Shown: one piece after another, positions 1 to 46,646 of the stretch | Layout: each line of letters begins with the position of its first letter | How positions within the stretch are numbered: the stretch's first letter is position 1 | From: Omnitrophica bacterium RIFCSPHIGHO2_02_FULL_46_20 | GTDB lineage: Bacteria; Omnitrophota; Gorgyraeia; 2-01-FULL-45-10 | Length of the DNA: 46,646 nt | Direction of reading: 5' to 3' | Assembly: GCA_001804065.1 (NCBI GenBank) | Contig: MHFG01000082.1 | Coordinates: forward strand, 1-46,646 | Program-made: the position numbers and the translations under genes | Notes under the pieces: model-generated | The model's database searches: none | Seen by the model: the letters and a program-made list of their open reading frames with translations, nothing else | Told to the model about the DNA's origin: nothing

Positions 1-1
1 A

Positions 2-598
2 TCTACGGAAAAGGACAAAATAGTTTTCTTATTAAACAATAAGTCGCCTTTTGTGCTAAATCTGGCGGGTATTCACAATATTTATAACGCGTTAGCCGCG
101 ATAGCGGTAGCTCGCCATTTCGAACTGGATTACGATTCCATAAAGAAAGGGCTGGCAGAGTGTGTCCCGGCATATATGAGGTTAAACATAAAAAATATAG
201 ACGGAGTTGTTGTTATAGATGACGCGTATAATTCAAATCCTTTGTCAATGCACGCCGCTTTAGAAACGATCAAATCATATCCTGCCAAGTCAAGGTGGAT
301 AGTGAGCGCAGATATGCTTGAGCTTGGCGAGAAAGAAAATTATTTTCATAGGGGAGTCGGGGAGGCGGTGGTTAGAGGAGGGTTCGACGGACTTGTCACA
401 TTCGGCAAGCTTTCGCAGCAGACGTCTTCTGCTGCTTTGAAATCAGGAATGGCGAAAGACAGGATTTGGCATTGTTCGAACCATGAAGAGATAGCGGCCG
501 TATTGCGTAAAGTAGCGAAGGCGGGCGATGTTGTATTAATCAAGGGTTCACGCACAATGAAAATGGAAAAAGTGTTAGAGATCCTAAAAGATAAATAA
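2..598 (+). CDS. murF: UDP-MurNAc-tripeptide--D-Ala-D-Ala ligase MurF, C-terminal part. The gene is cut by the window start: the frame is open from nt 2, and the ORF-track start at 53 is an internal GTG.
   Basis: Mur-ligase C-terminal motifs HNIYNALAAIAVA, DDAYNSNP and LIKGSRTMKME. It sits directly upstream of mraY, as in dcw clusters. Confidence 0.85.
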   Translation, partial: STEKDKIVFLLNNKSPFVLNLAGIHNIYNALAAIAVARHFELDYDSIKKGLAECVPAYMRLNIKNIDGVVVIDDAYNSNPLSMHAALETIKSYPAKSRWIVSADMLELGEKENYFHRGVGEAVVRGGFDGLVTFGKLSQQTSSAALKSGMAKDRIWHCSNHEEIAAVLRKVAKAGDVVLIKGSRTMKMEKVLEILKDK

Positions 599-1686
599 TG
601 CTATACTACTTATTTTATTCACTAAGGGATTACTGGTTCGGGTTTAATGTATTTAAATACATAACTTTTCGGGCTGCCATGGCGAGTCTCACGGCGCTAC
701 TCATATCATTAATATTCGGCCCAGTCGTTATAAGACGGTTGAAGGAGCTAAGTTTCGGACAGCATATAAGGAAAGAATATGTCGAGTTTTTATACGACCT
801 TACCAAGCATAAGCAAGGGACGCCTACGATGGGAGGTGTTTTAATAATAATCGCGATAGCTTTAGCCACTATACTTTGGGCTGATATATTAAATAGATAT
901 ATTTTAATGACTTTGGGCTCATTCCTATTTTTAGGTCTAGTAGGATTCGCCGATGATTATATAAAGGTAGTAAAAAAGAGAAGTATGGGACTAAGACCAA
1001 GCAGGAAATTTTTAAGCCAGGCATTTTTAGCGTTGATCATCGCAACCTTTGTAATACAATTTACGCCTATCCCCACAACCCTAAATGTCCCGTTTATAAA
1101 ATTTTTCTCTTTGGAACTCGGAGCCCTATACCTTGTCTTTGTAGTTATTGTAATAACAGGCGCCAGTAATGCCGTAAACCTCACTGACGGTCTGGACGGC
1201 CTTGCAATAGGATGCACCATAATAGCGGCGCTGGCCTACTCAGTTCTTACATACATAACAGGCAATTTTAAATTCGCTGACTATCTAAATGTTTTTCATC
1301 TGCAGGGCGCAGGTGAGTTATCCGTTTTCTGCGCCGCCATGGTAGGCGCCGGCTTGGGATTTTTGTGGTTCAATTCATATCCCGCGAATGTGTTTATGGG
1401 CGACACGGGTTCCCTGGCTTTGGGTGGGGCGCTCGGAGTCATAGCTGTATTTATTAAGAAGGAACTATTATTATTTCTGGTAGGCGGCATATTTGTCATA
1501 GAAGCCGCGTCAGTTCTCTTACAGGTGTTGTGGCTTAAGACCACGAAGAAGAGGTTATTTTTGATGTCTCCTATACATCACCATTTTCAGCTGCGTGGGT
1601 GGCCTGAATCGAAGATAACCATAAGATTCTGGATAGTTGCGATAGTGCTCGCACTGCTAAGCTTGGCAACATTAAAATTACAATGA
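598..1686 (+). CDS. mraY: Phospho-MurNAc-pentapeptide translocase MraY
   Basis: Polytopic membrane protein with NAVNLTDGLDGLA and FMGDTGSLALGG motifs. TAATG 1-nt overlap with murF. Confidence 0.95.
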   Translation: MLYYLFYSLRDYWFGFNVFKYITFRAAMASLTALLISLIFGPVVIRRLKELSFGQHIRKEYVEFLYDLTKHKQGTPTMGGVLIIIAIALATILWADILNRYILMTLGSFLFLGLVGFADDYIKVVKKRSMGLRPSRKFLSQAFLALIIATFVIQFTPIPTTLNVPFIKFFSLELGALYLVFVVIVITGASNAVNLTDGLDGLAIGCTIIAALAYSVLTYITGNFKFADYLNVFHLQGAGELSVFCAAMVGAGLGFLWFNSYPANVFMGDTGSLALGGALGVIAVFIKKELLLFLVGGIFVIEAASVLLQVLWLKTTKKRLFLMSPIHHHFQLRGWPESKITIRFWIVAIVLALLSLATLKLQ

Positions 1687-1728
1687 AAGATCATTGCCGA
1701 CGGCAATCATAGCCCATTTTGGACACGA

Positions 1729-3072
1729 ATGATGAAAGATAAAAAAGTGGCGGTAATAGGATTAGGCAGCAGCGGGTTGAATGCCGCTCTTCTATTAAAA
1801 GATATTGGCGCGGATGTGAAAATCACAGAAGCCTCCGATAATGAAAACGTTAGAAAAAATGCAATGCTGCTCGAAGAAAGAAAGATACCTTGCCAGATCG
1901 GCGGACATACGAAGGATTTTATAGAAGGGAACGAACTTATTGTTGTAAGCCCCGGAGTCGAAGACTCGTCCCCGTCGATAAAATGGGCGAATGAGTTAGG
2001 CATTCCCATGATAAGCGAGATGGAGCTGGGCTACAGTTTTTGTAAAGGCAGGATCATGGCCATAACGGGAACGAACGGTAAGAGTACCGTAACAACGCTA
2101 ATAGGCCAGATCCTAGAGAAGAGCGGCCTCGATACCGTTGTTTGCGGTAATATCGGCAATTCGCTATGCGGCGAAATAAAGCGCATAAATAAAGATACGT
2201 GGGTTGTTCTCGAGGTAAGCTCATTTCAGCTTGAACGAATTTCGAATTTCAAGCCGCATATTGCGATAATATTGAATATAACGGACGACCACCTCGATAG
2301 ATACAGTAAATTCAGCGACTATTTTAATGAGAAGCTGAAGGTTTTCAAAAATCAGGATGTAAAAGACATCCTTATCTTAAATCGCGACGCAAAGGAATTG
2401 GAAGGCTTGGATAAAAAGGCAAAATCTAAGATCTTGTACTATTCAAGGCTTACAAAAACAAACGGAACGTATTTAAAGGATAACAAAATAATTTGTGCTA
2501 TCGATGGCAGAAATGAAGATATATGCGCGACAGAAGATATAAGGCTTAAGGGCCTTCATAATGCCGAAAATGTTCTCGTTTCAAGTTTAGCGGGTATTAT
2601 AGCAGGCGTGAAAGCCGTATCCATCAAGAATACCATACGTAATTTTAACAGCCTGCGTCATCGTTTCGAGACGGTCGATATAATAGGCGGGGTCGAGTAT
2701 ATAGATGATTCTAAGGGGACAACGGTCGATTCTACTTACAGGGCACTGGAATCATGTGAAAGACCTGTCATATTGATTGCCGGCGGCAAGGACAAGAATA
2801 GCAACTATGGCGTAATCAGAGAGCTTGTCAAAAAGAAAGTCAAATACCTTATATTGATAGGTGAGGCAAGAAAAAGAATCAAAAAAGCGCTAGGCGATGC
2901 TGCCCGGACTCACGAGGCCGGTACCATGCAGGAAGCTGTCGAGCTTGCGAGAAGATTGGCTAAAGAAAATACGCTGGTGCTTCTTTCTCCCATGTGTTCG
3001 AGTTTCGATATGTTTAAGGACTATAAAGAGCGCGGGGAGATATTCAAAAAAGCCGTGCTATCCATAAAATGA
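1729..3072 (+). CDS. murD: UDP-MurNAc-L-Ala--D-Glu ligase MurD
   Basis: N-terminal GLGSSG Rossmann motif, GTNGKSTV P-loop, DDSKGT. Position in the dcw order. Confidence 0.9.
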   Translation: MMKDKKVAVIGLGSSGLNAALLLKDIGADVKITEASDNENVRKNAMLLEERKIPCQIGGHTKDFIEGNELIVVSPGVEDSSPSIKWANELGIPMISEMELGYSFCKGRIMAITGTNGKSTVTTLIGQILEKSGLDTVVCGNIGNSLCGEIKRINKDTWVVLEVSSFQLERISNFKPHIAIILNITDDHLDRYSKFSDYFNEKLKVFKNQDVKDILILNRDAKELEGLDKKAKSKILYYSRLTKTNGTYLKDNKIICAIDGRNEDICATEDIRLKGLHNAENVLVSSLAGIIAGVKAVSIKNTIRNFNSLRHRFETVDIIGGVEYIDDSKGTTVDSTYRALESCERPVILIAGGKDKNSNYGVIRELVKKKVKYLILIGEARKRIKKALGDAARTHEAGTMQEAVELARRLAKENTLVLLSPMCSSFDMFKDYKERGEIFKKAVLSIK

Positions 3073-4163
3073 GAAACGCAAGATCGTCCATTTTTATTAT
3101 TGTGGCGGCGCTCGCCGCGATAGGAGTAGTCATGATATATTCAACGAGCGCCATATATGCCCACGAGAGGATGGGCGACAGCCTCTATTTTTTAAAGAGA
3201 CATCTCATATATCTAGGCGTCGGGATCTTTATGATGATATGCGCCATGGCGGTAAACATCCAGACATTGAAACGTATTTCAAAGCCCATAATGGGATTTT
3301 CGGCGCTGCTACTCGTGCTGGTTTTGATACCGCATATCGGGAGGGAGGCGGCAGGCGCAAGACGTTGGTTCAGGATAGGTCCGTTAAATTTTCAGCCGTC
3401 CGAATTTGCCAAGATAGCCATCATAGTGTATTTTGCCGATCTTTTAGCGAGAAAAGAGAAGCTTATAAAGAGTTTTATATATGGCTACTTACCGCCCATC
3501 TTAGTCTTAGGATTAGTTTTGGGGCTCGTGCTTTTAGAGCCGGACCTCGGAACAGCTATGGTTATTTTGATAATAAGCGCTCTTATGCTGTTCGTGAGCG
3601 GAGTAAATATGGCATATATATCCGCTTCTTTTTTGGCCAGCATACCCGCGCTTTATGTCCTTCTATTCAGAATTCCATATAGAAGAAAGCGCATGATGAT
3701 ATTCTTAAATCCATGGTCCGACAAGCGTGGGGCGGGTTTTCAGATAATACAGTCTTTTATCGCGATAGGTTCCGGAGGGTTGTTAGGTGTAGGGTTAGGG
3801 CAGTCAAGGCAGAAACTTTTTTATCTGCCCGCATCGCACACAGATTTCATATTTTCGATAATAGGCGAAGAACTGGGATTTTTGGGCGCTGCAACTGTTG
3901 TGATATTATTTATACTTTTTGTATGGGAGGGGATGAAGATAACGTTCAGAGCAGAGGCTAAGTTCGAGAAGCTCTTGAGCATGGCATTGGTTTCATTAAT
4001 AGCTCTTGAAGCGGTGATAAATATAGGTGTAGCGACCGGCGTTTTGCCGACCAAGGGGCTGCCCCTTCCTTTCATAAGTTATGGCGGGACGTCGTTGATA
4101 TTCCATTTAACAGCTGTCGGATTATTGTTGAATATTGCGAAGGCAAACGAGGTGTATAGGTGA
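3069..4163 (+). CDS. ftsW: SEDS-family peptidoglycan polymerase FtsW
   Basis: Multi-TM FtsW/RodA/SpoVE-like sequence (PSEFAKIA, TKGLPLPFISYGGTS). ATGA overlap with murD. Lies between murD and murG. Confidence 0.85.
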   Translation: MRNARSSIFIIVAALAAIGVVMIYSTSAIYAHERMGDSLYFLKRHLIYLGVGIFMMICAMAVNIQTLKRISKPIMGFSALLLVLVLIPHIGREAAGARRWFRIGPLNFQPSEFAKIAIIVYFADLLARKEKLIKSFIYGYLPPILVLGLVLGLVLLEPDLGTAMVILIISALMLFVSGVNMAYISASFLASIPALYVLLFRIPYRRKRMMIFLNPWSDKRGAGFQIIQSFIAIGSGGLLGVGLGQSRQKLFYLPASHTDFIFSIIGEELGFLGAATVVILFILFVWEGMKITFRAEAKFEKLLSMALVSLIALEAVINIGVATGVLPTKGLPLPFISYGGTSLIFHLTAVGLLLNIAKANEVYR

Positions 4164-4216
4164 GTCCCGCACCTTTTTAAAAGCGCGGGAAATCGGTAAA
4201 GGAGAAGCCGCTAAAG

Positions 4217-5326
4217 ATGAGGATCGTGATAGCGTGCGGCGGTTCGGGCGGGCACATATTTCCCGCTGTGGCGCTTGCGCAAGGAATTAAGACGAAGGAT
4301 AAAAACATCGACATAATATTTGTCGGGAGCGATAAGGCGCTTGACAGGAGAATATTCGAAAAAGAAGGTTTCCGATATTCGATGCTATCGGCGAACAAGT
4401 TACCGTATAATCCGTCATTAGGTACATTTGTATTTTTTATAAAATTATCCCTCGATCTTTTAAAGTCGCTCTGTATATTAATAAAATCCAGGCCCAATGT
4501 AGTTGTAGGATTCGGCGGTTACGTAGCGGCTCCCGTAATACTAGCCGCCTGTATATTATGTATCCCGAGGGTAATTCATGAGCAGAACGTTGTACCTGGA
4601 AGGGCTAATGCGAAGTTATTCACCCTTGCCGACAGAATAGCGATAAGTTTTGAGGATACGAAGAGGTACCTCGGTCGCTATGCTTATAAAGCGGTTTTCA
4701 CGGGAAACCCTATAAGGGCCGCGCTGCTAAAAGACGACAGAACGGGCAATATGAAAAAATTGGGCCTCGATGCCGATAAATTCACCATACTTGTCATAGG
4801 AGGGAGTCAGGGGGCCCACAATCTGAATAAAGCGTTTCTGCAAGCGTTATCACAGCTCGACGCTAATACGCGGTCAAGATTACAGGTCATACATATTACA
4901 GGGACAACGGATTATGTATGGGCAAGCGCGGCATATGAAGAATTGGCGCTGGAGTGCCGCGTTTATTCGTTTGTGGATAGGATAGAAGAAGTGTATAGCG
5001 TGGCAGATCTTGTGGTGACGAGGTCTGGCGCATCAGCGATATTTGAAATAGCATACTTCGGGAAACCGATGGTCTTGATACCATATCCTTTTGCCATGAG
5101 CCACCAGGTTGAGAATGCGCGCATCTTCTCCGAAAAAGGCGCGGCAATACAAATAGATGAAAACGACATGTCGCCTGATTTGATAAGAAACTCTCTTATG
5201 GATCTATTAAAAGATAGAAAAAGGTTGAACGAAATGGCAGAATCGGCAAAACGCCTTAGCGTGCCGGATTCATCATATACTTTAGCGGAAGAAATCTTGC
5301 GCCTTGGCAGGGGGCGGCGCGCATGA
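4217..5326 (+). CDS. murG: UDP-GlcNAc:lipid I GlcNAc transferase MurG (GT28)
   Basis: N-terminal G-loop CGGSGGHIFPAVALA. dcw position. Confidence 0.9.
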   Translation: MRIVIACGGSGGHIFPAVALAQGIKTKDKNIDIIFVGSDKALDRRIFEKEGFRYSMLSANKLPYNPSLGTFVFFIKLSLDLLKSLCILIKSRPNVVVGFGGYVAAPVILAACILCIPRVIHEQNVVPGRANAKLFTLADRIAISFEDTKRYLGRYAYKAVFTGNPIRAALLKDDRTGNMKKLGLDADKFTILVIGGSQGAHNLNKAFLQALSQLDANTRSRLQVIHITGTTDYVWASAAYEELALECRVYSFVDRIEEVYSVADLVVTRSGASAIFEIAYFGKPMVLIPYPFAMSHQVENARIFSEKGAAIQIDENDMSPDLIRNSLMDLLKDRKRLNEMAESAKRLSVPDSSYTLAEEILRLGRGRRA

Positions 5327-6696
5327 TACTTGAGAAGAAGAATATACACTTTGTTGGTGTTGGCGGCATAGGGATGAGCGGCCTTGCCTTCATATTATTG
5401 AAGATGGGTTATAATGTTTCCGGATCAGACCTTAAATCGAATAATCTCACTGAAAAGTTGGAAAAAATAGGAGGCAAGATATCCGTAGGGCATAATACCC
5501 GCCACCTACCGCCCGAAGCAGAGGTTCTGGTATATTCATCGTCCATAAATAACGCAAACCCGGAAATCATTGAGGCGCGCAAACGAAATATCACAATAGT
5601 CAAAAGGGCCCAAGTTTTGGGCGAGATATTGAATAAGAAAAAGGGGATAGCTGTAACCGGGACACATGGCAAAACCACCACTACTTCGCTCATCTCTGTT
5701 ATGCTTGAGGATTGTTTTCTTGATCCAACGGTGATAATAGGGGGCGAGGTAGATCTGTTCGGCGGTAACGCAAAGTCAGGTTCTGGTGAATACGTGGTAG
5801 CCGAGGCGGATGAGAGCGACGGCTCTTTTCTCTATTTAAAACCTCTCTACTCTGTCATAATGAATATCGAGATAGAGCATGTGGATTATTATAAAACTCT
5901 CGATGACGCCATAGATTCATATTCGGCCTTCGCGAATAACTTAAAGAAAACGGGAACACTATTTTATAATTGCGAGGACGAAAACATAAAAAAAATGCTC
6001 ATCCGTTTTAACGGTAAGGGAGAAAGTTTCGGTTTTTCTAGACAGGCAGATATATGCCCTTATGACATCAAGCTGAACGGATTCCGTTCGTCATTCCAGT
6101 GCGTCTACAAAAACGAGATTATTGGAAGAGTATTTCTTAAGGTTCCGGGAAGGTATAATATCCTGAACAGCCTCGCGGCAATTCTCGTCGGATTTAAAAT
6201 AGGGCTTACATTTGAAAATATAACGCGTTCAATAGCGGATTTCAGCGGTACGAAGCGGCGTTTCCATCTAATGGCGGATGTCGACGGAGTCATGCTTATT
6301 GATGACTATGCCCACCACCCGACGGAGATACGCGCTGTTCTTGATGCCTGCCGCAACTGGAAGAACCGGAGGCTGATAGTGGTATTCCAGCCGCACAGGT
6401 ATACGCGGATGAAATTTATGGCAGATGAATTCGGCGGATGCTTTAAGGGCGCGGATAAACTCATATTAACAGACATATACGCGGCGGGCGAGGATCCGAT
6501 AGAGGGAGTCTCTGTAAAAAATATTTATGACAAAGTCAAAAAACACGGTATTAATGACGTTACGATGATGAATAAAGAAGGTGTCGCCGAATATGTAATG
6601 GCATTAAAGAAGCGCGGTGACATGATATTGGTGCTGGGCGCAGGCGACATAAAAGAGGTCACAAATGAATTATCCGAAAGGCTTAATAAAAGGTAA
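5323..6696 (+). CDS. murC: UDP-MurNAc--L-alanine ligase MurC
   Basis: GVGGIGMSGLA, GTHGKTTTTS P-loop, DDYAHHPTE. ATGA overlap with murG. Confidence 0.9.
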   Translation: MILEKKNIHFVGVGGIGMSGLAFILLKMGYNVSGSDLKSNNLTEKLEKIGGKISVGHNTRHLPPEAEVLVYSSSINNANPEIIEARKRNITIVKRAQVLGEILNKKKGIAVTGTHGKTTTTSLISVMLEDCFLDPTVIIGGEVDLFGGNAKSGSGEYVVAEADESDGSFLYLKPLYSVIMNIEIEHVDYYKTLDDAIDSYSAFANNLKKTGTLFYNCEDENIKKMLIRFNGKGESFGFSRQADICPYDIKLNGFRSSFQCVYKNEIIGRVFLKVPGRYNILNSLAAILVGFKIGLTFENITRSIADFSGTKRRFHLMADVDGVMLIDDYAHHPTEIRAVLDACRNWKNRRLIVVFQPHRYTRMKFMADEFGGCFKGADKLILTDIYAAGEDPIEGVSVKNIYDKVKKHGINDVTMMNKEGVAEYVMALKKRGDMILVLGAGDIKEVTNELSERLNKR

Positions 6697-7564
6697 TGTG
6701 AAAGCGGGAGAACCCCTTGAGCGCCACACATCTTTTAAGATAGGGGGGCCAGCAGCGCTCTGGGCGGAGCCGAAAGATATAGCAGAACTTAAAAAGATAA
6801 TTAAATTTTCCCGAAAAAACAGAATTCGGACTTTTATTGTAGGCGGAGGAACCAACATTCTAGCAAGCGACAGGGGCTTTAAAGGCATAGTGCTCCATCT
6901 CGGTTCGCCATTCTTTAAAAACATAACGATGCGCGGTACCACGGTAATGGTAGGCGCAGGATACAGCGTTCCGGCGTTAGTGAGATTATGTTGTGATAAG
7001 GGCTTGAGCGGATTAGAGTCGCTTATCGGTATCCCCGGCACTGTAGGGGGGGCTGTATATATGAATGCCGGTGGCTGGTACAGCCCGTTATACAAAAATA
7101 TCGGAGATTATATTATATCGTTAAAGGTTATGGACTACGAAGGTAATATAAAGATATTAAAGAGAGGCGATATTAAACTCGGGTATCGCCGCTCTAATCT
7201 TTCTCCCTATATAATATTAGCGGCAGCGCTCGGGCTCGGCAGGGAAGACAGTTCAGCCTTGACTTCCAGGTGCTCAAAATTTTTAAAGATGAAAAGGGAG
7301 AAACAGGTGCTCGACATGCCTAGCGCCGGTTGCGTATTCAAGAATCCGGATAATTCTCAGTTTACTACGGGACAGATGATAGATATGCTGGGTTTAAAAG
7401 GGGCGAGGATGGGTGGAGCAGAAATTTCGCGTAGGCACGCAAATTTTATAATAAATAAAAAAGGAGCGAGCTGTAATGACGTTTTAAAACTCATCGGCCT
7501 TATAAGTAAAAAGGTAATGAAGAATTACAAGATTCCTCTGGAGTTGGAGATCAAGATTATATGA
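6665..7564 (+). CDS. murB: UDP-N-acetylenolpyruvoylglucosamine reductase MurB. An alternative in-frame GTG start at 6698 lies just after the murC stop.
   Basis: FAD-binding domain motifs TSFKIGGPA and GGGTNIL. dcw position. Confidence 0.9.
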   Translation: MNYPKGLIKGNVKAGEPLERHTSFKIGGPAALWAEPKDIAELKKIIKFSRKNRIRTFIVGGGTNILASDRGFKGIVLHLGSPFFKNITMRGTTVMVGAGYSVPALVRLCCDKGLSGLESLIGIPGTVGGAVYMNAGGWYSPLYKNIGDYIISLKVMDYEGNIKILKRGDIKLGYRRSNLSPYIILAAALGLGREDSSALTSRCSKFLKMKREKQVLDMPSAGCVFKNPDNSQFTTGQMIDMLGLKGARMGGAEISRRHANFIINKKGASCNDVLKLIGLISKKVMKNYKIPLELEIKII

Positions 7565-8613
7565 TAGGGAAAGAGAGGAAGGGGCCAAGTCCGCCTGCCC
7601 TGCGCCATATCGGCGCAGGGCCTGACGGCTCGCCTCTCGGCGTCCGCCTCGGCGAGCCAAAGGTGAGACGGGAAGCCGAGGGCAGGCATGGGTCAAGATT
7701 CGGCAAGATAGGCGTGTTAGCGGGTGGGCCGTCGAATGAGCGCGGTATAAGCCTGCGTTCGGGCGCTGCCGTTTATAATGCCCTATTAAGCGAAGGGCTT
7801 GACGCGATATTCCTTCGCGTGAAAAACGATATCCGCAACGTCATCGCGGCAAATAAAATAGATGTCGCATTCATAGCTCTCCATGGAAGATACGGCGAGG
7901 ATGGAACGGTTCAGCAAGCTCTTGAAGACGCTGATATTCCGTATACTGGTTCTGGCGTAGAAGCATCGCGGCTCGCGTTCGATAAGGTCGCTTCCAAAGA
8001 GGCTTTTATAAAAAATAAGATCCCTGTTCCGAAATATATTGTGTTTGAGAAAGAAAAGTTTGACGTAAACGAAGCGGATAAAATAGGTTTCCCGCTTGTT
8101 GTCAAACCTCAATCGGAAGGCTCAAGCATAGGGCTTTCTATAGTTAAAGAAAAAAAATTTTTACGAACGGCAATAGATAAAACCTTTCAATACGGCGAAA
8201 GAAGCGTGCTGGAGGAATATGTTGCAGGAAGAGAGCTTACCGTGGGCATCCTGGACGATAAGTCTCTGCCGGTCATAGAGATAGTTACGAAAAATAATGT
8301 CTATGATTATGAGGCTAAATATGAAGATTCGACTACGCGGTATCTGGTGCCTGCCCCGATAGATAAAGAAGCGTATAAAGAAGCTGGGCGCTTGGGGAGC
8401 CTATCTCATAGCGCTTTGGGCTGCAGATCGTTTTCAAGAGTCGACATGATCATGGATAATTATGGAAAAATATTCGTATTAGAGGTTAATACGATACCGG
8501 GGATGACAGGGCGCAGCCTGCTGCCGAAAGCGGCGGCTGCTATTGGTTTGTGTTTCAGAGAGCTTTGTGTTAAAATCCTTGAGCACTCTTTATTAAAGGC
8601 GGGAAAACTATAA
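7561..8613 (+). CDS. ddl: D-alanine--D-alanine ligase. It has an about 48-aa Gly/Pro/Arg-rich N-terminal extension encoded by an inserted GC-rich element. An in-frame GTG at 7663 is an alternative start.
   Basis: ATP-grasp Ddl motifs IGVLAGGPSNERGISLRSG, HGRYGEDG and EVNTIPGMT. The ATG at 7561 overlaps the murB stop (ATGA). Confidence 0.85.
   Translation: MIGKERKGPSPPALRHIGAGPDGSPLGVRLGEPKVRREAEGRHGSRFGKIGVLAGGPSNERGISLRSGAAVYNALLSEGLDAIFLRVKNDIRNVIAANKIDVAFIALHGRYGEDGTVQQALEDADIPYTGSGVEASRLAFDKVASKEAFIKNKIPVPKYIVFEKEKFDVNEADKIGFPLVVKPQSEGSSIGLSIVKEKKFLRTAIDKTFQYGERSVLEEYVAGRELTVGILDDKSLPVIEIVTKNNVYDYEAKYEDSTTRYLVPAPIDKEAYKEAGRLGSLSHSALGCRSFSRVDMIMDNYGKIFVLEVNTIPGMTGRSLLPKAAAAIGLCFRELCVKILEHSLLKAGKL
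7569..7712 (+). mobile_element. Candidate MITE/RPE-like insertion: 144 bp, GC-rich, multi-hairpin, in-frame and stop-free inside the 5' end of ddl
   Basis: Direct repeat GATAGG at 7563-7568 and 7707-7712, exactly 144 nt (48 codons) apart. Deleting one repeat plus the intervening DNA gives ATGATAGGCGTGTTAGCGGGT = MIGVLAGG, a canonical Ddl N-terminus. Hairpins: 7597-7606/7612-7621 (10 bp perfect), GGCTCGCC/GGCGAGCC, and GCCTGCCCT/AGGGCAGGC. Confidence 0.45.
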
Positions 8614-9410
8614 TGACAAGGCATAAAAAATTTAAAAAGATGCAGCTGCCGAAAGCGTTTACGGGCGCCAAAGAATTTATCCTGCAAAGGGTAGCCGGTA
8701 TGATAGTTTTGGTAGTATTCATAATCTTTTCATGGGTCCTTATAACGGCGTTCCTCGAGAGGTCCGATTATTTCATGTTAAGATCCGTGGAGGCAAGAGG
8801 CGCTCCCGAGATAAGCCTGATATCTATAAGAAGCGATCTCTTAAGGCATTATAAGGGTAATAATATATTTAAGATAAATCTTACGGCAATCGCTAAGTCC
8901 CTGGAACTGCGGCACCCGGATGCTAAGGATATTATCGTAAATAGAGCGCTTCCGGACAAACTATTAGTTGAATTAAATTTTCGCAGTCCTGTCGCAATTT
9001 TGAGTAATGGTCTTTCATTTCCGATAGATAGAGAAGGCGTCATACTTGTCAGCAGGGATCCTGCGCGGCTGGGCGGCCTTCCCGTAATAAAGGGAGTAAA
9101 CCCGAAATATGCGGGTAAATTACACAAGAAAAACGAATCAAAAAATTTAGAAGCGGCGTTGAAGCTTCTCGATGAAATTAAAAAGGCCAGATTTCTTGAT
9201 AAGTACGGCGTGCGCACACTTGACGCAAGCGACATTAAAAGCCTGTCATTCGATCTAGGCGAAGACGGGCCTATGATCATAATAGGTTACGAGAATCTAA
9301 AAGAGCGGCTCTCGGTTTTAAGAGACACGCTAAGGGATCCGCGCCTCGTTCTTGATAAAATAAACTATATTGATATAAGATTTAAAGACGCGGCTATAAG
9401 CCCAAAATGA
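8613..9410 (+). CDS. ftsQ: Cell division protein FtsQ (single N-terminal TM plus a POTRA-like periplasmic part)
   Basis: Hydrophobic segment VAGMIVLVVFIIFSWVLITAFL followed by a roughly 200-aa domain. Conserved position between ddl and ftsA. The sequence itself is weakly diagnostic. Confidence 0.7.
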   Translation: MTRHKKFKKMQLPKAFTGAKEFILQRVAGMIVLVVFIIFSWVLITAFLERSDYFMLRSVEARGAPEISLISIRSDLLRHYKGNNIFKINLTAIAKSLELRHPDAKDIIVNRALPDKLLVELNFRSPVAILSNGLSFPIDREGVILVSRDPARLGGLPVIKGVNPKYAGKLHKKNESKNLEAALKLLDEIKKARFLDKYGVRTLDASDIKSLSFDLGEDGPMIIIGYENLKERLSVLRDTLRDPRLVLDKINYIDIRFKDAAISPK

Positions 9411-9465
9411 AACCCCGTATTGTATTCGGGAGAGGTTCCATGTGCAATTGCATAAGGGTTGGCGC
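9407..9465 (+). repeat. 59-nt start-codon-abutting element, unit 1 of a tandem pair
   Basis: ATGAAACCCCGTATTGTATTCGGGAGAGGTTCCATGTGCAATTGCATAAGGGTTGGCGC. Its ATG overlaps the ftsQ TGA. The 20-codon ORF ends in a TGA that overlaps the next unit's ATG. Confidence 0.85.
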
Positions 9466-9524
9466 ATGAAACCCCGCATTGCATTCAGGAGAGGTTCCAT
9501 GTGCAATTGTATAAGTGTTGGCAC
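9466..9524 (+). repeat. 59-nt start-codon-abutting element, unit 2 of a tandem pair
   Basis: 53/59 positions identical to unit 1 (hand count). The 20-codon ORF ends in TGA 9526-9528, overlapping the ftsA ATG at 9525. Confidence 0.85.
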
Positions 9525-10595
9525 ATGAAAAAGCCGATAATAATAACAGGTCTTGATATAGGTTCCTCGAAGATTTCGGCAGTCGCGCTCGAAGTTTTAG
9601 GCGGCGGTTTGTCGACCGTACTTGCTTACGAAAGCCAGTCGTCAAAAGGCGTGTCGAGAGGCGCCATCACTGGTCTTGATGACGCTTCAAATTCTGTGAA
9701 AAGGGTTCTGACGAGACTATGCGAAAAAACAGGAAAACGTCCTGACAATATTTACACAAATATCAGCGGCGAGACAATAAAGGGCGAGAAATCGCGCGGC
9801 ATGATCCCATTGTCGTCGAGAGGCAGGGAGGTTACAAGATCAGATATAGCAAAGTGCATAAATGCGGCAAGTACCATTCGATTGGCTTTCGACAGGGAGA
9901 TAGTGCATAAAATAGTTCTGAATTTTTCGATAGACGATCAGCTTAGTATAAAGAGTCCTCTTGGCCTATACGCCTCGCGGCTATCCTGCGAGATGTATAT
10001 GATAATAGCAAATCTAAATCACATCCAAAATATATATAAATGCGTCAATAGCGCCGGATACGGCATAAAAGAGGTCATATATTCAGGGATAGCGGAGGGG
10101 GTAAGTCTTCTGGAAGACGAGTGGAAGGAAGACGGCGTGATACTTCTCAATATGGGCGCATCCCTGACGGAAATTTCGATATTCTTCGCAGGCACTCTAA
10201 ACTATCTGGATGTTATGCCTCGCGGGGCTAATGACATTGATGGGGATTTGAAAAATAATCAGGCCTTCAATGATATTATTTCGCGGATCAAGGCAGGGAG
10301 CGAAGATTTTATTAAGAATGGTGGAAATATAAAATTAGTAGTTATTACCGGCGGCTTCGCTTTTTCGGAAGGCGTTGTAGATATTCTGGAAGAAAAATTA
10401 TCTTATCCTGTTAAGATGGGTATTGTGAGGAATGTTCAGGGTAACATATCCGGCATTGACAGTATGCGCGCCGTTTCCGCTATAGGGCTTGCAAGGTACG
10501 CGCAAACGCATTATCAGCCGAAACCATTTCAGCCAAAAGGCTTGGTCAAAGACATATCCGAAAAAGTGGCGGAGATATTTAATAACTACTTTTAG
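9525..10595 (+). CDS. ftsA: Cell division protein FtsA (actin-like ATPase), 356 aa. The start is moved from the ORF-track TTG at 9459, which lies inside the repeat, to the ATG at 9525.
   Basis: MKKPIIITGLDIGSSKISAV phosphate-1 motif, ITGGFAF. C-terminal amphipathic tail VKDISEKVAEIFNNYF. Follows ftsQ. Confidence 0.85.
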   Translation: MKKPIIITGLDIGSSKISAVALEVLGGGLSTVLAYESQSSKGVSRGAITGLDDASNSVKRVLTRLCEKTGKRPDNIYTNISGETIKGEKSRGMIPLSSRGREVTRSDIAKCINAASTIRLAFDREIVHKIVLNFSIDDQLSIKSPLGLYASRLSCEMYMIIANLNHIQNIYKCVNSAGYGIKEVIYSGIAEGVSLLEDEWKEDGVILLNMGASLTEISIFFAGTLNYLDVMPRGANDIDGDLKNNQAFNDIISRIKAGSEDFIKNGGNIKLVVITGGFAFSEGVVDILEEKLSYPVKMGIVRNVQGNISGIDSMRAVSAIGLARYAQTHYQPKPFQPKGLVKDISEKVAEIFNNYF

Positions 10596-10603
10596 AGGCG
10601 CCT

Positions 10604-11047
10604 ATGCTGTGTATGGAAGAGAGAAGGCATTTTATAAGGCATCCCATCTGCCATCCTCTTGAATTTGAACATGCCCCGAAGAAGATAAGAGAGAGGACAA
10701 AGACGCTGAACATAAGCGAAGGCGGTTTGCTGTTTCTCTCAAGGCATCCTCTTAAGAAGGATGATCTCATAATATTGAAGATGCCGCTGCAGGATAAGAT
10801 CTTTAGGGTCAATGCCAAGGTGATGCATATCACCAAGGACAGTGAAAGTCCCGGCCTTTTTAATATAGGAGTCTCATTCTACCGCTACCCTGACGCGTTC
10901 AAAGTAAAGCTTATCGAGCAGCTTTATCTAATAGACGAATATAGGATGCTGCGTTCACTCCAGATGGGCCGCGAAGTGACCATGCAGGAAGCCTCCGAAG
11001 AGTGGATAAGGCGCTACTCCAAGAGATTCGCAAGACTATACTGGTAA
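10604..11047 (+). CDS. PilZ-domain protein (predicted c-di-GMP receptor) with a roughly 45-aa C-terminal helical tail
   Basis: RRxxxR motif (RRHFIR) and D/NxSxxG motif (NISEGG) about 25 residues apart. AGAGG Shine-Dalgarno 5 nt upstream of the ATG. Confidence 0.7.
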   Translation: MLCMEERRHFIRHPICHPLEFEHAPKKIRERTKTLNISEGGLLFLSRHPLKKDDLIILKMPLQDKIFRVNAKVMHITKDSESPGLFNIGVSFYRYPDAFKVKLIEQLYLIDEYRMLRSLQMGREVTMQEASEEWIRRYSKRFARLYW

Positions 11048-11077
11048 TTATCTAACCTCACCCAGAAATCTGTTTCG

Positions 11078-11162
11078 CTTGATAGCAAAGGAAATTATAT
11101 TCGGTTACCCATATTAGATCCTTCCCCCGCCAAAGCGGGGTCAGGATCAAGAAAAATCTGCC
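11078..11162 (-). repeat. Repeat family 2, copy A (inverted relative to copy B at 34707-34829)
   Basis: The reverse complement reads GGCAGATTTTTCTTGATCCTGACCCCGC-tttg-GCGGGGGAAGGATCTAAT..TATAATTTCCTTTGCTATCAAG. It matches copy B with single mismatches in each conserved block. It contains the 32-nt hairpin 11117-11148. Confidence 0.7.
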
Positions 11163-11198
11163 AAAAGCCTCCCGCAGGGCAGATTTTCTTGACTTTTC
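11147..11198 (+). terminator. Probable intrinsic (bidirectional-type) terminator after the ftsA-PilZ unit
   Basis: Stem TCAAGAAAAATCTGCC / GGCAGATTTTCTTGA (1-nt bulge) with a 15-nt loop, followed by the T-rich run TTTCTTGACTTTTC. Confidence 0.5.
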
Positions 11199-11254
11199 AT
11201 TCCAATTGTGCTATTTTATCCACCTTCGCAGTCAACTCAGTAAAAGATTTGGCG

Positions 11255-11278
11255 CTTAGGTGGATAAATCCACCTAAG
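11255..11278. promoter_or_regulatory. Perfect 10-bp inverted repeat (candidate operator or small hairpin) upstream of yggS
   Basis: CTTAGGTGGA-taaa-TCCACCTAAG. A third half-site-like ATCCACCT lies about 45 nt upstream. Confidence 0.35.
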
Positions 11279-11330
11279 TATTGCGCTGTTTTGTATTGAA
11301 TGCGAAGGAGGTTCCCCTCACTTATACCCT

Positions 11331-12008
11331 ATGATCGCAGATAATTTGAAATCCGTAACACAAGGGATAGCAAGGTGTTGCGAAAAAACCCGGCGGCATC
11401 CTGGAGACGTAAAGTTGATATGCGTTACCAAAGAAGCCAATATTAAAGAGATAGAAGAGGTTTTGGCCTTGAAGGTTAAGGATATAGGCGAGAACAGGGT
11501 GCAGGATGCGCTTATCAAGTATAGGGCGATAGGGGACAGGGCAATATGGCATTTGGTGGGGCATCTACAGACGAATAAAGTTAAAGACGCGGTAAAGATA
11601 TTCTCGCTGATACATTCCATCGATAGTATTCGTCTCGCAAAAGAGATAGATAAGGAGGCGGAGAAGATAAACAAAGTCCAGGATATACTTGTTGAAGTAA
11701 ATACATCGGGCGAAGAGAGTAAATTTGGGATCACGCCGAACGATATAGGAGCATTTTTTAAAGAAATCAGTTTATATCCTAATATTAATATATTAGGCCT
11801 TATGACGATCGCGCCGGAAGTCAATGCGCAAGATATGGCGAGGCCCAGTTTCCACAAGCTGCGAGAAATAGGCGAACAACTGCAAAAGTTAAAGCTCGCA
11901 GCTTGTGGCTTACAACTTTCGATGGGTATGTCGAATGACTTTGAGGTCGCTATTGAAGAAGGTTCGACGATGGTAAGGATAGGAAGGGCGATATTCAAAA
12001 ATGATTGA
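11331..12008 (+). CDS. yggS: YggS/YlmE-family pyridoxal-phosphate homeostasis protein
   Basis: Alanine-racemase-fold family motifs: ICVTK (PLP lysine), WHLVGHLQTNK, LSMGMSNDFE. Confidence 0.85.
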   Translation: MIADNLKSVTQGIARCCEKTRRHPGDVKLICVTKEANIKEIEEVLALKVKDIGENRVQDALIKYRAIGDRAIWHLVGHLQTNKVKDAVKIFSLIHSIDSIRLAKEIDKEAEKINKVQDILVEVNTSGEESKFGITPNDIGAFFKEISLYPNINILGLMTIAPEVNAQDMARPSFHKLREIGEQLQKLKLAACGLQLSMGMSNDFEVAIEEGSTMVRIGRAIFKND

Positions 12009-12813
12009 TAAAAAAATCGGAATTATCGGCTGCGGCAACATGGGCGAGGCGCTCTTGAGCCGCCTCTCAAATGTGGTTGAGAAGAGCACATCCCTTATGG
12101 TGAGCGAATTCGACGCAAAGAGAAGGGGCTATATACAATCGAAATATAAGATCATAGTTGAAATAGACAATAATAGGGTAGTAAAGTTTGCCGATTGTAT
12201 TATATTATCGATAAAGCCTAAGGATTTTGAAAATGTTCTTAAATCCGAGGTATGCTGCGGCGTCTCTAAAGGAAAGCTTTTGATATCTATAGCCGCAGGC
12301 ATAACAACAAGATATATCGAAAGCATTGTTGGTAAAGACATCCCCGTTATAAGAGTCATGCCGAACATGGCCGCGGCAATAGGCGAAGCGATATCGAGCA
12401 TAAGCGCTGGAAGCGCGGCAAGTGTTCGGGATATGAGATTAGCGAAAGAGATATTTTCGACTATAGGCGAAGTGGTTGAGGTCGATGAGGAACTTGTCGA
12501 TAGCGTAACCGCTATAAGCGGCAGCGGGCCGGCTTATTTCTTTTATCTTGTAGAGTCCCTGATAGATGCGGCTCAAAGTTTAGGGTTGGATAAAGATATT
12601 GCGAAGAGGCTCGTATTGAAGACAGCGCTTGGAAGCGCAAAGTTATTGGAAGTGACAGAAGAAGAGCCCGCTGTATTAAGGGCAAGGGTGACATCGAAAG
12701 GCGGCACGACAGAGGCCGCGATAAAAGTTTTTGAGTCGAAGAAATTTAAAAATATAGTCAAAGACGCCGTTAAGGAAGCGCAAAAAAGAGCGAATAAACT
12801 TTCGAAGAGGTAA
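12001..12813 (+). CDS. proC: Pyrroline-5-carboxylate reductase
   Basis: IGIIGCGNMGEAL NAD(P)-binding motif, GSGPAYFFY, TSKGGTTEAA. Confidence 0.85.
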   Translation: MIDKKIGIIGCGNMGEALLSRLSNVVEKSTSLMVSEFDAKRRGYIQSKYKIIVEIDNNRVVKFADCIILSIKPKDFENVLKSEVCCGVSKGKLLISIAAGITTRYIESIVGKDIPVIRVMPNMAAAIGEAISSISAGSAASVRDMRLAKEIFSTIGEVVEVDEELVDSVTAISGSGPAYFFYLVESLIDAAQSLGLDKDIAKRLVLKTALGSAKLLEVTEEEPAVLRARVTSKGGTTEAAIKVFESKKFKNIVKDAVKEAQKRANKLSKR

Positions 12814-12815
12814 AC

Positions 12816-13115
12816 GTGTTTGTATTGGGTAATTTTATAGCGGCGATCGCGACCATACTTGATTATATCCTTACGATCGCCAACTGGCTTATCATAATCA
12901 GGGCATTGATAAGCTGGGTCAATCCGGATCCATATAATGTGATAGTCCGATCTTTATACAAGGTTACAGATCCTATACTCGCGCCATTCAGAAGATTTTT
13001 TCCGGCTTATAGTATCGGCATAGACATATCACCTATACTCGCTCTTTTAGCCATTTGGTTTTTAAAATTATTTTTGGTCAGGACTTTATTAGGAATCGCG
13101 ATACGGATGGGATAA
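12816..13115 (+). CDS. yggT: YggT/YlmG-family small integral membrane protein (GTG start)
   Basis: 99 aa with two or three hydrophobic segments and an ALISWVNPDPYN-type motif. Conserved neighbourhood with yggS/proC. Confidence 0.7.
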   Translation: MFVLGNFIAAIATILDYILTIANWLIIIRALISWVNPDPYNVIVRSLYKVTDPILAPFRRFFPAYSIGIDISPILALLAIWFLKLFLVRTLLGIAIRMG

Positions 13116-13134
13116 AGTTAATAGAGGAATTTTC

Positions 13135-14001
13135 TTGAGCAAAGTAGGTATAATCGGCGGAAGCGGTTTTTATCATATTGACGGCATAAAGGACGTCAAG
13201 AAGGTTAGGATTTCTACGCCATTCGGTGATCCTTCAGGCGAATTCACGACGGGTGTTCTAGAGGGTAAAGAGGTCGTATTTTTAGCGCGGCACGATCAAG
13301 GGCACAGGCTGCTTCCCAGCGAGATAAATTATCGCGCTAATATATACGGGATGAAAAAGTTGGGCGTCGAACATATTATATCTGTATCGGCATGCGGAAG
13401 TTTAAAAGAGGAATTGAAGCCTTTAGACATAGTTATACCATTGCAATTCGTGGATAGGACAAATTACGGCCGCAAGATGACATTCTTCGGCAACGGTATA
13501 GTGGCGCACATTCAGTTTGCCGAGCCTGTATGCCACAATCTATCCAAAACGCTTTACGAGGCAGGAGTCAAGGCAGGCGCGGCCATGCATCTGGGCGGCA
13601 CATATATAAACATGGAAGGGCCTCAGTTCTCGACCAAGGCGGAATCTTATCTTTACAGGGCATGGGGAATGGATATAATCGGCATGACGAATCTTGCTGA
13701 GGCGAAGCTTTCGAGAGAGGCAGAGATATGTTACGCGACACTGGCCTGCATCACCGATTATGACTGCTGGCATATGGACCAGGCGGTTGAGTCTGTGTCT
13801 ATTGAGATGATTATACAAAATTTGTGCAAGAATGTGGATACGTCGAAAAGAATAGTGGCGACGGCATTGCCGAAACTCAGGACGGGAAGAACTTGCGTAT
13901 GCTCTTTCGCGCTCAAAGATTCTATCGTAACGAGAAAGGAAGCAATCCCGTATAAGACAAAGAAGGATTTGGAATTAATAATTGGAAAATACATTAAATA
14001 A
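13135..14001 (+). CDS. mtnP: S-methyl-5'-thioadenosine phosphorylase (PNP/MTAP family), TTG start
   Basis: GIIGGSGFY, VVFLARHDQGHRLLPSEINYRANI, GPQFSTKAES, MTNLAEAKLSREAE. Confidence 0.8.
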   Translation: MSKVGIIGGSGFYHIDGIKDVKKVRISTPFGDPSGEFTTGVLEGKEVVFLARHDQGHRLLPSEINYRANIYGMKKLGVEHIISVSACGSLKEELKPLDIVIPLQFVDRTNYGRKMTFFGNGIVAHIQFAEPVCHNLSKTLYEAGVKAGAAMHLGGTYINMEGPQFSTKAESYLYRAWGMDIIGMTNLAEAKLSREAEICYATLACITDYDCWHMDQAVESVSIEMIIQNLCKNVDTSKRIVATALPKLRTGRTCVCSFALKDSIVTRKEAIPYKTKKDLELIIGKYIK

Positions 14002-14002
14002 A

Positions 14003-16726
14003 ATGAATTATAAGCATACGTTAAATTTACCTAAGACAGACTTTCCAATGAAGGCAGATCTTCCGAATCGAGAGCCCAAGATCTTAAAACAGTGGCAGGA
14101 TATGGATCTTTACGGGAAGATTCGCAATATTCGTAAAGGCAAAAATAAATTCATCCTGCACGACGGCCCCCCATATGCAAACGGGAATATCCATATGGGC
14201 CACGCCCTGAATAAGATACTGAAGGACATAGTTATTCGTTATAAGACGATGCGCGGACTTGATTCGCCTTATGTGCCCGGATGGGACTGCCACGGCCTTC
14301 CGGTAGAACATCAACTATTCAAGGAATTAAAGATAACGAAACATGACATAGATCAGGTGAAGTTCAGGAGGAAGGCGTATGACTACGCGATGAAGTATGT
14401 AGCCATACAGAGAGATCAATTCAAGCGCTTAGGTATATTTGGCGAATGGGAGAACCCGTATCTTACGCTTTCAAAAGATTACGAGGCAGAGATTGTCAGG
14501 TCGTTCGGCAGGCTGGTTGAAAAAGGTTATATATATAAGGATTTGAAGCCGGTTAACTGGTGCTCGACGTGCGAGACTGCCTTAGCAGAGGCTGAGATCG
14601 AATACGAGGAGAAGAGTTCGCCCTCGATTTATGTCGCATTTAAATATAAAGACGACGCATCGTTTGTGATCTGGACAACAACGCCGTGGACCTTGCTTGC
14701 CAATGTCGCGATAGCGGTACATCCTGAAGAGGAGTACGTATTTGCGAAAGGGCCTGGCAATGAAACCTATATAATAGCGAAGGGCCTTATTGAAGCCGCG
14801 ATGAAAATGATAGGGATAAAAGAATATAAAATAACAAAGACAGCCAAGGGTAAGGAATTAGAAGGTTTAGAAGCAGCCCATCCATTCATTGATAGAAAAT
14901 CGAAGGTTGTTTTAGCCGAATATGTTTCCATGAAAGACGGAACCGGCTGCGTTCATACGGCCCCCGGACATGGACAAGAAGACTATATCACGGGCAAACG
15001 TTACGGCCTTCCTGCCGTAATGCCAGTCGATTCAAAAGGAAAATTTGACAATACCTGCGGTGAATTTAGCGGGATGGACGTTATTAACGCAAACAAGCCG
15101 ATACTGGAAAAGTTAAAATCGCAAGGCGCTTTATTACACGCCGAAGAGGTCGCGCATTCCTATCCGCATTGCTGGCGATGTAAAAGGCCTATAATCTTTA
15201 GAGCTACAGATCAATACTTCTTAAAGGTAGATCATAAGAATTTACGAAAAAATATGTTAAAGGCGATCTCTTCCGACATAAAATGGATTCCTAAAGAAGG
15301 GAAGTCTAGGATATCGACTATGGTCGAGAATCGGCCTGACTGGTGTCTGTCAAGGCAGAGATACTGGGGTGTTCCGATAATAGCTTTCTATTGCAAAGAC
15401 TGTAAAAAAGTTCTTCTGGATCAAAAAGTCATAGAACATGTGGCCGGTTTTGTTGAAAAGGAAGGCGCGGATGTTTGGTTTGCGAAGAAAGAAGAGGAAC
15501 TGATGCCGGAGGGCGCCAAATGCAAAAAATGCGGCGGCATACAATTCCAAAAGGAGACGGATATCATAGACGTATGGTTTGATTCAGGCGTGAGCCATCA
15601 GGCCGTATTAAAGAAAAATAAAGATTTGGATTATCCGTGTGAATTATACTTGGAAGGCTCTGATCAGCACAGAGGCTGGTTCCAGTCAGCGCTTATAACA
15701 GCTATGGGGATAGACGAGAAAGCGCCGTATAAAAATGTCCTCACTCACGGTTTCGTAGTTGACGGCGAAGGCAAGAAGATGTCCAAGTCGCTCGGAAATG
15801 TCATAACGCCCGAAGAGGTCATGAAGAAATACGGGGCAGATATACTGAGGCTCTGGGTTGCGTCGAGCGATTATTCGGAAGATGTAAGGATCTCAAATGA
15901 GATCTTAACGCGGCTCGCTGACGCCTACAAAAAAGTCAGGAATACCTGCAAGTATCTTTTGAGCAACCTCTACGATTTTGATCATGTGAAGGATGAAGTA
16001 GATTACAAGAAGATGCTTGAGATCGACAGGTGGATATTGAGTGAACTTGCCCGCCTCATAAATAATTGTACGCAGAATTATGATTCTTATTCATTCCATA
16101 AAATCTACAGAGACGTATACAATTTCTGTGTTAATGAAGTCTCTTCGATATATCTGGACGTCTCAAAGGACAGGATGTATACATATGCTAAAGACTCTTT
16201 AGAGCGCAGGTCCGGCCAGACCGCGATGTTAGAGGTCTTGCAGAATCTTTTGAAGATAATAGCGCCTTTACTTGCGATAACTACGGATGAGGTCTGGGGT
16301 TATCTTTCAATAAAAGATAAATCGGAATCCGTGCATCTTGAATCTTGGCCGAATGAAAAAGAACATGATAAATGGATCGATAAAGATTTGCAAGCCACGT
16401 GGACTCGGCTTGTAGCTACAAGAGAGGAAGTATTAAAGAAACTCGAGGAGAAGAGGCAGGGCGGGATCATAGGTTCGAGTCTTGAAGCGGCCGTGACGCT
16501 GGTTACGAATGATGCGGCCCTAAAAAAGATATTGCAGGAGAAGAAAGATTTTTTAAAATATCTATTCATAGTTTCACAAGTCAAATTAAAAGAGGGTGAG
16601 CCGGCTATATTAATAGAAAAGGCTAAGGGCAATAAGTGTTCGAGATGCTGGAATTACGGCGAGGCGGTCGGAGCTTATAAAGATCATCCGTCCCTCTGTG
16701 AGCGATGCGTACAGAACATCAAATAG
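14003..16726 (+). CDS. ileS: Isoleucyl-tRNA synthetase (type 1, C-terminal zinc finger). The start is moved to the ATG at 14003, 1 nt after the mtnP stop.
   Basis: HIGH-type motif PYANGNIHMGHALN, KMSKSLGN, C-terminal CSRCWNY..CERC. Confidence 0.95.
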   Translation: MNYKHTLNLPKTDFPMKADLPNREPKILKQWQDMDLYGKIRNIRKGKNKFILHDGPPYANGNIHMGHALNKILKDIVIRYKTMRGLDSPYVPGWDCHGLPVEHQLFKELKITKHDIDQVKFRRKAYDYAMKYVAIQRDQFKRLGIFGEWENPYLTLSKDYEAEIVRSFGRLVEKGYIYKDLKPVNWCSTCETALAEAEIEYEEKSSPSIYVAFKYKDDASFVIWTTTPWTLLANVAIAVHPEEEYVFAKGPGNETYIIAKGLIEAAMKMIGIKEYKITKTAKGKELEGLEAAHPFIDRKSKVVLAEYVSMKDGTGCVHTAPGHGQEDYITGKRYGLPAVMPVDSKGKFDNTCGEFSGMDVINANKPILEKLKSQGALLHAEEVAHSYPHCWRCKRPIIFRATDQYFLKVDHKNLRKNMLKAISSDIKWIPKEGKSRISTMVENRPDWCLSRQRYWGVPIIAFYCKDCKKVLLDQKVIEHVAGFVEKEGADVWFAKKEEELMPEGAKCKKCGGIQFQKETDIIDVWFDSGVSHQAVLKKNKDLDYPCELYLEGSDQHRGWFQSALITAMGIDEKAPYKNVLTHGFVVDGEGKKMSKSLGNVITPEEVMKKYGADILRLWVASSDYSEDVRISNEILTRLADAYKKVRNTCKYLLSNLYDFDHVKDEVDYKKMLEIDRWILSELARLINNCTQNYDSYSFHKIYRDVYNFCVNEVSSIYLDVSKDRMYTYAKDSLERRSGQTAMLEVLQNLLKIIAPLLAITTDEVWGYLSIKDKSESVHLESWPNEKEHDKWIDKDLQATWTRLVATREEVLKKLEEKRQGGIIGSSLEAAVTLVTNDAALKKILQEKKDFLKYLFIVSQVKLKEGEPAILIEKAKGNKCSRCWNYGEAVGAYKDHPSLCERCVQNIK

Positions 16727-16737
16727 GAGAGGCTGCA

Positions 16738-17226
16738 ATGAAAAAAGCAAAAAAAGCGGCAAAGAGAAGAATCGTAAAAAGCGTGAAGGTAAGTCGGACG
16801 AAAGCAAGGAAGGCAAGGCCCGCGCAAAAAGCGAAAAAGATCAGGATAAAAAAGATGCCGAGTAAGTACCTTAAAAAATACAAAGCCCTCCTGCTTAAAG
16901 AGCGCGAGAAGATCGGAGGCGGCATCAATCACATAACCGAAGAAGCGCTGAAGACATCGCAAAGGGACGCGTCTGGCGATCTTTCGGGTTATTCATATCA
17001 CATGGCCGATATGGCGACTGATAATTACGAGAGGGAATTCTCGCTTGGCAGAGCGAGCGACGAGCAGAATCTGCTCTACACAATCGATGAGGCGCTTAAA
17101 AGGGTAAGTGACGGCACATACGGAAGTTGTCTGCAATGCGGCAAGCCGATATCGAAGAAACGCCTAGATGCGCTGCCGCATACGGAGCTGTGCATAGATT
17201 GCCAGGCCGCCAACGAAAGCAAATGA
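16738..17226 (+). CDS. DksA/TraR-family C4 zinc-finger protein with a Lys/Arg-rich N-terminal tail. The start is set at the ATG at 16738, behind an AGGAG Shine-Dalgarno.
   Basis: C-terminal CLQCGKPISKKRLDALPHTELCIDC (CxxC-x17-CxxC). The ileS-dksA-like-lspA arrangement. Confidence 0.7.
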   Translation: MKKAKKAAKRRIVKSVKVSRTKARKARPAQKAKKIRIKKMPSKYLKKYKALLLKEREKIGGGINHITEEALKTSQRDASGDLSGYSYHMADMATDNYEREFSLGRASDEQNLLYTIDEALKRVSDGTYGSCLQCGKPISKKRLDALPHTELCIDCQAANESK

Positions 17227-17672
17227 TCCACCTGTCTTTGATAGCGTCTTGTGTTGTCATTATCGATAGGTTGACAAAATATTTTTTCTGCAGCAATTTA
17301 TCGCATGGACGCTCGATAAAAGTCATCCCCGGGATTTTTCATCTAACATTGGTATTTAATACCGGATCGGCCTTTGGCCTATTCAAAGACTGGACGCGCT
17401 TTTTCATAATGACTTCTATCATTGTAATAGCGCTTATACTTTTCTATTGTCTTCGCTATAGGTATAAGGACATTCTTCTTATCACTTCTCTTGGCCTTAT
17501 ATTAGGCGGCGCCATAGGAAACCTTATAGACAGAATTTTATTCGGCTACGTGATAGATTTTTTGGACTTTCGCGTCTGGCCGGTATTTAATATCGCCGAT
17601 TCATCTATCAGTATTGGCGCGGCGCTGCTCGCGTTAAAGGCTCTATTCGATAAAAGATGCTTTACGATTTAG
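17223..17672 (+). CDS. lspA: Lipoprotein signal peptidase II. The start is moved to the ATG at 17223 (ATGA overlap with the upstream stop).
   Basis: NTGSAFG, IGNLIDR, FNIADSSISIGA motifs. Follows ileS. Confidence 0.85.
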   Translation: MIHLSLIASCVVIIDRLTKYFFCSNLSHGRSIKVIPGIFHLTLVFNTGSAFGLFKDWTRFFIMTSIIVIALILFYCLRYRYKDILLITSLGLILGGAIGNLIDRILFGYVIDFLDFRVWPVFNIADSSISIGAALLALKALFDKRCFTI

Positions 17673-18925
17673 GATTTTTCATATTTTCGCTTCTATATCT
17701 GCCGGCCCTTATCTTTAGCGGGAAGCTGCACAGGGAGTTCGGGGAACGGTTCGGTATATATGATAAGACGAAGGAAAGGACCTTGCTTTCCGGCGAGGGG
17801 CGCATATGGATACAGGCTGTAAGCGTCGGAGAAGTCGCGCTTTGTAAAAGCATCATCCCGTTATTGAAAGAGAGATTTCCTGTCAACGATATAGTTATTT
17901 CTACCATAACCAAAGCAGGGAATATCCTCGCTAAAAAAAATTTTTCCAAAGATGCTACAATAATATATTTCCCGCTTGATTTTAGCGCCATAGTTAAAAA
18001 AACAGTCAAAGCGATAAAGCCAAAATTATACATAATGATAGAGACTGAGATTTGGCCGAATCTTTTAAGTAATCTGGCGTCAAGATCGATTCCTTCCATC
18101 CTGATCAACGGAAGGATATCAGACCGCTCCATCGGCAGATATAGGATGGCGGCGCCATTTTTAAAAAATATTATCAGTAAAATAAGTATCTTTTGTATGC
18201 AGGACAACATTGATGCTGACAGGATAATAGAGTTGGGCGCGCCCGTTGAAAAGGTGCGGGTCACAGGCAATATGAAGTTTGACGCTCAAGTTTTGACCGA
18301 TGTTAAACCTGAGGATGTTATACGCGAATCGCTTGGTTTGAAAGTCGGCGAAGAGTTGATAATTGCGGGCAGTACCCATAGCGGCGAAGAAGAGATAATT
18401 GCTGACATCTTCAAAGAGCTTTCCTGGGAATATCCCAATCTAATGCTACTGATTGCTCCTAGGCATGTAGATCGTGTAAGCGAAATCGAAAGTGTCATAA
18501 AGAAAACCGGACTTGAGTCGATAAGAGCGTCTAAAATCAAAGAGTCAAGCGGCAAAGGCGCAAAAATAGTTCTTTTAGATACTATAGGGCAGCTCAACGA
18601 TGCATATTCAATCGCTACGATAGTCTTTATCGGAGGTAGTCTTGTAAAACACGGCGGGCATAACCCTATAGAGCCGGCAGCATTCGCTAAAACGATCCTG
18701 TTCGGGCCTCATATGTTTAATTTTAAGTACATTGCGGATGTATTTTTGAGAAACAAAGGCGCTATACAGGTTCTTAATAAAGAAGACCTTCGCGAAAAAT
18801 TCAGGTTTCTTTTTAAGAACGCGAACGCAAGGACGGCGCTGGGCGCAAATGCAAAAAAAGTAGTTATAGAAAATCGCGGCGCGACAAAAAAGAACATAGA
18901 GGCGATATCCCAAATCTTAAGATGA
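17657..18925 (+). CDS. waaA: 3-deoxy-D-manno-octulosonic acid (Kdo) transferase
   Basis: WIQAVSVGE N-terminal motif and GGSLVKHGGHNPIEPA C-terminal motif. Adjacent to lpxK. Confidence 0.85.
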   Translation: MLYDLGFFIFSLLYLPALIFSGKLHREFGERFGIYDKTKERTLLSGEGRIWIQAVSVGEVALCKSIIPLLKERFPVNDIVISTITKAGNILAKKNFSKDATIIYFPLDFSAIVKKTVKAIKPKLYIMIETEIWPNLLSNLASRSIPSILINGRISDRSIGRYRMAAPFLKNIISKISIFCMQDNIDADRIIELGAPVEKVRVTGNMKFDAQVLTDVKPEDVIRESLGLKVGEELIIAGSTHSGEEEIIADIFKELSWEYPNLMLLIAPRHVDRVSEIESVIKKTGLESIRASKIKESSGKGAKIVLLDTIGQLNDAYSIATIVFIGGSLVKHGGHNPIEPAAFAKTILFGPHMFNFKYIADVFLRNKGAIQVLNKEDLREKFRFLFKNANARTALGANAKKVVIENRGATKKNIEAISQILR

Positions 18926-19953
18926 TCTTCTATTCGTTAATGACGGATAAACAAAAAGGAGTTATATTCGCTCCGCTTAAAGCGTCTCTCTATCTACTTT
19001 CATTGATATATTCAATGGCAATTTTTTTCAGGAGGATTTTTTATAAGCTGCATATTTTTAAGACTCATAACGCGCCTCTAAAAGTAATAAGTGTCGGAAA
19101 TATTGCGCTCGGCGGGACAGGCAAGACCCCTTTTACCATAACACTCGCCAAGATACTGGAGTCAAGTCTGAAGAGAAACGTATGTGTCCTGATACGCGGT
19201 TACGGATGGGATGAGCAGGAGATGCTTAAGAGGAATCTTTCGGATGTGCCTGTCGTGGTTGGACAGGACAGGGCCCGCTCGTCTTATAAGGCGATAAAGT
19301 TGTACGGCAGCGATACAGCGATACTCGACGACGGCTTTCAGCACTGGGAGCTTGCAAGAGACCTGAATATAGTATTAATCGATTCTCGGAACCCTTTCGG
19401 CAACGGGAGGCTTTTTCCCCGCGGTATCTTGAGGGAGCCTAAGAGAGCGTTAGCGAGAGCCGATATAATAGTATTTACAAAAGCAAGTGAGAAAAGTTGC
19501 GATATCAATAAGATAAAACAAGAGATTAGTAGCATTAAAAATGGGCTGATATTTTTGGAGGCTGTTCACACCCCTATGCATTTCTATGAAGGAAGGGCTA
19601 AGCATATATTCGATCTATCTTATATAAGCGGCAAGAAGGTGATTTTGCTGTCAAGCATAGGGGATCCATTATATTTCGAAGATACGGCCAGAGGATTAGG
19701 CGCGAATATCATCGAGCACATAAAATTCCAGGATCACCATGATTACAGAAAAAGTGATATAGATCACGTGATAAGAAGATGCAATGAAAGAAATTTCGAT
19801 TTTGTTCTTACCACCGAGAAAGATATAGTTAAATTAAACAGGCTGGGCTTGAATCTATGCCCTTACACGGTTTTAACTTTAGCCGTGGAGATGAAAATAA
19901 TAGCAGGCAAGGAGATTTTAATTGATAGATTACGTAGCCTCTATATTAGTTAG
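18922..19953 (+). CDS. lpxK: Tetraacyldisaccharide 4'-kinase
   Basis: P-loop VGNIALGGTGKTP, ILDDGFQH. ATGA overlap with waaA. Confidence 0.85.
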   Translation: MIFYSLMTDKQKGVIFAPLKASLYLLSLIYSMAIFFRRIFYKLHIFKTHNAPLKVISVGNIALGGTGKTPFTITLAKILESSLKRNVCVLIRGYGWDEQEMLKRNLSDVPVVVGQDRARSSYKAIKLYGSDTAILDDGFQHWELARDLNIVLIDSRNPFGNGRLFPRGILREPKRALARADIIVFTKASEKSCDINKIKQEISSIKNGLIFLEAVHTPMHFYEGRAKHIFDLSYISGKKVILLSSIGDPLYFEDTARGLGANIIEHIKFQDHHDYRKSDIDHVIRRCNERNFDFVLTTEKDIVKLNRLGLNLCPYTVLTLAVEMKIIAGKEILIDRLRSLYIS

Positions 19954-21865
19954 AGGATTAAATATAATTTCCCACTTTATGCCCATCAGGGGCAATCTCT
20001 GGGTAGGGAGAAGACTGGGCGGCATAGCCTTTTTCATAAATAAGAAGAGGCGCTTGATAGCATACGCTAACCTGAAGGCCGCGTTTGCGAAAGAGAAATC
20101 TCCTAAAGAGCTGCGCTCTATTGCCAAAAAGGTATATATAAATCTTGCTCAAAGTTTCGCCGAGATCTTAAGCTTAACGAAGGTAAACAAGGCTTACGTT
20201 AATAAATATGTCGAAGTGGTAAATATGGAGTGTATAGAGAATGCCGGAAAGTCCGGCAGGGGGACAATACTCCTCACGGCGCATTTCGGCGATTGGGAAT
20301 TATCAAGCATGGTGAGCGCGATGAAGGGCTTCCCCATAACCGTCTTGGCGCGCGAACAGAAAATGAAGCGTTTGAACGAGCTTTTAAACCGTTTGAGGGA
20401 ATCAAAGGGATGCAAGGTTGTAAGAAAAGGCGTGTCTACGAAAAATATTTTAAAGGAACTTTATAAAAAGAATATGGTCGGAATACTTTCGGATCAGGAT
20501 GCCGGGAAAAACGGCACGTTCGTTAACTTTTTTAACCGTCCCACCTCGGCGCATATAGGGCCGTTTGAGATCGCGAAGCACACAGACTCTATAATATTGC
20601 CGAATTTCATAGTAAGGGAATGCGGTCCGTTTCATAAGTTGTATCTTGAAGAATATATAGATATGAAAGATGCTCAGACAGAAGAAGACCTTAAGAAAGG
20701 GCTGCAAAAATATATGTCGTTGCTCGAAATTTATGTCAGGAAGTATCCTGACCAATGGCTTTGGCTTCACAAGAGATGGAAGTCAACTCCTAAAAGGACG
20801 ATCCTCGTATTGAATGACGGCAAGGCGGGCCATATGAATCAGTCGCTTGCAGTCGCGCGCCAGATACAGAGGGCCAGGATGACGCAAGGATATAAAACAG
20901 AGGATACGCTCGTTACCATTGTTGATGTTAAGTATAAAAATAAGTTTTTTAGGACACTGCTTTCAGTGTTAGCATCTTTCGCAAGCTGGCGCTGCCATGG
21001 CCGCATGTTATGCATGAAGGTGTGCTTAAGAGACGATTCTTTTGAGAACCTTATGAAGGCATACGCTGAATTCATCGTTTCCTGCGGTTCGAGCCTCGCT
21101 CCTGTAAATATCTTCATGGCAAAAGAAAATAACGCGAAGAACGTGGTCGTGATGAGGCCCAACATTATGTTTGGCCTGCGTAAATTCAATTTTATAATAG
21201 CGCCGAAGCACGATAACCTGCCGCTTCGGAAAAATATTATCAGCACTGCTTTGGCGCCAAACCTAGTAGATGCCATGGCGCTGGAGTCTGCCGGCAAAAG
21301 ATTAAAAAATAATATTCATCTCGAAAAAGGCAAGGTTGTGGGGCTTTTGATCGGAGGGAGCAATCCGGAATTCACGCTTTCCGCGGAATTATTAAAGAAG
21401 GTTGTAAGCGAAACAATTAAATTTTGCGAGTCAAAAGACGCGGACTTGCTTGTGACAAGCTCTAGAAGGACAGATAAGAGCCATGAATTGATTTTAAAAG
21501 AGGCGCTTCAAAATAATCCAAGATGTAAATTGCTTGTAGTCGCCAATGAAAATAATCCCGAAGGAACATTGACCGGAATACTGGCATTGAGTAATGTCGT
21601 TGTGGTTTCCGGAGAATCCATTTCTATGATATCAGAAGCAGTAAGTTCCGGAAATTCTGTAATAGTATTTGAATTGGACAAAAAGAAAAGAGGCCTTACC
21701 AAGCATGAACACGCCCTTGTAAATATTGCGGCAGAAGGTTATGTCACTATTGCCAAAGCGAATGAGCTTGTGTCTGCGATGAATAAGGCTTTGAGCGAAA
21801 AGACTTCAGCAAAGAAACTCGACGATACGGATAAGATTTACGAGGCAATGAGGTCGTTGATATAA
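19922..21865 (+). CDS. Fusion protein: N-terminal LpxL/HtrB-type lipid A late acyltransferase (about aa 1-290) plus a C-terminal ELM1/DUF1022-family domain (about aa 295-647)
   Basis: N-terminal part: LLTAHFGDWE, SDQDAG, YPDQWLWLHKRWK. C-terminal part: ILVLNDGKAGHMNQSLAVA, APKHD, LLIGGSN, TSSRRT, SGESISMISEA, which I recognise as typical ELM1-family blocks. Confidence 0.65.
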   Translation: MIDYVASILVRGLNIISHFMPIRGNLWVGRRLGGIAFFINKKRRLIAYANLKAAFAKEKSPKELRSIAKKVYINLAQSFAEILSLTKVNKAYVNKYVEVVNMECIENAGKSGRGTILLTAHFGDWELSSMVSAMKGFPITVLAREQKMKRLNELLNRLRESKGCKVVRKGVSTKNILKELYKKNMVGILSDQDAGKNGTFVNFFNRPTSAHIGPFEIAKHTDSIILPNFIVRECGPFHKLYLEEYIDMKDAQTEEDLKKGLQKYMSLLEIYVRKYPDQWLWLHKRWKSTPKRTILVLNDGKAGHMNQSLAVARQIQRARMTQGYKTEDTLVTIVDVKYKNKFFRTLLSVLASFASWRCHGRMLCMKVCLRDDSFENLMKAYAEFIVSCGSSLAPVNIFMAKENNAKNVVVMRPNIMFGLRKFNFIIAPKHDNLPLRKNIISTALAPNLVDAMALESAGKRLKNNIHLEKGKVVGLLIGGSNPEFTLSAELLKKVVSETIKFCESKDADLLVTSSRRTDKSHELILKEALQNNPRCKLLVVANENNPEGTLTGILALSNVVVVSGESISMISEAVSSGNSVIVFELDKKKRGLTKHEHALVNIAAEGYVTIAKANELVSAMNKALSEKTSAKKLDDTDKIYEAMRSLI

Positions 21866-21885
21866 TTTTTTCGCTTCAGCTGACA

Positions 21886-22066
21886 GGCGGAACATGTTGG
21901 TGGCTGCCTTCCGCTGACATAAATTCACATTAGGCATGTGAATTTATTCTGGAAAAATTTTGACAAAATTTTAACTTCTTTCAGGAATTTAAAATTTTTT
22001 CTGTATCGCCGTAGAGTGTCAAAATTTTTGACAGCAGCGTCAGGCAGACCACCAACATGTTCCGCC
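21886..22066. repeat. 181-bp cassette bounded by 23/24-nt inverted repeats around a 134-bp AT-rich core
   Basis: IR-L GGCGGAACATGTTGGTGGCTGCC (21886-21908). IR-R GGCAGACCACCAACATGTTCCGCC (22043-22066): 18 bp perfect plus 5 bp with a 1-nt indel. The core has a perfect 11-bp hairpin at 21919-21947 and three TTTTGACA/TGTCAAAA boxes. Confidence 0.7.
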
Positions 22067-22166
22067 ATAGAGAGAAGCAAAAAAAATAACAGAGCAACGC
22101 CGATAGCACAAAGGATTTTGTGAACGGCCATTAGAATTTTTTCGGTATAGTGTCTATAGGCAGTTG

Positions 22167-22302
22167 GTGTGTAAGGATTTACGTCGAGTGAATGCAGGAA
22201 CTGACTGACCGAACACCCAGATTATACAAGACATACCTTAAGGGCATCTGGGTGGGAGGGAAGGAATTCCTGCAAATGAGCGAGACGTAAACCGCAGCAC
22301 AC
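22167..22302. other. 136-nt extended imperfect hairpin (structured leader RNA or palindromic MITE-like element) upstream of the glycosyltransferase operon
   Basis: Four stacked helices: 22167-71/22298-302 (5 bp), 22175-85/22284-93 (10 bp, 1 bulge), 22194-200/22267-73 (7 bp) and 22214-22/22246-54 (9 bp). 23-nt apical loop. Confidence 0.55.
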
Positions 22303-22394
22303 GGCGAAAAAATTCAGGCCGTGAACAAAAGACTTTGCGCTGGAGAGCGCTCACCATAATGGAGTTTTAGGTTTAGAGGAAGCGCGAAGACACT

Positions 22395-24497
22395 ATGAAC
22401 ATTCTGCAGATATTGCCATCGTTGGACGTGGGAGGGGTTGAGACGGGGACGATCGACCTTGCGCGATATCTTGTGCAAAAAGGGCACAAAGTGGTCGTCA
22501 TATCCGGCGGTGGAAGGCTCGTCAGGGAGCTCGACAAAATCGGCGCCCGTCATTATACGCTTCCTGTTGGCAAAAAATCCATCTTTAGCATGATATGGAT
22601 GGTCCGAGCCGTATCAGATATCATAAGGAACGAGGATATCGACATCGTCCATGTCCGCTCACGCGTTCCGGCATTCATTGCTTTTATCGCGTGCAAGCTC
22701 ACAAATAGAATTTTTATTACAACCGCGCATGGTTATTACAAGAAGCATTTTTTAAGCGCGGTAATGAGTTGGGGTAGATTTGTGATAGCTCCTTCCAACA
22801 TCATCGCGAAGCACATGGTAAATGATTTTTTTGTTCCATACGAAAGGATGCGATTCATACCTCGCGGCGTCGATCTAAACGCTTTCAGGCTCAGAGATCC
22901 TAAAACACATTCTTCGCAAGGTTTCACCGTCGGAATGGTATCGAGGATAACCCCTTTGAAAGGCCATGCCTCTTTCCTAAAGGCAGTGGGCTTGCTTTAT
23001 CGAAAGATACCGAATCTTAAAGTTGTAATTGTCGGAAGCGCGCCGAAGGAAAAATATATGGAAGACCTCGAGCTATTGGTGAGAAGGCTCGGCCTTACAA
23101 GGACGGTAGAATTTGCCGGCGCGCAAGGCGACATTCCTTCTATAATGCGGCGGATAGACCTCCTTGTATCCGCTACAATTACGCCGGAGGCATTTGGCAG
23201 GTCCATTGTGGAAGCTCAAGCGTCAGGCGTCCCTGTCGTTTCAACAAGAGTGGGAGGCGTAGTCGATATTATAGAAGACGAAAAGACAGGGCTTTTTTGT
23301 AACGCTGAAGACCATAAGGATATGGCAGATAAGATATTCAGGCTTTATCAGGATAGATCATTGTGGACGAATCTTGCTACAGAGGGAAGAAGGCATGTCG
23401 AGGAAAATTTTAATCTCGACCTTATGATGACAAAGACTATCGCGGTATACGAGGAGGCAAAGAAATCCACAAATATTTTAGTCATAAAAATCAGCGCTAT
23501 AGGCGATTGCGTCTTAAGTATTCCCTCATTACGGGCGATTCGTTCTAAATTTCAAAATGCCACAATAAAGGTGCTTGTCGGCATACAGTCATGCGAGGTA
23601 TTCGATGGCTGCCCATATATAAACGACAGGATCGTATGTGACTTTAAAGGTAAGGATAAAGGTCTTAGAGGTTTATGGAGCCTCTCAAGGGAATTAAGAA
23701 AGAGCTGTTTTGACATAGTTATAGATCTACAAAATAATAGGAAAAGCCACATGCTGTCCTTTTTAAGCCTTACACCATTTCGATACGGGTATAAGAACAA
23801 AAAATTTTCGTTTTTTCTGAATAACAGGATTAAAGACGACGCCCCGTATCTCGATCCGATAGAACATCAGTTCAGGGTTTTGAAATCAGCTGGCATAAAA
23901 CCAATAGAAAAAAATTTGGAACTATGGCCTTCTCCAGCTGATGAGGAAAGAGCAGATTCTCTTTTACAAGATAATTGGTTTAAGCCCGGGCAGAGCCTTG
24001 TCGGTATAAATGCCAGGGCATCTTCGCGTTGGCTGAGCAAGAACTGGCCGCCGAAATATATCGCCGAACTTTGCGATCATCTTGCCAAGGAGTTTAACAC
24101 GCGCGTCGTTTTGACGGGAACCAGGGAAGATATTGACTATACAGAAAGAATAAAAGATCTCACTGCCTCAAAGCCGATAATGGCCGCGGGGAAGACCAGC
24201 ATCCTTGGACTGGCGAGTCTTATAAAAAAGTGCAAAGTTTACATAACACCAGACTCAGCGCCGATGCATATCGCTTCGGCCATGGGCACGCCTTTTATCG
24301 CGCTTTTCGGCCCAACGGATCCTTTAAGACATGTGCCGCCGTCGAAAGATCACGTGGTGATAAAAAAAGATCTGAAGTGCATCCCGTGCTATAGCCCTAG
24401 TTGTCTAAAAGGTTTTAAGTGCATGAGGGATATCACTGTCGAAGAGGTATTTGAGGCCGCAAGGGAGCTTGTAACAAAAGGTGTTGAGGTTGCGTAA
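22395..24497 (+). CDS. Fusion protein: N-terminal GT4 glycosyltransferase (about aa 1-360) plus C-terminal GT9 heptosyltransferase-family domain (about aa 365-700)
   Basis: GT4 part: LDVGGVETGT, EAFGRSIVEAQASGVPVVSTRVGG. GT9 part: ILVIKISAIGDCVLSIPSL, ITPDSAPMHIASAMGTPFIALFGPTDP, C-terminal CxxC..C..C. Confidence 0.7.
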   Translation: MNILQILPSLDVGGVETGTIDLARYLVQKGHKVVVISGGGRLVRELDKIGARHYTLPVGKKSIFSMIWMVRAVSDIIRNEDIDIVHVRSRVPAFIAFIACKLTNRIFITTAHGYYKKHFLSAVMSWGRFVIAPSNIIAKHMVNDFFVPYERMRFIPRGVDLNAFRLRDPKTHSSQGFTVGMVSRITPLKGHASFLKAVGLLYRKIPNLKVVIVGSAPKEKYMEDLELLVRRLGLTRTVEFAGAQGDIPSIMRRIDLLVSATITPEAFGRSIVEAQASGVPVVSTRVGGVVDIIEDEKTGLFCNAEDHKDMADKIFRLYQDRSLWTNLATEGRRHVEENFNLDLMMTKTIAVYEEAKKSTNILVIKISAIGDCVLSIPSLRAIRSKFQNATIKVLVGIQSCEVFDGCPYINDRIVCDFKGKDKGLRGLWSLSRELRKSCFDIVIDLQNNRKSHMLSFLSLTPFRYGYKNKKFSFFLNNRIKDDAPYLDPIEHQFRVLKSAGIKPIEKNLELWPSPADEERADSLLQDNWFKPGQSLVGINARASSRWLSKNWPPKYIAELCDHLAKEFNTRVVLTGTREDIDYTERIKDLTASKPIMAAGKTSILGLASLIKKCKVYITPDSAPMHIASAMGTPFIALFGPTDPLRHVPPSKDHVVIKKDLKCIPCYSPSCLKGFKCMRDITVEEVFEAARELVTKGVEVA

Positions 24498-24547
24498 ACC
24501 CAGGCACCTTATACATTTTAGGCGTTTATCTTAAAGAAGGTGCTTAT

Positions 24548-25666
24548 ATGAGAGTGCTCCATGTAAATACGCACATTAATGTCGGCGGCATCGGGCAATA
24601 CATATTATCACTGACAAGGGCTCTGAAATCAAGAGGCGTGGATTGTTTAGTTGCATCAAGCGGAGGCGATCTGGAGCCAGAACTTAATAGTCGCGGAATC
24701 AAGCATATATATTTAAATCTAAAGACAAAATCAGAATTAAGCCTTAAGGTATTAAAGTCTGCATTCTCGTTGACCGATATTGTAAAAGCCGAAGGCGTAG
24801 ACCTTATCCATGCTCATACCAGAGTTTCGCAAGTCGCTTCTTTTTTCGCGTCGCGCCGTACAGGGATTCCTTATGTTTCAACATGCCACGGCTATTTTAA
24901 GCCGCGGCTCTCAAGGCGATTATTCGATACGTGGGGCAGGAAAGTCATAGCCATAAGCGATGCCGTTAAAATCCATTTGGAAAAAGATTTTGGAGTCGAT
25001 AAAAAAAGAATCGAGCTTGTCTACAACGGTGTTGATACGTATAGATTCTCCGCGAGCTATTCAGGCGAAGAAATAGTAAAAGCAAAAAAAACTTTATTGT
25101 TAAAAGACGGAGCTATAATAGGGACGATGGGCAGGCTCTCTCCGGTTAAAGGTCAACGGTTTCTTATTGAAGCGATGAAGTATGTGATTTCAAAACAAAA
25201 AGACGCGCAATGCCTGATCATAGGCGGCGGCATGGAAGAGAAGGCGCTCAAAGATCTGGCAAAGGGGCTGGGTATAGAAGAGTCTATAAAATTTACGGGT
25301 TCTAACCATAGGGATACGCCTTTATACCTGGCATGCATGGATGTTTTTGTGCTGCCATCCATAGAAGAAGGATTGGGCATGGCGCTGCTCGAAGCAATGA
25401 GCGTCGGCAAACCATGCGTGGGTTCAAATATCGGCGGCATCAGTAATATTATAAAATATGGCGTAAACGGATTGCTCGTCCCTGTCCGAGATGCCGCAGC
25501 GATAGGAGACGCAGTCTTAAAGCTTTTGGATGATAAAGTTTTAAGTGAAAAGATGGGCCTTAAGGGAAGAGAACTTGTGGAAGAAAGATTCTCGTTAGAT
25601 TCAATGGCGGATAAAATTGCTTCATTATACAGAAAGATCGCATGCGGGTTGGCACATGAAAACTAA
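24548..25666 (+). CDS. GT4-family glycosyltransferase
   Basis: INVGGIGQY, EGLGMALLEAMSVGKPCVGSNIGG (EX7E-type motif). Confidence 0.8.
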   Translation: MRVLHVNTHINVGGIGQYILSLTRALKSRGVDCLVASSGGDLEPELNSRGIKHIYLNLKTKSELSLKVLKSAFSLTDIVKAEGVDLIHAHTRVSQVASFFASRRTGIPYVSTCHGYFKPRLSRRLFDTWGRKVIAISDAVKIHLEKDFGVDKKRIELVYNGVDTYRFSASYSGEEIVKAKKTLLLKDGAIIGTMGRLSPVKGQRFLIEAMKYVISKQKDAQCLIIGGGMEEKALKDLAKGLGIEESIKFTGSNHRDTPLYLACMDVFVLPSIEEGLGMALLEAMSVGKPCVGSNIGGISNIIKYGVNGLLVPVRDAAAIGDAVLKLLDDKVLSEKMGLKGRELVEERFSLDSMADKIASLYRKIACGLAHEN

Positions 25667-26444
25667 TCGTAAGAATATATTTTTAGGTATTTTAACCGCG
25701 TTATTAGCGGTGGTTTTGAGCGTCTTTATGTACGTAGACGCGAAGTCAGGCGCCGTCGTCCCTGTATTGATGTATCATTCAATACATGCCGACGAAGGGA
25801 CGTCGCTTTTCGTTTCGCCGGAAGTCTTTGCCAAACAGATGGAATTTTTATATAAGCGTCATTATAACGTAGTCAGCCCGGATAAAATAATCGCCTACAT
25901 GACAAAGAAAGAGAATATGCCGATTATGACCGTAGCCATAACTGCGGATGACGGCTTTTATAATTTTTATAAATACGGTTACCCAATTTTAAAAAAATAC
26001 AATATGCCTGCAATCCTTTTTATAATTACGGACAAGATTGGAAAGCCAGGCAGGCTGGGTTGGGATGAGTTGCGCGAGATGTCCGATTCAGGACTTATAA
26101 CTGTAGGATGCCATACCAAATCACACCCATGGCTTCCCACAGTATCGGTTGATGAAAAGAGATTGAAAGAGGAAATAGTCGTTTCAAAAGAGATACTTGA
26201 GAAGGGCCTTGGCAAAAAAGTGGATTATCTATGTTATCCTAACGGAGGTTTTAACGACTTGATTAAAGACTTCGCGAAAAAGGCTGGATATAAAGGCGGC
26301 TTTACCACGAATCCTGATAGGTCGAGCGCTATCGACGACATTTATGCCATAAGGCGGCTGAAAATGTCTTCTTCCTCGGTCGATCCGCTTATCCTGTGGG
26401 GCAAGATCTCAAGATATTACGCATGGTTTAAGGAAAATAGATGA
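25656..26444 (+). CDS. Polysaccharide deacetylase (CE4/NodB homology domain) with an N-terminal membrane anchor. The start is moved to the ATG at 25656.
   Basis: MKTNRKNIFLGILTALLAVVLSVF anchor. VAITADDGF (Asp-Asp motif), GCHTKSHPWL, LCYPNGGF. Confidence 0.7.
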   Translation: MKTNRKNIFLGILTALLAVVLSVFMYVDAKSGAVVPVLMYHSIHADEGTSLFVSPEVFAKQMEFLYKRHYNVVSPDKIIAYMTKKENMPIMTVAITADDGFYNFYKYGYPILKKYNMPAILFIITDKIGKPGRLGWDELREMSDSGLITVGCHTKSHPWLPTVSVDEKRLKEEIVVSKEILEKGLGKKVDYLCYPNGGFNDLIKDFAKKAGYKGGFTTNPDRSSAIDDIYAIRRLKMSSSSVDPLILWGKISRYYAWFKENR

Positions 26445-27481
26445 CAAGCGCTATGGGCAGGATACTAATTGTAAATGTTAACTGGATAGGAGATGTAATA
26501 TTCTCTACGCCTTTTATAAAAGCGGTGCGCCAAGCCCATCCGGATAGTTACGTCGCGTGCCTGCTGCATCCCAGGTGTGTCGAGATCTTAAAAGATAACC
26601 CGCGTATTGACGAGATCATAGTATACGATGAGGAAGGGGCGCACAGAAGCCTTTTGGGAAAGCTTAAACTCATAATCAATTTAAAAAAGAAAAAGTTCGA
26701 CACGGCTTTTATCTTGCATAGATCATTTACAAAAGCGCTCATAACATTTTTAGCCGGTATAAAAGAGAGGATAGGCTATCCGACAAAGCATAGGAGCGTA
26801 TTTTTAACGAAAGCGGTCGAGATATCTGACGAAGAGGCTCCGCACAAGGTGGAATATTTTTTGAACCTTGCTAGGGCCTCGGGCATAAACGCGCGCGACA
26901 TCGCGTATGAATTTTTTATTAAGGATTCCGATAGGCAAAGAGCGAGCCAATTCTTAAAAGAAAATGGCGTGCTCGATAAAGACCTTCTCGTTGCGCTATG
27001 TCCGGGCGGCAACTGGGGCATGAAGAGATGGCCGAAGGAAAACTTTGCTAAGCTAGGCGATCTATTTATTGAGAAGCTTGGCGCTAAAGTTCTTATATCC
27101 GGCGCAAAAAAGGATATATCATTAACCGAAGACATAAAGAAGATGATGAAAGGTAAGCCCGTTATCTCCTGCGGCAAGACTACCTTGAAGGAACTAGGCG
27201 CTCTATTGGAAAGGGTGGATCTGGCCGTGGCTAACGATACGGGGCCCATGCATCTTGCGGTGGCTATGAAGACAAATGTTGTAGCGCTGTTTGGGCCGAC
27301 ATCACCGCGCCTTACGGGGCCATACGGCCCAGGCAGCTACCGTGTGATATGGAAAAATGAGGAGTGTGACGTGCCTTGTTATGATGTTTCTTGCGCCGAA
27401 AACCGCTGCATGGCATTGATAACCGTTGAAGAGGTATTCAAAGAGGCTAAAAGCATGCTGACGCGGATACCTATTCCATAG
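26441..27481 (+). CDS. GT9-family (heptosyl)transferase, paralog 2
   Basis: ILIVNVNWIGDVIFSTPF, VANDTGPMHLAVAMKTNVVALFGPTSP, C-terminal CDVPCYDVSCAENRC. Confidence 0.75.
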   Translation: MTSAMGRILIVNVNWIGDVIFSTPFIKAVRQAHPDSYVACLLHPRCVEILKDNPRIDEIIVYDEEGAHRSLLGKLKLIINLKKKKFDTAFILHRSFTKALITFLAGIKERIGYPTKHRSVFLTKAVEISDEEAPHKVEYFLNLARASGINARDIAYEFFIKDSDRQRASQFLKENGVLDKDLLVALCPGGNWGMKRWPKENFAKLGDLFIEKLGAKVLISGAKKDISLTEDIKKMMKGKPVISCGKTTLKELGALLERVDLAVANDTGPMHLAVAMKTNVVALFGPTSPRLTGPYGPGSYRVIWKNEECDVPCYDVSCAENRCMALITVEEVFKEAKSMLTRIPIP

Positions 27482-27497
27482 AGAAGAAGATATAATT

Positions 27498-28475
27498 ATG
27501 ATAGTGGATAAATCTCAGGTTAAGCGCATACTTGTTATCACTCTGAGCAACGTTGGCGACATAATACTTACGACGCCTGTTATACGAGTATTGGCAAAAG
27601 AATTTCCAGGCTCAAGAATAGACGTGATGGTAGGCCCGAGCGGCAAGGATATTTTTGATAAAGACCCGCGAATATTTAAATTGATCATCTATGACAAACA
27701 TCTGCCGATATCCGACAAGAGAAGGCTGCAATTAAAATTGAAGAGATTGAAATACGATGCGGTTGTCGATCTTCGAAATACCGTGCTGCCTCTTTTGATA
27801 GGCCCCAAATACAGGACGAGCCCAATGCAGACTTTTCCTAAAGCTGTTGTCCATAAAAAACACAGGCATTTATATAGACTCTATTGCCTTGGTATTCGCA
27901 GCCTGAATGAAGATTTATATATACATATTCCCAGAGAGGACGAGGAATACGTAGATGCCCTTCTTAAGGAAAACGGCATTGCCGAACCCATCGTTGTAAT
28001 TAATCCCGGCGCGAAAAGCCACCTTAAAAGGTGGGCGATAGAGGGTTTCGTAGAATTAGCGGATAGGCTTATTAATGAATGCAGGGCTAATGTAGTTTTT
28101 ATAGGCCTAAACGAAGACAAGGATGTAGTCTCTTCGATCATAAAGAAGATGAGGGGCGAGGCGCATAACTTTGTAAATAAGACGAATATCCGTCAACTTG
28201 GCAGTTTGTTAAAAAGGACGAAGTTACTCATAACGAACGACAGCGCCCCCCTGCATCTGGGATGCGCCGTAGGAACGAGGGTGCTGGCTATATTCGGCCC
28301 GACCAACCCGAAAAAATACGGGCCGACAGGAGAATTCGATGTTGTAGTGAATAAAAAACTTTTCTGTTCGCCGTGTGAAAGCGCGGAGTGTAAATATGAT
28401 CACGAATGCATGAAACTTATCTGTGCGGATGAAGCTTACGAAGCGGCGAAGATTATGGTGCAAGGTTATGGATAA
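27498..28475 (+). CDS. GT9-family (heptosyl)transferase, paralog 3
   Basis: ILVITLSNVGDIILTTPV, ITNDSAPLHLGCAVGTRVLAIFGPTNP, CSPCESAECKYDHEC. Confidence 0.75.
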   Translation: MIVDKSQVKRILVITLSNVGDIILTTPVIRVLAKEFPGSRIDVMVGPSGKDIFDKDPRIFKLIIYDKHLPISDKRRLQLKLKRLKYDAVVDLRNTVLPLLIGPKYRTSPMQTFPKAVVHKKHRHLYRLYCLGIRSLNEDLYIHIPREDEEYVDALLKENGIAEPIVVINPGAKSHLKRWAIEGFVELADRLINECRANVVFIGLNEDKDVVSSIIKKMRGEAHNFVNKTNIRQLGSLLKRTKLLITNDSAPLHLGCAVGTRVLAIFGPTNPKKYGPTGEFDVVVNKKLFCSPCESAECKYDHECMKLICADEAYEAAKIMVQGYG

Positions 28476-29538
28476 GGGGCAAAAGGACTGGGTGCGGGGT
28501 CAAAAGTATAAAAAAATCCTGATTGTGAGAATGGATAAGATCGGAGACCTTGTGCTTTCTACGCCCGCGATAAAAGCCGTGCGCGACACATATCCGGATA
28601 GCTACATCGCGGTCCTTGTCAGGCCATACGCCCGGGAAATAATAGAAGGGAATCCGTACATCAATGAAGTCATCACATACGACAAAACAAACGGCGACAA
28701 AGGCCTTCTGAAGAATATCAGATTTATTTTGAATTTGAGAAAGAAAAAATTCGACCTCGCATTGGTGCTTCATCCGAAAAATCGCACGCATATATTTTTA
28801 TTTTTGGCCGGTATCCCCGCAAGGATCGGATACGACAAAAAGCTCGGGGTTCTTCTTACAAAAAAAATCCCGCACATAAAACAGTATGGATTGAAACACG
28901 AAATAGATTATACGCTGGATCTTTTGCGTTATATAGGCGTTGAACCCAAAGAGAAGGCCCTATATGTTCCTGTAAATAAAGCCAGTGAAAAAAAGATAGG
29001 CGGTATCTTCGCTGAAAATGGCATATCGGAAGATGATATGGTTATAACGATACATCCGGGCTCTAGCTGTCCATCTAAGAGATGGCGCGCCGAGCATTTC
29101 GCTAAAGTGGCGGATTCCTTGGCTCAAAATTATAAGGCAAAAATTGTTATAATAGCGGGCCCAGGGGATAAAGATTTTGGCGATAAAACGGCTGAATTAA
29201 TGAAATCTAAAAAAACGAATCTTTCATGCAAGACCACTATTGCGGATCTCGCCAGCATCTTAAAGCGAACACGGCTTTTTATATCGAACGACTCAGGGCC
29301 GGTTCACATAGCCTGTGCTGTCGGGGCCCCTACAATAGCGATATTCGGACGTAACGATAGAGGGCTTTCGCCCACGCGCTGGCGGCCGGTTGGAGAACAT
29401 GACATAGCCCTACACAAGGATATTGGCTGCGAAACATGCCTGTCACACAATTGTGCAATAAGCTTCGCATGCCTCGAGGCTATAACCGAAGAAGAGGTTT
29501 TGCGGGCGGCGGAAAAGATATTAGGAAGGCCCGTATAA
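28468..29538 (+). CDS. GT9-family (heptosyl)transferase, paralog 4. The start is moved to the ATG at 28468 (8-nt overlap with the upstream gene).
   Basis: ILIVRMDKIGDLVLSTPA, ISNDSGPVHIACAVGAPTIAIFG, CETCLSHNCAISFAC. Confidence 0.7.
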   Translation: MDKGQKDWVRGQKYKKILIVRMDKIGDLVLSTPAIKAVRDTYPDSYIAVLVRPYAREIIEGNPYINEVITYDKTNGDKGLLKNIRFILNLRKKKFDLALVLHPKNRTHIFLFLAGIPARIGYDKKLGVLLTKKIPHIKQYGLKHEIDYTLDLLRYIGVEPKEKALYVPVNKASEKKIGGIFAENGISEDDMVITIHPGSSCPSKRWRAEHFAKVADSLAQNYKAKIVIIAGPGDKDFGDKTAELMKSKKTNLSCKTTIADLASILKRTRLFISNDSGPVHIACAVGAPTIAIFGRNDRGLSPTRWRPVGEHDIALHKDIGCETCLSHNCAISFACLEAITEEEVLRAAEKILGRPV

Positions 29539-29545
29539 TATTGAT

Positions 29546-29575
29546 TTGACTCATCTTGGAATTTCATGATAAAAT
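29546..29575 (+). promoter_or_regulatory. Candidate sigma70-type promoter for the DHS-like gene
   Basis: TTGACT (29546-51), 18-nt spacer, then TAAAAT (29570-75) preceded by TGA (extended -10-like). Confidence 0.35.
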
Positions 29576-29586
29576 AACGAAACCTT

Positions 29587-30522
29587 ATGCAAAAGCGCGC
29601 TGATTTTTCAAAGATTAAGACATCCTGTCTCGATACAAGAAAGTGCAAGGTCTCAATAGGGGATTTTGCCTGCCTTGCCAAGAAAGGCTCTTCCTTCAAG
29701 GGCTTTTACGATTCACTTCCCCATATTCTTGCGGCTGATAATTTTAAAGCCGTGGTAGACAATATAGTTTATGCGCACAAGCATAAGAAGATGGTAATAT
29801 TCATGATGGGCGCTCACGTTATAAAGTGCGGCCTCTCGCCGCTTATCACAGACCTGATGAAAAGGAGAGTTATTAAAGCAGTCGCGCTTAACGGCGCAGG
29901 TATAATACATGACGCGGAAGTCGCGATGATAGGCAGGACGAGCGAAGATGTCGGAGAGGGTATCATAAACGGCTCTTTCGGCATGGCGGAAGAAACCGCC
30001 GCCTTTATAAACGGCGCGATAAATTATGGTTTCAGAAACGGACTAGGCATTGGCGAAGCCCTCGGAAGCCGTATCGCGCAAGCCAATTTTAAATATAAAG
30101 AGATGAGCGTTTTGGCAGCCGGCTCTAAATATGGCGTGCCGGTCACAGTCCATGTAGCGATAGGAACTGATATAATACACCAGCATCCGAGCGCTAACGG
30201 CATGGCTATCGGCGAAGGGTCGTTGCTCGATTTCAAGACATTCGTTTATGGAGTTTCAAAACTTGAAGACGGAGTAGCTGTAAACATAGGATCGGCTGTA
30301 GTACTCCCCGAAGTCTTTTTAAAAGCGGTTACGATCGCCCGCAATCTTAAGTTTAAAATTCATAAATTCACAACGGCAAATTTTGATATGATAAATCAGT
30401 ATAGGCCGCGTCAGAACGTTCTTTCGCGGCCGACATCTATGGGCGGTAATGGCTATAATATAATCGGCCATCATGAGATAATGCTCCCATTGCTTTATCG
30501 TTCGATAATAGAAAAAATCTGA
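29587..30522 (+). CDS. Conserved hypothetical protein, possibly with a deoxyhypusine-synthase-like (DHS-like NAD-binding) fold. The function assignment is weak.
   Basis: The block GAHVIKCGLSPLITDLMKRRVIKAVALNGAGIIHDAEVA resembles, from memory, the GA..G....I..L......D.....GAN..HD block of DHS-family proteins. No other diagnostic motif. The ORF itself is long, with typical codon usage. Confidence 0.3.
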   Translation: MQKRADFSKIKTSCLDTRKCKVSIGDFACLAKKGSSFKGFYDSLPHILAADNFKAVVDNIVYAHKHKKMVIFMMGAHVIKCGLSPLITDLMKRRVIKAVALNGAGIIHDAEVAMIGRTSEDVGEGIINGSFGMAEETAAFINGAINYGFRNGLGIGEALGSRIAQANFKYKEMSVLAAGSKYGVPVTVHVAIGTDIIHQHPSANGMAIGEGSLLDFKTFVYGVSKLEDGVAVNIGSAVVLPEVFLKAVTIARNLKFKIHKFTTANFDMINQYRPRQNVLSRPTSMGGNGYNIIGHHEIMLPLLYRSIIEKI

Positions 30523-30525
30523 TGA

Positions 30526-30633
30526 ATCCCGCCCCTTTGGCAAAAAGCCGTATGTGGCGATATTAGACATAATTGGTAAAAAAACAAAATATTATAGGCA
30601 GGAATAAGAATAAATCCGCCAAAGGAGCGGGAT
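30526..30633 (+). promoter_or_regulatory. Long-range 16-bp pairing that would sequester the hldA Shine-Dalgarno and start codon
   Basis: ATCCCGCCCCTTTGGC (30526-41) pairs with GCCAAAGGAGCGGGAT (30618-33) at 15/16 positions. The 3' arm contains AAGGAG and the AT of ATG 30632. The loop is 76 nt and A-rich. Confidence 0.35.
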
Positions 30634-31630
30634 GAAGACGCAAAATTTTACCAAATTAAATAGCATAATTTCAAATTTCAAGAATACAAATGTTCTTGTA
30701 ATAGGAGACATCATACTCGACGAATTCATCTGGGGCGATGTTTCGCGTATTTCACCTGAGGCGCCGGTACCGGTTGTGTGGGTGAAGAGAGAGAGTTTTA
30801 TGCCTGGAGGCGCGTCGAATGTCGCTAATAATCTGAGGTCGCTAGGCGCTCGCACATACTTAGCCGGTGTTATCGGAGATGATGAGAGAGGCGCAACATT
30901 GAAAGGCGCGCTTGAACAAAAAGGTATCGATACAAGCGGCATAATGATAGACGAATCGCGCCCAACGACCTTGAAGACGCGGATCGTAGCGCAGCATCAG
31001 CAGGTTGTCAGGATAGATAAGGAGAAGGTAGATACTTTAAGCGATGCGTTAATATCCAGGATTATCAACTGCGCAAAAGAGTTGATCGACAAGATAGACG
31101 CTGTTATTATAGAGGATTATGGTAAGGGCGTGATCACGCCGAAACTGTTAAAATATATAGTGCCGCTTGCAAAGGCGCACAAAAAAATAATTTCAGTCGA
31201 TCCAAAAGAAGAACGCCTGAAGTATTATCATGGCATTACCCTGATTACCCCGAATAATCATGAAGCCTCGAAGGCCGTGGGATTTGAGATAAAAGACAAT
31301 GCGACGTTAAAGAAGGCCGGAGAGGAGATGCTTAAAAAATTCAAATGTAAAATAGCATTGATAACTTTAGGCGAAAACGGAATGGCCGTATTTCAGAAAG
31401 ATAAAACCATGAAACACATACCTACGGTTGCGCAGGAAGTATTTGATGTATCGGGCGCAGGCGATACCGTTATAGCGTGTTATACCTTAGCGCTGGCCGC
31501 CGGAGCTAATCCCGTCGAGGCGGCTCACATATCGAATTATGCCGCAGGAATAGTAGTCGGCAAGGTTGGTATAGCGATTGTTACACCGGATGAACTTATA
31601 AATAGAATTAAGAGGGAGATGGGTAAATGA
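30632..31630 (+). CDS. hldA: D-glycero-beta-D-manno-heptose-7-phosphate kinase (RfaE domain I only, PfkB family)
   Basis: VLVIGDIILDEFIWGDVSRISPEAPVPV, DVSGAGDTV. It has no C-terminal adenylyltransferase domain. LPS context. Confidence 0.75.
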   Translation: MKTQNFTKLNSIISNFKNTNVLVIGDIILDEFIWGDVSRISPEAPVPVVWVKRESFMPGGASNVANNLRSLGARTYLAGVIGDDERGATLKGALEQKGIDTSGIMIDESRPTTLKTRIVAQHQQVVRIDKEKVDTLSDALISRIINCAKELIDKIDAVIIEDYGKGVITPKLLKYIVPLAKAHKKIISVDPKEERLKYYHGITLITPNNHEASKAVGFEIKDNATLKKAGEEMLKKFKCKIALITLGENGMAVFQKDKTMKHIPTVAQEVFDVSGAGDTVIACYTLALAAGANPVEAAHISNYAAGIVVGKVGIAIVTPDELINRIKREMGK

Positions 31631-32376
31631 AGACAATAGGGGTTATACCGGCGCGATGGGGTTCTACGAGATTTGAGGGAAAGGTCCTGGCAGATCTTTT
31701 GGGCAGGCCTGTAGTTCAGCATGTATGGGAAAACGCGAAAAAGGCCAAAACCCTCGACGATCTTGTTGTGGCATGCGATGACGAGAGGATAATGAAGGTT
31801 GTGGAAGGCTTCGGAGGCAAGGCGGTATACACGTCGCCCGATCAGCCTTCCGGCACGGACAGGCTTGCCGAGGTCGTCAATCCTATGGACGTGAAGATCG
31901 TCGTTAATATTCAGGGTGACGAACCGCTCGTGAAGCCCATTATGATAGACAACCTCGTTATGTCGCTGGATGATGAGAAGGTTGCCCAGATGGCGACCAT
32001 GATAAAAAAGATAGACGATGATTCCGATCTCACTAATTCAAATGTGGTTAAGATTATCTTTGATAAAAGTGGTTACGCGATATATTTTTCACGGTATGCG
32101 ATTCCATATAACAGAACCACTGCGGCGGATAAAGATAAGAAGAAGCCGGTCTACTATAAGCACATAGGTATGTACGCCTTCACAAAGGATTTTCTCTTCA
32201 CATTCAGGAATCTCCCGAAATCGGCGCTTGAGAACGCTGAGAAGTTAGAGCAGCTGCGCGTGCTGGAATATGGGTATAAGATAAAGGTGGTTGAGACTAA
32301 GTTCGATACGGTAGGCGTTGATACTCACGATGATTTGATAAAGGTGAAAGAGATATTGCTGCAGGAGAGGCAATAA
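31627..32376 (+). CDS. kdsB: CMP-Kdo synthetase
   Basis: GVIPARWGSTRFEGKVL, NIQGDEP, EQLRVLEYGY. Confidence 0.9.
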   Translation: MKTIGVIPARWGSTRFEGKVLADLLGRPVVQHVWENAKKAKTLDDLVVACDDERIMKVVEGFGGKAVYTSPDQPSGTDRLAEVVNPMDVKIVVNIQGDEPLVKPIMIDNLVMSLDDEKVAQMATMIKKIDDDSDLTNSNVVKIIFDKSGYAIYFSRYAIPYNRTTAADKDKKKPVYYKHIGMYAFTKDFLFTFRNLPKSALENAEKLEQLRVLEYGYKIKVVETKFDTVGVDTHDDLIKVKEILLQERQ

Positions 32377-32380
32377 AAAT

Positions 32381-33205
32381 ATGAAGACTGCAAGAGAGAT
32401 TAAAGCGGGGGGCGTAAAGATAGGTTCTAATAATCCGCTCGTCCTTATCGCGGGACCTTGCGTCATAGAGTCGGAAGCGAGCGCAATCCGGCATGCAAAG
32501 GCCTTGAAAGATATCGCGGGAAGACTCGGCATACCATTGGTTTATAAAGCCAGTTACGACAAGGCAAACCGCACCTCATTAGATTCTTTTCGCGGGCCTG
32601 GGTTGAGGAAAGGCTTAAAGATATTAAAGAAAATCAAGCACGATCTGGGCTTGGCCGTATTGTCGGATATACATTGCAAAGAAGAAGCCAGAGAGGCGGC
32701 CAAAGTTCTTGACATAATCCAGATACCGGCATTTCTCTCGCGGCAAACCGATCTTATTCTTACGGCGGCAAAGACAGGCAAGGCAGTCAATATAAAGAAA
32801 GGGCAGTTTCTGGCGCCGTGGGATATGCGCCACGTTGTTAAGAAGATAGAAGCTGTCGGAAATAAAAATATAATACTTACCGAAAGAGGCGTAAGCTTTG
32901 GTTACAATAATCTGGTAAGCGATTTCAGGTCTGTTCTTATCATGAAGGACCTGGGCTATCCGGTTATATACGATGCAACGCACTCTGTCCAGATGCCGGG
33001 GGGGTTAGGGGATAGGTCAGGCGGTGAAAGCGCCTTTATACCGTATCTGGCAATGGCCGCGGTTGCCTGCGGAGTCGACGGGATATTCGTCGAAGTCCAT
33101 GAAGACCCTAAAAAAGCATTGAGCGATGGCCCTAATATGCTGAGGCTGCAGGATTTAGAGAAGATGCTGATAAAATTAAAAAAGGTCGAAAAAGCGGTAA
33201 GATAA
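32381..33205 (+). CDS. kdsA: Kdo-8-phosphate synthase
   Basis: LIAGPCVIES, QIPAFLSRQTDL, DATHSVQMPGG. Confidence 0.9.
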   Translation: MKTAREIKAGGVKIGSNNPLVLIAGPCVIESEASAIRHAKALKDIAGRLGIPLVYKASYDKANRTSLDSFRGPGLRKGLKILKKIKHDLGLAVLSDIHCKEEAREAAKVLDIIQIPAFLSRQTDLILTAAKTGKAVNIKKGQFLAPWDMRHVVKKIEAVGNKNIILTERGVSFGYNNLVSDFRSVLIMKDLGYPVIYDATHSVQMPGGLGDRSGGESAFIPYLAMAAVACGVDGIFVEVHEDPKKALSDGPNMLRLQDLEKMLIKLKKVEKAVR

Positions 33206-34165
33206 ATGTCACAAAAAATAGCAAAAAAGGTTTTAGAAATCGAGCGCGACGCGCTTTCCAGCCTCATAAATAGGATAGATTCGAATTTCGAGAAAGTCAT
33301 AAACGCGCTCTATAATATAAAGGGCCGTGTCATAGTTACAGGAATGGGAAAGCCCGGATTTATCGCACAGAAGATATCCGCTACGCTTTCTTCAACCGGA
33401 ACGCCTTCGTTGTATCTGCACCCCGCCGAAGCCCTGCATGGAGATATCGGCAGGGTTACTAAGGACGACCTGATCTTGGCGCTTTCTAATAGCGGCGAAA
33501 CCGAGGAGATGGTGAAATTCCTGCCTATAGTAAAGAAGATAGGCGCGAAGTTGGTCGCGATGGTCGGAAATACAAAATCGATATTAGCAAAGAACGCCGA
33601 TTATATTATTGATACATCCATCAAAAGGGAAGCGTGCTCTTTAGGCTTAGCGCCCACGACCTCTACTACAGCGATGCTTGCCATGGGAGACGCTTTGGCA
33701 ATAGCCCTTCTTGAAAAGAAAGGTTTTAAAGAGACGGATTTCGCGTTCTACCATCCCGGTGGAATATTAGGCAAACGCCTTATATTAAGTGTAGGCGATA
33801 TCATGAGAAAGGGGCGCGATAATCCGATAGTAAATGAGAACCTTGCGGTTAAGAAGGTTCTTCTTTCGATAACTAAGGCGCGCGCGGGCAGCGCGAGCGT
33901 TGTTGATTCAAAAGGAAGGCTTATAGGCATATTCACAGACGGGGATTTAAGGCGCCACCTTGAGACGATGCCGGATCTTATCAATAAAAAAGTAAAAGAT
34001 GTTATGACAAGAAATCCCGTTACGATAAAGAAAGACAAGTTAGCCGCGGAGGCCTTTGATATACTGCGCTCAAAGAAAATAGACGAAATACCGGTTGTTG
34101 ACGATAAGAAACGGGCTATCGGACTGGTAGATGTCCAGGATCTCCTAAAGGCGGGCCTTGTATGA
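33206..34165 (+). CDS. kdsD: Arabinose-5-phosphate isomerase (SIS domain plus two CBS domains)
   Basis: VTGMGKPGFIAQKISATLSSTGTPS, SNSGETEE, C-terminal CBS pair. Confidence 0.85.
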   Translation: MSQKIAKKVLEIERDALSSLINRIDSNFEKVINALYNIKGRVIVTGMGKPGFIAQKISATLSSTGTPSLYLHPAEALHGDIGRVTKDDLILALSNSGETEEMVKFLPIVKKIGAKLVAMVGNTKSILAKNADYIIDTSIKREACSLGLAPTTSTTAMLAMGDALAIALLEKKGFKETDFAFYHPGGILGKRLILSVGDIMRKGRDNPIVNENLAVKKVLLSITKARAGSASVVDSKGRLIGIFTDGDLRRHLETMPDLINKKVKDVMTRNPVTIKKDKLAAEAFDILRSKKIDEIPVVDDKKRAIGLVDVQDLLKAGLV

Positions 34166-34692
34166 TAAAGAGCGAAGTAGCCGAAAGGGCAAGGCGCGTC
34201 AAACTGCTTATAGTTGATATAGACGGTGTAATGACCGATGGGCGTATCGTCTATAGCATTTACGGCGATGAGTTAAAATTTTTTGATGTTACCGACGGTT
34301 TCGGGATATCGTTATTAAATAGGGCAGGCATAAAAACCGCGATAATCACAGCGAAGAAATCGCGTATAGTCAAGATGCGCGCGCGGGATCTGAAAATCGC
34401 GAAAGCATATCAGGGTTTTATAGATAAACTCATACCGTTCGATAAGCTCCTCAAGAAATTCAAGATAGCCGCCGAAAACATCTGCTTCATAGGAGACGAC
34501 CTGCCGGACATGCCCATATTAAGAAGGGTGGGGTTTGCGGTATCCGTGCCTAATGCGCTCGACGAAGTAAAAGCCGCGGCTCATTATATAACGTTGAAGG
34601 CAGGCGGGCGCGGCGCAGTGCGCGAAGTCTGCGACATTCTCTTAAAGTCCCAGGGCAAGTGGGACGAAGCCACCGCCAAATACTTCAAGTAA
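34162..34692 (+). CDS. kdsC: Kdo-8-phosphate phosphatase (HAD superfamily)
   Basis: LLIVDIDGVMTDGRI, FIGDDLPD. ATGA overlap with kdsD. Confidence 0.85.
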   Translation: MIKSEVAERARRVKLLIVDIDGVMTDGRIVYSIYGDELKFFDVTDGFGISLLNRAGIKTAIITAKKSRIVKMRARDLKIAKAYQGFIDKLIPFDKLLKKFKIAAENICFIGDDLPDMPILRRVGFAVSVPNALDEVKAAAHYITLKAGGRGAVREVCDILLKSQGKWDEATAKYFK

Positions 34693-34722
34693 AATATGCC
34701 CCGCAGGGCAGATTTTACTTGA
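34685..34722 (+). terminator. Probable intrinsic terminator of the hldA-kdsBADC unit. Its 5' arm includes the kdsC stop codon.
   Basis: TCAAGTAAAATATGCCC-cgca-GGGCAGATTTTACTTGA: 17-bp stem with 1 mismatch. The GC core TGCCC/GGGCA is flanked by AAAA and TTTT. Confidence 0.5.
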
Positions 34723-34829
34723 TCCTGACCCCGCCTTGCCCCGCCGCTTTCTTGCGAAAGCAAGAGGCGGGGCAAGGCGGGGGGAGGATCTAATTTAAGA
34801 AACCTGATATAATTTCCTATGCTGTCAAG
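34707..34829 (+). repeat. Repeat family 2, copy B, carrying a 70-nt GAAA-capped hairpin (34721-34790)
   Basis: GGCAGATTTTACTTGATCCTGACCCCGC ... GCGGGGGGAGGATCTAAT..TATAATTTCCTATGCTGTCAAG. The hairpin has a perfect 17-bp segment (34729-45/34766-82) and a 6-bp apical stem with a GAAA loop (34756-59). TCAAGTAAAA direct repeats at 34685-94 and 34825-34. Confidence 0.7.
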
Positions 34830-34890
34830 TAAAAATTTTTCGCTTGTTGTTCCATTCCCGGGCCAAATTCGCGGGAAATTGGCAACTTCC

Positions 34891-34919
34891 TTGACAACAA
34901 TAACTAATTATTATATAGT
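34891..34919 (+). promoter_or_regulatory. Candidate sigma70 promoter giving a near-leaderless lpxL-like mRNA
   Basis: TTGACA (34891-96), 17-nt spacer, TATAGT (34914-19). The ATG at 34930 lies 10 nt after the -10 box, with no Shine-Dalgarno in between. Confidence 0.4.
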
Positions 34920-34929
34920 TATATGGTTT

Positions 34930-35823
34930 ATGAGATATAAATATAGGAGGTATTTTCTATACTACCTCGGAAGGGCATTTGCTTTTCTTATCTACCTGCT
35001 TCCGCTTAGGGCAGGTGTAAGAATAGCCGCTTTTTTAGGGAAATGCGCGTATTTTGTCCTTGAAAAGTATCGGAAGATAGCCATAGAGAACCTGACCAAG
35101 GTATTTGGCAAAGAAAAGGCAGCAAAAGAGATCCGTCGTATCGCGCGCAAGGTATTCGAAAATCTTGGTAAAACCGCATGTGAGGCTATAAACTTTCCTA
35201 AACTAAACGAAAAAAATATCGACTCCTTTGTTAAGATAGAAGGCATTGATAATGTCGACAGATCTTTCGCGAGGGGTAAAGGCACTATTATACTGGCGTC
35301 CCATTTTGGGAATTGGGAACTCGTCGGGCTGATATTCCGCATAAAAGGATATCCAGGAGTAACTATCGGGAGAAGGATATATTTTTATAAATATGATAAT
35401 TACCTGAATTCTTTAAGAAGAAGCCATGATGTCAACGTGATATATCGCGATGAATCACCCAGAAAGATGCTCAAAGTCCTAAAAGAGAATAAGATATTGG
35501 GTATCGTAGCGGACCAGGATGTCGATTCGGTTGACGGCGTTTTTGTGAATTTCTTTGGGTTCCCCGCACATACACCGGCAGGGCCTGTGGCGCTGGCCAA
35601 GGCCAGCGGCGCGTCTATCGTGCCGGTATTCATGATTAGGAAGAATGGACATCACGTCTTTAAGATAGAGAAACCGATAGAGCTTGTTGACACCGGTAAT
35701 AAGGAAGCCGATCTAATTATCAATACTCAGAAGTGGTCCGATGTTGTAGAGTCGTATATCAGGCTTTATCCCGAACAGTGGGTTTGGATACACCGCAGGT
35801 GGAAGACCCGTGAAGCCAATTAA
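34930..35823 (+). CDS. LpxL/HtrB-family lipid A late acyltransferase (second copy). The start is moved from 34819, which lies inside repeat B, to the ATG at 34930.
   Basis: ILASHFGNWE, ADQDVD, YPEQWVWIHRRWK. The N-terminal hydrophobic segment fits the family. Confidence 0.7.
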   Translation: MRYKYRRYFLYYLGRAFAFLIYLLPLRAGVRIAAFLGKCAYFVLEKYRKIAIENLTKVFGKEKAAKEIRRIARKVFENLGKTACEAINFPKLNEKNIDSFVKIEGIDNVDRSFARGKGTIILASHFGNWELVGLIFRIKGYPGVTIGRRIYFYKYDNYLNSLRRSHDVNVIYRDESPRKMLKVLKENKILGIVADQDVDSVDGVFVNFFGFPAHTPAGPVALAKASGASIVPVFMIRKNGHHVFKIEKPIELVDTGNKEADLIINTQKWSDVVESYIRLYPEQWVWIHRRWKTREAN

Positions 35824-36634
35824 AGCGAAGAAGTATTTATTATTCGGATTATTTATAGCGGCGCTTATAGCGACAGGGTGCGGAAGAAAAGAGCCGCCGA
35901 AAACGAAAGCCGCGGTCGAGCCTGAGGAACGAAAAGGACGGCAGCCTTCGGAGGCGAAAGACGGCGGTATAGAGCATAAGGTCCTCTCGTTTAATCTGGA
36001 AGGCCTTACCGAGAAGGGCGATAAGAAGTGGGAAGTAATAGGCAGGACAGCCCGGTCAATCTCGGAGAACGAGATACGGCTTGGTAATATAGTGGCAAAG
36101 ACATACGGAGACGAAGAAGCGGTGATTACCGCCGATCAAGGCGTATATGACAAATCAAAAAATAACGTGAGACTTGAGAAGAATGTAGTCGCTACGATAG
36201 AAAATGCCAGTTCCGCGATAAAAGATCAAATAGGATTCTCAATCGATTCGCCTGATCCATCAAAAAGCGCGCAAAAAAAAGAATCGCCCGATAAACCTAA
36301 AGAAAAAAAGAAAATAATAATCACATGCGACGGAGAAGTTGAGTTCGATTATGTCAAAAATTTGGCCTATTTCAAGGATAACGTGAAGGTGAAGAGCGAA
36401 GACGGCGATATAGACGCCGATAAAATAACGGTTAATTTAGATCCTGCCTCAAAAAAGATAAATGATATAGTCGCGGAGGGCCATGTCAAGATAACTCAGA
36501 AAGAGAACGTGGCTTATGGCGACAGCGCCCGGTATAACGAAACGGATAAGACAGTTTCACTGACAGGAAAACCCATGATCGTCATCTCTCAGGAAGGCGA
36601 TAACACGCTAAAAGAACAATTCTTGGAGAAATAA
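35810..36634 (+). CDS. LptC/LptA (OstA)-like LPS-transport protein with a lipoprotein signal (GTG start)
   Basis: Lipobox LIATGC. Two beta-jellyroll-like halves (ITADQGVYDKSKNNVRLEKNV, then DADKITVNL...AEGHVKITQKENVAYGDSARYNETDKTVSLTGKP). Immediately upstream of lptB. Confidence 0.5.
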   Translation: MKPIKAKKYLLFGLFIAALIATGCGRKEPPKTKAAVEPEERKGRQPSEAKDGGIEHKVLSFNLEGLTEKGDKKWEVIGRTARSISENEIRLGNIVAKTYGDEEAVITADQGVYDKSKNNVRLEKNVVATIENASSAIKDQIGFSIDSPDPSKSAQKKESPDKPKEKKKIIITCDGEVEFDYVKNLAYFKDNVKVKSEDGDIDADKITVNLDPASKKINDIVAEGHVKITQKENVAYGDSARYNETDKTVSLTGKPMIVISQEGDNTLKEQFLEK

Positions 36635-36637
36635 AAT

Positions 36638-37360
36638 ATGCACCTACTCGAGACAACGGGTATAGAGAAGACTTATGGCAAGAGATGCGTAGTTAAATCC
36701 GTGGATATAAACGTGAAGCGAAGCGAAGTAGTGGGCCTGCTAGGCCCGAACGGCGCGGGCAAGACGACGACATTTTATATGATAACGGGTTTAATAGCGC
36801 CTGACAGCGGCAGGATAATATTTGACAGGCAGGATATAACGGAGATGCCTATGCACATGCGCGCGCGCTCCGGCATAGGGTATCTTTCCCAGGAGCCATC
36901 AATATTCAGAAAATTGACGGTCGAAGAGAATATCATGGCGATTCTGGAAACCTTGGAATTTTCCCCTCGAGAACGCCGCCGACGGCTGGATGAACTATTA
37001 AACGAATTAAAGATAACGCATTTAAGAAAAAATATGGCATACACGCTTTCAGGCGGCGAAAAGAGGCGCGTCGAAATTACACGGGCTCTCGTTACGAACC
37101 CTATGTTCATATTATTGGATGAGCCGTTCAGCGGCATAGATCCTATAGCGGTCGGAGAATGCCAGGAGATCATAAAAGAATTGAAAGAGAAGGGGTTGGG
37201 CATACTTTTGACGGATCACAATGTCAGGGAGACGCTGACGATATGCGACCGTTCTTACCTGATGGCAGGCGGGAAAATTCTCATATCCGGCCCAAAGGAA
37301 GATCTCATATCCAATCCAAAAGCAAGAGAGATCTATCTAGGTGAAAAATTTACAATGTAG
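36638..37360 (+). CDS. lptB: LPS export ABC transporter ATP-binding protein
   Basis: Walker A GPNGAGKTT, signature LSGGEKRR, Walker B ILLDEP, C-terminal YLGEKF. Confidence 0.9.
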   Translation: MHLLETTGIEKTYGKRCVVKSVDINVKRSEVVGLLGPNGAGKTTTFYMITGLIAPDSGRIIFDRQDITEMPMHMRARSGIGYLSQEPSIFRKLTVEENIMAILETLEFSPRERRRRLDELLNELKITHLRKNMAYTLSGGEKRRVEITRALVTNPMFILLDEPFSGIDPIAVGECQEIIKELKEKGLGILLTDHNVRETLTICDRSYLMAGGKILISGPKEDLISNPKAREIYLGEKFTM

Positions 37361-37391
37361 TCAAATGGGCGCGTGACTTATTTGAGTTATG

Positions 37392-37421
37392 TTGCGGGAA
37401 AACGCGATTTTGTGTTATAAT
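37392..37421 (+). promoter_or_regulatory. Candidate extended -10 promoter for tig-clpP
   Basis: TTGCGG (37392-97), 18-nt spacer ending in TGT, then TATAAT (37416-21), i.e. TGnTATAAT. About 40 nt upstream of the tig GTG. Confidence 0.5.
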
Positions 37422-37459
37422 TACTCACTCAAGATGGGCATGGTAGAAGAAGGGGCAGA

Positions 37460-38737
37460 GTGAAAACAAAGGCAAAATCGGTAGAAGAATGCACGACACT
37501 CTTTGAGATAGAGGTGCCGAAAGAGACCATAGACAAGGCATTTGAAGATATGTATGCCCAGTTCGCGAAGAGCGCTAATATTCCAGGTTTTAGGGTAGGG
37601 AAGGCGCCTAAAGAGTTAGTCAGGAAATATTATCCGAAAGAGGCAAAAAAAGAGGTTATGAATCAGGTCATTCCCGGCGCCTATCAGAAGGCCGTTGAGG
37701 AGCATAAAATAGAGCCGATAGGTTACCCTGAGATAACAGACCTCATATTCGAAGAAGGAAAGACGATGACTTTTAAGGCCAAGGTTGATACGCGTCCGAA
37801 ATTTAAATTAAAAAATTACAAGGGAATTCAGATTGATAAGAAAAAAGCAGCGGTTAAGGGCGAGGATATAAACAAGGCCATAGAAAATTTAAGAGAATAC
37901 AACGCGAAATATGTTGCGGCGGAGGACAGGCCCATACAATTGAATGATTATGTCGTGAGCGACCTGGAATGCGTCGTTGACGGAAGGAGCGCGCATAAGA
38001 AACGGGAGAATCTATGGCTTTACGCGGATAAAGAATCATTAATGAGCGGCCTGACCGAGAAGATGATCGGTATGAAAAAGGGCGAAGAACGCGACATAGA
38101 AGTCGCGCTGCCTGAAAAATATCCCGACAAAACATTAGCCGGCAAAATCGCTAAATATCATGTCAATGTTAAGGATATAAAGGTGAGGAGCCTGCCGAGC
38201 GTTGATGACGAATTCGCGAAAGATTTAGGTAAAGAAAATCTAGAGCAGCTCAAAAAGGAGATAGCCGAAGCCCTCGAGAAGAAGATGGTATCCGATAGCG
38301 AAATAGCCATGGAGAATCAGCTTCTCAGTAAACTGATAGACGAGAATAGCTTTGCGGTCCCGTCAAATCTGATAAAAAAGCAGGCCCATCTCATGATAGA
38401 GGACGCCAAAGCTAAATTACAGGAAAAGGGCTTCAAAAAAGAGGACCTCGACAAGAAGGATGATGAGTTTACCGGTAGATTCAAGGATGACGCGGCAAGA
38501 CGGGTAAGATTGATGTTTATCCTCGACAGGATAGCGACTGACGAGACAATCGAGGCAGATGACAAAGATCTGGAGAACGCATACAAGGCTATCTCGATCC
38601 AGACAGGCAAGAACGAAAAAGAAATAAAGGATTATTACGAAAAAGAAGCCCTTAAAGATAATCTCTTGGAACGGATAAGGGAGGAGAAGACGATCGAATT
38701 TCTCCTCAAAAATGCGGATATAAAAGAGAAGGATTAA
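37460..38737 (+). CDS. tig: Trigger factor (GTG start)
   Basis: The N-terminal ribosome-binding region contains [10 protein letters not shown] (GFRxGxxP motif). Central FKBP-like part. Upstream of clpP. Confidence 0.9.
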
Positions 38738-38751
38738 ATAAGGAGGCATCG

Positions 38752-39351
38752 ATGGGTATACTTGTTCCGATGGTAATAGAGACTACTGGCAGGGGCGAAA
38801 GAGCATATGATATCTATTCGAGACTTTTAAAAGACAGGATTGTTTTTATAGGCACTGCAATCGACGACATAGTAGCGAATCTCATTATCGCGCAGATGCT
38901 GTTTTTACAGATGGAGGATCCGGATAAAGATATAGAAGTATATATCAACACCCCCGGCGGTTCCGTTACGAGCGGGTTGGCCATATACGACACCATGCAG
39001 TTCGTGAAACCCGATGTCAGCACTTATTGCGTCGGACAGGCGACGAGCATGGGGGCGCTTCTACTCTCAGCAGGCACAGCCGGTAAGCGCTACGCGCTTC
39101 CACATTCAAGGATAATGATTCACCAGCCATGGGGCGGGGTGCAGGGCGCCGCGGCAGACATCAACATTCAGGCGCAGGAGATATTAAGGCTGAGAGCGAG
39201 GCTCGAAGAGATACTCGCTAAACATACGAAGCAGCCGTTAGAGAAGATACAGAAGGATAGCGACAGAGACTATTTTATGTCTGCGGAAGAAGCAAAGGTA
39301 TACGGCATAGTTGACGAAGTCATCGAAAATATTGTAAAGAAGAAGAAATAA
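38752..39351 (+). CDS. clpP: ATP-dependent Clp protease proteolytic subunit
   Basis: [23 protein letters not shown] (catalytic Ser), IMIHQP (His). Confidence 0.95.
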
Positions 39352-39369
39352 TTTTTAGAGGAGATATCA

Positions 39370-40500
39370 ATGAGCAAAAAGTACCTGATGACGCCGGGAC
39401 CCACGCCTGTGCCCGAGGATATCAGGCTTGAGATGGCAAAGCCTATAATACATCACAGGACAAAAGAGTATCAGGCTATATTTAAAGAAGCGACTGAAGG
39501 GTTGAAGAAGATATTTAAGACCTCAAACAATGTATACACATTTACTTCGAGCGGCACAGGCGCGATGGAGGCATCTATCGTGAACGTTCTTTCGCCCGGA
39601 GATAAGATAATAGTCGTGCGGGGAGGAAAGTTCGGCGAAAGGTTCGCGGATTTAGCGCAAGCCTATGGCATAGAGGTCATTCCGATAGACGTTGAGTGGG
39701 GCACAGCTCCGGAGCCGGAAATCATAAAGGCCGCGCTGAAGAAAAATCCCAGCGTAAAAGGTGTTTACACGACTCTCTGCGAAACATCGACAGCTACCGT
39801 TTTTGATATCAAAGCTATCGGAGAGATTGTGAAGGGCACCGGCGCGCTATTCGTTGTCGACGCTATAAGCGGATTAGGAGCCGATGATTTTGAAAATGAC
39901 AAATGGGGAGTGGATATAGCTGTTTGCGGTTCGCAGAAGGGCCTTATGATACCGCCTGGATTGGCATTCTGCTCGGTAAGCGAAAAGGCCTGGAAGTATG
40001 CCGAAACTTCGAAATTGCCGAAATTCTATTTTAATTTCAAAAAATATAAGAAGGCATGGCTCGATACGGATACGCCGTTCACATCAGCGATAACACTTGT
40101 AATAGGATTGAAGAAGGCAGTTGAAAAGATAAATAAGCAGGGAATCGACAATGTCATAGCTGAACACAATGCGCAGGCCCGCGCGTTCCGCGCGGCTTGC
40201 AATGCTATCGGCCTGAAGATATTTTCCAAATCGCCCTCTTCGGCAGTTACCGGCGTTAACACGCCCGCGAGGATTAATGCCGATGACTTGGTAAAGCTTT
40301 TAAAGACGGAATTCAACGTGACTTTTGCGGGCGGGCAAGAACATCTCAAAGGCAAGATATTCAGATGCGCCCACATGGGCGGAATCGATAGGGAGCATAC
40401 GATCGAGTCGATAAGGGCGCTCGGACAAGCGCTTACAAAATTAGGATATGAATTTAAGGCGGGCGCAGGTGTTGCGGCGGCAGAAGATATCTTGCATTAG
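39370..40500 (+). CDS. Class-V aminotransferase (serine-pyruvate/alanine-glyoxylate type). Given its linkage to serA, it is plausibly the phosphoserine aminotransferase of this organism.
   Basis: MTPGPTPVP N-terminus, SSGTGAMEA, CGSQKGL (PLP lysine context). Directly upstream of serA. Confidence 0.7.
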   Translation: MSKKYLMTPGPTPVPEDIRLEMAKPIIHHRTKEYQAIFKEATEGLKKIFKTSNNVYTFTSSGTGAMEASIVNVLSPGDKIIVVRGGKFGERFADLAQAYGIEVIPIDVEWGTAPEPEIIKAALKKNPSVKGVYTTLCETSTATVFDIKAIGEIVKGTGALFVVDAISGLGADDFENDKWGVDIAVCGSQKGLMIPPGLAFCSVSEKAWKYAETSKLPKFYFNFKKYKKAWLDTDTPFTSAITLVIGLKKAVEKINKQGIDNVIAEHNAQARAFRAACNAIGLKIFSKSPSSAVTGVNTPARINADDLVKLLKTEFNVTFAGGQEHLKGKIFRCAHMGGIDREHTIESIRALGQALTKLGYEFKAGAGVAAAEDILH

Positions 40501-40514
40501 GGTGGGGAGGAGAA

Positions 40515-42104
40515 ATGCCATACAAGGTTCTCATAAGCGATTCGCTTTCTAAAGAAGCGGTGGACATCTTAGAAAAAGAGAAAGACTTAAAGATTGACGT
40601 AAATACTAAGCTTACGCCGGATAATTTAAAGAAAGTCATAAAAGATTATGACGCGTTATTAGTCCGCTCAAGCACTAAGGTTACGAAGGATGTTATAAAC
40701 GCGGCGGATAGATTGAAAATAGTAGGCAGGGCCGGCGTGGGCTTGGATAATGTTGACGTAGATGCTGCTTCAAAAAAAGGCATCATAGTCGTAAATACGC
40801 CGGGTGGAAATACGATCTCAACCGCAGAGCATACATTCTCGATGATGCTCGCGCTTTCAAGAAGCATACCGCAGGCGGACATATCCATGAAGAAAGGCGA
40901 GTGGGAGCGAAAAAAATTCGTGGGAGTAGAACTTTACGGTAAGACTCTCGGCGTCGTGGGATTAGGGCGGATCGGAACCGAGGTAGCCAAAAGGGCGTTA
41001 AGTTTTGAAATGAGGGTCGTTGCTTACGACCCATACCTTTCATTTGAAAAGGCAAAAGCGCTTGGCATAGAATCCGTGGATTTACAGAGCCTTCTCAAGG
41101 CGTCAGATTACATAACGGTACACACGCCGCTGACTGATGCGACAAAACACATAATGTCAGACAAAGAATTTGAAATTATGAAAAAAGGCGCGCGGATAAT
41201 AAACTGCGCGCGCGGAGGCATAATAGATGAGGCCGCGCTGGTTAGGGCGATAGAATCAGGCAAGGTCGCCGGCGCGGCGCTAGATGTATACGAAGACGAG
41301 CCGCCGTCAAAGTCTTCGAAGCTTTTGAAGCTTGACAAAGTTGTTCTCACCCCGCACCTCGGCGCGTCCACAAAAGAGGCGCAGGTGAATGTTGCGGTAG
41401 ACATCGCCAACACTGTCCGCGATATCCTTTTAGGCCGCTGCGTGAGGAACGCGGTTAACATGCCTTGCGTTGATCCGGAAGTTTTTAAAGTAATAAAACC
41501 TTACCTTAAGCTTTCGGAAAATATAGGTTCGATCATTACGCAGATAGTCGAAGGGCATATAAAAAAGGTAAAGATCAAATATGTGGGCGATATATTAAAA
41601 TACGACCTGTCTCCTTTTACGGTATCGATAATGAAAGGTATCCTTACCCCTATATTACAAGAGACGGTCAATTTTGTAAATTCTTTAGTAATAGCGAAAG
41701 ACCGGGGGATTGAGGTAGTTGAATCAAAGACCGCGCAGATCCAGGATTTTGCGAGCCTGATTATTGTCGAGGCCGAAACGGATAAAGCCAAGAGTTCTGT
41801 CGCGGGGACTCTGTTTACTAAGGGCGATCCCAGAATAGTGAAGATCAATGAGTTCTGGGTGGACTGCGCGCCCGAAGGCAACATGCTCACTGTTTTTAAT
41901 AAGGATGTGCCGGGAATCATCGGCGCGATCGGGACGATATTCGGCAAGAATGATATAAATATAGCGAGCGTCTCATTCGGAAGAGACGTTAAAGGCGGCA
42001 ATGCGGTTAGTGTCTGGAATATTGATAGCGATGCGCCTAAGAAGGTCCTGGATGAAATCAGAAGAGCAAAAAATATTCAGGAAGTGAAGTTAGTTAAGTT
42101 GTAA
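40515..42104 (+). CDS. serA: D-3-phosphoglycerate dehydrogenase, long form with a C-terminal ACT domain
   Basis: GVVGLGRIGTEVA NAD motif, NCARGG, TPHLGAST. 529 aa with an ASB/ACT tail. Confidence 0.9.
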   Translation: MPYKVLISDSLSKEAVDILEKEKDLKIDVNTKLTPDNLKKVIKDYDALLVRSSTKVTKDVINAADRLKIVGRAGVGLDNVDVDAASKKGIIVVNTPGGNTISTAEHTFSMMLALSRSIPQADISMKKGEWERKKFVGVELYGKTLGVVGLGRIGTEVAKRALSFEMRVVAYDPYLSFEKAKALGIESVDLQSLLKASDYITVHTPLTDATKHIMSDKEFEIMKKGARIINCARGGIIDEAALVRAIESGKVAGAALDVYEDEPPSKSSKLLKLDKVVLTPHLGASTKEAQVNVAVDIANTVRDILLGRCVRNAVNMPCVDPEVFKVIKPYLKLSENIGSIITQIVEGHIKKVKIKYVGDILKYDLSPFTVSIMKGILTPILQETVNFVNSLVIAKDRGIEVVESKTAQIQDFASLIIVEAETDKAKSSVAGTLFTKGDPRIVKINEFWVDCAPEGNMLTVFNKDVPGIIGAIGTIFGKNDINIASVSFGRDVKGGNAVSVWNIDSDAPKKVLDEIRRAKNIQEVKLVKL

Positions 42105-42120
42105 GAAAAAAAGGCAAGGT

Positions 42121-42179
42121 ATGAAACTTCGTATTGCACTTAAGGATAAGTTCCATGTGCAATCGTATGAGGTAGGCAC
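42121..42179 (+). repeat. 59-nt start-codon-abutting element, divergent copy
   Basis: ATGAAACTTCGTATTGCACTTAAGGATAAGTTCCATGTGCAATCGTATGAGGTAGGCAC. Roughly three-quarters identical to the other copies, with two compensating 1-nt indels. It ends exactly at the ATG at 42180. Confidence 0.75.
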
Positions 42180-43418
42180 ATGAAAAAACAAAATAAAATT
42201 TACATACTCGATGTAACAAATAGGGATGGCGTGCAGACATCTAGGCTTGGGCTGGCGAAACTGCAGAAGACGATGATAAATATTTACCTTAACGAGATGG
42301 GCGTTCACCAGTCCGAGTTCGGCTTCCCTGTTACGCATCATGAAACCAATTATCTGAATGCGAACTTAGAACTTGCAAAGATAGGCGTCTTAAAGCCCAT
42401 AGTATTGAGCGGCTGGATAAGAGCGATAAAAGATGATGTTGAGAAGGCGTGCAAGATGACAAAAGTAGAGAATCTCAACCTTTCGATATCTACATCCGAA
42501 CAGATGATAAGCGGCAAATTCCAAGGGAAATATACGAAAGAGGATGTCATAAGAGAGATGGCCGAGGCCGTGCATACAGCGCGTAAGCGCGGAATAAAAC
42601 TTGTCGGTGTCAACGCGGAAGACGCTTCAAGGACCCATCTAGACTATCTTATTAAGTTCGCAAGGGCCGCTAAAAAAGCAGGAGCGGACAGAATACGTTA
42701 TTGCGACACGCTTGGCTACGACGATCCTTTCACTATATATGAAAGAATAAAGATACTGGCAGAGGAAATCAAATTACCGATAGAGCTGCACTGTCACAAC
42801 GACCTCGGAATGGTCGTTGCTTGTTCTGTTGCCGGCGCTAAAGCGGCCATGGACGCGGGAGTTGACGCTTACATAAATACTACTGTGAACGGCATGGGCG
42901 AGCGAGCTGGCAATGCGGATCTTGTAAGCATTATACTGGCGATAAAATACGCCAGCGGTTTCCATGACAAATTAGCGCTGGATGAAAAGATCAAGCTTTC
43001 CTGCGCGTGGAAGATAGCGAAATACGCCTCGTACGCTTTTGGCGTGCCAATACCAATAAACCAGCCGGGTGTCGGCGCAAACGCGTTCGCGCATGAATCA
43101 GGGATACATGCCGACGGCGCATTAAAGGATAGGAGAAACTACGAGCTTTATGATTTTGAGGAGCTCGGCAGGGGCGAGCCCGAAATAGTAGAAACCGGAA
43201 GGCAGATTACCGCCGGAGAATATAGCGGTATAAGGGGCTTCAGAAACGTTTATGACAAGCTCGAGATAAAATTCGAGAACGAGAAGGATGCTACGAAGAT
43301 ATTAGAGCTTGTCCGCTACGCAAATGTCCATACTCACCAGCCGCTGACCGAGGATGAATTGAGATTCATCGCTAAATATCCGGAAATAGCGCGTAAAATA
43401 TTCACTATGACCGCATAA
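42180..43418 (+). CDS. HMGL-like (DRE-TIM) family enzyme: homocitrate/citramalate/2-isopropylmalate synthase-like, without a LeuA regulatory domain
   Basis: LDVTNRDGVQT (variant of the TLRDGEQ motif), HCHNDLGMVVA, NGMGERAGNADL, HESGIHADG. Confidence 0.6.
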   Translation: MKKQNKIYILDVTNRDGVQTSRLGLAKLQKTMINIYLNEMGVHQSEFGFPVTHHETNYLNANLELAKIGVLKPIVLSGWIRAIKDDVEKACKMTKVENLNLSISTSEQMISGKFQGKYTKEDVIREMAEAVHTARKRGIKLVGVNAEDASRTHLDYLIKFARAAKKAGADRIRYCDTLGYDDPFTIYERIKILAEEIKLPIELHCHNDLGMVVACSVAGAKAAMDAGVDAYINTTVNGMGERAGNADLVSIILAIKYASGFHDKLALDEKIKLSCAWKIAKYASYAFGVPIPINQPGVGANAFAHESGIHADGALKDRRNYELYDFEELGRGEPEIVETGRQITAGEYSGIRGFRNVYDKLEIKFENEKDATKILELVRYANVHTHQPLTEDELRFIAKYPEIARKIFTMTA

Positions 43419-43441
43419 ATACTATAAGGAGAGTGAGCAAT

Positions 43442-43500
43442 ATGAAACCTCGTATTGTATTTGGGAGAGGTTCCATGCGCAATTGTAGGAGGGTTGGCAC
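43442..43500 (+). repeat. 59-nt start-codon-abutting element, copy 4
   Basis: ATGAAACCTCGTATTGTATTTGGGAGAGGTTCCATGCGCAATTGTAGGAGGGTTGGCAC. 52/59 positions identical to unit 1 (hand count). It ends exactly at the ATG at 43501. Confidence 0.85.
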
Positions 43501-45322
<1,822 letters not shown>

Positions 45323-45342
45323 AATCCTTTCTTTTAATTAGA

Positions 45343-46041
45343 ATGACAAATATACCTCATCACGTCGCGATTATAATGGACGGCAACGGCAGGTGGGCCA
45401 AGAAAAAGGGCCTGCCCAAGATAGTAGGGCACCGTGCAGGTATCAAGAGCGTTGAAGAGGCCATTAAAGGCGCTAAAGAATTGGGCGTGAAGATACTCAC
45501 CCTCTATACTTTTTCTACGGAAAATTGGAAGCGGCCCAAGTATGAGGTAAACGCGCTCTTCAAATTACTCGAAAATTATATAGATAAGGAGCTGGACTTA
45601 TTCGATAAGAATGATATAAGACTCTCCGCGATAGGAAGGATGGAAGGCCTCCCGCGGATCGTCCGAGAAAAATTGATTAAGGCCATAGACCGCACCAAGG
45701 ATAATAAATCGCTCATATTAAACATAGCGTTAAATTACGGGTCAAGGCAAGAGATAGTCGATGCGGTGCGTAAAATATTGAAAGATTACGAGAAAGGCCT
45801 GGTGAGCATAGAGTCTATAGACGAAAAGACATTCAGCGATTATCTTTATACAAAATGTATGCCTGATCCCGATCTTCTCATACGGACTTCGGGAGAAATG
45901 AGGGTGTCCAATTTTCTTTTATGGCAGATATCATACGCGGAGATATATGTGACTAAAAAACTATGGCCTGATTTTAGAAAAAGCGACTTCAAGAAGGCCA
46001 TTAGAGAATACAGTGCAAGGGATAGAAGGTATGGCGGATAG
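45343..46041 (+). CDS. uppS: Undecaprenyl diphosphate synthase
   Basis: HVAIIMDGNGRWA, FSTENWKRP, RTSGEMRVSNFLLWQ. Confidence 0.95.
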   Translation: MTNIPHHVAIIMDGNGRWAKKKGLPKIVGHRAGIKSVEEAIKGAKELGVKILTLYTFSTENWKRPKYEVNALFKLLENYIDKELDLFDKNDIRLSAIGRMEGLPRIVREKLIKAIDRTKDNKSLILNIALNYGSRQEIVDAVRKILKDYEKGLVSIESIDEKTFSDYLYTKCMPDPDLLIRTSGEMRVSNFLLWQISYAEIYVTKKLWPDFRKSDFKKAIREYSARDRRYGG

Positions 46042-46646
46042 TTCCTCGCTGAAAAAAAGGATCACGAGCGCCATTCTCATACTATCGCTAGCCGCGATAA
46101 TAACTTTCTATTTTCCGAATTGGGTGTTTTCTCTTCTCGCATCCTTCATGATAGGCTGCGCATTATGGGAGTTCTTTGGCCTAGCCGAGAAGAAGGGGAT
46201 ATTCGTATATAAATATTTTGGAATATTTGTCGGCATGCTAGTCCCGATTATAATATATTTTCAATTGGGGACAGAGGGATATTTTGCGATGGAACCATTT
46301 TCTATCGTCATAGCGTGCCTTTTGATATTTGTCCTTCTATTCATAAGGCGCGAGAATTCACAATCTCTCGCGAGTGTTGCCGTAACGATGTTCGGCCTTT
46401 TATACATTGCGTGGTTTTTCTCATTCTTTATAAAACTTAAATTTTTGCCTCAAGGAGCGCTTCTAGTATCATTTCTGATACTCGTCACAAAGATGGGAGA
46501 TGTCGGTGCGTATTTTGTCGGCAAATTATTCGGAAAACATAGCCTGATCCTCAGGATAAGCCCGAATAAAACAGTGGAAGGCACGATCGGCGGACTAATG
46601 TTCAGCATAGCCGCCGCTCTACTTGGTAAATTGTATCTTCCGAATT
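46031..46646 (+). CDS. cdsA: Phosphatidate cytidylyltransferase, 3'-truncated by the window end. It is absent from the ORF track because it has no stop codon in the window.
   Basis: My translation from the ATG at 46031 gives MADSSSLKKRITSAILILSLAA... It is multi-TM and contains ISPNKTVEGTIGG (family SPxKTxEG motif). The uppS-cdsA linkage is common. Confidence 0.8.
   Translation, partial: MADSSSLKKRITSAILILSLAAIITFYFPNWVFSLLASFMIGCALWEFFGLAEKKGIFVYKYFGIFVGMLVPIIIYFQLGTEGYFAMEPFSIVIACLLIFVLLFIRRENSQSLASVAVTMFGLLYIAWFFSFFIKLKFLPQGALLVSFLILVTKMGDVGAYFVGKLFGKHSLILRISPNKTVEGTIGGLMFSIAAALLGKLYLPN

Follow-up and report, generated by a model that had tools for sequence, protein, structure and literature searches.

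What separates the start codon of ddl from the codons for the conserved N-terminus of its product in Omnitrophica bacterium RIFCSPHIGHO2_02_FULL_46_20, and is this DNA translated? From the letters of the window (the entire 46,646-nucleotide stretch that was analyzed), a GC-rich palindromic element inserted in frame had been predicted here, resembling the Rickettsia palindromic elements (RPEs). The core of this original prediction, an RPE-like in-frame palindromic insert in ddl, stands; its size of 144 nt, its GATAGG target duplication and its ancestral N-terminus do not. We consider it probable that positions 7566–7688 are an insertion at the fifth base of ddl, derived from an Omnitrophota-specific family of mosaic GC-rich palindromes that behave like RPEs.

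A 123-nt insertion near the start of ddl

The setting is as first described. The ddl ATG at 7561 is coupled to the murB stop, the 350-aa ddl frame contains no stop codon, and a hairpin-dense segment raises the GC content at 7550–7750 to 62–69%, compared with about 43% in the surroundings; the element has 73% GC and the source genome 45%. DNA alignments revealed that the murB/ddl ATGA overlap is also kept in ddl alleles carrying none or only part of the element. The 350-aa form of Ddl is called independently in several assemblies, and the NCBI call differs, with a start at GTG 7663 and a length of 316 aa (P0242).

Ddl alleles with an empty site (MIRSRFGRIGVLAGG), found in relatives 90–91% identical, define the boundaries of the insertion and identify SRFGKI as native Ddl. 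The boundary alignments took in an empty allele (L047) together with a 39-nt form (L048) and a 96-nt form (L101). The hexamers GATAGG at 7563–7568 and 7707–7712, previously taken to bound a 144-nt element, do exist, but judging from the empty-site alleles they are coincidental and are ruled out as a target duplication. Nor was MIGVLAGG the ancestral start: empty alleles read ATGAT followed at the junction by TAGGTCAAGATTCGG, which encodes MIRSRFGRIG, and because they retain SRFGRIG, the codons at 7689–7712 (GSRFGKIG) belong to native Ddl. The extension is in frame, as proposed, and amounts to 123 nt and 41 codons instead of 144 nt and 48 codons (Table 1). It is also lineage-specific, as anticipated, with 40 of 40 related genomes aligning only from about residue 41–50. 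Within the insertion, the resemblance of the left segment (7566–7588) to the left flank of a second copy, in murF, is confined to its last ~10 nt.

Table 1. Features of the murB–ddl junction and of the ddl insertion, in window coordinates.
Feature	Position	Strand	Remarks
murB	6665–7564	+	ORF list; TGA stop (7562–7564) overlaps the ddl ATG as ATGA
ddl ORF, 350 aa	7561–8613	+	ORF list; ATG common to all alleles
Entire insertion as defined by the empty allele, 123 nt (41 codons)	7566–7688	+	Three- and four-way DNA alignments
Purine-rich segment at the left of the insertion (AGGGAAAGAGAGGAAGGGGCCAA)	7566–7588	+	Missing from the empty allele
Repeat unit, 102 nt (34 codons)	7589–7690	+	92 of 102 positions identical, gap-free, to the murF copy (C7:10430-10531)
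Outer carrier inverted repeat, left arm (GCCTGCCCT)	7593–7601	+	Pairs with 7679–7687
27-nt hairpin module: 22 nt (CCCTGCGCCATATCGGCGCAGG) plus second GCCTG copy	7598–7624	+	Missing in a 99.6% identical strain
Long-palindrome core (GCTCGCCTC.CGGCGTCCGCCTCGGCGAGCC-NNN-GGCGAGACGGGAAGCCGAGGGC)	7628–7686	+	About 90% or more conserved across Omnitrophota families
Hypervariable 3-nt core apex	7659–7661	+	AAA here; AAG, TTC, GAA, ATC or GGA in other copies
In-frame GTG, NCBI start of ddl	7663–7665	+	Upstream sequence without Shine-Dalgarno-like motif
Outer inverted repeat, right arm (AGGGCAGGC)	7679–7687	+	Pairs with 7593–7601
Native Ddl N-terminal codons (..G SRFGKIG)	7689–7712	+	Conserved in relatives without the element; outside the insertion

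Modular architecture, copies and alleles

The internal palindromes that had been read from the letters were all recovered: the 10-bp hairpin (a perfect stem of 7597–7606 with 7612–7621 around an ATATC loop), GGCTCGCC/GGCGAGCC, CCTCGGC/GCCGAGG and the outer pair. Together they form a 102-nt mosaic consisting of the outer palindrome (GCCTGCC.../...GGCAGGC), the 22-nt hairpin and the long-palindrome core of about 54 nt. The original prediction had missed that at least three separable palindromic modules are combined here, each of which also occurs alone elsewhere. The carrier palindrome CCTGCCTGCCGGCAGGCAGG, for instance, stands alone at nine loci of the source genome, in which we counted five distinct sites of the hairpin, four of the B-module and 19 of the carrier (27 pattern matches when overlapping and both-strand hits are included), with none in shuffled sequences. 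Terminal inverted repeats CCTGCCTGCC/GGCAGGCAGG are present in copies from two other genomes (G375 and G351) and from metagenomes. The predicted fold energy is unremarkable against dinucleotide shuffles (z = -1.7); it is recurrence, in the form of the murF copy, the module sites and dozens of copies in other genomes, that places the element beyond chance.

Further copies had been expected, and they were found in murF, in the aroA-mreB spacer and, by the dozen, in other genomes. The murF copy belongs to the same dcw operon and precedes the ddl copy by about 8.2 kb; its 102 nt are in frame in a different codon phase. These are the only two long copies of the source genome, and since they share one operon, local copying or gene conversion could be an alternative source. 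The spacer copy is shorter; it lies just upstream of mreB, and all three composite copies are co-oriented with transcription. Additional in-frame modules occur in thiH and in an ORF of contig C26. BLAST returned at least 19 matches in G375 and six in G351. Among the approximately 185,000 species genomes searched, the exact core is restricted to Candidatus Omnitrophota, represented by MAGs. A census of the core, in which intragenic copies were detectable only where an ORF spans them, yielded at least eight copies in frame within genes, in either orientation, and about 17 intergenic ones. The intragenic hosts outside the source genome include radical SAM, pyrK-like and aroA genes, three further loci (L112, L058 and L013) and giant ORFs, with the inserts in three frames and both orientations. 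Every counted intragenic copy is open in the frame of its host, as predicted. One apparently intragenic copy (L113) was downgraded, the upstream portion of its ORF being itself built from other repeats. By eye, the CGCAGGGC hairpins at window positions 11173 and 34702 are small terminator-like stems (atctgcc...ggcagat) of a different family. Between families whose Ddl proteins share only ~45–55% identity, the core stays about 90% or more identical, which requires either recent horizontal spread or functional constraint.

Full, partial and empty alleles coexist. Relative to the empty site, ddl alleles of relatives 90–99.6% identical are longer by 123, 96, 39 or 0 nt; in near-identical strains, murF alleles are longer by 108, 27 or 0 nt and thiH alleles by 27 or 0 nt. 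Ddl alleles of 350, 341, 326 and 313 aa and MurF alleles of 487, 460 and 451 aa occur; the 341-aa Ddl alleles, for example, lack ALRHIGAGP and hence the 27-nt hairpin module. All seven allelic length differences across the three genes are divisible by three, which argues for translation through the element from ATG 7561. TGA stops have arisen in the ddl copy, but only in the two sense frames that are not used, and none of the six frames of the murF copy is closed by a stop. The alleles also bear on how the modules move. The 22-nt hairpin is accompanied by a 5-nt direct repeat at two loci, independent of each other, for which the empty site is known: GCCTG in ddl (first copy at 7593–7597, the second ending the module) and GGCAG in thiH. 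This repeat is single in the empty site of each. The 102-nt unit has only imperfect direct repeats of 9–10 nt, of which the native copy lies on one side in murF and on the other in ddl, and the allele alignments revealed no clean target-site duplication around it at either locus.

Translation and origin of the element

The ddl element is probably translated from ATG 7561, as judged from sequence features of the start. A GGAG lies 11 nt upstream of this ATG when the sequence is read directly (the one GGAG returned by an automated scan was another, 17 nt upstream), and in the empty allele the shared ATG is the sole possible start. Translation from ATG 7561 would give the N-terminal peptide MIGKERKGPSPP, and reading through the element would yield the Ddl peptide MIGKERKGPSPPALR. 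In the AlphaFold model of Ddl, pLDDT is below 50 for residues 1–45 and the fold is confident from residue 50, so the insert is predicted to form a disordered N-terminal tail. In MurF the insert falls within a low-confidence stretch (residues 41–113) of a model that, given its shallow alignment, is too weak for confident localization.

Alternatively, ddl translation could start inside or after the element, at GTG 7663, leaving the 5′ two-thirds as an untranslated spacer and yielding only about 10 element residues. The NCBI proteins of this cluster do have 316 aa and begin with MRREAEG, and hairpins as strong as those of the 102-nt unit (-59 kcal/mol) could hinder ribosomes coming from ATG 7561. 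However, the GTG is not preceded by a Shine-Dalgarno-like sequence comparable to that at ATG 7561, the ATGA coupling is kept in every ddl allele, the 39-nt and empty alleles lack this GTG and must use the ATG, and none of the three ddl length variants that lie before 7663 or extend across it shifts the frame. Modules also sit in the middle of murF, thiH, aroA and other genes, where they must be translated. We regard an internal start as unlikely. Scarcely credible is the idea that the element is kept in the mRNA and bypassed by ribosomes, or that it is an assembly artefact. Translational hopping is known from T4 gene 60 and, in yeast mitochondria, from GC-rich byp elements, and in some mitochondria ribosomes skip GC-rich hairpins inserted into coding sequence; yet bypassing would need neither lengths that are multiples of three nor stop-free frames, and both are seen (in seven of seven allelic differences and in every intragenic copy counted among those spanned by an ORF). 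An artefact is excluded by the 350-aa Ddl and the 487-aa MurF forms, which are called in many independent ENA, JGI and NCBI assemblies.

A function of the DNA or RNA hairpin would offer another explanation. The element might be a cis-acting structure, bound by a factor or governing mRNA stability or translation rate, that coordinates cell-envelope genes and is only incidentally coding. The orientation of the composite copies at murF, ddl and mreB fits this proposal, as do the cross-family conservation of the core, which varies freely only at its three apical nucleotides, a compensatory C-G to U-A change in the core helix (L112) and, in an alignment read by hand, another in the outer stem (G351_C9b/L088). 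By contrast, copies in other genomes lie in unrelated genes (aroA, pyrK-like, radical SAM and giant ORFs) in both orientations, and near-identical strains lack the element wholly or in part. Covariation in the core hairpin is insignificant, with one compensatory pair, 64 of 500 shuffles performing as well and little variation available. Rfam covariance models run on eight loci matched no element copy at E<=1, nor the hammerhead-like words CTGACGAG...CGAAAC that adjoin a module in L016. The sense strand carries neither a promoter nor a terminator: no GC-rich stem followed by the T-run of an intrinsic terminator was found, and the sequence after the element is GGGTCAAGATTCGG. Such a cis-acting function is quite improbable.

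Rather improbable, too, is an origin without transposition, in which replication slippage, gene conversion between nearby copies and template switching at quasi-palindromes create and spread the modules, and the alleles reflect palindrome-driven deletion. Indeed, the 27-nt and 81–84-nt differences have short direct repeats at their borders or fall between the arms of inverted repeats, where slipped-strand deletion classically takes place; a single operon contains both long copies, just 8.2 kb apart; and orthologous thiH inserts carry the hairpin loop in opposite orientations, a pattern that recombination inside an inverted repeat would produce. In addition, the Y1/RAYT loci examined are unlinked to modules, and no transposase or other mobilizing enzyme was found. 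On the other hand, the 22-nt hairpin and the ~54-nt core occur with ~90% identity at unlinked loci and in different families and genera, which requires copying from a shared source instead of local creation, and the nine thiH residues are missing in all other Omnitrophota, which indicates insertion and not deletion.

In the insertion scenario that we favor, the element, having no coding of its own, would be a non-autonomous selfish repeat akin to MITEs, REPs and RPEs that lands between and inside genes. Within genes, the survivors would be copies that have a multiple-of-three length and no stops in the host frame, stops being rare in DNA of 73% GC. In ddl, such a copy would be read from the original ATG, coupled to the murB stop, and would extend the protein, ahead of the first beta-strand, by a disordered tail of about 41 residues rich in Gly, Pro, Arg and Ala. 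If the enzyme tolerates this tail, a function is unnecessary to explain the element. We infer that the element is translated, is neutral and is actively transposed.

Relation to known repeats and significance

RPEs are dispersed palindromic repeats of ~100–150 nt without coding capacity that often lie in frame inside intact, unrelated housekeeping genes and are translated as extra peptides (PMC10969869). The Omnitrophota element shares with them its 102-nt length, nested inverted repeats and lack of its own gene, and its in-frame position in intact unrelated genes, among them ddl, murF, thiH, aroA, pyrK-like and radical SAM genes; in Ddl the insert peptide is predicted to be disordered. It differs in its host lineage, given that the exact core was found only in Omnitrophota (a comparison judged by the core pattern and not by alignment with RPE consensus sequences), in being very GC-rich in a 45% GC genome, in consisting of separable nested modules (20-nt carrier, 22-nt hairpin and ~54-nt core) that are each found alone, in its low copy number in the source genome, and in the coexistence of full, partial and empty alleles among near-identical strains. 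We therefore classify it as an RPE-like selfish repeat of a new family. Like MITEs, it is small, non-coding, multi-copy and polymorphic for presence, with terminal inverted repeats CCTGCC(TGCC)/GGCAGG(CAGG) and a 22-nt module whose flanking 5-nt direct repeat is single in the empty site; unlike MITEs, it has modules of 20–27 nt, far below their typical size, and a 102-nt unit without clean target duplication; short of a systematic search for CCTGCC termini, no parent insertion sequence sharing its ends came up. REPs are extragenic by definition. The element resembles REPs and BIMEs in that its GC-rich palindromes, 20–40 nt long, assemble in both orientations into mosaic clusters, but many of its copies are intragenic and no GTAG or CGTC tag is visible. 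A link to RAYT/IS200 transposases is unsupported. The best match of the Y1 transposases in the source genome is the model for REP-associated tyrosine transposases, below its cutoff (76 versus 80 bits); their three loci are flanked by unrelated repeats, and no module lies within 1.5 kb of these or of 13 Y1/RAYT-like loci in copy-rich genomes (G375, G351, G427 and G222; 0 of 16 in total). Mobile GC clusters of yeast mitochondria, such as GC42, are likewise very small GC-rich hairpins that show a short target duplication and reside in a genome richer in AT; being mostly intergenic, unrelated in sequence and from a eukaryotic organelle, they serve as a working analogy and do not imply membership.

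The nested modules, together with the 5-nt repeat flanking the 22-nt hairpin, point to an undescribed mobilization mechanism. A bolder and doubtful extension is that Omnitrophota harbor a family of ultra-small hairpins that are actively mobile and nest within one another, in which a 22-nt unit with a 5-bp target duplication prefers GCCTGCC-type palindromes, a ~54-nt core lands centrally in the 20-nt carrier, and both are moved among these bacteria by that mechanism, repeatedly adding disordered peptides to essential enzymes. If true, such hairpins would be bacterial mobile elements of a new class and would offer a natural setting in which to study how proteins evolve by palindrome insertion.

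For annotation, the gene callers' disagreement over the ddl start (350 versus 316 aa) is one consequence, and such inserts also inflate protein lengths and generate spurious "hypothetical" ORFs on both strands. More broadly, in-frame selfish DNA within genes, regarded as near-unique to Rickettsia, is now seen in an unrelated, uncultivated phylum, whose members are free-living or epibiotic nanobacteria and in which essential cell-wall genes (ddl and murF) are affected. Because empty, partial and full alleles still segregate in near-identical strains, the direction, rate and fitness cost of insertion are measurable from metagenomes.

The insertion in ddl and its boundaries

In the window, a dcw cluster is represented by its 3′ part, in the order murC, murB, ddl, ftsQ and ftsA (see table). 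The original prediction described a GC-rich, hairpin-dense segment in frame behind a ddl ATG coupled to the murB stop, and this description holds: the ATGA overlap is present, the segment has 62-69% GC against ~43% in its surroundings, all of the listed inverted repeats were found, the ddl frame through the segment is open, and GATAGG occurs at 7563-7568 and 7707-7712. The extension is also unmatched in orthologues, as the Ddl alignments to all 40 related genomes start at query residue ~41-50; the relatives that bear names are Candidatus Omnitrophota.

The proposal that the GATAGG pair bounds a 144-nt element had to be abandoned. Relatives' called Ddl N-termini read MIRSRFGRIGVLAGG (protein P0003, 91% identical), MTGSRFGKIGVLAGG and MIGARFGRVGVLAGG; on this comparison, "SRFGKI" (7693-7710) is native Ddl, which rules out MIGVLAGG as the ancestral start and makes the GATAGG pair a coincidence of two native stretches. 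The DNA of an empty ddl allele (locus L047, TTATATGAT/TAGGTCAAGATTCGG) places the insertion at 7566-7688, a length of 123 nt or 41 codons. Its leftmost 15-23 nt (7566-7588) have no clear counterpart elsewhere. Just left of the recurrent part, the otherwise 99.6% identical strain L101 differs by three substitutions within 8 nt (7574-7584; GAGAGGAAGGGG versus GAGTGGATGCGG, protein KERKGP versus KEWMRP), a clustering that suggests locally raised change or conversion beside the palindrome. The folding energy of the GC-rich region is unremarkable for its dinucleotide content (z = -1.7), and the case for an element therefore depends on recurrence rather than on structure alone.

Features of the ddl locus, modules of the element, length alleles and intragenic copies in other genomes
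Feature	Position or form	Remarks
murC	5323-6696	dcw cluster
murB	6665-7564	dcw cluster; stop overlaps ddl ATG
ddl	7561-8613	dcw cluster; ATG at 7561
Perfect 10-bp hairpin	7597-7606/7612-7621	
Inverted repeat	7627-7634/7651-7658	
Inverted repeat	7647-7653/7675-7681	
Outer inverted-repeat pair	7593-7601/7679-7687	
Module (a), carrier inverted repeat	CCTGCC(TGCC)/GGCAGG(CAGG)	
Module (b), 22-nt hairpin	GCCCTG(YR)CC-loop-GG(YR)CAGGGC	in ddl, murF and C45 copies
Module (c), ~54-nt long-palindrome core	GCTCGCCTC.CGGCGTCCGCCTCGGCGAGCC-NNN-GGCGAGACGGGAAGCCGAGGGC	
ddl alleles	0; +39; +96; +123 nt	versus empty site
murF alleles	0; +27; +108 nt	versus empty site
thiH alleles	0; +27 nt	versus empty site
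Radical-SAM enzyme, 362 aa	genome G375, sense	insert ...SPLGVRLGEPSARREADG..., frame as in ddl
AroA, 470 aa	genome G375, antisense	insert ...SPSASRLAEGSPRRTPRGEP...
PyrK-like flavoprotein, 290 aa	genome G351, antisense	ORF reads through copy
Coiled-coil protein	locus L112, sense	ORF reads through copy
Two giant ORFs	loci L058 and L013, sense	ORFs read through copies

Recurrence within and between genomes

Further copies, for which the original prediction had proposed a search, were found at two places when the whole genome (1.31 Mb, 92 contigs, 45% GC) was searched with BLAST and nhmmer: C7:10421-10539 and a shorter copy at C45:14414-14489. The C7 copy sits within murF, in frame and stop-free in all six frames, which is seen in 3% of composition-matched shuffles. 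Insert-free MurF alleles (P0260, P0265-P0267) read ...GPRAQ/EKIIIQV and the corresponding DNA (L100) ...AAGGGCTCAAG/AAAAAATC; a more distant murF (L053) bears out the native status of the left flank. Each long copy measures exactly 102 nt in a common register (window 7589-7690; C7:10430-10531); the two are identical at 92 of 102 positions without gaps, 73-75% GC, and read in different codon phases (1 in ddl, 0 in murF). Four frames of the ddl copy are open, with one TGA in each of the two unused sense frames. A contig of L101 (99.6-99.9% identical) joins the C7 end to the window start, so the two copies lie ~8.2 kb apart in one operon.

By BLAST or nhmmer, matches were present in 16 of 401 sampled genomes of the phylum, spanning many families of one class, with at least 19 in G375 and six in G351. 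The exact 35-nt core pattern occurred in only three Candidatus Omnitrophota MAGs among ~185,000 species genomes scanned and in 10 JGI metagenome contigs. Rfam holds no family for the element, and our literature search found no description of it for this phylum. Judged by ORF reading rather than curated annotation, eight copies including those in ddl and murF are robustly intragenic and in frame, ~17 are intergenic and three ambiguous; the intragenic copies use three different frames and both orientations. The own genome adds two module-level intragenic cases, in thiH and a C26 ORF.

Nested modules and segregating alleles

Aligned copies from the own and other genomes indicate that the element is a nested mosaic of three separable modules. 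The carrier, as the perfect 20-nt palindrome CCTGCCTGCCGGCAGGCAGG, stands alone at nine own-genome loci; carrier-like sites number 19 (none in shuffles), many of them within clusters of other repeats. CCTGCCTGCCGGCAGGCAGG is also central to larger composites (C8:3058, C28:10672, C29:7516, C31:27460 and 29669, C74:12256) of the form ...GTCATTGCGAG...CGAAGCAATCT...AGATTG-[palindrome]-CTTCGCTCGCC...GCTCGCAATGAC, which make up this genome's second and more abundant family of palindromic repeats.

The 22-nt hairpin occurs alone inside thiH (C88:1441-1481) and in the genome of another family member (L014). In that Omnitrophota locus, ~360 nt upstream of the hairpin, Rfam matches a group I intron (L014 919-1133; G035:C58, ~13938-14152; 58 bits against a gathering score of 50). 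Small hairpins atctgcc...ggcagat with CGCAGGGC follow gene ends at 11160-11190 and 34695-34720 in the window; they look like terminator stems and share only this octamer with the ddl hairpin. A further GC-rich island, at 43885-44038, contains a direct repeat (...CCCAGGGCTGTTTC(C/T)GCGCCGC... twice) and is unrelated by eye to the ddl element.

A short core form without the inner 30 nt is present in C45 and in C26, where it is read in frame as GSPLGEAEG in a 238-aa ORF. The inner 30-nt module is found in what looks like a 5′ UTR before a cinA-like gene (L016 1440-1550; G037:C79), in the order sigma-70-like TTGCAA-17-TATAAT, 9-bp hairpin, CTGACGAG...CGAAAC; these hammerhead-like words gave no hammerhead or other Rfam match. 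The core is nearly invariant across genomes, with three freely varying apical bases. Pair counting gave 98% paired cells with a single compensatory pair, and 64 of 500 shuffles scored equally well; the palindrome is therefore intrinsic to the conserved sequence and unproven by covariation.

Among protein clusters at ≥90% identity, aligned variant DNA revealed allelic series at ddl, murF and thiH, in which all seven length differences are multiples of three. The +39 ddl allele has both termini joined (ACTGCC/GGCAGG), the +96 allele is without the hairpin module, and the +27 murF allele is carrier only (CCTGCCTGCC-AA-CAGGCAG...); in one genome (sample SRR22388142), ddl and murF both contain the carrier-only form. 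The 27-nt hairpin module is arranged identically at two independent loci: GCCTG-[22 nt]-GCCTG in ddl, with a single GCCTG in L101, and GGCAG-[22 nt]-GGCAG in thiH, with a single GGCAG in L120. Its nine ThiH residues are missing from all other Omnitrophota ThiH, so the thiH hairpin was gained. Between two filled orthologous thiH alleles (C88:1451-1471 and L121), the loop is reversed (ATGTC versus GATAT) and the stems are kept, which could result from insertion in both orientations or from inversion inside the palindrome. The loop of the C45 copy is also reversed relative to its neighbouring module. The 102-nt unit is flanked only by imperfect 9-10-nt direct repeats (AGGGCTCAAG and GTGGGTCAGG in murF, AGGGGCCAAG and ATGGGTCAAG in ddl), the native member being the left in murF and the right in ddl; these repeats may reflect a preferred target, microhomology or a duplication that has decayed.

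Translation, origin and significance

We infer that the element is translated in ddl. Where modules lie between conserved domains (murF, thiH, aroA, pyrK-like, radical-SAM), the proteins could not be made unless the modules were translated. Every ddl allele retains the ATGA-coupled ATG, and the empty and 39-nt alleles offer no alternative start codon; the three length variants keep frame, and stops have built up only in unused frames. Initiation at GTG 7663, inside the element, is a live rival favoured by the NCBI annotation, although nothing comparable to the GGAG 11 nt upstream of ATG 7561 precedes it. Callers differ accordingly, with 350 aa from ATG 7561 (ENA/JGI) and 316 aa from GTG 7663 (NCBI), and both strands of the element yield spurious ORFs of 70-101 aa (e.g., 7484-7696, minus strand). 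An AlphaFold2 model of Ddl (50-sequence alignment) has pLDDT <50 at residues 1-45 and shows the Ddl fold with confidence from residue 50 onwards, indicating that the N-terminal tail is probably floppy; in the MurF model, built on a shallow alignment, the insert falls in a low-confidence stretch.

The element is most likely selfish and non-autonomous, a palindromic repeat whose copies are filtered by selection: its high GC would make stop-free frames common, and only copies whose length is a multiple of three would persist, at those loops or termini that tolerate them in essential proteins. That it is instead a functional structure has a low probability; no sense-strand terminator or promoter was found at it, and what keeps this reading alive is the very high core conservation between families, which implies either recent horizontal spread or a constraint. 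As for a mobiliser of the selfish repeat, the own genome has three Y1 transposase homologues (C64:4892-5587, C3:22337-22972 and the truncated C37:1-339). The two full-length genes, the only ones scanned, best match the RAYT (REP-associated tyrosine transposase) model at ~76 bits against an 80-bit cutoff. The repeats flanking the own Y1 loci are unrelated to the element, and the 13 Y1 loci additionally inspected in copy-rich genomes all lack a nearby module; we therefore do not assign the element to REP/RAYT. The C64 gene has inverted copies of an unrelated motif on both sides (GGGACAGACACC and GGTGTCTGTCCC), which may be the Y1 homologues' own REP-like partners.

The suggested resemblance to Rickettsia palindromic elements (PMC10969869) is upheld for behaviour, but the element is not a member by sequence or host. 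It likewise recalls, without belonging to them by sequence or host, the mobile GC clusters found in yeast mitochondria, whose small hairpins have short target duplications, loops that vary and palindromes that merge (PMC4478555). In-frame palindromic inserts are rare outside Rickettsia; here essential genes are affected, and the segregating ddl, murF and thiH alleles form an unusually clean set.

Follow-up and report, generated by a model that had tools for sequence, protein, structure and literature searches.

A 59-nt sequence located at the start codons of several genes is probably a small mobile repeat, non-autonomous and resident in Candidatus Omnitrophota, whose lifestyle is that of mycobacterial MIRUs; a sister lineage has a variant of 71 nt. 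Nine distinct copies were recovered in total, at six independent sites (one tandem pair, the rest solo). All six sites lie at the (A/T)TGAAA start of a gene and are co-oriented with that gene. Empty sites were found for four of the six, one of them a within-species polymorphism. An exact 59-nt polymorphism, one start codon occupied in two lineages, and length-preserving compensating indels make this evidence unusually clean.

Tandem units upstream of ftsA

The window, meaning the whole 46,646-nt stretch of DNA analyzed, contains two head-to-tail units between ftsQ and ftsA. The ftsQ ORF spans 8613-9410, and its TGA (9408-9410) overlaps the ATG of unit 1 at 9407. The ftsA gene starts at 9525 and its product matches Pfam SHS2_FTSA. 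Features of this junction are listed below.

9407..9465, + strand: unit 1, 59 nt; its ATG overlaps the ftsQ stop
9466..9524, + strand: unit 2, 59 nt; adjoins the ftsA ATG at 9525
9407..9469, + strand: mini-ORF 1, 20 codons plus TGA; the TGA overlaps the unit 2 ATG (ATGA)
9466..9528, + strand: mini-ORF 2, 20 codons plus TGA; the TGA overlaps the ftsA ATG (ATGA)
9525..9530, + strand: ATGAAA, the ftsA start and Lys codon and third copy of the direct repeat (others 9407-9412 and 9466-9471)

Tandem Repeats Finder reports 9407-9530 as a repeat of period 59 with 2.1 copies, 90% matches, and a score of 206. Both units begin with ATGAAAC and end with GGCRC, and they differ at 6 positions (53/59 identical). 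The mini-ORFs at 9407-9469 and 9466-9528 encode the peptides MKPRIVFGRGSMCNCIRVGA and MKPRIAFRRGSMCNCISVGT, each followed by a stop. An earlier note on this DNA had described a 59-nt tandem pair, 53/59 identical, filling the ftsQ-ftsA gap; Tandem Repeats Finder and reading of the sequence bear this out. The unit ends and the unbroken ATGA stop/start chain through two 20-codon ORFs are likewise present as that note claimed. The same junction was found in 10 contigs from independent NCBI, ENA, and JGI assemblies, which rules out an assembly artefact.

Unit 2 of strains L004 and L005 has a swapped 3′ half (8 differences in 30 nt) within surrounding DNA that is 99.8% identical, a mosaic that reveals exchange with other element copies. 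Pairwise differences number 6 between units 1 and 2, 7 between unit 1 and copy 4 (below), and 7 between unit 2 and the copy on contig L009. The earlier note had proposed an insertion followed by a tandem duplication. The insertion is upheld by empty sites; the duplication is not established, the two units differing from each other almost as much as from other copies. Since each insertion re-creates an ATGAAA target, the array could just as well come from two insertions in succession, and a tandem duplication cannot be separated from them.

Further copies

Two solo copies lie elsewhere in the window.

42121..42179, + strand: solo copy 3, 59 nt, between serA (stop 42104) and a homocitrate-synthase-like gene (ATG 42180)
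43442..43500, + strand: solo copy 4, 59 nt, between the synthase gene (stop 43418) and a 178-aa signal-peptide ORF (ATG 43501)

Each directly adjoins ATGAAAA, the start of the downstream gene, and both confirm the earlier placement of the same unit next to two unrelated genes at 42121 and 43442. Copy 3 departs from the other copies by a +1/-1 pair of indels.

An internal pattern of the element, which omits the ATGAAA ends, matches the window at exactly these two places and the two tandem units, with 0 expected (100 shuffles). A scan of metagenome contigs returned two real further copies, on L009 and L010. The scan gives a lower bound, as JGI contigs L007 and L026 carry the element yet were missed. 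The genome contig scan returned only a chance match in a Gastranaerophilales MAG (L008); the GTDB representatives evidently do not include the source genome. Searches of ~238 kb of Omnitrophota DNA with nhmmer and a covariance model found no additional copies, and ~75 kb from the closest sister species contained none. An apparent relic at 2481-2528 of contig L027 was not significant (E = 0.29). The viral contigs, plasmids, and phages searched had no match to the element. The 71-nt variant was found in L017-L020, where it occupies the start codon that copy 3 occupies in the window.

Insertion at start codons

The gene starts at the six sites read ATGAAAAAG, ATGAAAAAA (twice), ATGAAAAAC, ATGAAAAGT, and TTG/ATGAAAGCA. 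Five of the 43 genes in the window start with ATGAAA and three of these are occupied by the element. The window has another 51 ATGAAA hexamers, all of them unoccupied; were insertion random among ATGAAA hexamers, the three window sites would have P = 3.6e-4. The L010 copy has TTGAAA as its left hexamer and ATGAAA as its right. The downstream genes are functionally unrelated and encode FtsA, the synthase, the secreted ORF product, an ABC permease, and a small cytochrome c. The earlier note had named, as evidence against its reading, genome-wide copies placed at random relative to start codons or lacking ATGAAA at both ends; the six sites recovered are all at starts. Purifying selection that removes all other insertions, and not targeting, could explain why only start codons are occupied. 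The L009 and L010 copies precede promoter-proximal first genes, so the element is not confined to positions between cistrons.

Orthologous junctions were compared with the filled sites. The ftsQ/ftsA junctions of the closest relatives read AGCCCAAA/ATGAGG or AGCCCGAA/ATGAGAAAACCG, a plain ATGA overlap. This element-free overlap is found in relatives at 90% and 73% FtsA identity, and it is the arrangement that deleting both units from the window had been said to restore. Relatives P0003 and P0004 (81% and 76% FtsA identity) have ftsQ-ftsA gaps of 67 nt and 10 nt, as given by gene coordinates only. P0020 and P0107, FtsA homologues with an N-terminal extension, were examined as candidate read-through calls; neither is related to the element.

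Species at 97% synthase identity have an empty copy 3 site. Contigs L025 and L026 differ from the window at this site by an indel of exactly 59 nt between flanks that are 99.5-99.95% identical. ATGAAA is present once when the site is empty and twice when it is filled, which directly supports the claimed insertion at an ATGAAA site with the hexamer repeated at every junction. In more distant relatives, the empty site has ATGAGG, ATGAGA, or ATGAAG instead. The L009 site is empty in L027 (~94% nucleotide identity). Copy 4 has no clean empty site in the closest relatives, where the protein begins MSTYKNR as against MKNR, and would fit insertion only if an outgroup-like MK start was ancestral. Insertion is recent enough to differ among strains that are 99.5-99.9% identical, and two lineages have been hit at the same start codon. 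The copy 3 polymorphism could be a precise loss rather than a gain.

Mini-ORF and inverted repeats

Frame 1 is open in all nine distinct copies and its terminal TGA overlaps the downstream ATG; the remaining frames have stops in 5-6 of the nine. Copies are 59 or 71 nt long, and as both values are 2 mod 3, the UGA always overlaps the AUG of the gene. The +1/-1 indels of copy 3 keep the length at 59 nt and scramble the middle of the peptide; length and frame are thus kept and the peptide is not. With nine copies at six sites, the open-frame and length regularities rest on few independent events. A Shine-Dalgarno (SD) core lies 7-9 nt upstream of the gene ATG in 8/9 distinct copies. The positions in the window, read from the sequence, are as follows.

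43487..43493, + strand: SD-like AGGAGGG, 7-10 nt upstream of the gene ATG
9454-9457 and 42169-42172, + strand: SD-like equivalents, AAGG and GAGG

The same position is GGAG in L009, GAGG in L010, GAGG in unit 2 of L004, and GGAGGG in L017. Unit 2 is the one next to ftsA in the window strain, and the AAGTG it has at this position is a poor SD. Empty sites reveal that native SDs persist upstream of the element's ATG. In previous work, ATGA-overlapping gene pairs were strictly coupled in 13/14 tested cases (PMC6728339). An in-frame GTG giving the downstream protein an N-terminal extension was rejected, that frame having stops in 6/9 copies. A leader-peptide attenuator was rejected for lack of both peptide conservation and codon runs. 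Scans for promoters or terminators found nothing above background.

The units also contain conserved inverted repeats and an invariant core.

9470..9496, + strand: hairpin 1 of unit 2, AACCCC (9470-9475)/GAGGTT (9491-9496)
9411-9437, 42125-42152, and 43446-43472, + strand: hairpin 1 equivalents
9498..9527, + strand: hairpin 2 of unit 2, CATGTGC (9498-9504)/GCACATG (9521-9527)
9439-9468, 42154-42182, and 43474-43503, + strand: hairpin 2 equivalents
9435..9442, + strand: invariant core GTTCCATG, also at 9494-9501, 42150-42157, and 43470-43477

The core lies in GRGGTTCCATGYGC, which is complementary to both junctions, ATGAAACCYC on the left and GCRC/ATGAAA on the right. In unit 2, the 3′ arm of hairpin 2 contains the ftsA start codon and the 16-nt loop includes the purine-rich SD position. 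Hairpin 2 forms with the start codon in its stem and the SD in its loop in 5/8 minimum free energy (MFE) folds. A third pairing, mutually exclusive with hairpin 2, is equally well conserved. RNA folding energies are mostly the same as those of shuffles (z -0.3 to -2.7), and covariation is no better than a shuffle control (56/500 and 228/500). Of the two hairpins in the earlier note, the arms are where it placed them, as conserved inverted repeats; folding energy and covariation lend no support. Since neither measure beats shuffles, support for masking of the start codon is weak.

Proposed mechanism and alternatives

The element enters at the (A/T)TGAAA start of a gene, in the orientation of the gene, and leaves the hexamer on both sides. 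We propose that the gene's own ribosome-binding site, now before the element's ATG, drives a 20-codon pass-through ORF; at ftsQ-ftsA, the upstream ATGA overlap would instead deliver ribosomes to the mini-ORF. We infer that the mini-ORF is translated and that the terminating ribosome reinitiates on the gene at AUGA (-4 spacing), where the element-borne SD-like GGAG/GAGG would aid reinitiation. The segment GRGGTTCCATGYGC could pair with AUGAAA at either end, and hairpin 2 would mask the AUG of the gene until a ribosome translating the mini-ORF melts the hairpin, so that gene expression would stay dependent on native signals. The element appears harmless because the stop of its tiny ORF overlaps the start of the gene. 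ATGAAA is regenerated at both ends and the target is recreated, so tandem arrays would arise naturally by reinsertion or unequal exchange. No transposase or other mobilizing gene was seen in the ~63 kb of the source genome examined.

Several other accounts were weighed. On one account nothing was inserted, and the 118 nt is intergenic spacer inherited from an ancestor or else a dcw-cluster gene for a conserved leader peptide; the two units are indeed fixed in all 10 strain contigs of the species. We give this account practically no credence: the relatives at 90% and 73% FtsA identity have the 4-nt ATGA overlap and no spacer, the same unit is present at four other unrelated loci, and the peptide is not conserved and is frame-shifted midway in copy 3. 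Comparison of the orthologous ftsQ-ftsA junctions, as the earlier note had suggested, shows the 118 nt to be an insertion and already refutes a spacer. Spread could also have been enzyme-free, by microhomology template switching or recombination at ATGAAA in replication, with the tandem pair arising by slippage. The 6-nt direct repeats flanking every copy fit such a process, the mosaic unit 2 of L004 and L005 is evidence of segment exchange between copies, with its breakpoint at the conserved core, and recombination between repeats would give an exact 59-nt loss or gain. It is nevertheless very improbable, as 6 nt is very little homology to sustain a spread that reached dispersed loci repeatedly, precisely, and always in one orientation, the 51 other hexamers in the window are unoccupied, and the same start codon was hit by different variants in two lineages.

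It is unlikely, too, that a Y1 (HUH) transposase, of IS200/IS605 or REP-RAYT type, mobilizes the element as single-stranded DNA (ssDNA). Elements of these families combine stable ssDNA hairpins in subterminal position with a target that is short, fixed, and on the 5′ side of the left end, and their genome encodes a cognate Y1 transposase. Insertion would occur 3′ of (A/T)TGAAA without true duplication, the second ATGAAA being the right end of the element, and an internal TTCCAT would be the guide that pairs with cleavage sites at both ends. The fixed pentamer/hexamer target, seamless empty sites, strictly uniform orientation, and lack of end-to-end terminal inverted repeats, with an internal segment that complements both junctions, are all consistent with this route. 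The hexamers of L010 are those expected if the right copy belongs to the element, but a single A-to-T mutation also accounts for them. The ssDNA hairpins are weak (-5 to -11 kcal/mol; z -0.2 to -2.3), unlike the stable ones of those families, the putative cleavage sites would fall within stems and not at a distance, and no tnpA or RAYT gene was seen in the ~63 kb of this genome examined. It is rather unlikely that the element is chiefly a movable piece of cis-regulatory RNA, for example a thermosensor or translational switch, kept for regulation rather than just tolerated, with alternative pairings (center with 5′ AUGAAA, center with 3′ AUGAAA, or helix 3) that gate the start codon. The (nearly) invariant central GRGGTTCCATGYGC that complements both junctions, the 5/8 folds noted above, and a few double-sided changes that preserve pairing in H1, H2, and H3 argue for it. 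Against it, the downstream genes have no common function, energies and covariation are not significant, Rfam gives no match, and conserved inverted repeats could equally be DNA-level recombination signals. The element is moreover dispensable, since it is polymorphic between near-identical strains and absent in the sister species. Quite unlikely, in our estimate, is a double role in which the anti-AUGAAA segment both steers a single-strand transposase or guide-dependent recombinase on DNA and gates the start codon on RNA. If true, this would be a mobile element that recognizes translation start sites by base-pairing, and Omnitrophota may have co-opted it to tune genes such as ftsA.

If a mobile repeat is the correct reading, a second family, without evident sequence relationship to MIRUs, in a distant uncultured phylum would show that the strategy is convergent and probably more widespread. 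Gene callers run on metagenome-assembled genomes are misled by such elements, which leave "intergenic" gaps of 59-118 nt and spurious extensions at N termini. The elements could serve as strain-typing markers analogous to MIRU-VNTR, and termination-reinitiation and bicistronic expression cassettes could be studied on them as natural test cases. For finding the mobilizing enzyme, a handle is given by the fixed ATGAAA target together with the internal segment complementary to both junctions.

Relation to known elements

To our knowledge, MIRUs are the only described repeat that colonizes start codons as a translationally coupled mini-ORF. Their mobility is inferred mainly from between-species comparisons. 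MIRUs are described as mobile repeats that enter the start codons of mycobacterial genes and whose internal ORF is coupled at -4 (Supply et al. 1997, summarized in PMC12548453 and PMC3184786), and this mode of insertion and coupling is described as minimizing the impact on the gene (PMC12548453). The Omnitrophota element and MIRUs (40-100 bp) are both short interspersed repeats, often tandem, that lie in one orientation between operon genes. In both, filled and empty sites reveal short direct repeats, the internal ORF ends overlap the flanking stop and start (-4), and internal inverted repeats are present. The element therefore shares with MIRUs size and tandem arrangement, co-oriented insertion at start codons, -4 ORF overlaps, and empty sites with direct repeats. 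The two differ in having no evident sequence relationship, as judged by description, base composition, and host phylum. The element is 38-46% G+C in a 44% G+C genome, whereas MIRU inverted repeats are G-C-rich; the host phylum is Omnitrophota rather than Actinomycetota; and the direct repeat is the 6-nt ATGAAA rather than a tetranucleotide. The element also occurs at promoter-proximal first genes (L009 and L010) and has an internal segment that complements both junctions. Base composition and host phylum make homology very unlikely, so the element is of the same kind as MIRUs and not of the same family. The earlier note's statement that the unit belongs to no described family therefore stands for the sequence, which has no match in the collections searched, and not for the kind, as mycobacterial MIRUs share the lifestyle.

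The Neisseria REP2 and Borrelia IR repeats also lie just upstream of genes, which they supply with a ribosome-binding site and a start codon, and contain two stem-loops (PMC3184786). They differ in carrying a promoter and acting as 5′ regulatory cassettes, and neither an ATGA-overlap pass-through mini-ORF nor a start-codon target duplication is described for them. Synthetic bicistronic (BCD) cassettes, as outlined in PMC12548453 and bioRxiv 10.1101/2023.02.09.527918, work on the same principle, with a short leader ORF that contains the SD of the gene and a stop that overlaps its start. In these, the translating ribosome unwinds local structure and reaches the downstream AUG. BCD cassettes are engineered and not mobile; the element would be a natural, self-spreading counterpart.

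Miniature inverted-repeat elements (MITEs) such as Correia and RUP, and Rickettsia palindromic elements (RPEs), resemble the element in being small, non-autonomous, dispersed, and duplication-flanked, and some are tolerated in expressed regions through open reading frames. MITEs have terminal inverted repeats that abut the duplication, insert in either orientation, and accept loosely defined targets (TA, for instance), and RPEs go in-frame into coding sequence. The element, in contrast, enters in one orientation only, at start codons, and lacks inverted repeats that pair end with end. A classical MITE was rejected because the inverted repeats pair each end with the center (ATGAAACCTC/GAGGTTCCAT and TTCCATGTGC/GCACATGAAA).

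The whole window had 0 hits in Rfam at gathering thresholds, and a permissive Rfam search returned only two miRNA models (E = 5-7). Integron attC sites, known as the "59-base element", have RYYYAAC ... GTTRRRY cores, lie at the 3′ end of cassettes, and have an integrase nearby. An attC site was rejected, as the ends here are ATGAAAC ... GGCRC and the copies are in housekeeping operons (dcw and serA). The length of 59 that the element has in common with the attC name is a coincidence.

The 59-nt element, found at four places in the window, is well supported as a real and new family of small mobile repeats that resembles mycobacterial interspersed repetitive units (MIRUs) in its working. It is a new family of a known kind and not a new category.

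The window is 44% G+C, derives from a Candidatus Omnitrophota genome, and includes a dcw cluster (mraY, murD, ftsW, murG, murC, murB, ddl, ftsQ, and ftsA). Near-identical contigs are present in NCBI assembly GCA_001804255.1 (MHFQ01000055.1) and in several ENA and JGI assemblies. Tandem Repeats Finder detects an array with a period of 59 nt at window positions 9407–9530 (2.1 copies, 90% matches, score 206). A pattern built from the element's interior only matches at exactly four places in the window, where none is expected by chance. The copies, with units 1 and 2 as read from the sequence, and the ftsA start are:

9407–9465, unit 1; its ATG overlaps the ftsQ TGA at 9408–9410
9466–9524, unit 2; six differences from unit 1
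9525, start of ftsA
42121–42179, solo copy 3; ATGAAAA directly 3′ starts a homocitrate-synthase-like gene
43442–43500, solo copy 4; ATGAAAA directly 3′ starts a 178-aa signal-peptide ORF

Each unit holds a 20-codon ORF (mini-ORF) whose TGA overlaps the next ATG. The sequence, the repeat search, and the ORF list thus bear out the tandem pair and ATGA chain described in an earlier note, and the ATGAAAA starts agree with its observation that the unit adjoins two unrelated genes at 42121 and 43442. The junction recurs in ten contigs of independent assemblies and is therefore not an assembly artefact.

Orthologous junctions uphold the proposal that the 118 nt between ftsQ and ftsA are an insertion and not ancestral spacer. 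The closest relative recovered (L011, FtsA 90% identical) reads AGCCCAAA directly followed by ATGAGGCAT, and a more distant one (L012–L014, FtsA 73%) reads AGCCCGAA followed by ATGAGAAAACCG; both have a plain four-base ATGA overlap and lack the 118 nt. At the copy 3 site, two species with a 97% identical synthase have TAA, 15–16 nt, and then ATGAAAAAACAAAAT, without the element. Two contigs of the window's own species (L025 and L026; UppS protein identical, flanks 99.5–99.95% identical) lack exactly 59 nt there and keep a single ATGAAA, and the window and contig L024 carry the element with ATGAAA on either side. Within one population, copy 3 is present in some strains and absent from others. 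A third lineage (L017–L020, four assemblies, synthase 93% identical) has a related 71-nt variant at the very same start codon, reading ATGAAACCCCGCATT...GGGGTTCCATATG...GGGCAT followed by ATGAAAAAAC. A metagenome scan recovered two further genuine copies, upstream of a sugar ABC permease gene (L009) and of a small cytochrome-c-like gene (L010); in L027, at ~94% nucleotide identity, the L009 site lacks the element. Copy 4 is the one imperfect case: the ORF starts MSTYKNR or MSTHEKR in the closest relatives and MKNR in the window. It starts MKKR in the outgroup L017, so an ATGAAA start is plausibly ancestral there. By these sequence comparisons, the element is an insertion that has been mobile recently. 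The census comprises only nine distinct copies at six sites; it covered ~63 kb of the source genome, and its metagenome scan is demonstrably incomplete.

Two strain assemblies, L004 and L005, one of them an NCBI MAG, carry a variant unit 2 at 9942–10000 (window 9466–9524) with the 3′ half CATATGCGATTGTTGTGAGGTAGGCAT. In this half 8 of 30 positions are changed, although the surrounding DNA is 99.8% identical, and the breakpoint is the conserved core GGTTCCAT, which shows an exchange of segments among copies and points to gene conversion. Unit 1 of L005 also has unit-2-like bases. In the serA-synthase spacer upstream of the 71-nt variant (L017 9875–9929, also L018–L020), the near-palindrome GGGACTGTCC(C) occurs twice, ~10 nt apart; it is absent from the window, L015, and L016. 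At L027 2481–2528, a TPR/YfiO-like gene has a called start similar to the element's 5′ half (ATGAGACATAGCATTTACACTCAAGAGAGGTTCC), fused in-frame before a signal peptide; this could be a degraded relic, at a non-significant score (nhmmer E = 3e-4, CM E = 0.29).

At all six independent sites the element abuts the first codon of a gene and shares the gene's orientation. It is followed by ATGAAAAAG, ATGAAAAAA (twice), ATGAAAAAC, ATGAAAAGT, and ATGAAAGCA. Five of 43 genes in the window start with ATGAAA and three of these five carry the element, against 0/51 for the other ATGAAA hexamers on both strands (P = 3.6e-4 for random insertion among window ATGAAA hexamers). Either start sites are targeted as such or purifying selection clears every other insertion, and the distribution cannot tell these apart. 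The element also occurs outside intercistronic junctions: the L009 copy follows, by ~50 nt, a TGnTATAAT-like promoter motif (recognised by eye). Genes downstream are functionally unrelated, which argues against a regulon. The only element-free ATGAAA starts in the window are candidate polymorphic sites in other strains; no insertion was seen at either among 10 strain contigs:

1732, murD (ATGAAAGAT)
16738, dksA/traR-type zinc-finger gene (ATGAAAAAA)

Read from the element's ATG, all nine distinct copies have an open frame, closed each time by a TGA that overlaps the gene's ATG; the remaining two frames are interrupted by stops in five or six copies. Copies are 59 or 71 nt only, the variant having 12 extra bases, and both lengths are 2 mod 3. 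Copy 3 combines one inserted base (+1) in the 5′ half with one deleted base (–1) in the 3′ half, leaving 59 nt; the middle of its peptide is scrambled (MKLRIALKDKFHVQSYEVGT vs MKPRIAFRRGSMCNCISVGT) and the frame is regained before the stop. A GGAG/GAGG core lies 7–9 nt upstream of the gene's ATG in eight of nine copies, the exception being unit 2 of the window strain (AAGTG), where L004 and L005 have GAGG. The gene's native Shine-Dalgarno sequence, seen at empty sites, still precedes the element's ATG. The open frame, the lengths, and the element's own and retained native Shine-Dalgarno sequences point to selection on translation and not on the peptide. Strict coupling was found in 13/14 tested ATGA-overlapping pairs (PMC6728339). 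With these four regularities, that makes a pass-through mini-ORF the most economical reading: ribosomes would enter the mini-ORF by way of the native signals and, on terminating at its UGA, move over to the gene's AUG. At ftsQ-ftsA they would pass from ftsQ through mini-ORFs 1 and 2 to ftsA over three consecutive ATGA overlaps.

The two hairpins of the earlier note, AACCYC/GAGGTT (hairpin 1) and CATGYGC/GCRCATG (hairpin 2, gene's ATG in the 3′ arm), are present as pairings in every copy. In an inverted-repeat scan, the almost invariant segment GRGGTTCCATGYGC at the centre of the element also proved complementary to each junction (left, ATGAAACCTC/GAGGTTCCAT; right, TTCCATGTGC with GCAC-ATGAAA), so that a single internal "anti-ATGAAA" can base-pair with either start hexamer, never both together. 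A third pairing, ATTGCAC/GTGCAAT, is equally well kept and mutually exclusive with hairpin 2. Double-sided changes are:

hairpin 1, copy 3: CC/GG to TT/AA
hairpin 2, L004 unit 2 and L017: G-C to A-T
helix 3, L017: G-C to A-T

RNA folding energies of the copies are mostly no better than those of shuffles (z from –0.3 to –2.7), folds of the element as single-stranded DNA are weak, and 56 and 228 of 500 shuffle controls covaried at least as strongly as the copies. Because this support for folding is weak, the pairings are treated as conserved inverted repeats that may act at the RNA or the DNA level. As RNA, hairpin 2 might keep the gene's AUG covered until its 5′ arm is melted by a ribosome on the mini-ORF, enforcing coupling; as DNA, the central segment might hold the two ends in register for a recombinase.

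A classical MITE was ruled out, as end-to-end terminal inverted repeats are missing. Movement is reminiscent of IS200/IS605-type single-strand transposition in its short fixed target, seamless empty sites, single orientation, and internal segment complementary to both junctions, but hairpin stability is low and the ~63 kb of source genome examined contain no transposase gene. The L010 copy, with TTGAAA as left repeat and ATGAAA as right, also suits this mode. Its asymmetry fits a duplicated or recognised core TGAAA, the element's A upgrading a TTG start to ATG, and also fits a later point mutation in the left copy. By recreating ATGAAA at both ends the element regenerates its own target, so the tandem pair could arise by two successive insertions as easily as by local duplication. 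The earlier proposal of insertion followed by duplication stands for the insertion; pairwise differences (unit 1 vs unit 2, six; unit 1 vs copy 4, seven; unit 2 vs L009, seven) do not decide between duplication and a second insertion.

The element has no match in Rfam at gathering or permissive thresholds, in viral contigs, plasmids, and phages, or, except for one chance hit, in one-per-species GTDB genomes. The earlier note's failure to recognise a described family holds for the sequence, but the kind is known. MIRUs are 40–100 bp repeats at 40–50 loci in polycistronic intergenic regions, with filled and empty sites bearing tetranucleotide direct repeats, internal inverted repeats, and ORF ends overlapping adjacent genes (PMC3184786). 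They are described as inserting at start codons with an ORF coupled at –4, which limits the effect on the gene (PMC12548453, after Supply et al. 1997). The architectural features among these were looked for in the Omnitrophota element and found, with the 6-nt ATGAAA in place of a tetranucleotide as direct repeat. The two are the same kind by architecture, compared by description; homology is very unlikely because composition and phylum differ. Neisseria REP2 and Borrelia IR repeats likewise supply a ribosome-binding site and start codon but, unlike the element, have no coupled mini-ORF. Synthetic bicistronic-design cassettes share its operating principle. No report of such an element was found in the literature for Omnitrophota or beyond mycobacteria.

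Other repeats are present in the window. An unrelated ~120-nt family, G+C-rich as judged by eye against the 44% G+C genome, has copies at 7580–7698 and at L021 8757–8875, ~650 nt upstream of the window start (89% identical). In ddl it adds 123 nt (41 codons) in frame behind codon 3 (relative L012 MIGARFGRVGVLAGG vs window MIG[KERKGPSPPALRHIGAGPDGSPLGVRLGEPKVRREAEGRHG]SRFGKIGVLAGG), and in murF it is read in another frame, behaviour resembling Rickettsia palindromic elements. A third small repeat, in intergenic DNA, comprises a ~70-nt palindrome at 34721–34790 and a 54-nt segment at 34776–34829, 83% identical to the reverse complement of 11078–11131. Repeats mislead ORF calling in this region. 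The longest ftsA ORF (9459–10595) begins at a TTG inside unit 1 and encodes 378 aa instead of the real 356 aa, and the ddl ORF (7561–8613) is called as 350 or 316 aa depending on the assembly. ftsZ is absent from the entire window, and L012–L014 have neither ftsZ nor a PilZ-domain gene after ftsA. A PilZ-domain gene follows ftsA at 10604–11047, as it does in the contigs of close relatives L011 and P0004.

Follow-up and report, generated by a model that had tools for sequence, protein, structure and literature searches.

A hairpin-forming repeat at gene starts in one Omnitrophota family, with the characteristics of a miniature insertion element

We describe a short interspersed repeat, one copy of which occupies positions 42121-42179 of the window (the whole stretch of 46,646 nucleotides of Omnitrophota DNA that was analysed). 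The repeat is probably a miniature, non-autonomous insertion element in which two hairpins and a reading frame make insertion at the start of a gene tolerable, the encoded peptide not being conserved. It is a member of a repeat family that has inserted at sites found empty in related genomes, whose stems covary, whose lengths and frames are statistically biased, and whose ORF has no coding signature.

The copy, ATGAAACTTCGTATTGCACTTAAGGATAAGTTCCATGTGCAATCGTATGAGGTAGGCAC, begins 16 nt beyond the stop codon of serA and is followed directly by an ATG at 42180 that is the orthologous start of an HMGL-like gene, the corresponding proteins of relatives opening with MKKQNK or MAKKQNK (Table 1). The best NCBIfam matches of the 412-residue product (TIGR02660, 3.7e-83; NF002085, 1.4e-78) both lie under their curated cut-offs. 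Coordinates and translation agree with the first-pass annotation that the copy is exactly 59 nt long and carries an ATG-initiated ORF of 20 codons, the TGA of which overlaps the ATG of the gene. The purine-rich AAGGCAAGG in front of it probably represents, judging by its composition and position, the original ribosome-binding site of the HMGL-like gene, moved away from it by the insertion; at orthologous empty sites a purine-rich stretch stands immediately 5' of ATGAAA or ATGAAG. Stem 2 was described at the outset as a perfect pairing that includes the start codon of the gene, and it appears as such in both the RNA and the DNA minimum-energy folds, while stem 1, with five A/U-rich pairs, is weak in this copy and absent from the predicted minimum-energy fold.

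Table 1. Position of the element copies, their parts and neighbouring genes in the window.
Feature	Positions	Strand	Evidence
Two tandem type-A copies (9407-9465, 9466-9524), 5' of a 356-aa ORF	9407..9524	+	
serA (phosphoglycerate dehydrogenase), upstream gene	40515..42104	+	TIGR01327, 701.6 bits, over cut-off
Purine-rich AAGGCAAGG, 5' of the element's first ATG	42111..42119	+	sequence
Copy of the interspersed element, 59 nt, 34+28 register	42121..42179	+	nhmmer E=7e-17; covariance model, 71.7 bits; register comparison
20-codon ORF MKLRIALKDKFHVQSYEVGT plus TGA (42181-42183)	42121..42183	+	translation; ATGA overlap with the gene ATG
Stem 1, 5' arm AACTT; first two bases inside the AAA repeated at both element ends	42125..42129	+	
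Stem 1, 3' arm AAGTT	42148..42152	+	
Stem 2, 5' arm CATGTGC	42154..42160	+	
GAGG, SD-like, in the stem 2 loop, 7 nt 5' of the gene ATG	42169..42172	+	
Stem 2, 3' arm GCACATG, taking in the gene start codon	42176..42182	+	
HMGL-like enzyme gene, 412 aa, of the isopropylmalate/homocitrate-synthase kind	42180..43418	+	NCBIfam
Type-A copy, 5' of a 178-aa ORF	43442..43500	+	

Four copies of the repeat occur in the window (at 9407, 9466, 42121 and 43442), in which the 16-nt head of the element has four matching sites against 0.36 expected. Interrogation of the source genome (G000, a 1.31-Mb assembly of 92 contigs) with nhmmer retrieved 32 full copies, as well as several 3' half-copies situated immediately upstream of full ones. 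A covariance model made from these 32 copies and used to search other genomes then yielded 51 further copies in twelve genomes, including G001, G016, G029, G061, G019 and G063, all of the same family, to give a total set of 83. An exact-pattern search of 401 genomes of the phylum gave no match outside this one Omnitrophota family (no match in 386 genomes), and a scan of the whole window with Rfam 15 at gathering thresholds gave none. Copies stand 5' of unrelated genes, 57 of the 83 adjoining a same-strand ORF of at least 80 aa, and tandem arrays occur on contigs C1, C5, C9 and C82 of G000 and also in G019 and G061.

When copies are divided at a conserved TTCC, the lengths (in nt) of the 5' and 3' parts define a register by which three types can be recognized. 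Type A (59 nt, 33+29) comprises most G000 copies and one in G019; type B (68 nt, 43+28) is found in G001, G016, G061, G029 and others, with a variant of 71 nt in G029; and type C (59 nt, 34+28, with a different loop 1) is found in G031, G006, G027, G063 and G034. Compared with the local type A, the 42121 copy has a 5' part one base longer and a 3' part one base shorter. Its final 33 nt (GTTCC...ATG) are identical to those of one type-B copy in G061, and its C-terminal frame, FHVQSYEVGT, matches the FHVQLYEVGT of types B and C, the same stretch being read in type A as GS(I/M)CNCKGVG. Since register, 3' sequence and frame are those that types B and C show in other genera, type A is taken to be the shifted, derived form: on this comparison the 42121 copy keeps the older, family-wide register, and it is the abundant local type that has a frame-shifted middle segment. 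The 42121 copy would then be a member of an older or other sub-lineage. The initial reading had the opposite polarity, with the 42121 copy as the shifted one, carrying two compensating 1-nt indels and about three-quarters identical to the others. The offsetting differences are real (34+28 against 33+29) but are not events in the 42121 copy, and the identity figure suits only the copies nearest to it, the range against other G000 copies being 55-76% in a crude structural alignment. Two 60-nt copies (34+29; C5:5145 and C9:10056) resemble intermediates.

Comparison of orthologous loci documents insertion directly. Orthologues of the HMGL-like gene are present in 38 of the 39 other family genomes (39/40 with G000 included), and the element is missing from the serA/HMGL junction at 29 of 29 orthologous loci examined; several of these empty junctions read ...ATGAAAAAACAAAATAAA, and those of G019, G007, G006 and G009 read ...ATGAAAAAACA... 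A cleaner comparison of filled and empty sites is available at nusG, where G061 reads ATG GCG AAA, then 68 nt ending in GGCATATG, then AAA CAG TGG, and where four congeners read ATGGCGAAGCAG (G035, G028, G008 and G021: ATGGCGAAGCAGTGG or a near variant). This comparison identifies the target as an AAA codon that is at the start or closely follows it, and not strictly ATGAAA, with which the range of 5' codons across copies agrees (mostly ATG, also GTG, TTG, GCG, GAG, AAG, ATA and GGG). Among nine gene-adjacent copies with no start codon at the 5' end, seven have an in-frame start one to four codons upstream. The sequence (G)AAA is found at both ends of the element, an arrangement compatible with either a 3-4 nt duplication or an element-borne copy. 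The ends themselves, AAACCTCGC... and ...GGCATATG, are not mutual inverted repeats, the inverted repeats of the element being its internal hairpins; the terminal inverted repeats that mark a classical MITE of DDE-transposon origin are lacking.

From these features we infer how a gene might survive the insertion, and what purpose the hairpins might have. The element would insert, co-oriented with the gene, beside an AAA codon at the gene start or within the first few codons. Because a copy ends in ...GGCAYATG and is followed by AAA, an ATG-AAA start is recreated, and the displaced native start codon and ribosome-binding site would now open a stop-free ORF running across the element. In the successful length classes, which are 3n+2, the UGA closing that ORF would share bases with the new AUG (AUGA), and ribosomes could terminate there and then reinitiate on the gene; many copies also have an SD-like purine-rich motif in the loop of hairpin 2. 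The insertion would thereby be nearly harmless. Compensatory substitutions preserve the hairpins, stem 1 being formed of the target AA and an internal TT and stem 2 of the terminal ATG and an internal CAT, and these structures may serve mobility as folded single-stranded DNA, or keep the new AUG masked and expression under control of the native start, or both. A GGAG, GAGG, AGGA or GGGG occurs within the 18 nt preceding the terminal ATG in 52 of the 83 copies and is absent in 31.

The length of the element is biased to 3n+2 but is not fixed. Three such classes account for 63 of the 83 copies (27 of 59 nt, 34 of 68 nt and two of 71 nt); the other 20 are 3n (five of 60 nt, eight of 69 nt and one of 63 nt) or 3n+1 (four of 58 nt and two of 61 nt), so that the idea of a length held at exactly 59 nt has to be given up, although the excess of 3n+2 lengths that went with it is found. 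Lengths of 3n+2 characterize 47/57 gene-adjacent copies versus 16/26 others, or 10/20 others when a nested lineage of six copies is set aside (Fisher p=0.007, the copies being non-independent). Similarly, an ORF that spans the whole element and ends in ATGA, counted so as to admit in-frame starts as far as four codons ahead of the element, is present in 43/56 gene-adjacent copies versus 12/26 others (Fisher p=0.011, with the same non-independence of copies). Coupling is not shared by all copies: such an ORF is missing from 13 of 56 gene-adjacent copies. A propagated lineage of 69 nt contains an in-frame TAA early on, two copies of 69 nt continue in frame into the gene, and three gene-adjacent copies are 3n+1. 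Most copies inherit the length of their source copy, and when propagated lineages are counted instead of copies the 3n+2 bias is weak, at about 4:3:2.

Evidence for the hairpins was obtained from two sets of copies. Among those of G000, stem 2 is 99% paired, one of its pairs being A-U in 18 copies, G-C in 10 and G-U in two, and stem 1 is 90% paired, with pair 8/30 occurring as C-G in 23, U-A in seven and U-G in one, and with eight mismatches at each of two other pairs. An independent test on 43 type-B copies from genomes other than G000, with 500 shuffles and slid controls, found 97.3% of cells paired and compensatory double changes at 9 of 13 pairs, against 2.6 +/- 0.9 in the shuffles, none of which reached that number, and at most four in the slid controls. 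Stem 2 is paired at 96-99% in both alignments, and in type B has compensatory changes at six of its seven pairs. For the family as a whole, a MAFFT alignment of all types misplaced the 5' arm (at the second AAACC of type B), and an anchor-based structural alignment was used instead; with 82 distinct rows, stem pairs 8/39 and 47/74 rank first and second of 1830 column pairs in an APC-corrected G-test, followed by loop-1 columns that merely distinguish the types. The covariation looked for in both stems is thus present in both. Pair 8/39 is C-G in 56 copies, T-A in 23 and otherwise in three; the 42121 copy has T-A at this position, where most copies have C-G, so that the compensatory change originally proposed for its stem 1 involves the highest-ranking pair of the family; the stem itself is marginal in that copy.

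Some further details qualify this picture. Three copies that lack the terminal ATG keep stem 2 by matched changes (CTGATGC/GCATCAG, CTAATGC/GCATTAG and CTTATGC/GCATAAG), and copies away from genes keep the stems as well; eight G000 copies have an uncompensated C.A at stem 1 pair 9/38. An alternative type-A helix, ATTGCAT/ATGCAAT, appears when the type-A consensus is folded to minimum energy and is 94.5% pairable; it was not adopted, because it is equalled by shuffles (176/500) and is absent from type B. Mismatches read on the sense strand of stem 2 are about equally G.U (10) and A.C (8), and those of stem 1 are G.U in six cases versus A.C in 22, the latter set arising mainly from two G000 sub-lineages. 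These wobble counts lean against a constraint exerted purely on RNA, and constraints on RNA and on DNA may both act on the hairpins.

A single orthologous insertion, common to G027 and G063, provides a view of the element after its arrival. The two copies are 84% identical, with flanks of 70% and 63% (binomial p about 0.001), and 25/28 positions of the 3' half are conserved. Such excess conservation is a sign of constraint on the inserted copy, the simplest target of which would be the new translation-initiation region of the gene.

These results bear on two other ways of accounting for the conserved features. One supposes no selection following insertion, with length, stems and frame inherited from a few recently active sources and the compensation at 42121 coincidental. 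It would explain why most copies have the length of their type and why the bias is weak at the level of lineages; the 59 nt of the 42121 copy are themselves inherited, in the register of type C, and the near equality of G.U and A.C in stem 2 resembles neutral decay. It does not sit well with the enrichment of 3n+2 lengths and whole-element ORFs next to genes or with an orthologous copy more conserved than its flanks, and the double changes, spread over several types and genomes, would require structural selection on at least the source copies. We regard it as quite unlikely. The other sees in the element a regulatory mRNA leader acting in cis, whether from the outset or by later change. Hairpin 2 would hide the AUG and flank the SD motif, so that the gene would be translated only if the upstream ORF is translated or under circumstances in which the hairpin melts, and selection on the stems would be mainly at the RNA level. 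Stem 2 always contains the start codon and surrounds the SD-like motif, the G027/G063 copy surpasses flanking coding DNA in conservation, above all in its 3' half, and solo 3' modules are found behind promoter-like boxes (for example G000:C21:15360-15417), all of which speak for such a leader. We nevertheless consider this possible rather than probable: the genes downstream are unrelated and copies stand in tandem, stem 2 persists in copies away from genes and in the three without ATG, G.U is not commoner than A.C in stem 2, contrary to the tolerance of RNA for wobble pairs, and nothing in Rfam matches at gathering thresholds.

A micropeptide is the remaining candidate for the object of conservation. 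On this account the 20-codon ORF would be functional and would itself be the reason for the nucleotide conservation; an ATG-initiated, stop-free ORF is indeed present in 43 of the 83 copies, and the 42121 copy shares the recurrent C-terminal motif FH(V/M)Q(L/S)YEVG(T/I) with types B and C. Yet type A, the most prolific type in G000, uses the other frame, and many copies lack the start codon or have an early stop. At unpaired positions, diversity at codon positions 1, 2 and 3 is 0.20, 0.21 and 0.22 in type A and 0.21, 0.27 and 0.24 in type B, with no periodicity and no excess at the third position. The nonsynonymous/synonymous ratio, counted from single-base codon differences relative to the consensus, is near mutational expectation (2.5 versus 3.4 possible in type A; 3.1 versus 4.1 possible in type B). 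Stem arms, SD-like motif and ATG between them suffice to explain every conserved 3' nucleotide. The missing coding signature, together with the use of two different frames in the middle segment across types, argues against a selected peptide, and we consider a functional micropeptide largely refuted and most improbable. The first-pass conclusion that selection acts on structure and on the stop/start frame, and not on a micropeptide, is upheld by these data along with the covariation and the enrichment of 3n+2 lengths and ATGA.

If the repeat is a miniature insertion element, as we prefer, its hairpins might constitute a targeting device, the element being a programmable, HUH-mobilised mini-transposon that evolved to land on start codons and rebuild them. 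With the element folded as single-stranded DNA, the target AA would find its partner in the TT of stem 1 and the ATG in the CAT of stem 2, much as guide and cleavage site pair at IS200/IS605 ends, and the CTA/TAG, CTG/CAG and CTT/AAG variants would represent re-programmed guides. We think this unlikely. A point against the insertion-element reading in general is that no transposase has been linked to the repeat. Genes for Y1 transposases (PF01797) occur in 34 of 40 family genomes irrespective of the presence of the element; G000 has three matches, on contigs C64, C37 and C3, with no copy on any of them; and G016 has 11 copies and no PF01797 match, in a genome only 73% complete. Across the 40 family genomes there is neither co-distribution nor adjacency of the Y1 transposase and the element. 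A search for an autonomous partner, in the form of a larger element with the same ends, found none, returning only solo half-modules and a palindromic repeat of roughly 150 nt. The latter contains a nested copy of the element.

The closest known analogue, by resemblance of description, is the MIRU. According to PMC12548453, citing Supply et al. (1997, Mol Microbiol 26:991), MIRUs are apparently mobile repeats that insert at start codons, with an internal ORF coupled to the gene at -4 nt, a coupling thought there to minimise harm. Both repeats, so far as that account describes MIRUs, are short, interspersed, often tandem, co-oriented with genes and coupled through ATGA (-4 nt). They differ in host, which is Actinomycetota (mycobacteria) for MIRUs and Omnitrophota here, and the present element differs further in having two covariation-backed hairpins that extend into both ends, in inserting up to four codons into a gene, after an AAA codon, and in bringing along an ATG and, frequently, an SD-like motif. 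As the element has been found only in one Omnitrophota family, descent of the two from a common ancestor is unlikely.

Other families of small repeats share fewer of these attributes. REP/BIME sequences with RAYT, and the PATEs derived from IS200/IS605, are small non-autonomous repeats having conserved hairpins, no terminal inverted repeats and a short, specific target; REPs are not known to have an ORF or a start-codon architecture. The Omnitrophota element resembles these groups in its conserved hairpins at or near the ends and in the presence of Y1 HUH genes in the genome, and differs in that no Y1 gene is flanked by it or correlated with it. RPEs, Correia, ERIC and BOX elements are likewise small structured repeats that survive in or near genes and whose insertion spares expression, and BOX elements can add ORF starts; they differ in being translated within the host protein or in serving as a promoter, a terminator or an RNase site, and reliance on an ATGA stop/start is not described for any of the four in the literature consulted.

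The present analysis contributes the family-wide types of the repeat, formal support for covariation, the reversed polarity of the frame shift and an AAA-codon target with proof from empty sites. Beyond the accounts of MIRUs in PMC12548453, so far as these describe them, it adds clear evidence, from covariation, of selection on two hairpins and none on the peptide. For annotation, copies create spurious ORFs of 20-23 codons in Omnitrophota genomes and can mislead the calling of start codons. The naturally occurring copies of 3n+2, 3n and 3n+1 length, with and without an SD-like motif, form a set on which the rules of termination-reinitiation could be tested. On the reading we prefer, the element would be a second, phylogenetically independent case of the MIRU strategy, in which a mobile repeat is turned into a coupled upstream ORF.

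In type-A copies of the start-codon repeat (59 nt, most copies in the source genome, G000), the heptamer ATTGCAT at element positions 13-19 can pair with ATGCAAT at positions 36-42, forming a helix that rivals stem 2; in the copy under study these segments lie at window positions 42133-42139 and about 42157-42163. When the type-A consensus is folded, this helix is part of the minimum-energy structure; covariation analysis gave it no support in type A, and it is not present in type B (68 nt, other genera). Within ORFs lying 3' of the neighbouring type-A copy at 43442, two GC-rich 39-nt units (CCGCCGCCCGCGCCCAGGGCTGTTTCCGCGCCGCGATCA; 82% identity) stand in tandem at window positions 43945-44022.

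Comparison within the family identified one insertion common to two species, G027 and G063 (L012 and L057; see table), with 84% identity in the element against 70% and 63% in the flanking 300 nt; stem 1 has decayed in the G027 copy, which retains stem 2 along with the 3' half. At the same start of another gene, orthologous between G001 and G063 (57% amino acid identity, conserved upstream flank), the two genomes carry different element types (L038 and L059). The element may have inserted repeatedly at a hot spot there, or gene conversion may have switched the copy to the type that dominates locally. Y1 transposase ORFs (Y1_Tnp, PF01797; roughly 160-340 aa) occur in 34 of 40 family genomes, frequently in multiple copies.

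Six G000 copies beginning CTGAAACTT are enclosed in a palindromic repeat of ~150 nt, laid out as …aaaaatttaaattc[59 nt]aaagaagttaaattttt…. Two of these, inverted, bracket a 283-aa ORF (C74, 5585-6436, minus strand) that is itself flanked by opp-like permease and binding-protein genes, an arrangement resembling a composite element. Upstream of nusG in G000, a perfect palindrome, TTTTTAACGCGGATATCCGCGTTAAAAA, lies between the GTG-initiated copy L107 and the native start, ATGGCGAAGCAG; copy and gene are unfused in this genome.

Locations of element copies and half-modules
Feature	Genome	Contig	Position	Strand	Remarks
L107	G000	C72	1907-2030		5' of nusG; GTG-initiated
L038	G001	C103	12616-12686		type B
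L059	G063	C165	642-705		type C
L012	G027	C22	8802-8863		orthologous to L057
L057	G063	C128	1981-2043		orthologous to L012
Nested copy	G000	C74	5355-5416	-	starts CTGAAACTT
Nested copy	G000	C74	6667-6728	+	starts CTGAAACTT
Nested copy	G000	C5	12638		starts CTGAAACTT
Nested copy	G000	C9	4908		starts CTGAAACTT
Nested copy	G000	C16	143		starts CTGAAACTT
Nested copy	G000	C92	2371		starts CTGAAACTT
Solo half-module	G000	C21	15360-15417	-	3' half; promoter-like TTGACA-N17-TATACT ahead
Solo half-module	G000	C85	1868-1894	-	3' half, behind promoter-like box
Solo half-module	G000	C59	19041-19097	-	3' half, behind promoter-like box
Solo half-module	G000	C5	12980-13019	+	type-B 5' half

The three solo 3' halves each comprise GGTTCC, stem 2, the purine-rich SD-like motif and the ATG. 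Because both 3' and 5' halves occur alone in G000, the element looks modular in build.

Follow-up and report, generated by a model that had tools for sequence, protein, structure and literature searches.

The 59-nt unit at positions 43442-43500 is very probably a copy of a small non-autonomous mobile repeat of one Omnitrophota family, inserted at the start codon of a gene and displacing the native Shine-Dalgarno (SD) sequence of that gene. The window, i.e. the whole stretch of 46,646 nt that was analysed, belongs to a metagenome-assembled genome (MAG) of 1.31 Mb in 92 contigs with 44.9% GC (G000). All genomes compared are MAGs, and absence in relatives means that the element was not found in the genomes searched. 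An earlier sequence-only reading held that an element had inserted at the gene start, stranded the native SD and brought its own ribosome-binding site. Empty sites among strains, orthologues in other species and the statistics of SD sequences across copies agree with that claim. The features are collected in Table 1.

Table 1. Positions of the repeat copies, signals and genes discussed (window coordinates unless a contig of the genome is named).
Feature	Position	Strand	Remark
Displaced native Shine-Dalgarno AAGGAG	43426..43431	+	10 nt 5' of the element's first ATG
Native start ATGAAA (Met-Lys), now opening the element's 20-codon mini-ORF	43442..43447	+	
59-nt repeat copy	43442..43500	+	nhmmer E = 4e-19; covariance model 86.3 bits
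Hairpin 1	43446..43472	+	AACCTC (43446-43451) pairs with GAGGTT (43467-43472)
Hairpin 2	43474..43503	+	CATGCGC (43474-43480) pairs with GCACATG (43497-43503)
Element-borne Shine-Dalgarno AGGAGG	43487..43492	+	8 nt 5' of the gene's ATG at 43501
Gene for a 178-aa protein	43501..44037	+	signal-peptide-like N-terminus
Sister copy before HMGL-like (leuA/cimA-type) gene	42121..42179	+	present or absent among strains at least 99% identical
Two tandem copies between ftsQ and ftsA	9407..9524 (9407-9465, 9466-9524)	+	
5'-truncated element remnant (SD and ATGAAA only)	25637..25661	+	start region of the next gene
Y1 genes of the window's genome	C64:4901-5587 (L021 1465-2151), C3:22595-22927, C37:10-297		

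The positions that the sequence-only reading gave for the two SD sequences, one before the ATG at 43442 and one before the ATG at 43501, are exact to the base. The upstream AAGGAG is 69 nt from the working ATG of the 178-aa gene. The mini-ORF opened at 43442 has 20 codons and its stop codon, TGA at 43502-43504, overlaps the ATG at 43501. Deletion of 43442-43500 yields AAGGAGAGTGAGCAAT-ATGAAAAAC, a normal start region, as had been claimed; its layout is that of most syntenic orthologues. The 59 nt suffice for this, and not 59 nt plus one ATGAAA as first proposed, because the removed 59 nt already hold one copy of ATGAAA. Because ATGAAA is found on both sides, the inserted DNA is 43442-43500 or any stretch shifted by at most 6 nt, and the ATGAAA at 43501 was either supplied by the element or is common to element and gene. 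The 3' part of the same gene has two tandem 39-nt units (window 43945-44022, 82% identical), which encode a Pro/Ala-rich tail of the protein.

The repeat family is dispersed and oriented. The 16-mer ATGAAACYTCGTATTG occurs five times in the window where 0.88 occurrences are expected, and none of 100 shuffles reached five. With nhmmer, 32 full copies were found in the genome (E from 1e-8 to 1e-19), and a covariance model built from 31 copies gives 33-34; the copies are on 24 contigs and have unrelated flanks. The consensus reads ATGAAACCTCGCATTGCATTCGGGAGAGGTTCCATATGCAATTGTAAGGGGGTTGGCAT, and ATGAAA comes next in nearly all copies (AATGAA in one). About 20 copies in this genome lie directly 5' of ORFs of at least 100 aa, among them ftsA, rplR (L18), hom, an ilvD-like gene and genes for membrane proteins, and all gene-associated copies are in sense orientation. 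Of the 44 genomes of the order, 11 have the element by the covariance model; they belong without exception to the family of the window and contain 33, 19, 9, 5, 4 and fewer copies. The element was not found with this model in five genomes of two other families or in 12 genomes of the other orders of the class. Two subfamilies exist, of 59 and 68 nt; most relatives carry the 68-nt form, which has the same ends and a longer first hairpin. No part of the window matches Rfam at gathering thresholds.

Partial and nested copies are also found. The remnant in Table 1 reads ATCGCATGCGGGTTGGCAC plus ATGAAA and opens a membrane-protein gene, and the stop codon TGA of the upstream gene lies inside it. 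Solo 3' halves (SD and ATG) at gene starts number about 12 in the genome and solo 5' halves about one; this single 5' half (G000 C5:12979) sits in plain intergenic DNA. In the same genome a palindromic MITE, some 220 bp long and bounded by terminal inverted repeats (aacttgcggtgg...gcctgaagcgg / ccgctgagggcggccaccgcaa), carries the 59-nt element (5' CTGAAAC) exactly at its centre. The six copies of this pair, all outside the window, are at C5:12560-12790, C9:4908-4966, C16:143-201, C74:5358-5416, C74:6667-6725 and C92:2371-2429. Because there are six copies, the nested pair has spread together, and the element is able to land outside genes. The element itself is not a MITE because it has no terminal inverted repeats: a scan of 43420-43520 found none, only internal hairpins with unpaired termini.

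Direct evidence of mobility comes from the neighbouring copy at 42121. Strain contigs, i.e. contigs of other assemblies encoding proteins identical to those of the window, exist in both states, as the sequence-only reading anticipated for the gene at 42180. Eleven contigs are empty and read from the serA stop codon through GAAAAAA(A)GGCAAGGT to ATGAAAAAACAA, with a single ATGAAA, and six are filled, with the same flanks and the 59-nt unit between them. The filled and empty haplotypes differ by only 3-43 substitutions per 4.9 kb, and the presence or absence is of exactly 59 nt. No element (E ≤ 1) was detected at 80 loci orthologous to the 42121 region in other Omnitrophota species, and in most of the 30 of these loci with start regions read, an SD-like motif is directly before the start codon. 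The empty state is therefore ancestral, because 80 of 80 orthologous loci lack the element, and the polarity of the change is insertion.

Three public scaffolds (L030, L038 and L039; ANAN16-1) have runs of N exactly at the 42121 copy (matching window 42105-42179), and one ANAN16-1 scaffold has a duplicated gene start at this position. Mixed filled and empty populations appear to break assemblies here.

Tandem copy number also differs between strains, with one or two full copies before both rplR and hom. Genome G019 carries both subfamilies, one inserted at the terminal ATGAAA of the other. In its array at G019:C35:2429-2561 (L002/L011) a 68-nt copy is followed directly by a 59-nt copy, which points to re-insertion and not to slippage. 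Strain-level empty sites were not found for the ftsA array or for two GTG-flanked copies, and no record of the ilvD-like protein was found when such a site was sought.

For the copy at 43442 the evidence is found between species. The sequence 43401-43520 (120 nt) is identical in 20 independently assembled strain contigs, all with the element, and no empty allele was seen among these. A direct scan of genome contigs with the 178-aa protein gave no match. By synteny, orthologues were found downstream of the HMGL-like gene at 28 of 80 loci in other Omnitrophota species, and the element is absent from all 28. Start regions were read for the 20 best matches of the 28. In those with a placeable signal-peptide-like start, 6-25 nt separate the upstream stop codon from this start, and an SD-like motif 3-8 nt before the ATG is present in most (for example ...ccataaaaaaaaggagcgcaaATGAAAAAG). 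The reconstructed empty site at 43442, a 23-nt spacer with AAGGAG 10 nt before ATGAAA, matches this layout. An unrelated 59-nt spacer at the same place in relatives, which the sequence-only reading set against insertion, was not found in any syntenic orthologue with a placeable start. The empty sites expected for this gene are thus seen in other species and not in strains, and insertion at 43442, which is probable, rests on species-level orthologues and on analogy with the 42121 copy.

Other copies were also expected to sit behind a stranded SD, and this has proven to be the case. The comparison covers 54 leading copies (the first of each array) in six genomes, with tandem followers and MITE-nested copies excluded. 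An SD-like 4-6-mer lies 3-13 nt before the native start in 23 of the 54, with a match of at least 5 nt in 14 (26%). Among all 1,892 [AG]TGAAA sites in the genome, the corresponding values are 18% and 5.4% (binomial p = 2e-5 and 7e-7, respectively). Ordinary gene starts, taken as the first ATG of 704 long ORFs, give 44% and 19%. The rate for leading copies is that of ordinary gene starts, and the DNA just 5' of the element therefore resembles an ordinary gene-start region. The 57% of leading copies that have no recognisable upstream SD are in this respect like ordinary genes in the genome. The stranded SD sequences are outside the repeat, and neither their sequence nor their spacing is constant among copies. 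An upstream SD is not needed everywhere: ftsQ-ftsA is a coupled junction, where the ftsQ stop codon TGA overlaps the ATG of the first tandem copy, resulting in a chain of three ATGA stop/start overlaps.

The sequence-only reading took ATGAAA as a 6-bp target duplication and Met-Lys gene starts as the target. Comparison of junctions supports the location at gene starts but not the duplication or the exact motif. The 5' hexamer varies (ATGAAA, GTGAAA, GAGAAA, AAGAAA and ATAAAA), in contrast to the 3' hexamer, which at genes is ATGAAA with few exceptions. The varied 5' hexamers occur where the native start is GTG or lies one to three codons upstream; when the hexamer is not a start there is an in-frame ATG 3-9 nt upstream, in some cases with an SD-like motif before it.

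Two genes in genome G001 illustrate the junctions. Across the family, asd orthologues begin M-x-K-K-Y-N-V. In G001 the flank ATGAGCAAGAAA (...gagaatttATGAGCAAGAAA) is followed by the element, which ends in GGCAT and ATGAAA, and then by TATAAC (TATAACGTA), so that the native MSKK-YNV is now MK-YNV. A gene labelled transketolase-like from its N-terminal sequence only has the flank ATGGCTGAAGAGAAA, the element and then MKLKMIPTRDGF, and its orthologue without the element in G000 reads MAGEKLKMVPTRDGF. With a variable 5' hexamer and a 3' hexamer that remains ATGAAA, the two junctions have only GAAA in common, so that the downstream ATG is the element's own. The target is therefore NNGAAA within the first few codons, and not strictly Met-Lys. 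GAAA at both junctions may reflect either a 4-bp duplication, which is also reported for MIRUs, or an element with GAAA at its own end that inserts 3' of this motif.

The element has two hairpins whose pairing is conserved by compensatory changes. In hairpin 1, 89.8% of cells are paired; C-G to U-A double changes are found in seven G000 copies, and the same pair in 68-nt relatives is C-G in 12, T-A in 13 and mismatched in one. An inverted-repeat scan extends this hairpin to ATGAAACCTC / GAGGTTCCAT, taking in the 5' ATG. Hairpin 2 has the general form CATATGC/GCATATG, with one C-A mismatch in the 43442 copy; its loop encloses the element's SD and its stem pairs the ATG of the gene. In this hairpin 98.2% of cells are paired, with A-U changed to G-C in ten copies and G-C to A-U in two. 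The covariation shows that pairing matters, be it for DNA mobility or for mRNA translation.

In 30 of 31 local MFE folds (mean -8.8 kcal/mol) the ATG of the gene is fully paired. Of 31 copies, 21 have a strict SD-like motif 6-10 nt upstream of the 3' ATG and 30 have a purine-rich G run. Single-sequence folds of four window copies have z-scores of -2.8 to +0.4, and stability alone is thus unremarkable. An alternative long-range helix between columns 13-19 and 38-48, exclusive of hairpin 2, has 94.5% of cells paired; it was rejected as a conserved structure with covariation not above shuffles.

The mini-ORF is conserved in phase and not in sequence. In G000, 24 of 32 copies are 59 nt long with the mini-ORF stop overlapping the start codon (ATGA), and the phase is the same in the 68-nt subfamily, where most copies end in ATGA on the ATG of the gene. 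The two subfamilies do not share a conserved peptide, and their 3' halves use different frames. Copies of 58, 60, 61, 63 or 69 nt break the overlap yet precede intact genes, so coupling cannot be obligatory. When columns were shuffled to see whether in-frame stops are avoided, 0.15 copies were expected and none observed, an expectation too low for power.

The comparisons show that the element integrates next to (N)NGAAA, at or shortly after a start codon and in sense orientation; in the copies that persist this motif is the ATG-AAA of a gene or a Lys codon within its first few codons. At its 3' end the element brings a purine-rich SD and an ATGAAA, and the host protein thereby begins with Met-Lys and keeps its remainder unchanged. 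The native signals for initiation are left 59 nt upstream, where they head a 20-codon mini-ORF stopping on the new ATG. The chemistry of integration, the translational coupling and the unfolding are inferred. Ribosomes loaded at the native SD probably translate the mini-ORF and melt hairpin 2, and may then terminate on the AUG and re-initiate, whereby the insertion would be nearly neutral for expression. The unrelated genes, the polymorphic copies and the preferential loss of the 5' half are consistent with tolerance rather than function.

It is possible, though rather doubtful, that the element is a portable translation-initiation cassette with a structure that has evolved for expression neutrality, with 3' halves domesticated as the lasting ribosome-binding sites of further genes (the solo remnants, about 12) and with GAAA-directed integration of a kind not yet described. 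Hairpin 2 might then block independent initiation at the new AUG while the native SD keeps control through the mini-ORF, and integration might, for example, involve pairing of the target AA with TT at the foot of hairpin 1 and a host HUH or other enzyme acting in trans. If this were true, roughly 3-4% of the genes of a streamlined genome would owe their present start regions to a selfish repeat.

A mobile repeat inserted at start codons has to be weighed against the idea that the 59-nt unit is a conserved cis-regulatory leader, either a leader-peptide or attenuator uORF or an RNA switch, with AAGGAG as its own SD. The ATGA overlap in three quarters of the copies (24/32), the two mutually exclusive helices that can be drawn, the sequestered start codon and the 5' ATG or GTG kept in all gene-associated leading copies would all suit such a leader. 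It is nevertheless quite unlikely. The upstream SDs lie outside the unit and differ by copy as native gene SDs would; strains at least 99% identical carry or lack the unit and the 80 orthologous loci lack it. The downstream genes (ftsA, rplR, hom, HMGL-like, asd and genes for secreted proteins) are functionally unrelated, the peptide differs between subfamilies, copies are found in the MITE and at non-genic sites, and neither an Rfam match nor covariation of the alternative helix above shuffles points to a switch. An attenuator or riboswitch was rejected on the missing Rfam match, the unconserved peptide and the unrelated genes.

Spread only by slippage or template switching at ATGAAA microhomology, without dedicated transposition, would account for the tandem arrays with strain differences at rplR and hom, and the direct repeats of 4-6 nt that flank every unit would favour precise deletion. 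However, slippage cannot place units at more than 25 sites that are unlinked and have unrelated flanking DNA, the 59-nt unit in the G019 array is no duplicate of its 68-nt neighbour, and at 42121 a single copy has newly arrived where 80 loci of other species are empty. Template switching as the sole route, which the sequence-only reading had offered beside insertion, is thereby made very unlikely. A coincidental arrangement, with AAGGAG at 43426 as no more than a random run of purines, is very improbable. An SD-like 4-mer does precede 18% of all [AG]TGAAA sites in the genome at 3-13 nt, but matches of at least 5 nt are far rarer in that background than before leading copies (5.4% versus 26%, p = 7e-7), and most orthologous genes have an SD-like motif in the corresponding place.

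Candidates for the mobilising enzyme were sought in the genomes. G000 has three IS200-like Y1 (HUH) transposase genes, of which the intact one examined (on C64) encodes 228 aa; one Y1 gene adjoins a small antitoxin/PemK-like toxin pair. Y1 was rejected as mobiliser because no match to the element model (E ≤ 10) was found around eight Y1 genes, and because Y1 is found in 34 of 40 family genomes regardless of the element, which is in 11. This near-universal presence suggests a domesticated or RAYT-like role for this type of Y1. TnpB (found in 0 of 40 family genomes) and a reverse transcriptase (absent from the copy-rich genomes G000, G001 and G016) were also rejected. An autonomous parent, with 5' and 3' halves split by an ORF, was sought and only solo remnants were found. 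No larger element was found in a metagenome pattern scan, where the matches were mostly from the same groundwater populations.

Among known elements, REP/RAYT and IS200/IS605 mini-elements share with the Omnitrophota element the lack of terminal inverted repeats, the hairpins near both ends and a short fixed target. Insertion compatible with placement 3' of the target, without duplication, and the Y1 (HUH) genes in the genome are further likenesses. In contrast, the hairpins of the element were not found beside any Y1 gene, Y1 does not co-vary with the element, TnpB was not found in the family genomes, and no guide-sequence spacer lies between left junction and hairpin 1. Assignment to either group was rejected, with no hairpins at the flanks of Y1 genes and no co-occurrence of enzyme and element.

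The closest likeness in function is to the mycobacterial MIRUs. These are described as intergenic repeats of 40-100 bp in about 40-50 copies, in the orientation of the adjoining genes, often arrayed in tandem with a varying number of units, having filled and empty sites with tetranucleotide direct repeats, and with a small ORF that overlaps the neighbouring genes after insertion at a start codon with -4 nt coupling and minimal effect on expression (Supply et al. 1997, via PMC12548453 and PMC3184786). The review by Brown and Wade (PMC12548453) proposes this logic of translational coupling for MIRUs. The Omnitrophota element is likewise short (59/68 nt), co-oriented with genes, tandem and strain-variable in copy number, with filled and empty sites and GAAA at both junctions, and its predicted mini-ORF ends over the gene start at the same -4 spacing. 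It differs in its host, which is not of the Actinomycetota, and the likeness is one of features and not of sequence to the MIRU consensus. Other differences are its two covarying hairpins, with the new start codon paired in one of them, its target core GAAA, and its visible SD and ATG-AAA. Because it carries these, the element can replace the first codons of a gene (MSKK to MK in asd). It is filed here as a MIRU-like functional class in an unrelated phylum, and not as the mycobacterial sequence family.

Neisseria REP2, with the MIRUs the closest analogue, and Borrelia IR-A/IR-B are dispersed repeats described as lacking terminal inverted repeats (Parkhill 2000, Morelle 2003 and Dunn 1994, via PMC3184786), and REP2, at 120-150 bp, also carries a promoter (PMC3184786). 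A mini-ORF with stop/start coupling and a stranded native SD are not described for REP2 in that review (PMC3184786). The Omnitrophota element resembles these repeats in having a ribosome-binding site, an ATG and two internal stem-loops. It is shorter, and a simple consensus scan found no sigma-70-like promoter within 42121-42179 or 43442-43500, where Omnitrophota promoters may differ from the consensus.

Rickettsia palindromic elements (RPEs) are small mobile repeats that are tolerated in or at genes since the reading frame is kept; they lie inside ORFs, and their translation becomes part of the protein. Two 69-nt variants in G001 (C72:4490-4564 and C67:2653-2727; L020, L067) are in frame with the downstream gene and are in this respect like RPEs; the native ATG could read through them as a 23-residue N-terminal extension. 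Unlike RPEs, the Omnitrophota element normally ends the upstream frame and restarts translation.

The element has consequences for how these genomes are read. The real ribosome-binding sites of dozens of Omnitrophota genes are repeat-borne, stranded SD sequences and 20-codon ORFs should not be called genes or regulators, and scaffolds break at polymorphic copies. The arrangement is also a natural construct for separating termination-reinitiation from RNA unfolding in translational coupling, and the enzyme behind GAAA-directed integration, once found, could reveal a new small-target insertion mechanism. The states before and after insertion at a start codon are directly visible in natural populations. 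The element can precede more than 20 genes that are still intact, such as ftsA and the gene for L18, because a replacement ribosome-binding site and start codon are supplied. It would be a second, phylogenetically independent case of a selfish repeat that owes its survival to insertion at start codons, which it then rebuilds.
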